A stretch of DNA of 35,482 bases from an uncultured candidate division Zixibacteria bacterium. GTDB taxonomy: Bacteria; Zixibacteria; MSB-5A5; UBA10806. Made by a program: the position numbers and the translations under genes. This document shows positions 1 to 35,482 of the stretch, one piece after another (within the stretch, counting starts at the first letter, position 1; every line of letters begins with the position of its first letter). The DNA is taken from NCBI GenBank assembly GCA_963817915.1, contig CAWFQL010000004.1, positions 1 to 35,482 of the forward strand. The letters are read 5' to 3'. Under the pieces are notes generated by a model. That model made no database searches and was not told the origin of the DNA. It saw nothing but the letters and a program-made list of their open reading frames with translations.

Positions 1-23
1 CTTCATATGGAAAGGAGTTTTTC

Positions 24-1667
24 ATGCGAGTAAGAATTGTTTTAGTTTCGTGTGCGCTGTTTTTATTTTTCCTGATTTCATCGGTTTTAGCCGAGATTCC
101 GGCCAAGATTTCGTTTCAGGGGAAATTAACCCGACCTAACGGCGGCCCGATAGCCGATTCGCTCTATCAACTGACTTTCAGAATTTATGATACCCCAACA
201 GGCGGCATGGTTTTATGGGAAGAGCTGGATACGCTTACTACTCGCGGCGGACTATTTCAGACGATGTTGGGCGGCGTTAATTCCATCCCCCAGAGCGTAT
301 TTATCGATACGAGCGCCTATTTGAGTGTTGAATTCGCGGGAACAGAACTCCTGCCAAGGAAGCCGTTCCATTCTGTGGGATATGCTTATCACGCTGCTGT
401 TGCGGACGCTGCTCCGCCGATCCCTGACGCCGATTGGACAATCGATGGCGACAATATTTATCACTTAAATGGAAATGTGGGCATTGGGACGGAAAATCCG
501 CTGCGAAAGCTTCATGTAATGGGCAACAGTATGGTACTGGATAATGCGGGTGAGGATTTTGGTATATTCGGGGCATCGGATGACATTGAACACAATCATT
601 ATTTAAGCTTGTTTAATTCAACAGGCAGGTCAAGTGCTTGGGGAGTGAAGGCAGGCGGTTTATTAGTGGCGGATTCATATACTTATGCTAATCCCGGTAA
701 AAACAATCTTATAGTAAAAGGAAATGTTGGAATTGGCTTAATCTCACCGGCATATGCGTTGGATATCAATGGAGACGCCCGCGCTACTAATTTCCGAGGA
801 AATTTCATAGGTACAATAGACAATGCCCTACACTGGAATGGACATTCTTGGGGAGATACATACCCGTACTCGAGCAATTCCGATATGGTCGATGGTGTAC
901 ATAATGGGGCATTGACAGCGGATGTTTGGGACGGCCATCACTGGGGCGATACGTATCCATACGCCGGTAATACGGATATGGTTGATGGTATTCATGGCGG
1001 CTCTATTTTACGAAACGATCAATCAGGAACATTAATGGGAAATCTGGGCGTTGGAGCTTCGCCAGATGCGCGCCTTACTGTCGACGCTCCAAGCGGGGCC
1101 GGTGCTTCTATTAGAAACAACTCATCGTCATCTGTTGCTCTTTGGGTCTCCAATAATTCTACCGGAACAGCTATATCTTGCGGGAATCAAACCTCAGGAG
1201 CCGATTATGTTTTGAAAGTAATAGGCTATAATAACGCTACTAACAGTAACGGAATGTGGGTGAAGGGCAGAACTCAAATACACGGTGATTTTTCGGCTTC
1301 TGATGGTACCAAATCAGCAGTTGTCCCCTCATCTCAGGGAATGATTAAGTTATACAGTCAGGAATCACCGGAAGTATGGTTTGAGGATTTTGGAGAAGGT
1401 CGGCTGGTAAACGGACAAGATATAATTGCCTTGGACCCACTATTTCTGGAAACCATAACCGTCGATGATCTACATCCAATGAAAGTATTTATTCAGCTTA
1501 ATGATGATTGCAATGGTGTATTTGTGCAGCGAGGAAACACGAGTTTCACCGTAATCGAACTCCTAAACGGAAACAGCTCTGCACGGTTCAGCTATCGCGT
1601 AGTTGCCAAGAGAAAAGGATATGAAAATTCTCGCCTTGAACACGAAACAGAATGGAACCAGCAATAA
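24..1667 (+). CDS. Secreted tail-fibre-like protein (N-terminal IPxxISFQGKL domain, GNVGIG repeats, phage fibre-like C-terminal domain)
   Basis: 547-aa ORF, RBS AAGGAG, signal peptide ending VLA. GNVGIGT-type repeats and (A/S/T)DxxDG motifs. C-terminal ESPEVWFEDFGEG...FSYRVVAKRKGYE resembles phage tail-fibre C-termini (from recall). Confidence 0.7.
   Translation: MRVRIVLVSCALFLFFLISSVLAEIPAKISFQGKLTRPNGGPIADSLYQLTFRIYDTPTGGMVLWEELDTLTTRGGLFQTMLGGVNSIPQSVFIDTSAYLSVEFAGTELLPRKPFHSVGYAYHAAVADAAPPIPDADWTIDGDNIYHLNGNVGIGTENPLRKLHVMGNSMVLDNAGEDFGIFGASDDIEHNHYLSLFNSTGRSSAWGVKAGGLLVADSYTYANPGKNNLIVKGNVGIGLISPAYALDINGDARATNFRGNFIGTIDNALHWNGHSWGDTYPYSSNSDMVDGVHNGALTADVWDGHHWGDTYPYAGNTDMVDGIHGGSILRNDQSGTLMGNLGVGASPDARLTVDAPSGAGASIRNNSSSSVALWVSNNSTGTAISCGNQTSGADYVLKVIGYNNATNSNGMWVKGRTQIHGDFSASDGTKSAVVPSSQGMIKLYSQESPEVWFEDFGEGRLVNGQDIIALDPLFLETITVDDLHPMKVFIQLNDDCNGVFVQRGNTSFTVIELLNGNSSARFSYRVVAKRKGYENSRLEHETEWNQQ
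834..1000 (+). repeat. Intragenic tandem repeat, 93-nt (31-aa) period
   Basis: WNGHSWGDTYPYSSNSDMVDGVH starts at 834; WDGHHWGDTYPYAGNTDMVDGIH starts at 927. Confidence 0.85.
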
Positions 1668-1699
1668 GTAATTGCCTTCAAAAGAAAGTAAGGTGAAAG

Positions 1700-2224
1700 A
1701 TGAATAGAATATTATGGTTGCCCACTCTGCTCTTATTCTTAGCGGGATCATCATTCTCTCAGTCTCCCGATCTTTCCTGGTCTGTCATCTCCGGGCTGGG
1801 GGGCAGATTCGATAGCGATACTATCCAACTCAATGGCACTTTCGGCCAATCGATTACGGGGACAATGACAGGGGTTGATATCATTCTCTACGCCGGGTTC
1901 TGGGTGCCGGGCGGTTGTTTCTACGTCCCCGGAGATGTCAACGGCATACCGCCCTTTAACGGTATCGACGTGACATACGCCGTGAATTATCTGAAGGGGA
2001 TCGGACCACCACCGCCGCTAATCTGCGATTGCGTGGCAACATATTATCCGTTCTATGGCGGCGCCGATGCCAACGGCAGTTGCGACTTCAACGGTATCGA
2101 TGTTACCTATATGGTAAATTATCTTAAGGGTATAGGTCCGCCGCCAAAAGCGTGCGAGAATTGCCCTCCCGGCGGTTTACTCCCAAAAGCTATTAGAAAC
2201 GACGATTCGCCTGATTTGAAATAG
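1700..2224 (+). CDS. Small secreted protein: Gly-rich 'WSVISGLGG...GTFGQ...AGFW' domain plus paired dockerin-like repeats
   Basis: Signal peptide, then GDVNG...NGIDVTYAVNYLKG and ADANG...NGIDVTYMVNYLKG EF-hand-like repeats. Confidence 0.8.
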   Translation: MNRILWLPTLLLFLAGSSFSQSPDLSWSVISGLGGRFDSDTIQLNGTFGQSITGTMTGVDIILYAGFWVPGGCFYVPGDVNGIPPFNGIDVTYAVNYLKGIGPPPPLICDCVATYYPFYGGADANGSCDFNGIDVTYMVNYLKGIGPPPKACENCPPGGLLPKAIRNDDSPDLK

Positions 2225-2377
2225 TATCAATGGCCAATGCTGTAACATACCCCCCAAGGCCAGGGCGTCATGTTGTTTACATAGTATCGGGGGCCGCGGC
2301 TACGGCGGAGACATGTATTAATAGTTGATCTCGAAAAGTTGGGCGTCACAGCTCGCTGTGACCCAATTGATGTTTTT

Positions 2378-2410
2378 AAGGGACGCGGAATACCGTGTCC
2401 CTTTTTATTT
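2378..2410 (+). terminator. Intrinsic terminator
   Basis: AAGGGACGCGG-AATA-CCGTGTCCCTT followed by TTTATTT. Confidence 0.75.
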
Positions 2411-3000
2411 GGGCCTGTGCCTGTTCGTCAAAATATACTGCAAGACAATGCATTACAAAACAACCGCCTGCATGCGACTGCGTAAAAAAACATACCTAAT
2501 TTTATATGACTATTACCGTATTGACATTTTAATATATTTGATGTAGTAACGATCTGTAAAAATAATGATTGCGCATTCGTTTGGCTTGTTGTATTAGTTA
2601 TTTAGAATACTTCTTAGAGCGACACCTTTGGAATTCTCACGGTTTAATTTATGACGAGATAAAGTTATTTCGTCCTAAAAGATACTGTGGCCGATAATTT
2701 ATAGGGATAGCGGAAAAAACGTGCAAATCGTTCTTCTGGGCCATTAGCATAAATCCGCTTTTTTAACGATACCTTAAATCACCTCCGTAAAATAGGACTG
2801 CGTTTTACGTATTGTCTACGCTTAAATATCTGTGATTTCGATAATGAGGCTGCCTGCGCGTACATTATACCGCGCCGCCCAAGGCGATATATTGGGGAAT
2901 TCCTTTTACTCATCAATCAGGAAAGGAGGATGCATTTACTAAGCCCTAATCAGCTATTGTGAATTGATATCTATGTAAACTACGAAAATTGGAGGAAAGC

Positions 3001-4440
3001 ATGTTACGATTTGTAAGTATTATCGGCGTCTTCGTTTTATTGTTTACGGTAGCGGCTATCGCCAATACCATCATATCAGATACAATTTATACTACGAATA
3101 CTACCTGGTCTTCTGCGGGAAATAACTATATTATCAATGGAAACGTAGTTGTCGCCGCAGGCGTTACCTTAACCATTCAATCCGGAATTCGGGTATATTT
3201 TGACGGAGGCTATGGCATCACCGTATTGGGAACTATCGATGCTCAGGGGACAAGCAATAATAGATGTATTTTTAGTTCAAATGTATCCGGAATGAACTAT
3301 GGAGAGATAATAGTCAATGGTGTAGGTAGGTTTAATTATTGCAACTTTGCAAGGATGGGTGAAACCGATGCATATTGGGGGGCGTTAGCGTTTGCCGGAA
3401 GCGATAACGGCAGCTATGTCAAAAATTGTGAGTTTAGCGAAAATGAAGGATATATATATGGCGGGGCTATCGCTATCGAGCACACAGTCCTTGATAATTA
3501 TGCTTATGTAGATATTTGTAGTTCGCTTTTTAAGGGGAACTATGCTCTGGCTACCGGAGGAGCTATCAACGCCATGGGAAATGTTGTCACGAATATATTT
3601 GGTAATGTGTTTGATAGGGATTCATGCACCTTGGCATTTCCGTATGGACAAGGTGGAGCCATAGCCATCAATGATGTGACCGTCAGCGGTTCTGTTTACA
3701 ATAATACATTTTTGGATAACATCGCGTATGACGGCGGGGCTGTCTGGGGGGCATTCGGCTCGTTTATCTTCAAGAATAATTTATTACATCACAACATAGC
3801 GGAATCCGACGGCGGCGCAATATATTTCGACTTTGGAAATCCGGTGTACGCATACAATAACACAATTGCATACAACGATGCCAACAGGGGGGGCGGAATA
3901 TTCGATAGATCCAGTTCAACGGTTATAAAAAGCAATATCCTCTGGTATAATACCGCCTCTTCGGGGCCGCAGATCTATTCGGCGGGAGGATCGCAGTTCA
4001 CCTATTCAAATATTGAGGGGGGATTTGCGGGAACCGGCAATATTAATGCAGACCCTCTCTTTCTAGCTAATTACCACCTCCAGTGTGAGAGCCCATCGAT
4101 TGATGCCGGTGATCCGTCCGATCCATATGATTTAGATAATACTATTGTTGATCAAGGAGCATTTTATTTCCACCAATATCGCGGTGCCGGTGACGCCAAT
4201 AACAACTGCTCCATAGCAGCCTCGGATGTGGCCTACTTGGTAGCCTACTTTAGGGGCCAGGGACCGGCGCCATATCCTTTTTGGAAAGGCGATGCCAACG
4301 GCAACTGTTATGTGAACGCTTCCGATGTGACCTATCTGGTCAACTGGCTTAATTACGGCATTTATCCGCCAAAGAAGAATAGTTGCGCCGACGTCAGATG
4401 GAGCGTCCCAGATTCTTGTGGCCAGTGCGATTATTATTGA
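3001..4440 (+). CDS. Secreted right-handed beta-helix protein (GGAI/FxxN repeats) with C-terminal dockerin-like repeats
   Basis: RBS GGAGG before ATG 3001 and a signal peptide. Repeated GGAI/GGAV and FxxN motifs, GNINADPLF...SPSIDAGDP cap, then GDANNN/GDANGN..SDVxYLV repeats. Confidence 0.85.
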   Translation: MLRFVSIIGVFVLLFTVAAIANTIISDTIYTTNTTWSSAGNNYIINGNVVVAAGVTLTIQSGIRVYFDGGYGITVLGTIDAQGTSNNRCIFSSNVSGMNYGEIIVNGVGRFNYCNFARMGETDAYWGALAFAGSDNGSYVKNCEFSENEGYIYGGAIAIEHTVLDNYAYVDICSSLFKGNYALATGGAINAMGNVVTNIFGNVFDRDSCTLAFPYGQGGAIAINDVTVSGSVYNNTFLDNIAYDGGAVWGAFGSFIFKNNLLHHNIAESDGGAIYFDFGNPVYAYNNTIAYNDANRGGGIFDRSSSTVIKSNILWYNTASSGPQIYSAGGSQFTYSNIEGGFAGTGNINADPLFLANYHLQCESPSIDAGDPSDPYDLDNTIVDQGAFYFHQYRGAGDANNNCSIAASDVAYLVAYFRGQGPAPYPFWKGDANGNCYVNASDVTYLVNWLNYGIYPPKKNSCADVRWSVPDSCGQCDYY

Positions 4441-4519
4441 TGGTATAAATTACGATTAGCTACTGTTCACATTAGTACCAGAGAGAGAAACTAATTTTTG
4501 GAAATCATGGTAACCTATG

Positions 4520-4548
4520 GCGGCAGGAACCCCTTTCCTGCCGCTTTT
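4520..4548 (+). terminator. Intrinsic terminator
   Basis: Perfect 10-bp stem GCGGCAGGAA / TTCCTGCCGC followed by TTTT. Confidence 0.75.
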
Positions 4549-4556
4549 AATTTGTC

Positions 4557-4584
4557 TTGACTAAACGCATATTCTGGTTATAAT
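4557..4584 (+). promoter_or_regulatory. sigma70-type promoter
   Basis: TTGACT-N16-TATAAT upstream of ATG 4621. Confidence 0.65.
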
Positions 4585-4620
4585 TAACATAGTGGAACTT
4601 AACTCCTTGTTGGAGGTGTT

Positions 4621-6276
4621 ATGAAATCTATACTAATTCTTTCTATTTCGCTTATGGCTATTACTCCATGCGCTTATTGCCAGGTTGATACGCTGGAGGC
4701 TGTTCTGGCGGGCTCTATCGGCCTACCGGATTCCATTACACAATTATATACTCAAAATATCAACGGAGACAGCCTTAATGAGATAATTTTGTGCACACCG
4801 CATAATGTCTATGTCTACGGTTCCGCCGGAAATCAATTGCTGTGGATCAGCCCCGTGCTTATCAATCCGAGGGATCTGCAATTCGCGGATTTTAATGGCG
4901 ATTCCATTCCAGATTTCGCGGTTCATACCGATACCGCGATAATCATATTTCGTCTGCCGGATACGACCGCCGTTTATTCCGCTCCAATATCCCCGTCGCT
5001 CTTTAAGGTATTTACCACTGGCGATAGCGATGACGATGGCGTGCCGGACCTCCTCTTGGTAAGCCAGGAGCCGTTTGAATTCGGCGACAGGCAGGATACT
5101 GCTTGGATTAGCCTTAAATATGGTCCGGATTTTTCTCGATTTGGGGATAATTGCCTGACACTGACTAATTATGACCGGTATCCCGATCAATGGTCTCATT
5201 ATTATAGCAGGGAAACAGTAAATAAAATATTGCTGGCGAAGATCGGCTCGGGCTTATATGTTCAGCCATTAATATTCCTGAATACAAGCACGGAAAAATT
5301 ATGGCATAACACCTCTCCAGACGAAGGTTATTACACATCCGAGCTTAGCGGGAAATATTATATGCTTGACCCCCTGGAATTTCAACCTCTCGCCATTTTT
5401 TCACGGGGATTTGCAGATACCCTTGGCGTTTACGATACGGGCAATAATCATATTGTTTTTTCCCCATCGAATTATGCCTATATTGATTACGGCTCAATTG
5501 CGGATGGTTCCATAGTCAATAAACGGCTGCTGAAATTCACGACCTGGGGGCTTTGCGATTCAACTGAAATTTTCAACAGTGTCTCCAATCAGATGCTAAC
5601 GTGTAATTGGTTTGCGTGCTTTGGGGAAATGAACTCCACCCTTTCCGGTTCCGAATATTGCTACGGCCACGCTAACACGATATTTCAAAGATCGCTAATT
5701 TATAATTCGCTACTGTGGTCAATCGCCGATCCGGCGGACTCTGTTGAAGTAATAAGCGCCTTAAATTCAAGTAGCATATTTAACTCACCCGAAGTTGTTT
5801 TGAAGTGTATCCAGCCGCAACAGGGCTATTTATTTGTAAATGGCAGAACGGGTTCTGTCGACGCAATCTTGCCGGATCCTTCCTTGATCATCTCGCGGAT
5901 TGGAGATATTAGTGGCGATGGCAACGATGAGATTCTTTCTGCAAATGGAAGTACGTTGAAAATCTATACGCTTTTTTCGGTAACCGGCACCGAAGAAGAC
6001 GTTGTAAATCCCGATCAATTTGCTTTGATCGGCAATTACCCCAATCCCTTCAACTCACAAACAACGATAAAATATAATCTACCACAGAAATCCGATATTG
6101 TTCTTGAAATCTATGATATTCTGGGACGAAAAATAGAGGTAGTAGAAAAAACGGATCAGCCGGCCGGCGCGAATCAAATCGTTTGGGATGCGTCCGACAA
6201 GCCATCGGGGGCTTATTTCTACCGACTGACTGCCGGTAACGAGCAAATAGCCGCGCGGATGGTCTTGCTAAAATAA
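4621..6276 (+). CDS. Secreted FG-GAP-repeat protein with YPNPFN (T9SS-type-A-like) C-terminal domain
   Basis: RBS GGAGG and signal peptide. DFNGDSIPDF, DSDDDGVPDL and DISGDGNDEI motifs. C-terminal NYPNPFNS...IYDILGR...SGAYFYRL...MVLLK. Confidence 0.85.
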   Translation: MKSILILSISLMAITPCAYCQVDTLEAVLAGSIGLPDSITQLYTQNINGDSLNEIILCTPHNVYVYGSAGNQLLWISPVLINPRDLQFADFNGDSIPDFAVHTDTAIIIFRLPDTTAVYSAPISPSLFKVFTTGDSDDDGVPDLLLVSQEPFEFGDRQDTAWISLKYGPDFSRFGDNCLTLTNYDRYPDQWSHYYSRETVNKILLAKIGSGLYVQPLIFLNTSTEKLWHNTSPDEGYYTSELSGKYYMLDPLEFQPLAIFSRGFADTLGVYDTGNNHIVFSPSNYAYIDYGSIADGSIVNKRLLKFTTWGLCDSTEIFNSVSNQMLTCNWFACFGEMNSTLSGSEYCYGHANTIFQRSLIYNSLLWSIADPADSVEVISALNSSSIFNSPEVVLKCIQPQQGYLFVNGRTGSVDAILPDPSLIISRIGDISGDGNDEILSANGSTLKIYTLFSVTGTEEDVVNPDQFALIGNYPNPFNSQTTIKYNLPQKSDIVLEIYDILGRKIEVVEKTDQPAGANQIVWDASDKPSGAYFYRLTAGNEQIAARMVLLK

Positions 6277-6303
6277 TATTTTCTTGCTTTTCAGCGCTAT
6301 TAG

Positions 6304-6340
6304 TGCCGCCTCGACCAACAACGGCCGGGGCGGCATTTCT
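6304..6340 (+). terminator. Probable intrinsic terminator
   Basis: TGCCGCCTCGACC...GGCCGGGGCGGCA hairpin followed by TTTCT. Confidence 0.5.
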
Positions 6341-6700
6341 ATTATATTAATGAAAGCTGGCGGGAGTATCGGATATTTAGGGGTAATGCTGTCTGGAGAT
6401 ATCAATTGTCTAATATATCAAACGATTTTCCCCTAACCGTCACGTTGCCGTAACCCGTTTCATATCAAATCCGTAGGCCTAATGGGTAAGCCGCAATAAG
6501 CAGCCATTACGCATATTTTTCGTATTGTGCGGCTATAAAAGTGAGACTATTATGGCTTCACATTGTTGATAGAGAAATTGTAATCATTCGTCACATGTGG
6601 ATGCCTATCTGAGCATTGCACATGAGATTTTCTTTTGTCGAGACCGTTGTTAAGACAGGACGTTAATCTATCTAACCTATTAACTTAAAGGAGATTTGAG

Positions 6701-7003
6701 ATGGCCGGTTTACATTTCAAGCAGTTCACTCTGCCAGATTGGGCCTGGGAACGGAAACATCGAATTATGTATCTAATCATTGGGCCCGGGGGACCGTTTG
6801 AGAGCGTCAACGTTCGCCCAACCGAGAAATTCGAAAGCCTCGTCATGGGGCACTTGCGCGAGTATATTAATGACGGGAAAATGCCGCCAGCGGATATTTC
6901 GTCATCAATCCTGAACCTGGCTGATGATTTTCTGGCCGGTCGGGAAATGACGTTGCGCGCCGGCGATTACATTGCATTGCAAAATCATATGAGAAAAATG
7001 TAA
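6701..7003 (+). CDS. 100-aa hypothetical protein; candidate substrate or accessory protein of the downstream rSAM
   Basis: Strong RBS AAAGGAG and ATG start; ends 31 bp before the rSAM gene on the same strand. Confidence 0.75.
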   Translation: MAGLHFKQFTLPDWAWERKHRIMYLIIGPGGPFESVNVRPTEKFESLVMGHLREYINDGKMPPADISSSILNLADDFLAGREMTLRAGDYIALQNHMRKM

Positions 7004-7034
7004 TATTACAATAACAAGAAAGCAGGGAGTCGCC

Positions 7035-8082
7035 TTGCCACCGATGAATATAGAAACATTCCCTTTTATAGTTGGGTGGGAGCTGACATTACAATGCAAT
7101 TTAAGGTGTCGGCACTGCGGTTCGGGTGCGGGTAAGCCCAGGTCCCACGAATTAACCCTTGAAGAGTCTTTGTCTCTGTGCGATCAATTTCCCTCGCTGT
7201 TGGTACAAGAGGTTGATTTTACCGGCGGAGAGCCACTCTTGTCGTCACACTGGCGTCAACTGACAGATCGGCTGGTGGCAAACAATATCCGCGTAAAAAT
7301 ATTAACCAACGGCCTAATTCTGGATTATGAAACCATCCTGATGATTAAAGATGCCGGCATAAGCGGTATTGGTTTTAGTATCGACGGGCTGGAAAAAAAC
7401 CATGACACCATACGGGAGAGGGAGGGCCTATTCGGGCAGGCATTGAAGAGGCCTCGAACAACCGCGAAGACCGGTATACCAACGACGGTTATCACAACGG
7501 TCTGTGACCGCAACATCGATGAACTGCCGTCGCTCCTTTTTGTTTTGCACCGAGCGGGAGTAACAAATTGGCAAATACAACCGTTATTTAAAAGCGGTCG
7601 AGCCAGCGAAAATAGCAGTCTTCGAGCTTAAGGAGGTCAACGCTTAAGTCGCCTCGACGAATTTCTAAAAGCATCGGTTTCGGACTACAGAGAAATTCGG
7701 TATCAAAATAGAACCGGCCGACAGCTTCGGTTATTTTTCAGAAAACGAAACCAACAGTGCGCCGTGGAGGGGATGTCCAGCGGGGATACTATCATGCGGA
7801 ATTACCAGCGACGGCAAGGTTAAGGGGTGCTTATCACTGCCCGACAACGTGGTCGAAGGGGACCTTCGCGTTAGAGACCTGTGGGATATTTGGTTCGATC
7901 CAACCTCTTTTTCTTATTCGCGTCATGATATCACAGATACTCTCGGTCCCAATTGTGAGGAGTGCGTTCATGCTATTCAGTGCCGGGGCGGTTGCTCTGC
8001 CATGTCTTATGCTTATACCGGACGGTTTCATAATGACCATTTCTGCATATGGGGATTGGAACACGGCAAGCAAACAAGCTAA
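7035..8082 (+). CDS. Radical SAM/SPASM-domain protein (frameshifted near 7620-7700)
   Basis: WELTLQCNLRCRHCGS (CxxxCxxC), FTGGEPLL, SIDG. After the frame change: WRGCPAGILSCGITSDGKVKGCLSLP...CEECVHAIQCRGGC...HFC (SPASM). Confidence 0.9.
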
Positions 8083-8548
8083 ATAATAATTTACCGGATT
8101 ATTTAATCCCATTCAGCCATTTGATTGGTGGTTTAGCCGCTATTCGGGCGATGTCCGATAGATTACCAAATTGTCAAGGCACTAGACGAGCAATTCGGTT
8201 ATCCATAGAGACATTGATGTCGCGCTTGTTTACATAATGCCGGCGCCGCAGGGATAGCGCCACCTGAACATCAGGCGTAACATATTGATGAATAAAACAC
8301 TATAGCCAAATTTTCCTCGTCTATCGCCTCATCATAACTACGTAGAAAAATATACCCACTTTATTACTATTTTTATAGTATTGACCAAACATAGAGAGAT
8401 GCCGTAGAGAGTATTAGTTAATCAAAAGGGCCCTCGTATTTCGCCGGCGATGATTCTATTTCATCTTTGCTTGAAACCAAAGGGTCAACGATAGAAAATT
8501 AGTGATTGCTTGCCTTATTGAAAATTTTAGCAAGCAAGCATAACTAAT

Positions 8549-9606
8549 TTGTTGGAAATGAATTACAAACATTCTGACGCACGATTAAAAATTATGGAAT
8601 ACCATCTTCGAACACTCGACTGGGAATTGACATCGCAACGTTCGCACACTGCGGTTAGTGCCGAGGCGAACTCCGAAAATCGGAGCGAACTTACTCTCGA
8701 TGAAGCGTTGGCGATCGCCGCTAAATGCTCATCGCTGAGGATTGAAAGAGTTAATCTAATTGGCGATAAACCGCTGTTGTATCAGAATTGGTCTAAGGTA
8801 GCCTTATCGCTTGCCCGGAATAACATCCGCACCGTGCTTACCACCTTCAGTACGATTCCAGAAACCATAAAGGTAGAGGAAATTTGCGATTCCGGCATCT
8901 CTCAAGTCAACTTTAGTCTCGATGGGCTGCCGCCAGCCATGATCATATCCACAAACAGCCGGAGCAGTTTAAGGCTATTTTGCATGATATAGAGAAAATC
9001 ATGGCGACGGATTTGCGTGTCGGCATCTTGACGATGGTCTCCGATAGCAATGTAGCGGATTTGCCTGCCCTGCTCTATGTCATTCACGCCGACCGTGTCA
9101 GCGATTGGAGACTGCAGGCGATGGTGACATCATCACCCTGGTATCATCCCAACGGCACAAGACTTTGCGATGACACCTACCGGCGGATCGCCGGCTATTT
9201 GCGCTCTCATGGGACCTCAGGCCGAAAAGCTGGGCGTGTCTTTGAGGCTGGACGACAACCTTGGCTATTATAGCGACAGCGATATCCGTCGAGAGCCCTG
9301 GAGCGGTTGCCCAGGCGGAAGACGTCGTGCGCCATCACCGGCAGCGGGATGGTCAAGGGGTGCCTCTACCTGCCGGACAATATGATCGAGGGTGACCTGC
9401 GGAAGAGGACACTCGCCGAAATTTGGTACGATCCTATTGCGTTCTCATATAATCGCATGACACGACCCGAAGATATTGGTCCCAATTGCAATGATTGCCA
9501 GGATGCCATGTTATGTGGGGGTGGCTGCTCGGCGATGTCATACAATCTCACCGGAAAACTGCATAACGACCCTTTCTGCTTCCAGGGTTTGGAGCGCAGA
9601 GGATAG
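8549..9606 (+). CDS. Degenerate radical SAM/SPASM paralogue (no CxxxCxxC, GGE changed to GDK; several frameshifts; start may be ATG 8594)
   Basis: Collinear with the previous gene (WELT, ELTL, FSLDG, WRLQ, GCPGG, KGCLYLP, CNDCQDAMLCGGGC, PFC) across ORFs 8549-8992, 8980-9273, 9170-9385 and 9307-9606. Confidence 0.75.
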
Positions 9607-9646
9607 AAAAATCTGGCGTCGGGTCTCCTGGTCGTAGAAGTGTTCG

Positions 9647-9741
9647 TGTGCCGTGGGGCTGCTTTCCCGACACCTGCGGCACATTTACTTTTTAGGGGGG
9701 AGGGCGGCGGCTATGTGCCGTAGGGTCCCCGAACCCTACGG
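9647..9741. repeat. Two GC-rich hairpins sharing TGTGCCGTRGGG (terminator or REP-like)
   Basis: Hairpin 9647-9683 followed by TTTACTTTT; perfect stem CCGTAGGGT / ACCCTACGG at 9718-9741. Confidence 0.5.
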
Positions 9742-9849
9742 AGGGAACACAGAGATATTCAGACAATTTTTTATTGACAACAATACCCACATAAAGTAAT
9801 TTATTATTGCATTAATAACAATCCGGCAACTTCGAGGAAAACTGAAGAT

Positions 9850-11042
9850 ATGAATAGAATAATTCTGTTTGGCTTTTTGACTCTATTTTTATGCTTATTA
9901 ATGGCGATAACCGCTTTTGCCGGCTGGTCTGAGCCGGTGCCGGTTCAAGAACTTAATATGAGCGGTGATGAATTCTCCCCATATCTTTCGGCTAACGGCC
10001 AAATTATGATATTTGATGCCCAGGGCACAGTGACCATGAGCCATTGGAATGGCACTAGTTGGGGGCCAAGGAAATATTTCCTGCACCAATTAACTATGAG
10101 GGCCTGCAACGGCAAGCCGCGATAACTCCCGACCTGCGTTGGATTTACTGGGTTTCATGGAGAGCAGGAGGTTTGGGGATGTGGGATATCTGGCGGGTAA
10201 GTTGGGATGATAGCAGCCATACTTGCGGTCCGGCTGAGTGTCTCGGCCCCAATGTTAACTCGGCAGATATAGAATTTGGCGTTTGCTTTTCCGCTGATGG
10301 GCAACGCATGTATTTTGATACAGATACCCATTATAAAAATGGACAATATAATTATGGTTCAGATGATATCTGGTATGTCGATTGGGATAGCACCCTAAGC
10401 GACTGGGGTGTTCCGTATAATTTAGGACCTCTTATTAATACAACGGATTTAGAAGAATTTCCATACATTTCAGCAGATGGTAATTATCTTTATTTTTCCT
10501 GCCCAGGCGGTCACCATGTGCCAGGTTGGCAAGGTGAATTTGATATATATAGGGCTGTTAAAAATGGAAATACTTGGGAATATGTAGAGAATTTACTGCC
10601 ACCCATTAATTCAGCGACTTGGGATTTGGGAGCTTCAATTTCGCCCAACAACCTAAAATTATATTTCTGTACTCATCGCAACAGGGATCCTAATGCAGAC
10701 TATGAAATTATGGTTTCCACATGGGAGCTGGAGGGGATAGAAGATGATAGTATTGAACAGGAAGATAATACGATAAAACTTGATCTATATCCCAATCCAT
10801 TCAACGAGCAAGTTGGGATTAGGTTAGGGGCATATGGAGAAACGAAAGCCAATATAAAAATTTATGATATTGCCGGGCAGAAGGTGAGGCAGTATGCCAT
10901 AGAACTCAGGGGTGGTGCAGGTATGGCAACATCGGATGGCAAGAATCAGCAAGGCCAAAAAGTGGGAACGGGAAATTATATTGTTAAGATAGAATTTCCT
11001 GATGGGATTGAGATGCGAAGAGTGATAACCTTACTGAAATAG
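9850..11042 (+). CDS. Secreted PD40/TolB-like beta-propeller protein with YPNPFN C-terminal domain (one frameshift near 10065-10075)
   Basis: Signal peptide in 9850-10125. Repeats such as NLGPLINT..EEFPYISADGNYLYF. C-terminal LYPNPFN...IYDIAGQ...ITLLK. Confidence 0.85.
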
Positions 11043-11065
11043 TCACAAAATCATAGGAGGTTGAA

Positions 11066-11182
11066 TTGATTCGGTTTACTGTGATTATCGCCACCGTATT
11101 ATTCTCTGGGCTTTCGCAATTGGCTTATGGTGTATATGAAAATCTTGGGGATCACGACTCTACGTATATTTTTTCATATTAA
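11066..11182 (+). pseudogene. 38-aa ORF, essentially a signal peptide; probable truncated secreted-protein gene
   Basis: RBS AGGAGG, TTG start, MIRFTVIIATVLFSGLSQLAYGVYENLGDHDSTYIFSY*; ends 11 bp before the REP. Confidence 0.5.
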
Positions 11183-11193
11183 GCAATTTTGTC

Positions 11194-11219
11194 CGCATAG
11201 GCGGCCCTTTCAGGGCCGC
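11194..11219 (+). repeat. REP element (left copy)
   Basis: CGC-ATAG-GCGGCCCT-TTC-AGGGCCGC; exact reverse complement of 11702-11727. Confidence 0.9.
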
Positions 11220-11223
11220 GAGG

Positions 11224-11691
11224 ATGTTAATGCCGAAACTTCGTCACATTAAAATTGAAAACGGCGTAGATTTCATCACCACCTGCATAAAGAACAAAGA
11301 AACTATTTTTTCCAATTATGCCAACGCGCGTATTTTATTAGATGCCATATTATTTGGAAGAAAATCAGGATGGTACTATCTCTTTGGCTTTGTAATCATG
11401 CCGGATCATCTGCATATTGCATTGGGGCCGGGAGAAAGAAGGGTGCCGTCGATAATGCAGGGCCTAAAAGGCTTTTCGTCGAAGAAAATAAACGAGTTAC
11501 ATAAAAAGTCCGGACCTGTCTGGCAGCGAGGGTATCGCGATTTTTATATTTATAAACCGGAAACCTGCCTTCAGAAATTGCGATATATTGAGGAGAATCC
11601 TGTAAGGGCGGGGCTCGTCGATATTCCAACAAAACATCCGTTTTCCTCAGCCGGAAGAGAAGAGCTTTTAGATCTTTCCATGTTGTTTTAA
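11224..11691 (+). mobile_element. REP-associated tyrosine transposase (RAYT/TnpA-REP, Y1 HUH family)
   Basis: FITTC, MPDHLH (HUH), WQRGYRD and YIEENPVRAGLV (catalytic Tyr) motifs; flanked by palindromic REPs. Confidence 0.9.
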
Positions 11692-11701
11692 TCTAATTAG
11701 T

Positions 11702-11727
11702 GCGGCCCTGAAAGGGCCGCCTATGCG
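11702..11727 (-). repeat. REP element (right copy, inverted)
   Basis: GCGGCCCTGAAAGGGCCGCCTATGCG. Confidence 0.9.
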
Positions 11728-11817
11728 ATTTGTGGAGTCGCAATCCGCTGCAAATTCCAAATAGCACCTTGCGGGGTTCCCTATTACCCCCTTAGATTAA
11801 CTACATTGTTTTTTTAC

Positions 11818-11844
11818 GCGGCCCCTGAAAGGGCCGCCGGTGCG
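11818..11844 (-). repeat. Third, degenerate REP copy
   Basis: GCGGCCCCTGAAAGGGCCGCCGGTGCG. Confidence 0.8.
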
Positions 11845-11950
11845 ATTGCAGGGAACGTAATCCCCCCGCAAAAACCATATAGCATCCCGACGAAATTTCA
11901 TATTATATTCCCGCCATATTAACTTAACTTGTGACGTTGGGAAGGGATAA

Positions 11951-13049
11951 ATGATAAAGAAAACGCCGTTTTACGATATCCATCAAAAAGCCGGAGCCAA
12001 GATTGTCGAGTTCGCCGGCTACTGGATGCCGATTCAATACCGTTCAATTACCGAGGAACATAAACGTGTCAGAAAAAGCGTGGGGCTCTTCGATCTCACC
12101 CACATGGGCGAGTTCGCAGTCTCCGGGCCCGGCGCCCAGGAGTTCGTACAGCTGCGCGGTCACCAACGATATCGCCTCGCTGGGACTGGGCCAGGTCATG
12201 TATACCGCCATGTGCTACCCCGATGGCGGTATCGTCGATGATCTCCTGGTCTACAACCTTGGCGATATCCAGTATCTGGTGGTCAACGCCTCCAATATCG
12301 ATAAGGACTTTGCGCACCTGCAGTCGCTGATCAAAACCAGCGATGTCAAACTCGAGAATCATCTCCGACCAGACCGCCCTGCTGGCCATTCAAGGCCCCG
12401 ATGCCGAAAAGGTGATGGCCAAGCTGACCGATTACGATCTCCCCAGTATGCCGTTCTACTGGTCTGCGACCGCCAAGATCGCTGGAGTCGAGATGCTTTT
12501 CTCCCGCACCGGCTATACCGGCGAGGATGGTTTCGAGCTGTATTTCGCGCCCGCAGCATGCCGAGAAGCTCTGGCACGCCGCTGTCGAGGCCGCCCGTGA
12601 GTTCGATTGCGAGCCGATCGGGCTGGGCGCCCGCGATTCCCTGCGCCTCGAGATGAAATATGCCCTTTACGGAAATGATATCGATGCCACTACCAATCCG
12701 CTCGATGCCGGACTTGGCTGGGTAGTAAAACTCGAAAAAGGCGAATTTGTTGGTCAGCGATGCGATTATGAAGGTCAAAGAGGCCGGAATCAAGCGCAAA
12801 AACGTGGCTTTCGAGCTGAACGAGAAGGGTTTCCCTCGTCAGCACTACCCGATAGTCATCGATGGCAAGAAGGCCGGAGAGGTGACATCGGGGACCTTTT
12901 CTCCAATGCTGGAGAAGGGGATCGGAACCGGATATGTTCCGCGGAGTATTCCAAAATTGGAGACGGAAATAGGGATCGATATACAGGGGTAAGGTAATCC
13001 CGGCGAGGTTGTTAAGCCGCCGTTCTATAAGTTCGGCACCCGTCGTTAA
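11951..13049 (+). CDS. gcvT: Glycine cleavage system aminomethyltransferase T (multiple frameshifts)
   Basis: [73 protein letters not shown] and VVKPPFY across frames. Confidence 0.93.
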
Positions 13050-13090
13050 GCCGGGTTATAAATCCCATATAATTTCCGATATTGATAGTG

Positions 13091-13972
13091 ATGAGCAACA
13101 GTGGGAATATCACCGAGGTCATTGCTCTATTTACCCCATCGGAGTTGATAGGGCTGGACCTTCATGGGTCAACATAATCGTTATCGATGTCCTTCGGGGG
13201 TCATCGACTATTATCAATGCCCTCAAGAACGGGGCTAATCGGATAGTCCCAGTCGGCGAGGTTGCCGATGCCAGGGCTATGGCCGATAATTATTCCACCG
13301 GAGAATTTATCCTTTGCGCCGAACGAAACGGCCTCAGAGTCGAGGGTTTCAGCCTGGGAAATTCGCCTATGGAGTATGACCCGGAAATCGTCGCCGGCAA
13401 GGATCTGATTTATTCCTCGACCAATTGCTCCAAGGCTCTTTTAGCATCATATGCCGCCGATCGCGTACTGGTGGGGACATTCAATAATCTCACCGCGGTT
13501 TGGGATTCGCTTATTTTACCGGGACGGATTTTCCTGGTTTGCTCCGGCAAGATGGGGACGATTCGCTCTCGAAGACGCGGTTTGCGCCGGGATGTTTGTC
13601 AATGAATTCCTCAAAGATATCACCTATGAAGTGGCCTTGAACGATGCCGCTAGAACCGCCAAGCTTCTTTTCGATTTCCACCATCGTGATATATTGGCGA
13701 TGTTAAAAGAATCGTCGCATGGCAACTATCTACAGCAGCTGGGGCTATTGCGCGATCTTGAATTTGCCGCCGCTGTTGATACGGTACGTATAGTCCCCGA
13801 GCTATCACTCGATAAGACATACATCTTTGCCACCTATATTCCCAAAACCAAGATCAAGGAAGAACCTGAGCCGCCACAGCCGACCTATATCGAGCCGGTT
13901 TATCGTACTACCGCGATCGCGATCGAGCCGGGCTTGGCCGATGTTAGTTTTATCGAAGATCCGGACATATAG
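13091..13972 (+). CDS. comB: 2-phosphosulfolactate phosphatase family protein (two frameshifts)
   Basis: VIDVLRGSSTI, AERNG..GFSLGNSP, SSTNC and ALEDAVCAG motifs; reconstructed start at ATG 13091. Confidence 0.85.
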
Positions 13973-14090
13973 GAATCTATCAGGAAAACCACCTAACTCG
14001 ATTTTATAAATGATTCAGGCCTGTTGGAGTCAAAATCCAGCAGGCCGTTGAATTATTGTCGGAATGCCATATCGCTATGCGGATGGCAAT

Positions 14091-14684
14091 TTATTTCAGA
14101 GTTATGCTGCCGCTCGATTTCCAGTCTCTCAGAATCGCGATGGATACTCTGGCGTTTTCGGCGCTGAAGAGATAGAGCTCCGATGTCAGACGATTGAATT
14201 CGGTCGGCCTGTTTTCCTCGGCCCAGGGGATCAACGATGCCATGACTCCGTTAAACCGATCTATACTGGGATTATCCAGTTCCGCCCGCAGGTAGTGAAT
14301 TTTACCTTCTTTTATCACCAGGTAGAATTTCGCGAATTTGAAAGGGGGCAGTCCGGCGCCTTCCAGCCAATCATTGTTCTCGGTGGCATTGAGAAAAACC
14401 GTATCGCCAACAGTTCTTTGGATGGCCAACGTGTACTGAGAGTGGAGCGCGGAATCGTAGGCGGCTTTTCCGCGCAGTTCGTCCGGGCCCCAGAGCGATG
14501 GTCCCATTCCGGCGAAATCGGCCCGGGAATCGGGATAGATCAGCGCCATGACAGAATCGACATCGCCGGCATTATGGGCGGCCTGATAGGCCTGCACCAC
14601 TTTTTGCGGCGATGGCGTACGCGAGCAAGCCAGCGCTACCGAAAGCGCCAGAGCGAATAAGATTAGAATGACTATTTTTTTCAT
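14091..14684 (-). CDS. Lipoprotein, NTF2/SnoaL-like fold
   Basis: Lipobox ALAC; VVQAYQAAHNAGDVDSVMAL..PD pattern. Confidence 0.7.
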   Translation of the reverse strand: MKKIVILILFALALSVALACSRTPSPQKVVQAYQAAHNAGDVDSVMALIYPDSRADFAGMGPSLWGPDELRGKAAYDSALHSQYTLAIQRTVGDTVFLNATENNDWLEGAGLPPFKFAKFYLVIKEGKIHYLRAELDNPSIDRFNGVMASLIPWAEENRPTEFNRLTSELYLFSAENARVSIAILRDWKSSGSITLK

Positions 14685-14722
14685 GAGATGATGATATAAT
14701 ATAGCAATTGAAAATTCCAGAA

Positions 14723-14760
14723 TAAAGAAAAGCCCGATACGGAATTTTCCATACCGGGCT
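14723..14760 (-). terminator. Intrinsic terminator of the M32 gene
   Basis: Minus strand AGCCCGGTATGGAA-AA-TTCCGTATCGGGCT then TTTCTTT. Confidence 0.7.
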
Positions 14761-14780
14761 ATACGATTTATTAAGCTCTT

Positions 14781-16303
14781 TTACTTTATGCCGTAGAGAG
14801 CGCCGTATTTGTTTTTCAGATAGTTAATCAGCGGTTGATGATCGAGCGGCTTTTCCCGTGACACGCTTGACCAGATCCTCGGCGCGGTAGCGTTGCCCGT
14901 GGCAATGAATATTGCTTCTCAGCCACTTCAGCAATTCCGTGAAATTGCCCGAGGCGATCTGCTGATCGAGATTAGCAATATCCGCTTTCGCCTTGGCGAA
15001 GAACTGCGCCGAATAGAGATTTCCGAGAGTGTAGGTCGGGAAATATCCGATTAGTCCGGCCGCCCAGTGAACATCCTGCAAACATCCTTCGGAGTCATTT
15101 TCCGGCACGATACCGAAATACTTTTTGAATCTCTCGTTCCAGATAGCGGGGACATCGGCAACCTTTAGCTCGCCGTTGACGATGGCGCTCTCGATTTCAA
15201 ATCTCAGCAGAATATGGAGATTATAGGTCGCCTCGTCGGCCTCGACCCTTATAAACGACGGCCTGACATCGTTGACCGCGAAATAAAAATCATCGAGCTT
15301 GACATCGGCCAGCGCCTGCGGGAACGCCGCCTGAGCCTTGGGATAGAAGTGCTGCCAGAATGGACGGCTGCGTCCGATGAGATTTTCCCACATACGCGAT
15401 TGCGATTCATGAATCCCCAGCGATGCAGAATCGCCAGTTGGCAGGCCATAGTTTTCGCCGGGCAATCCCTGCTCATAGATGCCGTGCCCGGCTTCATGCA
15501 GTATGCCGAAAAATGCCTGAGGAAAATGATTGCGATTATAGCGCGTCGTAATTCGTATATCGTGCGGTCCAAGCCCCGTGCAAAACGGATGAGTGGTGAC
15601 ATCGAGACGGCCCGAATCGAAACTGAAGCCTATCGCCTTGGCGGCATCGGCGCCAAACCTGGCCTGAACATCGACAGGATAATCGCGAGTGATAATGGTG
15701 AGGTTCGGTTGTTTTCCGGAATCTTTAATTTTGGCGATAAGATCGACAAGCTCGCCGCGTAAATTAGCGAATACCGCCGTTATGCTCTTAGTTGTAGCGC
15801 CCGGCTCGAAATCATCGAGCATGGCGTCATAAGGAGTTGTGGCATACCCGACCGCCTCTGCCTGACGGATTCTCAGGGCGTATACTTTTTCCATCCAGGG
15901 ACGGAAACTGGCGAAATCCGATTTCTCTCTGGCCTCCTGCCAGGCACCCTGTGACATGACGATAGTCTTGCTCAACTCTTCAACGAGGGATTTCGGGATT
16001 TTGACCTCTTTGTCGTAAATCCGCTTTAGCTCCCGGATGTTGGCCGCATCAGATCGTATCGTCATTGAGCTTGATGCCATCGTTGATAATGCTTTCCAGG
16101 ATTTCGCCGTTACGGGGCGATACGAATTTTTCGTGTGTCATGCCGGCCATTAACGAGGCCTGATTTCCGCGATGTTCGGAGCCGTTGCGCGGCATATAGG
16201 TTCGCTCATCCCAATCGAGGAGTGCGGCGCAGGAACGCAGGGTAGCGATCTCGCGCATGTTGTTGTAGAGCTCATCGAGCAGCTTTTTGGTTTTTTCTAC
16301 CAT
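14781..16303 (-). CDS. Carboxypeptidase M32 (Taq-type); frameshifts near 16065 and 14850
   Basis: LLDWDERTYMP, HPF, HEAGH (HEXXH), HESQS, IRVEADE, QDVHW, GYFPTY; reconstructed C-terminus YLKNKYGALYGIK*. Confidence 0.93.
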
Positions 16304-16526
16304 TTCATATTTCCTTTATTGATAAATTAATATTTCAAACACGCCAATCCAACCGCCCAATCTACAAAAATCCGAAATGCGGAAACAAACAAAAACAGGT
16401 ACAAACCGGATTGTAGTACGAAATTAGCCTGAATAGGGTTCGGGTAGAATTTCAAATCGATAATGTTTATTTGCAGCGGATATGTTTTTTAGTGCAAATT
16501 CCGTGGAAATTTGATAACTTTGGGAT

Positions 16527-17708
16527 GTGCGCTTAATTAACCTTGTAATATCCGCCAGTATTGTGTTTTTCGTGATTGGCGGAGTCAACATTCTCCTGTT
16601 CTGGCTGCTTCACCCGACCTGGTGGAAACGCAGACTCCTACGCTATCCCGTGATAATTATGCCGTTTTTGGCATCGGGCGCGGCGATCCTCTGGGCTGTG
16701 GCCTTTCTTCGTCATTGGGATGGCGCGCTTTTTTGGGGAATGAATCTCGCTCCGGTCTTCTTTGTGCTGGAAGCCACACTTCTGATAACCTTGCCAATAT
16801 CCGGTATAATACACTCTATAATTCGGGCAATCGATAGGGGTCACCGGAAAAAGGGAGATTTTTCGCCTGGAAGACGACGTTTCGTAAAGGGCGCTGCTGC
16901 CATTTTCCCGGCGAGTGCCGTGGCCGGTGGATTGACAGGGGTAATCGATTCCTACAGAGATATCGAAATTCCAGTGCGCCGGCTTGCCATACCCGGATTG
17001 CCGGGGCCGCTATTCGGATTGAGAATCGCGCATCTATCGGATCTTCACCTCGGTTATTATATTCATCTTGAGCAATTGCAGAAGGCGATTGAAAACATTC
17101 GTCCTCACCGGCCGGACCTGGTGCTTTTTACCGGCGATATCTCCGACGATCTCGCGCAATTGCCGCAAGTGCTCGAAATGGTGGATTCATTGCAGCCTCG
17201 TTTTGGCACTTACGCTTGTGTCGGGAATCATGAGTACTACAGGGGAATACAGGAGGTCACCGCTATTTTCGAGAAAGCGCCTTTCCCCATGCTGATTAAC
17301 CGCCATATCAATATTAATATTGGCGGCGTTAATGTCTACCTCGGTGGCGCTGATGATCCTCGATACCTGCGCCACGACTACAGCGATTTTTTACGCTCAA
17401 CAATCGAACGTACCATGGGAGCCGCCTCGTCTGATGCTTTCAAGATCCTTATGTGCCATCGCCCGGAAGCGCTCAACTATGCCGCCACCAAAGGGATCGA
17501 TTTGGTGCTGGCGGGCCACACTCATGGCGGCCAATTAGGATTTGGCGGCCGGAGCGCCTTTGAAAGCATTTTCCCTGAAAAATACCTCTGGGGCATATAT
17601 CGACGCGGCCCGACTACGATGTACACGTCGGGGGGTATGGGACACTGGTTTCCGTTCCGCTTGGGCGTACCAGCTGAGGCCCCAATTCTAATTCTAGAAA
17701 AAGCTTAG
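16527..17708 (+). CDS. Membrane-anchored metallophosphoesterase (YkuE/YaeI-like)
   Basis: Three N-terminal TM segments, RRRF, DLH, GD, GNHE and GHTHGGQ motifs. Confidence 0.9.
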   Translation: MRLINLVISASIVFFVIGGVNILLFWLLHPTWWKRRLLRYPVIIMPFLASGAAILWAVAFLRHWDGALFWGMNLAPVFFVLEATLLITLPISGIIHSIIRAIDRGHRKKGDFSPGRRRFVKGAAAIFPASAVAGGLTGVIDSYRDIEIPVRRLAIPGLPGPLFGLRIAHLSDLHLGYYIHLEQLQKAIENIRPHRPDLVLFTGDISDDLAQLPQVLEMVDSLQPRFGTYACVGNHEYYRGIQEVTAIFEKAPFPMLINRHININIGGVNVYLGGADDPRYLRHDYSDFLRSTIERTMGAASSDAFKILMCHRPEALNYAATKGIDLVLAGHTHGGQLGFGGRSAFESIFPEKYLWGIYRRGPTTMYTSGGMGHWFPFRLGVPAEAPILILEKA

Positions 17709-18237
17709 AACAGATAATACCCACCCTTCAAATATTTCTATTTAGAAAGGGCACACCCCGCTTAATGAGTAGGGTCAGTCAATTATTGCGTGGCCGGAAA
17801 CAGTTGCGCGGTAAAATTAGTATAATGTCAAAGAAACTCAATATTTTTAGAACGGGGGAATATATGGATAGGCCGGATTCGATTCTAAAAAGCAGGTTAT
17901 TCTGGATTATCTCTGCTTTTCTGTTTTATCTCGCTTTGCCGCGTCCTTTCAGGGCGGTAAGTAGATTCGTTTTCTTCAGGGTCTTGCCCAACTTGATGTT
18001 GATAGCCAGCATTCTCAGCGTTTTCCCGTTGCATAAGCTGGCCGATACGTCGCAGCAAATTCCAGTCGAAAGCGGTAACGCCGGACAGGTTGGCTGAGCC
18101 TATTACACATTCCGAGGCCGGGCGAGATGGGTAAATTGCGGATAGCCGGCTTGAAGAAATTATAAAAATACGTATGAGAGATTTATTCGAAAGGCGAAGT
18201 TATCGGCGATATTCTGCGCGGCGGCATTTATTCGAAA

Positions 18238-18927
18238 TCAAATTCCCTTTATCAGCCCTACTGTCCGGTCGGGTTCGATTTTGATCGTGAAGGAATCTAT
18301 TTTCGCCGTCGTCACATAATCGGTGGCAAAACTATCGACCTCGGCAAACCATTTAAAATAACGGCTATCGCGGAATAATCTGAAAGCCGCGCTGCCGCCA
18401 CCCTCGAGCACATAGTAATCTAACAAAGCCCCCGATGCGTTGGGGGGCAGACGCTCTATAAAACGGCTGTCGAACTGTTTGATTTTATAGGCCCGCGCGG
18501 GAAGATCGAGATATTTATTGCCGATTTTGAATCTTATAATCTCGCCTGAAAATTTCCAGGAATCCCCGGAAAGATAAAACTGATTGGGCAATGCTGTCGA
18601 ATCGCCGAACAGCGGCATATAGGTCATGTGCAACGATCTTACCGGGTCGTTCTGGCGCTGGATCTGCAATTTACCAATTTGGGATGTCGCCCCTATCGGC
18701 CTATAGTAAGTAATTTGGGATGACAGCCAGAAAAAGGCCTGCGAGAGAACAATCAGAACAAGCGCCAGAATGATAAACGATACCCTGGGATTTTTTGGCG
18801 GACGGTGCATTGGATCGCCGGTATCGCGGTATCTAATTCTTTTGATTATCCGGCGAAGCGATAAGGTCAGAAATAGAATACCGATAGCGAATATTACAGT
18901 GCCCAGAAGAGTCAGCCTGAAGCCCAT
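18238..18927 (-). CDS. Hypothetical membrane protein with two N-terminal TM helices
   Basis: 229-aa ORF 9 bp downstream of the bactofilin gene on the same strand. Confidence 0.75.
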   Translation of the reverse strand: MGFRLTLLGTVIFAIGILFLTLSLRRIIKRIRYRDTGDPMHRPPKNPRVSFIILALVLIVLSQAFFWLSSQITYYRPIGATSQIGKLQIQRQNDPVRSLHMTYMPLFGDSTALPNQFYLSGDSWKFSGEIIRFKIGNKYLDLPARAYKIKQFDSRFIERLPPNASGALLDYYVLEGGGSAAFRLFRDSRYFKWFAEVDSFATDYVTTAKIDSFTIKIEPDRTVGLIKGI

Positions 18928-18936
18928 TGGGAAACC

Positions 18937-19398
18937 CTAACGAGGCTGTGTTGGCTTGGGCGGTTCAGGCTTGGGTGCGCTTGATTGCGCAGAGGTTGAG
19001 GCTGCCTGCGTGGCCCCGCCGACATCCTTCATCTTGGAATTTCCATGGAAGATGGCGCCGTGCTCGATCAGGAGCGATTTCGACGTAATATCGCCCAATA
19101 GTTCGCTCTTAGTCTGCAATTCGACTTTTTCCGAGGCGTAGAGATTTCCCTCTACTCTGCCGCCGATGATGATCGCCTTGGCCCGTATCTCGGCCTTGAC
19201 AACTCCGGTGGCTCCGACAGTGACGATATCGTTGGAGACAAGCTTACCGGTGACATTGCCGTCGATCCGCGTGGCTCCCTCGATAGTGACCGTACCGTCG
19301 ATATTCGTTCCCTTGCCAATTATAGTTTCGATACGTCCCTCTCCTTTTTGACCGTTCATATCTTCCTCATTTCCAAATATTTTCATATCAAGCTTCAT
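18937..19398 (-). CDS. Bactofilin (polymer-forming cytoskeletal protein)
   Basis: ETIIGKGTNIDG..RIDG..G.VEGN..A.EKVEL...GDI...L.IEHGAIFHG. Confidence 0.92.
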   Translation of the reverse strand: MKLDMKIFGNEEDMNGQKGEGRIETIIGKGTNIDGTVTIEGATRIDGNVTGKLVSNDIVTVGATGVVKAEIRAKAIIIGGRVEGNLYASEKVELQTKSELLGDITSKSLLIEHGAIFHGNSKMKDVGGATQAASTSAQSSAPKPEPPKPTQPR

Positions 19399-19408
19399 AG
19401 CTTTCCCC

Positions 19409-20209
19409 TCAATCTATAAAGGGAGCAGGATCGATCGGTGTACCATCTTTGATTATTTCGTAATGCAGATGAGGCGCCGATGATTGCCCGGTATTACCAG
19501 ATAACGCTATAACCTCTCCCTTATTTACTTTGTCTCCCTTTTTTACTAATAACTCTTTGTTGTGGCCGTAGGACGTAAGATATCCGTTGCCGTGATCAAT
19601 TACAACTAAAAAGCCAAGATACTCATCCCATCCGGCCGTGATTACCTCACCCGCGGCCGTGGCCGAAACTGCGGTTCCCTCTTTGACCGCGAAATCGATA
19701 CCGCTATGTTTGCCGCGCGATCCGTCATCCGCCGAGAATCTCTTTGATATCCAGCCGTACAGAGGTCGTCCCGATGGCACATGCTGAGCCACCAACTCTT
19801 CCGGCGTGAGCGTAGCCGATGCGGAACTCTTGGGCTTTTGCGGGGCCGTTGCGTCCCGGACCGCGTTCAGGGAATCGAAATTTATTTTCGATGGCCCTTT
19901 GAGATCCTCGAGATTTATACCCGCCAACTCCGCCAGGCGGGCAGTCAGTTCCTGATTGCGTTTAAAGCTTTTTTCAATATCGATCACTTTCGTGAAATAC
20001 TCGCGCAATCTTTGATTCTCTTCCTGCAGCATCGCTGATTTAGATGCCTGTACAGATAGCCGGGAATAAACTATTGTAATACCTATCAGAAAAATAATCC
20101 AGATCGAAATAAGGGCCAATAGCAATTTGAACAGCCCAGCCGAGACCGTGCGTGAATAAACCTTATCCCCTCCCTCGGGGACAATCATGAGAGTCAGTTT
20201 TCTGCTCAG
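19409..20209 (-). CDS. M23 family peptidase with N-terminal TM and coiled coil (start CTG 20209 or ATG 20188)
   Basis: HSGID, YGH and STG-like TGQSSAPHLHYE motifs; adjacent to bactofilin. Confidence 0.9.
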   Translation of the reverse strand: MSRKLTLMIVPEGGDKVYSRTVSAGLFKLLLALISIWIIFLIGITIVYSRLSVQASKSAMLQEENQRLREYFTKVIDIEKSFKRNQELTARLAELAGINLEDLKGPSKINFDSLNAVRDATAPQKPKSSASATLTPEELVAQHVPSGRPLYGWISKRFSADDGSRGKHSGIDFAVKEGTAVSATAAGEVITAGWDEYLGFLVVIDHGNGYLTSYGHNKELLVKKGDKVNKGEVIALSGNTGQSSAPHLHYEIIKDGTPIDPAPFID

Positions 20210-20212
20210 ATA

Positions 20213-21086
20213 TTATCCTTGAAATCCGAAAAACGCCAAAAGACGTTCCAGTTCGTCATTTGAATAGTATTCAATTGTAATCCGTCCGCCCTTTTTGCGC
20301 TGGGTAAGGATTACTTTCGTACCTAATTTTTTCTTGAGCTCTTCTTCAAGCGATTGAACCTGCGCCGAACGCAACCTGATACGGCTTGCTCTCCTGGCGG
20401 GCTTATCGTTATAGACCAGTTTTTCCAAATCCCTGACCGACATCTCCTGCGCCACCACTCTCTGGGCCATCGCGATTTTTTCGGAATCAGTAGCGAGCGT
20501 TAGAAGCGCGCGCGCGTGACCGGCCGTAAGCTTGCCACTCGAAATCATATCCTGAATTTCCGATGGCAATGACAGTAGTCTGATAGCGTTGGATATGGAG
20601 GATCGTTCTTTGCCGACACGCGCCGCCAGATCGGCCTGTGAGAGATTGAACTCTGTCAGCAAACGATGATAGGCGCCGGCTTCTTCGATCGGATTTAAAT
20701 TTTCACGCTGAATATTTTCGATGAGGGTAAGTTCCATCGCCTCTTCATTGCTGAGAATATCATAGACAATGGCCGGTATCATGGTTCGTCCCAGTAACTC
20801 CATGGCGCGCAGTCGACGTTCCCCCACGATCAGTTCGTAATGGCCATCCATGGCGCGGACCGCGATAGGCTGAATGACGCCGCGCGTGCTGATCGATTGC
20901 GCCAACTCCGAAAGACGGGCCGGATCGAATGTCACTCGCGGTTGAAATGGCGATGGTTTTATTTTGGCAATCGAAATTTCACGTATATTGTTGCTTGATG
21001 TCGATTCTTCGACAGATTGTCTTCGTCTCGCCCGAAGGCGCGGTTGGAATTAACGCCTCAAGCCCCTTGCCAAGTACACGTTTCAT
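20213..21086 (-). CDS. parB: Chromosome partitioning protein ParB (frameshifted near 20940-21020)
   Basis: [14 protein letters not shown] start overlaps the parA stop (ATGA); GVIQPI, GERRLRA, ENIQRENLNPIEEA and HTH motifs. Confidence 0.95.
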
Positions 21087-21843
21087 CTGGACAAGACCTC
21101 CTTGGCGAGACTGATGTAATTGGCCGCGCCGGTGCAGAGAATATCATAAAGAACTATCGGCTTACCGAAGCTTGGCGCCTCGGAAAGTCGGACATTACGG
21201 CTGATTACGGTATTGAAATACTTTTTCCGAGAAAAATGTACGGGCCTCGTCAGCTACCTGACGAGAGAGGTTAAGACGGCCATCGTACATGGTTAGGAGC
21301 ACGCCGTGAATATCGAGGCTGGGATTGAGATGCTTTCTGGACCAGCCTTACAGTGTTGAGAAGCTGGCTAAGTCCTTCAAGGGCATAGTATTCGCACTGA
21401 ATGGGGATGATCAGGGAATCGGCGGCCGTAAGAGTGTTGATGGTCAGAAATCCAAGCGATGGCGGGCAATCGATGATGACGAAATCGAATTGATCGCGAA
21501 TCGGTTCGAGGGCATTCTTGAGTCGATGCTCCCGTTCGGATGCTCCCACAAGCTCTATTTCTGCTCCCACAAGGTTAATATTGGACGGTAGAACATGGAG
21601 GAATTTGATCTCAGTCTCTATCATGCCCTGTTCAATGGCGGCGTTACCCAACAAGACTTCATAGGTCGATATACCCACGCTCTCTTGTCGATTCCGACAC
21701 CGGAGGTGCTGTTCCCCTGGGGATCGATATCGATCAGCAAGCGTTTTCTTTTCGGCCACAGCCAGACATGATGCCAGATTGATAGCGGTAGTGGTTTTGC
21801 CGACTCCGCCCTTCTGATTAGCGATCGCAATCACTTTAGACAT
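21083..21843 (-). CDS. parA: Chromosome partitioning ATPase ParA/Soj (several frameshifts)
   Basis: [37 protein letters not shown]; ends LAKEVLSR*. Confidence 0.95.
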
Positions 21844-21884
21844 ATAACCTCAGACCACAAATAGCGTTTATCATATTGCTGAAA

Positions 21885-21913
21885 AGAGTAGTAAAACGAT
21901 ATCGCAAAAGCAA
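21885..21913 (-). promoter_or_regulatory. Putative parAB promoter
   Basis: Minus strand TTGCTT-N17-TACTCT. Confidence 0.45.
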
Positions 21914-21921
21914 GAAAAAAA

Positions 21922-21937
21922 CGTTTCACGTGAAACA
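21922..21937. promoter_or_regulatory. parS: parS site
   Basis: CGTTTCACGTGAAACA, one mismatch to TGTTTCACGTGAAACA. Confidence 0.9.
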
Positions 21938-21954
21938 GAATGATATTTATATGG

Positions 21955-22526
21955 TTATGACGGTGAGTTTTCGAGCACGCTATATTGTCCGCGCTTGACA
22001 AAGAGAATTATCTTCCCCGAAGGTGATAATATTTTGTAAGACATGCGGCATCATCTGCTCACGCTTGGGAAGCGCCCTCACGGTCGCAATATCATAATTG
22101 CGATGCGTTGGGATTAAGATCGCCTCGAGACTCTTTTCTACAATACGATCGTATTCGACAAGGCCAATAGTATCAATGGCTGTTTGAAGAAAGATCGCCT
22201 TTTTATGAATCGATTCGAGAAGCGTAATATAAGCCTCGGGACGGAATATCGCCAGCGGAATGCCGGGGAAGCCGGCGCCGGAACCAATATCGATCATGCG
22301 GCACTTCGATGGAATCATCGCCAGCGGACCAAGGGAATCGAGAAAATGATTTTCAATTATATGATCTCGATCGGAATTGGGAAACGAGATTCATCTTGCT
22401 CGACCAGTCATAAAGGAGATCATAGTACTTTTCTATCTTGGCTTTAATATCAATATCAATTAATGACTCCTGGCCGACTCAGCCCAGGCGTTGATTCTAT
22501 CGATATCCTGCTTAGATAAGTGCCAT
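21955..22526 (-). CDS. rsmG: 16S rRNA m7G527 methyltransferase (multiple frameshifts; ends approximate)
   Basis: WSSKMNLVS..NHFLDSL, DIGSGAGFPGIPLAI, LLES..KK..FL and TVRA motifs; lies between mnmG and parA. Confidence 0.88.
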
Positions 22527-22655
22527 GAAAAAGTAGATATTATATTACTGCGTAATAATTACAAGCAAATTGTTGAGAAAGAGGCGGGTTTTCAACAGCT
22601 TATCAAGAGTTGGCTAATCTAATCCTAATGAATTGGTTTTCTGGTTCCAGAATGA

Positions 22656-22671
22656 TGTTTCACGTGAAACA
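22656..22671. promoter_or_regulatory. parS: parS site (perfect)
   Basis: TGTTTCACGTGAAACA, within the 20-bp palindrome 22654-22673. Confidence 0.95.
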
Positions 22672-22711
22672 TCGCATGGCGATTTCAGGAAAATGTGTTA
22701 CAAGCGGGATG

Positions 22712-22731
22712 TTATCCACAAATTGTCAACA
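22712..22731 (+). promoter_or_regulatory. DnaA box (perfect) plus adjacent degenerate box
   Basis: TTATCCACA at 22712-22720; TTGTCAACA at 22723-22731. Confidence 0.65.
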
Positions 22732-22740
22732 TGGTTATCG

Positions 22741-24608
22741 TCATAATATCCTATTCTCGTCGAAATGAACCATAAGGACCGTAATATCTCCTGGAGTGAC
22801 ACCTGAAATCCGTGATGCCTGGCCTAAAGTCTCAGGTTTGAAATATGATAGTTTCTGAGCCGCTTCCTTTTTCAACCCCTTAAGACCAAGAAAATCAATT
22901 GAGTGCGGTATACGGTAGTCCTCGTACCGACGAAATCTCTCGACGCGCTGATCCTGTCGCGTGATATATCCCTCGTATCGGATATCGTTGATTAGCGCCC
23001 GAAAGACCTTCTCCCCATATTTCGACTCCGATTCGGCGTAAATCGGGTAATCAGCGAGAGCTAAGCTCGGGTTTTTTAACGCTTCATAGGCCGAAATTGT
23101 GCGCCACGACGAAGATATCGCTATCCTTTATCGGAATTTTTATCCTCTGCGCTTTTAATTCCTCGCGAAGCGCACTTCTTGGCGGCCTGGTTTGCCTGAA
23201 AGGTCTTCGTGTATCTCTTTTCTAACTAGTCCGATTCTGATATCCCTTTTCCAGCAGACGCTCCTCGGCGTTGTCGTCTCTAAGTGTGAGACGGTACTCC
23301 GCGCGCGACGTAAACATCCGATACGGCTCCGCTGTTGATTTGGTGACGAGATCATCAAGAAGGACCCCGATATAGGCTTCGGAACGGGATAGCCGGAACG
23401 GCTCCTCGTTTCGTACCTTCATGACAGCGTTGATACCGGCCATAATCCCCTGGGCGGCCGCCTCCTCGTATCCAGATGTCCCGTTGACCTGGCCGGCGAA
23501 GAAAAGATTCGGTACAATTTTCGATTCCATGGTCACGAAAACCTGATGCGGCGGGAAGAAAGTCGTACTCTATAGCGTAGGCCGGACGAACCATACGGGC
23601 CTGTTCGAGTCCGGCAATCGTATGCAGTGCAGCGAGTTGCGCCTCTTCCGGCAGTGATGACGAGAAGCCATTGAGATAATACTCGCTGGTACTGTGTCGT
23701 CCCTCGGGCTCCAGGAAAAGTTGATGGCGTAGTTTATCGGCGAAACGGACAACTTTGTCCTCTATCGATGGGCAATAACGCGGCCCGATTCCCTTGATGA
23801 CACCGGAATACATCGGGGAGAGATGCAGGGAATCGCGGATAATCTGATGCGTCTTCTCGCTGGTATATGTCAGATGACAGACAATTTGATCAAGCGGTCG
23901 AGCGTGATCGGTGCGATTGGAGAAATATGGCGGCGGCGTATCGCCGTATTGGATCTCGCATTTGGAAAAATCAATTGTGGCGCCATCGAGACGGGGCGGC
24001 GTACCGGTCTTGAGCCGTCCGATTGTGATGCCAAGTGCTTGCAATTTTTGTGATAGGCCAACGGCCGGGGCCTCGCCGATTCGCCCTGCTGGCGTTTGCT
24101 TCATGCCTATATGTATCAAACCGTTAAGGAAAGTGCCCGCGGTGATGATAACAGTTTTGGAATTTATTCTTTCGCCGCTTGAGAGAATTATTCCTTGGCA
24201 GATTCCGTTTTCGATAATGAGATCGGTGACTTCGCCCTCGATTATTTCGAGGTCCGCCTGATTTTCACAGGTGGTACGCATGATCTCAGAATAGAGGGCG
24301 CGATCGGTTTGGGCGCGGCGAGACTGCACGGCCGGGCCTTTACTGCGATTAAGAAGACGGAACTGTATGCCGGCCAGATCGGTAGCGTAACCCATCTCGC
24401 CGCCGAGAGCATCGATCTCCATGACGAGCTGGCCCTTGGCCAGGCCGCCGATAGCGGGATTGCAGCTCATTCGTCCGATAGCGTCGCGGCTCATGGTGAC
24501 AAGCGCGGTGCGGCAACCCATGCGGGCGCCGGCTAGCGCGGCCTCGATACCGGCGTGACCGCCGCCGACTACTATTATTTCGAAATCGGTTGTCAAAGTC
24601 ATTTTCAA
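22741..24608 (-). CDS. mnmG: tRNA U34 carboxymethylaminomethyl modification enzyme MnmG/GidA (several frameshifts)
   Basis: [70 protein letters not shown]; ends [13 protein letters not shown]. Confidence 0.96.
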
Positions 24609-24840
24609 TATAATAAATCCTCTATGACAATATCGCTATGGGACGAGTAAAGATGCAAGAGGGAAAAGGGGGAGGCAAGAGGGCGCCAGGAAGGCGTTCC
24701 TGACAGCGAGCCAAACGAAGATAAAAATACCCTTGTATATATAAACGCGCTTATTATATTGTATAGCCTCTTTTATATCTGGTATCGGTTGGGATACCGA
24801 GTATTTATATGAAAATTTAAGATTTGCTGGAGGTGGTGCT

Positions 24841-27830
24841 ATGAAGCGCCTTGTTTTGTGCATTACAATCGCTTTGATTACTAGCATTCCAACATTTGCT
24901 ACGGTTAATAACGTACCATCGCAATATTCGACAATTCAAGCCGGTATCAATGCCAGCGTAAATGGCGATACGGTCTTAGTTCTTGACGGCCATTATTACG
25001 AGCGAATTAGTTATCGAGGTAAGAATATTACAGTTGCCAGCCAGCATTTGCTTGATGGCGATATTCAACATATTGCCAATACAATCATTGACGCAGATAC
25101 TCTGGTGCTTGGTGTGGCGGATACAGGTAGTGTTGTCTGCTTTGTTAACGGGGAAGATTCTACAGCGGTACTACAGGGATTTACAATTCAAAGAGGAACG
25201 GGAACAGAAGGAAAAGGTGGAGGTATTTATTGTTCGAATAGCTCGCCAAGTATAATCCACAACAAAATAATCTATAATTCCGGCCTAAATAGGGGGGAGG
25301 AATTTGTATCGAAGGTAGTTCCACAACACTAATTCGAAATTGCAATATTATATATAATCTGACCTCATCTGGCTATCATTATTCCGGAGGCGCGATTTAT
25401 GATTATAACGGAGGTTCGACGATTATCGCCAGTAATATAAGTGATAATACAGGATGGGGGATTGTAGGTGGCTATTACTCAGGCCCTGCTTTAGAGTCAA
25501 CATCAGTTAAATATAATTCTATGGGAGGCCTCAACTTTGGAGTTGTGGGCAATGACATAAATAATTGCAATATCTCATTTAATGGCGGCGATGGAATATT
25601 TGATTATAATGGTGCTAGATCTGAAAAGGACAAAGAATTATTTTGGAGGCATATAAGCAATACTATATTTGAAGGTAATGCCGGAAATGGATATTGGAAA
25701 GGCGCAAGCGTTATTGAACTAACTAACTGCATATTTAAAAATAATGCTGGATACGGAGTATATTGCGGATACGATGGAGGATCATTTGTCAAATTTGATA
25801 GCTGCTTCTTCTCGAGTAATAATGCGGGTGGTTTTTTTAATTATGGGGAAATGAATGATTTTAGCGACTGCGTCTTTGAGTCTAATAGTGGTGGTAGCGC
25901 TGTACACGCCGCATATGACATACATAGGATGATTAACTGTACTTTTACAAACAACTCTTCAACGAGTAGTGCAGTAATAAATACATGGCATCATCCTAAT
26001 AGCCTCGATACTATATTGATTTCCAATTGTCTGATAGCAAATAATAAATCGCTTGGCGCGATAAGTTGTTTTTCAAGCTCTTCACCGGCAATACTTGATA
26101 TTTCTTGTACCAACATATTTAACAATGCCGGCGGGGATTGGACGGATTCTCTAGCTCAATTCCAGATTATCAATGGTAATCTCTCGACAGATCCCCTCTT
26201 CTGTGATACTTCATCCAGTGATTTTACCATTCGAAGTACATCTGTCTGTGCCCCCGCCAACAATTCCTGCGGCGAGCTTATAGGCGCAGGGGGTGTCGGT
26301 TGTTATGAATTAGCCAATTTCCATCTGCTTAATCCAGCCTCGGATTCGATATTTATCGCCATGCCTAATCCCTTCGATTGGTCAAAATCGAGAGAGGTTT
26401 ATCTTAATCAGGATGCCACCTATAGAATATTTATCGATACCGACTCAACCTTTATTTCGCCCGATTCATCAGAGATATTGGCCGACACAACCTATTGGTT
26501 GTCTGAAGAACTAGCCCGAGCGAACCGTTATTATTGGAAGGTATTGGCCACAATACCTGAGGCGCCCCCTAAATGGAGCCTTGAGACCGGCAATTTTTAC
26601 CTCGATGGCTACCCAACGCAACCCGTCATTTTCGCGCCGGTGAGCGGCGTAGGCGCTAATTCCGCAACCGTATTTTCCTGGTATATCTCCACCGACCCCG
26701 ACTCTTTCGATTCCGTTTCCTATACTATCCAGATAGACAACGATTCGCTGTTTTCGTCGCCGGAAATCAACCAAATAGGCTTACGATCTGACACGGTTGT
26801 AGATGATGCTTTCGCAATCCGCCTTGGTGAGCTTGAGGGGTTTTCCAATCTCCAAATTGATACCCGCTATTTCTGGCGAGTACGAGCAGTCGATAATTAC
26901 GGCCTATCATCCGATTGGGCCGATGGCAGCAACTGGTTTGTTTTCATGCCGCAGAATCAAGCGCCCTATGCCCCCGATTCCGGCTTCTTCCCTGCAAATG
27001 GCGAGGAAGTCATTTCGCTTAGGCCCGTGATTACCTGGAATGATGCATACGACCCCGACGGAAATAGCGACAACCTAATGTATGCTATCCGCCTTTCGCA
27101 AGATTCACTCTTTACGGGATTAGTTTATATTGATACGACGGAATTCGGTATCAACCAGATTCAACCTACGGCGGACCTAATCGACAACGCTCATTATTTC
27201 TACCAAATCAAGGCAATCGATTATAGCGGCCTTTCATCGGGTTGGTCCGAAACCCAAAACTTCTGGACCAACCATTACAACTTTCCGCCGGAGCCGTTCC
27301 CGCTATTTGGTCTACCAAATGGCACCAGGATCGTAGACTATTACTCTAGTTTCTCATGGGGGAGTACCGTTGATTACGATCCCAATTCGAGTTTCACCTT
27401 TTCAATAGAAACATCCAACGACAGCCTTTTCCGAGATGTTTTCTGGTCAAGAAACGGCCTGAATGACACCTCGCTGACAATCGCAACGGATTCGCTGATT
27501 AATGTCGGCCCTCTCTACTGGCGAGTACTGGCCACCGACAATGATAGTCTCGTGCGGATTGGCGGTATTCCCGAGGGTTTCAAAAACCTGATGATCCTGC
27601 CACCTGGCGATGCCAACAGCAATGGAGTCACGAATGGTATTGATGTGACATTCATGGTAAATTATCTCAAAGGTCTCGGCCCCGCTCCCGATCCGTTACT
27701 GGCAGGCGATGCCAATGGCAACTGCTCTACCAACGGGATTGATGTGACATACCTCGTGAATTATCTGAAGGGATTAGGTGGAGCGCCGGCGAGGGGGAGT
27801 TGCGAAAACCAGAAATCCTCGAAAAAATAA
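24841..27830 (+). CDS. Large secreted beta-helix + fibronectin-III-like + dockerin protein (one frameshift at the G-run near 25292-25297)
   Basis: Signal peptide and VPSQYSTIQAGIN. The frame from about 25295 reads open into ORF 25521-27830. Repeated YYWKV/YFWRV domains; paired GDAN..NGIDVT repeats. Confidence 0.88.
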
Positions 27831-27843
27831 TAGCGGAGTAAAA

Positions 27844-28011
27844 GTGACAAAAGATAAGACAAGACAGATGGCACTATTCGGCATAATTATGATATGCCTC
27901 GGTGTCGTTTTTATGCGAAGCGGCAGATTAGGCGTGATATTCTTGGTCGCGGGGGCGGCGCTGACGATTGTAGCGTTGATAAAAAGAAAAGACGACGATT
28001 CGGCCAAATAA
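27844..28011 (+). CDS. Small 2-TM membrane protein (55 aa)
   Basis: RBS GGAG, GTG start, two hydrophobic segments with a basic loop. Confidence 0.6.
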   Translation: MTKDKTRQMALFGIIMICLGVVFMRSGRLGVIFLVAGAALTIVALIKRKDDDSAK

Positions 28012-28140
28012 TCGAAAAGATTAATCTCTATTTAAACCATCGGGACAAGGTTTTTCCGTAGTCTACGAGGCTAATCTCGGACCGAGCATAAATATTTCGC
28101 CTCCATGTGTCACGTGCGGATTCACGCATAATCACAAACC

Positions 28141-28169
28141 TTGACATCGCAACCACCATTCTCTATAAT
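28141..28169 (+). promoter_or_regulatory. Consensus sigma70 promoter
   Basis: TTGACA-N17-TATAAT. Confidence 0.9.
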
Positions 28170-28206
28170 CCTCCGCAAAATGGAAAAATGCCGCCCCGGA
28201 GAAGAT

Positions 28207-29403
28207 ATGGATATCAAAAAGCAGATACAGGCCCTATCACGCAAACATGCCGACGAGATGATCGCGCTCAGACGACAACTGCATCGCAATCCCGAGCTAT
28301 CCATGCAAGAATTCGAGACACAGAAAGTCATAGCTGCCAAACTCAAGAGTATCGGCTGCAAGGTCAACTCTAAGCTGTGGAAAACCTCGGTGCTCGGCAT
28401 GATATCCGGCAAGGGCAAGGGACGCACAGTTGGGATTCGATCCGATATGGATGCGCTTCCAGTGACAGAGCAGACCGGCTATCCATTCGCCAGCGCAAAA
28501 CCGGGAACAATGCATGCCTGCGGCCACGATGTTCATATGGCAACAGTCTGGGGCGCGGCGAAAATTCTCTCCGAGCTGAAGACCGAATTTGCGGGGAATG
28601 TGAAATTTATTTTTCAACCATCGGAAGAGGTTCATCCTGGTGGAGCCAAGCCGATGATAGAGGCAGGCGTTCTAAAAAATCCCGATGTCGAGATGATGTT
28701 CGGGCTGCATGTCGATTCCGGACTACCGGCCGGGGCAATCGGCGCCAAAGACGGCCCGATGATGGCCCAGGCCGATGACTGGTCAATCGAGATTATCGGA
28801 CGCTCGGGACATGGGGCTCGTCCGCACGAGACAATCGATGCCGTAGTGGTGGCATCGAATGTTGTACTGGCACTGCAGACAATAGCGTCGCGCAAGGTCA
28901 ATCCACTGATACCGGTCGTAGTTTCAGTCGGGGCGATTTCCGGCGGTACGGCTACGAATATTATCGCGGATAAGGTCACACTCAAGGGGACCGCGCGTTC
29001 GCTAACACCGGATTTGACCGAAGAACTGCCCAAGATGATCGAGAAAATCGTAGCTGGTGTCTGCCAGACACATGGAGCGAGCTATAATCTACGGTATAAC
29101 CGGGGATATCCGGTTTTATTCAACGACAAAAAGGTTTGCGATATATATAGGAGGGCGGCGGTTGAGCTTGGCGGACCAAAAGCGGTAGTTGAATTACCAT
29201 ATCCATCGATGGGTGGAGAGGATTTTTCGTATTTCGCCAAAGCGGTGCCAGGCGCGATGGTCCGGTTGGGAGTCGGCAATAAGAAAATTGGCGCCGATAA
29301 GCCGTGGCATCATCCGGCATTCAAAGCGGATGAAAAGGCGATACCGTTCGGGGCATCGCTGTTGACGTTAGCGGTATTAACGGTTTTGAGCGGGCATGAA
29401 TAG
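28207..29403 (+). CDS. M20D family amidohydrolase
   Basis: RRQLHRNPELS, RSDMDALP, MHACGHD, FQPSEE, GGEDFSY and HHPAF motifs; RBS GGAG before ATG 28207. Confidence 0.93.
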   Translation: MDIKKQIQALSRKHADEMIALRRQLHRNPELSMQEFETQKVIAAKLKSIGCKVNSKLWKTSVLGMISGKGKGRTVGIRSDMDALPVTEQTGYPFASAKPGTMHACGHDVHMATVWGAAKILSELKTEFAGNVKFIFQPSEEVHPGGAKPMIEAGVLKNPDVEMMFGLHVDSGLPAGAIGAKDGPMMAQADDWSIEIIGRSGHGARPHETIDAVVVASNVVLALQTIASRKVNPLIPVVVSVGAISGGTATNIIADKVTLKGTARSLTPDLTEELPKMIEKIVAGVCQTHGASYNLRYNRGYPVLFNDKKVCDIYRRAAVELGGPKAVVELPYPSMGGEDFSYFAKAVPGAMVRLGVGNKKIGADKPWHHPAFKADEKAIPFGASLLTLAVLTVLSGHE

Positions 29404-29406
29404 GAT

Positions 29407-30093
29407 ATGATCACGACTGTCCTGCTCGATGGCGGAGGTGTCATTGTAGATGAATCATTGTATGAGATGATTCACGCCGAGATCGTTTCCGAAATCCTAA
29501 ACCTCATAAAGCCCGGGTATTCGGTCGTCGATTATTACGACGATCTCGATGAGGCGATCTGGGCCTTCTGCCCTAATGTGTACAAATATGTCATCTGGCA
29601 TCATTGTAAGGGAGACAGGGCTCTTTTCGATAAGATGCAGGTTCGTCACATGAAAGCCTGGAATGAACGTCGGCCGCCGCTAGTGTTGTTCGAGGGCATG
29701 AAAGAGGAAATCAAAAAGCTTTCCGTCAATTTTAAAATCGCGATTGCCGGACAATATGGTCGCGAAATAATAGAGCTCCTCGAAAAAAACGGATTGCTCA
29801 AATATTTCTGCTCTCAACTTACGCAAGACGATTTCAAAATTACCAAGCCCGATCCGCGATATCTCGAGCAGATCGCAAGAAAAATTGGCACATTGCCGGA
29901 TGAATGTATTATGGTTGGGGATCGGATAGATAAAGATATTATTCCGGCGAAGCAATTGGGCATGAAGACATTATTGCTCCGAACCGGAATTCACAAATAT
30001 CAGAAGCCGCGAGTGCCGTTCGAAATACCGGATAGGGAATTACCGGGTATCTCGGGATTGGCCGCTGCCGCCAAAGAGTTAGCGGAAAAATAG
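29407..30093 (+). CDS. HAD-superfamily hydrolase
   Basis: LLDGGGVIVD, KPDP and MVGDR..KDI motifs. Confidence 0.85.
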   Translation: MITTVLLDGGGVIVDESLYEMIHAEIVSEILNLIKPGYSVVDYYDDLDEAIWAFCPNVYKYVIWHHCKGDRALFDKMQVRHMKAWNERRPPLVLFEGMKEEIKKLSVNFKIAIAGQYGREIIELLEKNGLLKYFCSQLTQDDFKITKPDPRYLEQIARKIGTLPDECIMVGDRIDKDIIPAKQLGMKTLLLRTGIHKYQKPRVPFEIPDRELPGISGLAAAAKELAEK

Positions 30094-30139
30094 GAAATCG
30101 CGATAGTAGCGATGTTTGCGTATAGAAAGGGTTAGCCAT

Positions 30140-30895
30140 ATGGGCATCTGGGATCTGCTAAAGAAAATCAAAAATATAAGATTGTTGCCTCCGCGCGATA
30201 AGGAATTTTACGAACTTTTCCGCGAAATGGCGGATACGCTGGTTAAGGCCAGTAATATGCTTGTAACCCTCTTCGAGGTATCCCAGCAGGAGCGCGATGA
30301 GACCGAAGTGAAGATCGGTAACTACCTGACCCGTTGCGGACAGATTGCAGAATCGCTTACCGAACTTCTGCGAACCGCTCAGCAACCACCGTTCGGGCGG
30401 GCCGAAATCAGCGATTTTTCAAACGGCGCCCTGCGAATTATAAAATATATCCACCACGCCGCCAACCGCTATGTAGTCTATGATTTTCCATCGAGCGACA
30501 AAGAGATGCGGGAGCTGGCCCCCATCATTGCCGAGGCCTGTAAAGAAATCGCCAAAGCGGTTGGTACGCTCGATAGGGGCAGGAATATCGATCCCTACTA
30601 TAAGGCTGTCGATATTCTCGAAGACAGAGCCGATGTCATCTATCACGAGGGATTGCGGCGTAGATTCCATGAGATACGCGAGGATCGCACCGATCTCGAA
30701 CAGCAGCTTAACAGCATATCGGACAAACCATCCAGTGAAGATCTCCTTTCTCTAATATCCGACAATGTCGAGTACACTCGTCACGTGGCGGTTTTCTTTA
30801 TTCTGCGTCAGGTCTATGCCGAACTGGAACGCTCAATCGACGCCTGCACGGATCTCATGGGAAATTTAAAGCGGATGGTCACAAGCAATGCATGA
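30140..30895 (+). CDS. DUF47/PhoU-like PiT accessory protein
   Basis: PRDKEFYELF, PPFGRAEI, LEDRADVIY, VY..LE..ID.C; overlaps the PiT start. Confidence 0.8.
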   Translation: MGIWDLLKKIKNIRLLPPRDKEFYELFREMADTLVKASNMLVTLFEVSQQERDETEVKIGNYLTRCGQIAESLTELLRTAQQPPFGRAEISDFSNGALRIIKYIHHAANRYVVYDFPSSDKEMRELAPIIAEACKEIAKAVGTLDRGRNIDPYYKAVDILEDRADVIYHEGLRRRFHEIREDRTDLEQQLNSISDKPSSEDLLSLISDNVEYTRHVAVFFILRQVYAELERSIDACTDLMGNLKRMVTSNA

Positions 30896-31895
30896 TCACT
30901 CGCTAATTCTGATCTTGATAGTCGGGGTGGCGTTTTTATATGATTTCGTCAACGGCTTTCACGATGCCGCCAACGCCATCGCCACCACTATCGCCACTCA
31001 CGCGCTCTCGCCGCGTAATGCTATCCTGCTGGCGCGAACCCTAAATTTTGTCGGCGGACTGCTGCATACGGCGGTTGCGTATACGATTGGCAAGGGTGTA
31101 ATCAATAGTGATATCGTTACGCTTCCGATTTTGCTTTCGGCCTTGATGGGTGCTGTCATCTGGGGATACTTCACCTGGTATTTCGGTTTGCCATCGAGCT
31201 CAACATACGCGTTGATGGGCGGATTGATCGGTGTGGCATTATTTGCTTCTAATTTCAATACCGAAATCCTGATCATGAAAGGCATCATTAGAAATATGAT
31301 CGTCCTGGTAATCTCGCCTTTTGTCGGTATCCTGGCCGGGATGTTTCTGATAATTATATTTAACTGGGTAGCCTGGCCATTTTCGCATAGGGTGACATCG
31401 GCTATTTACAAGAAACTACAGATACTCTCGGCCTCGTTGATGGCCATCTCGCACGGTATGAACGATGCCCAGCACACAATGGGGATTATCACGATTGCTC
31501 TCCTTTCTGCGGGAGCGATTCAAACCTTTCATGTGCCGCTCTGGGTACGGTTGTCGTCGGCCTTTATGATGGGATTGGGGACATCGGTTGGCGGTTGGCG
31601 GATTATCAAGACTATGGGTCACAAGATGACTAATCTGCATGAACCAATCGACGGTTGCGCCGCAGAAACAGCGGCTGGCGCGGTGATCATGACCGCGGCC
31701 ATGGGTGGGGCGCTTGTTTCTACCACTCAAGTAATTACAGGCTCTATCGCCGGTACAGGGCTGGCCAAGGGGATCAGCAATGTCAACTGGCGGGTGCTGG
31801 GAAATGTGGTACTGGCCTGGATATTCACTCTCCCTGGTTCGGCGATATTCGGCGTGCTATCGTATATGGTAGTTATAAGGATATTCCCGAAATAG
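30888..31895 (+). CDS. Inorganic phosphate transporter (PiT family)
   Basis: NGFHDAANAIAT, GLPSSS, HGMNDAQ, GGWRIIKTMG and AWIFTLP motifs. Confidence 0.93.
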   Translation: MHDHSLILILIVGVAFLYDFVNGFHDAANAIATTIATHALSPRNAILLARTLNFVGGLLHTAVAYTIGKGVINSDIVTLPILLSALMGAVIWGYFTWYFGLPSSSTYALMGGLIGVALFASNFNTEILIMKGIIRNMIVLVISPFVGILAGMFLIIIFNWVAWPFSHRVTSAIYKKLQILSASLMAISHGMNDAQHTMGIITIALLSAGAIQTFHVPLWVRLSSAFMMGLGTSVGGWRIIKTMGHKMTNLHEPIDGCAAETAAGAVIMTAAMGGALVSTTQVITGSIAGTGLAKGISNVNWRVLGNVVLAWIFTLPGSAIFGVLSYMVVIRIFPK

Positions 31896-32112
31896 TAAAT
31901 GCTGTAAATAAATTACATTGGAAGGTCGGGCTTCTTGAGCGAGGCGCAGGTCGCGCGGGTAACCCGGCTTATAACTTCAATATACAAAATAAGGTTATAT
32001 ATCTAGCTGTGGAATAATCACAGTCTTTATAGTTGTATTAAATTTATTAAAAATATTACTTGACAATTCATGGGCAATATTATATTCGTTTAATAACGAA
32101 GGAGGTATCCTT

Positions 32113-34073
32113 TTGAAAGCGTATATAATCTTCATATTTGTTTTATTCCAGGCCTCTTTTACTTATGCCAATAAGCTCTGCGATTTTGCCCGGACAGAGG
32201 CGATGAAAGCTATATCATTGCCAATGTGGTGTTTATAGATACGACAACGCAGATGATTGTTGTGGAATTGGAATATTATTTTACCGCTGCCAATAATTCA
32301 TTTTGTGACTATACGCTTATGGCGAAGGTTGTAAGAGGCTGTACCGATGATCAATTATTTTCGGAAAACCAGCTGATTTATGGATGCGGCTACTACAGCG
32401 AAATGTTTGGCGATCTATGCACGCCACACTATGATTCTATTTGCGATACATACAGCCATATTTATTTTCATGAGTATGAAATATTTTATCCTTATGGAAA
32501 AGGTACTTTGGAATTATGGTGGGGAGAAAGAAGGCTATTATCCTACCCCTTTAATTTTACCGATCCGGGAGGTTATGGGGAGCCCACCTTCCATTACATA
32601 GATTTTAAAAACAGAGATTATTCTACAATTTATAATGGCGATCATTTCGATGCTCAAGAATCTATCGCGCTGGAAAGCGAGGTAACTTGGGAAAATGAAG
32701 TCGCCCCAGCCATACGCATTGTACTAAATGCTGATAATACTTGTCTTGAAATGGCGGTCGAAACACCATTAGCAAGTCAAAACGGGTGTACAGGTACATA
32801 TCGCGTGTTGCTTCCGCCGGGCGCATTGCTAAATATAATTGGCGATCCCGAAAGCTTATCTCCCCTTGGAACGACAATTAAGGCTGTACCGGAAGAGTAT
32901 AATTGCGAAGGAGGCGAAAGCGGGCCAAGCGATGAATTGCACGTAATAAACTATATTTTGCGGGTAGACCAAATTAGCTTTAATAATGATTTTCAGCTTT
33001 ACCGCGATTCCTCGTATTTAACCGTTCCACCGCTAATTAAAAGAATTGAGGATCCGGTTTGGAAAAGAAACGGGAATCAAAACGAACCGGTCGCATATAA
33101 AATGGGAAGCCGGTATAATTTAAGTGCAGTAATTAAAAGCACTTATCACCCATCTCACAATTTTCAATATGTTTTGCGGGGTTTTGCTACTTTTGACGGC
33201 GATATTTACTCTACAGATGAATATTTATGCAATATGGCATATTCGGACTACGACACAGTAAATGATATAGTCCCCTTGCTGGATTTCGCTCTTCCGGATG
33301 CCGTTGGAATAATGGACAGCCTTAGATTCAATTGGGCCATTGACAAGCAGGCACGTTTTAACTCACCTCAATACGAATTTATGAATTCCAGTGGGCCGCA
33401 TAAAATATTTTTAACCTATGATACTCCGCTTGTAGATACTGTCAATACGTTGGCCCTTGATAAAATTTGTAATTATGCACAGAACGAAAGCGAAATTAAG
33501 AATATCGGTCGATCAACCGTGGAGGGGGCTTTTAGCGAGGGTTGGGATTATGATCCCGGCAAAAATACTATTTATTCCGATCCCTTAGATGTAATCAGAT
33601 TGCAAACAGGTTTATGTTCTGATTATGCAAATTTGCTTACAACGTATTATAGGTCTATCGGAATAGAAAGTAATCCTGTCGTTGTTTATAATTCAATCCA
33701 AATTATCGATACAACAATTTTCTTATATTGGATTTGGGGAGACACAATTACTGATCCCATGGTATGTGTTTTAACACAAAAATTGTCTACATGTGATAAT
33801 TCAACACCTATAAGTTATCCTTTTACATATCATGCGATTTGTCGATTGGACACTTTTTTTGCTGATGCCGCATTTGGGCTATTTCAGCCTATTCAGAATT
33901 ATCCTGCTTGGTGGCTTTATTATGTTTACCCACGAAGCCCTGTAGGTCCTTATTTAGATGAAGAACCGCCCAGCATAGAACCTATTTATCGTTATATTCC
34001 AGATTTGATAAATGGAAATAATATCTTTCCGACAGCAAGACGGAGGTACTTTACGGGGCATTTTCATAATTAG
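32113..34073 (+). CDS. Secreted protein with C-terminal transglutaminase-like (Cys-His-Asp) domain (frameshift near 32180-32225)
   Basis: RBS GGAGG, TTG 32113 and signal peptide MKAYIIFIFVLFQASFTYA in another frame. GLCSDYANLL...RSIGI...YHA...FADAAFG. Confidence 0.75.
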
Positions 34074-34083
34074 TGGAGGCTAT

Positions 34084-34806
34084 ATGAAAATAGATAGTAA
34101 GCTTGCAGTATGCCTTATTTTAATGTCGTTTTTGGTCGCGCGTTCCGAGTTTATTCCTAATCAAGAGCCCTATAATATCAATACACCTGAGGCACAATTA
34201 AAAATAAATATTGTTCCACAGCTTAGTACGCCTATTCCTTCGTGGATAAGACAATCGCTTTATGATAAAGTGGCTGGCGATTATTACCGTTCGCCTTTTA
34301 ATGCCCCCAGGAGTGCAATAAATAGTAACGAAAAAGAATTTATTTGGAACTTGCTTTTGAGCAATATTAAAACTGCCTATTATGATAGCGTATTAATAGA
34401 CAATATTGGTATTTATGAGTACAAATTAAGGAACGAAGAATATCCTCGAAGGGATTTTTTCCTCAGATACTCCGAGGCTGACACAATATATGTAATTTCC
34501 GGTTGGTCGGATAAATTTATATCATTTTATCGGGCCGTACCCGGTATTCACAAATACGATCTCAAGGATTTGAATAAGAAATTAATGGAGTTATCGAAAA
34601 TCGATATTGCTATTCCCAAGAATATATTTGAAAATTGCATAAAAAGCAATCCCTACTTCATCGAATATGTAGACCGGGACCGGATGCTGAGGGTTCGGTG
34701 CTATCAGATTTCCGAACAGCGGAAGGGACAGGATAACCCGCTAATTACCGACCCCTACACCCTCATCGAAATCACCCGCTTCCTCGATAAGGAGATGGTG
34801 CCATGA
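34084..34806 (+). CDS. Secreted hypothetical protein
   Basis: RBS GGAGG, ATG 34084, signal-like N-terminus; stop overlaps the next start (ATGA). Confidence 0.7.
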   Translation: MKIDSKLAVCLILMSFLVARSEFIPNQEPYNINTPEAQLKINIVPQLSTPIPSWIRQSLYDKVAGDYYRSPFNAPRSAINSNEKEFIWNLLLSNIKTAYYDSVLIDNIGIYEYKLRNEEYPRRDFFLRYSEADTIYVISGWSDKFISFYRAVPGIHKYDLKDLNKKLMELSKIDIAIPKNIFENCIKSNPYFIEYVDRDRMLRVRCYQISEQRKGQDNPLITDPYTLIEITRFLDKEMVP

Positions 34807-35482
34807 ACTGGCGAATGTTGATTTTTATCCTAATCTTATCGGTTGCAGCCCTGGCCGAAAGATTTGAATATATTTCCAATGTTGATCGTGAAATTCCCGA
34901 TAACGATTCGACCGGCCTTAGGGATACCATATTTGTAGACCAGCATATTCAAATCGAGGATATCAATTTTTATATGGGAATCGGCTCTGAAACTACCGGA
35001 TGGGCAGATGAAATTTCCATCTATGTCAAATCGCCCTGGAACCATACTGTTGGCTTGAATAGCTACGGCGGCGTGCATTTCAACTGGTACAATTTTTGGT
35101 ACGATACCAATAGAGAAGAAGACGGGCCTGGTAGTCTCGATGACTATGTCGGCCTCGATGCTTATGGTCCATGGGAACTTTATTGCTATGATATCTTCGA
35201 GCGTTGGACTCTTCACTGGTACAACTGGCATATCGAGGTAATCGGGAATCCGCTTTCAATCGCGGAGGAGGATAGCGGGCCAATTCCAAGGGAGTTCGCC
35301 TTCAATCGTGCTTACCCCAACCCCTTCAACAGCGAAATCATGTTTAGCTTTGCCTTACCGGAAGCGGCTGAGGTCAAATTCTGGATTTATGATATTCTTG
35401 GGCGTCAAGTGCGGATTATCCCTTGTGGCACTCTCGCCACCGGTTATCACAGCATCACCTGGGATAGCGCAAACGATGCCGG
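34803..35482 (+). CDS. Secreted proprotein-convertase P-domain-like protein with YPNPFN C-terminal domain (runs off the window end)
   Basis: Own translation: MNWRMLIFILILSVAALA..EIPDNDSTG..IEDIN..GSLDDYVGLDAYGPWELYCYD..AYPNPFNS..IYDILGRQV. Absent from the ORF track because it has no stop in the window. Confidence 0.85.
   Translation, partial: MNWRMLIFILILSVAALAERFEYISNVDREIPDNDSTGLRDTIFVDQHIQIEDINFYMGIGSETTGWADEISIYVKSPWNHTVGLNSYGGVHFNWYNFWYDTNREEDGPGSLDDYVGLDAYGPWELYCYDIFERWTLHWYNWHIEVIGNPLSIAEEDSGPIPREFAFNRAYPNPFNSEIMFSFALPEAAEVKFWIYDILGRQVRIIPCGTLATGYHSITWDSANDA

Follow-up and report, generated by a model that had tools for sequence, protein, structure and literature searches.

We identified a gene pair, consisting of a gene for a 100-aa protein (ORF100) and, directly downstream of it, a gene for a radical-SAM/SPASM enzyme (rSAM1), in a 35,482-nt stretch of DNA (the window) from an uncultured bacterium of the candidate division Zixibacteria (Table 1). 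The same pair is present in numerous bacteria and archaea, so that it probably represents, judging from sequence comparisons, an undescribed protein-modification system. The two genes are consistently found together, the enzymes form a clade of their own, and the catalytic residues of rSAM1 are intact. We infer, with a rough probability of 55%, that the small gene together with rSAM1 makes up a self-contained substrate-plus-maturase module, in which the small protein would be the substrate and both its modification site and the chemistry are putative. An earlier interpretation made from the letters alone (the sequence-only reading) had placed a small ORF upstream of an rSAM/SPASM gene, and this arrangement was confirmed: the ORF is intact and the enzyme gene follows after a gap of 32–41 nt.

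Table 1. Features of the gene-pair locus, in positions of the window
Feature	Position	Strand	Basis or description
Shine-Dalgarno-like AAGGAG	6688..6693	+	sequence inspection; 7 nt 5' of the small-gene ATG
Small protein gene (ORF100)	6701..7003	+	100 aa, intact ORF
rSAM1, pair-family radical-SAM/SPASM enzyme	7044..8082	+	start ATG 7044 or TTG 7035; two frames
rSAM1 frame-break zone, scrambled linker	7620..7690	+	profile positions ~195-212; three-frame translation, tblastn, HMM mapping
Spacer between rSAM1 and rSAM2, ~500 nt	8083..8584	.	small-protein profile A2, no match at E ≤ 1
rSAM2, degenerate tandem duplicate of rSAM1	8585..9606	+	HMM pieces in several frames
Perfect 9-bp hairpin, 6-nt loop	9718..9741	.	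3' of rSAM2

ORF100 is more than a chance ORF, as it has 28 homologues at E ≤ 0.01 and a wider search recovered 157 cluster representatives at E ≤ 0.001. Two proteins from the wide search, P0284 and P0299, turned out to be repeat proteins and were rejected as false positives; P0284 was dropped from the motif counts and P0299 lay outside the counted range. The small gene is single-copy in the genome of the window, according to a profile search, and its product belongs to no known family. ORF100 matched no Pfam or NCBIfam model, none of the 37 members of the family matched PqqD (PF05402) at E ≤ 10, no Pfam family was matched consistently, and a Foldseek search of the PDB with the AF2 model of ORF100 returned no match at E ≤ 0.001. 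A VIA wide fold search with the same model gave a best Z of 3.2, and there was no recognition element among the matches listed. Matches of the small protein in the protein atlas were to fragments of replication proteins and were disregarded, recognition being below threshold.

In the AF2 model of ORF100, helices span residues 42–58, 64–78 and 87–99 with pLDDT of 85–96, and the N-terminal ~40 residues are modeled at low confidence with hints of strands one residue long. Near its end, the three-helix C-terminal domain carries RAGDYIALQNHMR, and the residues that are invariant in the homologue alignment are Y55, P62, N72, D76, R86, A87, G88, D89, Y90 and R98. The tail of the family follows the near-invariant pattern [RK]xGDY[IVL]..Q.[YHF]x[RK], with GDY located within the last 30 residues in 132 of the 148 representatives and in most of them 9–16 residues from the C-terminus; an aromatic residue follows at +6 and a basic residue at +8. 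The sequence-only reading had correctly reported that ORF100 lacks YG. The same is true of all 37 members, which carry neither YG nor XYG, and only two of the 148 representatives have YG within the last 62 residues.

With the small gene as anchor, 23 loci were obtained, of which 22 have the enzyme gene directly downstream on the same strand, and the remaining one runs off the end of its contig. When loci were anchored on the enzyme instead (at least 380 bits with the family profile), the small gene was found 12–246 nt upstream in 57 of 59, in one case only as a 21-bit fragment. It was found at none of the 20 loci of more distant enzyme relatives (371 bits or less). Throughout the family the small gene is upstream of the enzyme, never downstream. 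Carriers of the pair include Methanoperedens, Bathyarchaeota, Kuenenia, Acidobacteriota and cultured Chlorobium (Chlorobium ferrooxidans DSM 13031, L203, and Chlorobium sp. KB01, L204). One other carrier in the phylum of the window, G140, has the pair intact. A sample of 285 genomes from the phylum contained the cassette in 2. MnmG was of no help for taxonomy, being 51–62% identical to proteins from many phyla.

Among the 140 neighbouring ORFs of 22 loci, neither a protease nor an exporter nor any other partner is conserved. In the window itself, the pair is flanked by genes for T9SS-tailed proteins and is not adjoined by a protease or an exporter, as had been noted earlier. We also searched the ±800-nt flanks for a hidden short precursor; the 838 short ORFs found there formed no cluster that spans more than three loci, which argues against such a precursor, and the clusters that did form were overlap artefacts among close relatives. 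At 4 of the 23 small-gene-anchored loci, L014 (Methanoperedens), L017 and L028 among them, the pair is accompanied by a B12-dependent radical-SAM gene (B12-rSAM) and a gene for an EPAH-repeat protein. Homologues of these extra genes were not detected in the genome of the window, in the case of the EPAH protein with the query used.

Both enzyme genes of the window match Radical_SAM (PF04055) and SPASM (PF13186), with E-values of 8.8e-22 (7035–7628) and 1e-05 (7669–8079) for rSAM1 and 9.6e-08 and 4.2e-06 for the second copy, rSAM2, so the earlier description as an rSAM/SPASM gene and an rSAM paralogue holds. Their reading frames were mapped with a profile built from 58 intact homologues. The first frame of rSAM1 (7044–7625) covers profile positions 1–194 with 294 bits and the second (7684–8073) covers positions 213–342 with 209 bits. 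In the zone between them, one frame is closed by a stop at 7629–7631 and the other by stops at 7645–7647 and 7666–7668, so that at least two small indels are present, and probably three. Outside this 70-nt zone, rSAM1 is free of stops, is 56–60% identical to intact homologues and retains all 51 family-invariant columns. These include C18, C22 and C25 of the CxxxCxxC motif and G61, G62 and E63 of the GGE motif (family numbering). The SPASM cysteines C244, C262, C304, C307, C313, C317 and C334, which are invariant in 58 family members, are all present in rSAM1 and in rSAM2. The consensus enzyme of the family is ~345 aa long, starts at the radical-SAM core and lacks a fused recognition domain.

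The frame breaks in rSAM1 count against a working module in this particular genome. If they are real, both enzyme genes would be pseudogenes of a horizontally acquired cassette, a doubtful reading in our view. It would account for the two or more frame changes that rSAM1 needs in a stretch of 70 nt and for the clear degeneration of rSAM2, and the rarity of the cassette in the lineage fits a recent arrival whose maintenance is not required. However, the small gene is intact, rSAM1 is well conserved outside the break zone, and housekeeping genes of the window are similarly damaged: gcvT is in four pieces, comB and mnmG are in two each, and parA and rsmG are truncated. The assembly is thus rich in indels, with frame breaks that hit housekeeping genes too, although it cannot be proved that the breaks in rSAM1 are assembly errors.

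The second radical-SAM paralogue of the sequence-only reading is homologous to rSAM1, as proposed, but it is degenerate and has lost the cysteines of the radical-SAM cluster. Its HMM pieces (8615–8929, 60 bits; 8932–9234, 50 bits; 9209–9325, 24 bits; 9319–9600, 133 bits) can be joined only through three frame changes. C18 is replaced by R, C22 is deleted, C25 is replaced by T and GGE has become GDK, so that neither CxxxCxxC nor GGE is left, and 32 of the 51 invariant columns are kept. In the trees, rSAM2 is the sister of rSAM1 on a branch ~6 times the median length. No second family-like enzyme copy was found within 2.5 kb at the other 58 enzyme-family loci; the extra radical-SAM gene at L181 is intact and belongs to another clade. 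A search among 409 candidates yielded no relatives of the Cys-less N-terminal half of rSAM2, which is weak evidence, and profile A2 detected no second small gene for it in the genome of the window. On these comparisons, rSAM2 is a lineage-specific tandem duplicate that has lost the ability to cleave SAM, and it is most likely decaying.

The spacer between the two enzyme genes had no Rfam match at E ≤ 0.1. The hairpin that follows rSAM2 occurs only once in the window and the genome, and is thus not a member of a repeat family; it was missed by the terminator scan because it lacks a T-run and is possibly the end of the transcript. The promoter and terminator scan gave the same counts as shuffled sequence.

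To place the enzyme family, we built a tree of 67 rows, which included 27 sequences of the pair family, 16 spliceases and sub-cut-off relatives, and, as the outgroup, true AhbD and 10 AhbD-like sequences. The AhbD outgroup was drawn from the genomes of carriers; none of the 81 genomes of the window's class had AhbD. TIGR03913 was not represented in the tree, and no member above its cut-off was found in those 81 genomes. The pair family, with rSAM1 inside it, forms its own clade (SH-aLRT 99), as do the spliceases with their sub-cut-off relatives (100), and the two are grouped together and split from true AhbD and the AhbD-like sequences with a support of 100; the tree does not fix how the three sister clades branch relative to one another. 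The best NCBIfam model for the family is TIGR04103 (nif11-class peptide radical SAM maturase 3), with 217–229 bits for four intact members and 128 and 48.7 bits for the pieces from the window, against a cut-off of 725 bits; true TIGR04103 members from cyanobacterial genomes score 805–861 bits. The second-best model is TIGR03913 (199–210 bits for the four intact members, cut-off 591.75), and lower scores were obtained with TIGR04545 (162–179 bits, cut-off 500), MftC (127–161, cut-off 265) and PqqE (97–115, cut-off 381). The closest solved relatives of the enzyme are SkfB and then PqqE (101.6 bits).

These results bear on the claim that the enzyme might belong to the SPASM proteins of cofactor biosynthesis (AhbC/AhbD/NirJ type) and the small ORF be an unrelated neighbour, which we consider very improbable. 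Such an enzyme would explain the partial scores with the AhbD and NirJ models (~126–179 bits), but the tree places the pair family apart from the AhbD-like sequences, carriers have their own AhbD elsewhere in the genome (436–581 bits; the true AhbD in the tree scores 581), and the small gene, far from being unconserved beside homologues, accompanies the enzyme gene at nearly all loci. The tree and the conserved pairing thus support the initial view of a locus for peptide or protein modification rather than a cofactor pathway.

The sequence-only reading had also pointed out sequence motifs resembling those of PlpX-type spliceases, and these do occur in both true spliceases and the pair family. 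WE[LI]T..CN..C.HC is present in 10/10 true TIGR04103 proteins, 23/27 members of the pair family and 1/10 AhbD-like proteins; the corresponding figures are 10/10, 26/27 and 0/10 for W.GC.AG, and 10/10, 16/27 and 0/10 for G.[VI]KGC.S[LI]P. The enzyme could accordingly be viewed as a splicease variant that excises the equivalent of tyramine (−135 Da in true spliceases) at the Tyr that is invariant in G-D-Y-[IVL], a new non-XYG motif, leaving an α-keto-β-amino residue. In addition to the last two motifs, which set spliceases and the pair family apart from AhbD-like proteins, the top-scoring curated model, the grouping in the tree and the invariant Tyr within a fixed motif are in line with this variant, and binary systems of precursor plus splicease have a precedent (PMC11414181). 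It is nevertheless unlikely, because the pair family is a separate clade that is not nested among spliceases, its scores do not even reach one third of the cut-off, and a bulky I, V or L comes after the Tyr. True splicease loci have LYGV-type cores in their precursors, spliceases normally target YG and a DYG in RcsA stayed unmodified (PMC11626197), and YG is missing from all 37 small proteins. On the same grounds, namely the score, the separate clade and the lack of YG in the small protein, we rejected the enzyme as a TIGR04103 splicease, and the suggested membership in the PlpX clade had to be given up. No relevant paper on the pair or on a GDL system was found in the literature searched, which did not cover the 2022 survey of splicease types.

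The substrate-plus-maturase reading has to be weighed against a role of the small protein as an obligate accessory subunit, an activator or recognition protein like PlpY or PqqD; the true substrate would then be encoded elsewhere or be a common cellular molecule. The enzyme lacks a recognition domain of its own, small Y proteins activate related spliceases (PMC11414181), and ORF100 is predicted to fold into a domain of three helices, with faint signs of strands ahead of it; the winged-helix fold of such recognition proteins has three strands and then three helices. The conservation of the entire C-terminal 60 residues, in the style of a folded domain, would fit a partner protein as well as a substrate, and the candidate GDY site opens a high-confidence helix within the modeled bundle, where its accessibility is not obvious. 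In the fusion relatives L019, P0155 and P0164 the small domain lies C-terminal to an M64-like peptidase. Recognition domains occur in fusions of this kind more often than precursors do. Moreover, the EPAH-repeat protein that comes with the B12-rSAM at four loci could be the real substrate there.

Against an accessory role, hhalign comparison with 10 true Y proteins gave a probability of 0.2% (E 0.28), and so the earlier suggestion of a PlpY-like partner is not supported at the level of homology, which leaves room for a similar function. The lack of PqqD matches points in the same direction. Most loci have neither a conserved second gene nor a conserved short ORF that could supply another substrate, the genome of the window lacks the EPAH protein (with the query used), and Y genes lie downstream of spliceases whereas the small gene is always upstream. 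On balance, we regard the accessory role as a real but secondary possibility, and the other option of the sequence-only reading, new chemistry or a new motif on the small protein, is still live.

Under the substrate-plus-maturase reading, the 100-aa protein would be a dedicated substrate, probably bearing its own enzyme-docking helices, that is modified inside the cell by the ~345-aa enzyme. SAM would be cleaved at the [4Fe-4S] cluster bound by CxxxCxxC, yielding a 5'-deoxyadenosyl radical that takes a hydrogen from one of the residues of the near-invariant C-terminal motif, with the electron handled by two SPASM clusters. Radical-SAM/SPASM maturases have been found to generate thioethers, cyclophanes, tyramine splicing, PQQ and mycofactocin. 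In the present case, a cross-link or an altered backbone is predicted, in a small protein that is otherwise uncut, as the pair is accompanied by neither a protease nor an exporter. The strong conservation of the small protein across archaea and bacteria makes a working modified protein or a protein-derived cofactor a more likely product than a variable antibiotic.

The pair thus joins an enzyme clade as distinct as the spliceases to a strictly coupled protein of no known family, and it is known from both domains of life. With a conserved candidate substrate that nothing exports or cleaves, the product probably works inside the cell as a protein or cofactor and would be one more case of a ribosomally made protein that is chemically rewired. 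As the system comprises only two genes and is present in cultured Chlorobium, the hypothesis is directly testable. More tentatively, the pair may be an ancient maturation system that stands beside the spliceases and performs splicease-related chemistry at a non-XYG GDY[IVL] or [YHF]-x-[RK] site, giving a ketoamide, cross-link or cofactor that is used inside anaerobes such as Methanoperedens, Bathyarchaeota, Chlorobium and Kuenenia. If splicease-like chemistry on a new motif proves true, it would widen the toolbox of splicease-based protein engineering.

Several known systems resemble parts of this locus. Like rSAM2, the GeoRSP and haloarchaeal pseudo-SAM/SPASM paralogues (TIGR04304 and TIGR04347) bear a SPASM domain without a working radical-SAM site and are located beside, or related to, a true radical-SAM enzyme; rSAM2 has only marginal scores with these models and is a one-off. 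The spliceases (PlpX/PcpX/RhaX) belong to the same super-clade as the pair enzyme, have the three sequence motifs in common with it and likewise consist of a radical-SAM core without a fused recognition domain. Their precursors are encoded upstream, as is the small protein of the pair, and their Y partner downstream. However, splicease ORFs are 417–433 aa long, as opposed to ~345 aa for the pair enzyme, and the small protein is not Nif11-like (hhalign probability 0.3%). Unlike splicease precursors, it lacks a GG cleavage site and a variable core, and its conservation extends over bacteria as well as archaea. TIGR03913 (GDL motif peptide-associated radical SAM/SPASM maturase) is also peptide-associated, and its GDL name recalls the G-D-[YF] of the small protein, but the pair family does not reach its cut-off and the small protein matches no NCBIfam model. 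The PqqA/PqqD/PqqE and MftA/MftB/MftC pathways offer a candidate parallel, as they too employ an rSAM/SPASM enzyme, one whose ribosomally made substrate has a conserved Tyr, their product is used intracellularly, and their precursor, too, is highly conserved. These precursors are ~20–30 aa long and require a separate recognition protein, PqqD or MftB, whereas the pair has a single 100-aa protein without a PqqD signature.

Two independently anchored sets of loci show that the small gene and the radical-SAM/SPASM (rSAM/SPASM) enzyme encoded behind it form a strictly coupled pair. Homologues of the small protein of about 100 aa numbered 28 in a word-indexed database, and at E <= 0.001 an exhaustive search gave 157 cluster representatives, the small domain being C-terminal in every one; two matches listed in that search are false positives, namely repeat proteins. 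In 22 of 23 loci anchored on the small gene, the next gene on that strand encodes an rSAM/SPASM enzyme; the remaining locus runs off its contig end. The enzymes of these 22 loci are 45–56% identical to rSAM1, the intact-site enzyme of the window, and their ORFs span 331–408 aa, save one over-extended call. The enzyme-anchored set comprised 79 loci, 59 scoring at least 380 bits on the family profile and 20 at most 371 bits. Among the 59, the small gene lies 12–246 nt upstream in 57 (once merely as a 21-bit fragment), and the two others are partial enzyme matches; beside the 20 lower-scoring relatives it was found in none. The conservation of the small ORF beside enzyme homologues, which the sequence-only reading had proposed to check, is thus borne out in both sets. 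One Smithella MAG has a further intact rSAM/SPASM gene directly upstream of the small gene, giving the order enzyme, small gene, enzyme; the product of this further gene (347 aa, 320 bits on the family profile) has the Cys motif and belongs to another related clade.

Archaeal carriers include Methanoperedens, other Methanosarcinales, Methanoregula, Thermoplasmatales, Bathyarchaeota and Nitrososphaerota; bacterial ones include Kuenenia, Acidobacteriota, Chloroflexota, Myxococcota, Verrucomicrobiota, Spirochaetota, Nitrospirota, several deltaproteobacterial lineages and, with cultured strains among its carriers, Chlorobium. Of 285 genomes sampled from the phylum of the window, 2 have the small gene, the window's genome counted; in the other one the pair is intact and a second enzyme copy is absent. 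This patchy distribution over both domains points to a self-contained module spread by horizontal transfer.

None of four intact members of the pair family, the enzyme clade that holds rSAM1, reaches a curated NCBIfam cut-off: they score 217–229 bits for the splicease family TIGR04103 (cut-off 725), 199–210 for TIGR03913 (592), 161–196 for TIGR04133 (425) and 162–179 for AhbD, TIGR04545 (500). Among solved structures, those closest by profile are SkfB, PqqE, BlsE, CteB, MoaA and SuiB. A 67-row tree was built with three outgroups: true TIGR04103 enzymes (805–861 bits) and sub-cut-off relatives from genomes of the cyanobacterial phylum; from the genomes of carriers, one true AhbD together with AhbD-like enzymes; and an uncharacterised clade from the window's class, here termed G026-type. 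The pair family (27 rows) forms one clade (SH-aLRT 99), as do the spliceases and the G026-type enzymes (100 each). A branch with support of 100 sets these three apart from the AhbD-like group; their mutual order is not settled by the tree. The motifs that had suggested PlpX-type enzymes are indeed common to 10 of 10 true spliceases and largely missing from AhbD-like enzymes. Membership in the PlpX clade, however, did not survive the tree and the scores, and neither did the alternative of a grouping with AhbD-like cofactor enzymes. To judge from the tree, the sub-cut-off scores and the shared motifs, the enzyme is a cousin of the spliceases, neither a member of their family nor a cofactor-pathway enzyme.

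The G026-type clade (L006–L008, L131–L138) is a third rSAM/SPASM clade, sister-level to spliceases and pair family; of 81 genomes from the window's class, 22 have it. Among NCBIfam models it scores best with TIGR03913 (about 245 bits versus a cut-off of 592), and in four of the eight loci L131–L138 an rSAM protein of ~450 aa with a recognition-domain-like N-terminus precedes the enzyme. Two further rSAM/SPASM proteins, at L157 and L148 (342–356 aa, 323–329 bits on the pair-family profile), lie outside the pair-family clade, one weakly joining the G026-type clade and the other unplaced; they may represent intermediate lineages.

The reading frame is broken in rSAM1 and also in the second copy, rSAM2. 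Mapped onto the profile built from 58 intact homologues (alignment A3), rSAM1 aligns in two parts in different frames, separated by a scrambled linker of ~18 residues with stops in both frames, and rSAM2 is readable only with three frame changes. Housekeeping genes of the same window are likewise frame-broken (gcvT in four pieces, comB and mnmG in two each) or truncated (parA, rsmG and the M32 peptidase), so the assembly is indel-rich and frameshifts by themselves are no proof of a pseudogene; the indels seem denser in G+C-richer stretches. All 51 of the 51 residues invariant in the family are present in rSAM1 outside its 70-nt break zone, and the enzyme is 56–60% identical to intact homologues. 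Its frame breaks are probably assembly errors.

Features of the locus, its surroundings and related loci (window positions unless a locus is named)
Feature	Position	Strand	Remarks
Small gene	6701–7003	+	intact 100-codon ORF; AAGGAG 7 nt ahead of ATG
rSAM1, rSAM/SPASM gene	7044–8082	+	Pfam Radical_SAM and SPASM
rSAM1, first part	7044–7625		profile positions 1–194, 294 bits
rSAM1, second part	7684–8073		profile positions 213–342, 209 bits
Spacer	between rSAM1 and rSAM2		~500 nt
rSAM2, rSAM/SPASM-like gene	8585–9606	+	Pfam Radical_SAM and SPASM
Perfect 9-bp inverted repeat	9718–9741		6-nt loop; 112 nt past rSAM2 stop
IS200-like Y1 transposase domain protein	11224–11691		PF01797, E 1e-07; ~1.6 kb downstream of locus
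Secreted flanking proteins	4621–6276, 10059–11042, 34803–35480		
Split or truncated housekeeping genes	11951–13972, 21274–24608, 14827–16080		
B12-rSAM/EPAH regions	L014:7437–9997, L017:3099–5780, L028:3275–5844, L029:3275–5847		
Peptidase-motif ORF	L019:2100–3302		
Extra Smithella enzyme	L181:889–1929		
Enzymes outside pair-family clade	L157 (G588:C4:4986–5993), L148 (G638:C137)		

The description of rSAM2 as a second rSAM paralogue holds for its descent and fails for its active site. It is closest to rSAM1 (39% identity), its sister with support of 92 in the 67-row tree; the tree uniting the two is 26.6 log-likelihood units better than the free-search tree and is not rejected by the AU test (p 0.75). 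Its branch length is 3.07 versus a median of 0.47. It retains 32 of 51 invariant residues, including all seven SPASM cysteines, and has lost all three cysteines of the CxxxCxxC cluster motif, C46, the GGE motif and N89. In the other frames of its DNA nothing beyond an HCG remnant can be read, and the motif region is short of about 10 nt, so the loss is not a single-indel artefact. It is not preceded by a second small gene, a comparable extra copy within 2.5 kb is absent from all the other 58 enzyme-family loci, and no relatives of its N-terminal half were found among 409 candidates. rSAM2 is a lineage-specific duplicate that, to judge from its residues, is unable to cleave SAM; it is most likely decaying, though it may conceivably serve as a SPASM-only scaffold.

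The inverted repeat behind rSAM2 occurs once in the 3.33-Mb genome. The transposase gene further downstream is possibly tied to mobility of the region. The flanking secreted proteins, with type IX secretion C-terminal sorting domains (Por_Secre_tail/FlgD_ig), FG-GAP and PD40 repeats, are unrelated to the cassette.

The small protein matches no Pfam or NCBIfam family, and none of 37 members has a consistent Pfam match at E <= 10. AF2 with the family alignment (mean pLDDT 73) predicts helices at residues 42–58, 64–78 and 87–99 (block pLDDT 85–96) behind 40 low-confidence residues; fold searches with this model returned nothing meaningful. True splicease loci have Nif11-type precursors with LYGV cores upstream and a Y protein of 59–78 aa downstream; profile–profile comparison gave the small-protein family a probability of 0.3% against the precursors and 0.2% against the Y proteins. 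Its invariant and near-invariant residues cluster in MPPADIAPAILNLADD..AGR....RAGDYIA.QN.xR. GDY is among the last 30 residues of 132 of 148 representatives, most often 9–16 residues from the end, and most members have Y, H or F at +6 and R or K at +8 from its Tyr. Cys is not conserved in the family, which argues against thioether-type cross-links. If the small protein is the substrate, tyramine excision as by spliceases, here at a novel DY[IVL] motif, is possible but appears unlikely: spliceases normally target YG, YG occurs in none of 37 members, and in RcsA a DYG site was left unprocessed (PMC11626197).

Pfam searches of 140 neighbouring ORFs at 22 loci revealed housekeeping genes of various kinds; a protease, exporter or recognition protein common to the loci was not among them. 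The 838 short ORFs in the ±800-nt flanks contained no cluster extending over more than three, closely related, loci. A B12-binding rSAM and an EPAH-repeat protein join the pair, in varying gene order, at four loci from different phyla. These B12-rSAMs have 585–594 aa and 62–64% mutual identity; the EPAH protein (230–270 aa, up to seven (E/W)EPAH(F/W/L) repeats) looks like a multi-core substrate protein. It was not detected in the window's genome with the query used, and the one B12-rSAM noted there lies away from the locus and is only 26% identical. At L019, P0155 and P0164 the small domain ends an ORF of ~400 aa with an N-terminal HEMGH metallopeptidase motif, presumably of an M64-like domain and a possible natural fusion; the redoxin/TlpA-like extension ahead of the small domain in P0020, P0154, P0159 and P0265 may reflect either genuine fusion or the read-through of an upstream gene for a thiol-disulfide oxidoreductase. 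Both the peptidase fusion and the clusters with EPAH proteins would suit the main rival, a small protein acting as activator or recognition subunit for a substrate encoded elsewhere, but no other conserved gene stands beside the pair and the small gene lies upstream of the enzyme; we consider this rival doubtful.

We favour, with a probability of about 0.55, the reading that the small protein is itself the substrate, carrying its own docking helices, with the target in its GDY tail and an intracellular product. The basis for this is the strict coupling of the genes, the complete radical-SAM site and two auxiliary-cluster sites of the enzyme, its position beside peptide-backbone-modifying enzymes and the lack of a further conserved partner. 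The helices would act as leader helices do in docking the substrate of binary splicease systems (PMC11414181), the modification would fall within GDY...[YHF]x[RK], and the product, whether a modified protein or a cofactor derived from one, would remain inside the cell.

No description of the pair was found in the literature searched, and the 2022 splicease-type survey cited in PMC11414181 may include this clade. Ancient and compact, the module lends itself to tests in carriers that are in culture. We rate the pair as a putative rSAM/SPASM maturase with a candidate ribosomal substrate.
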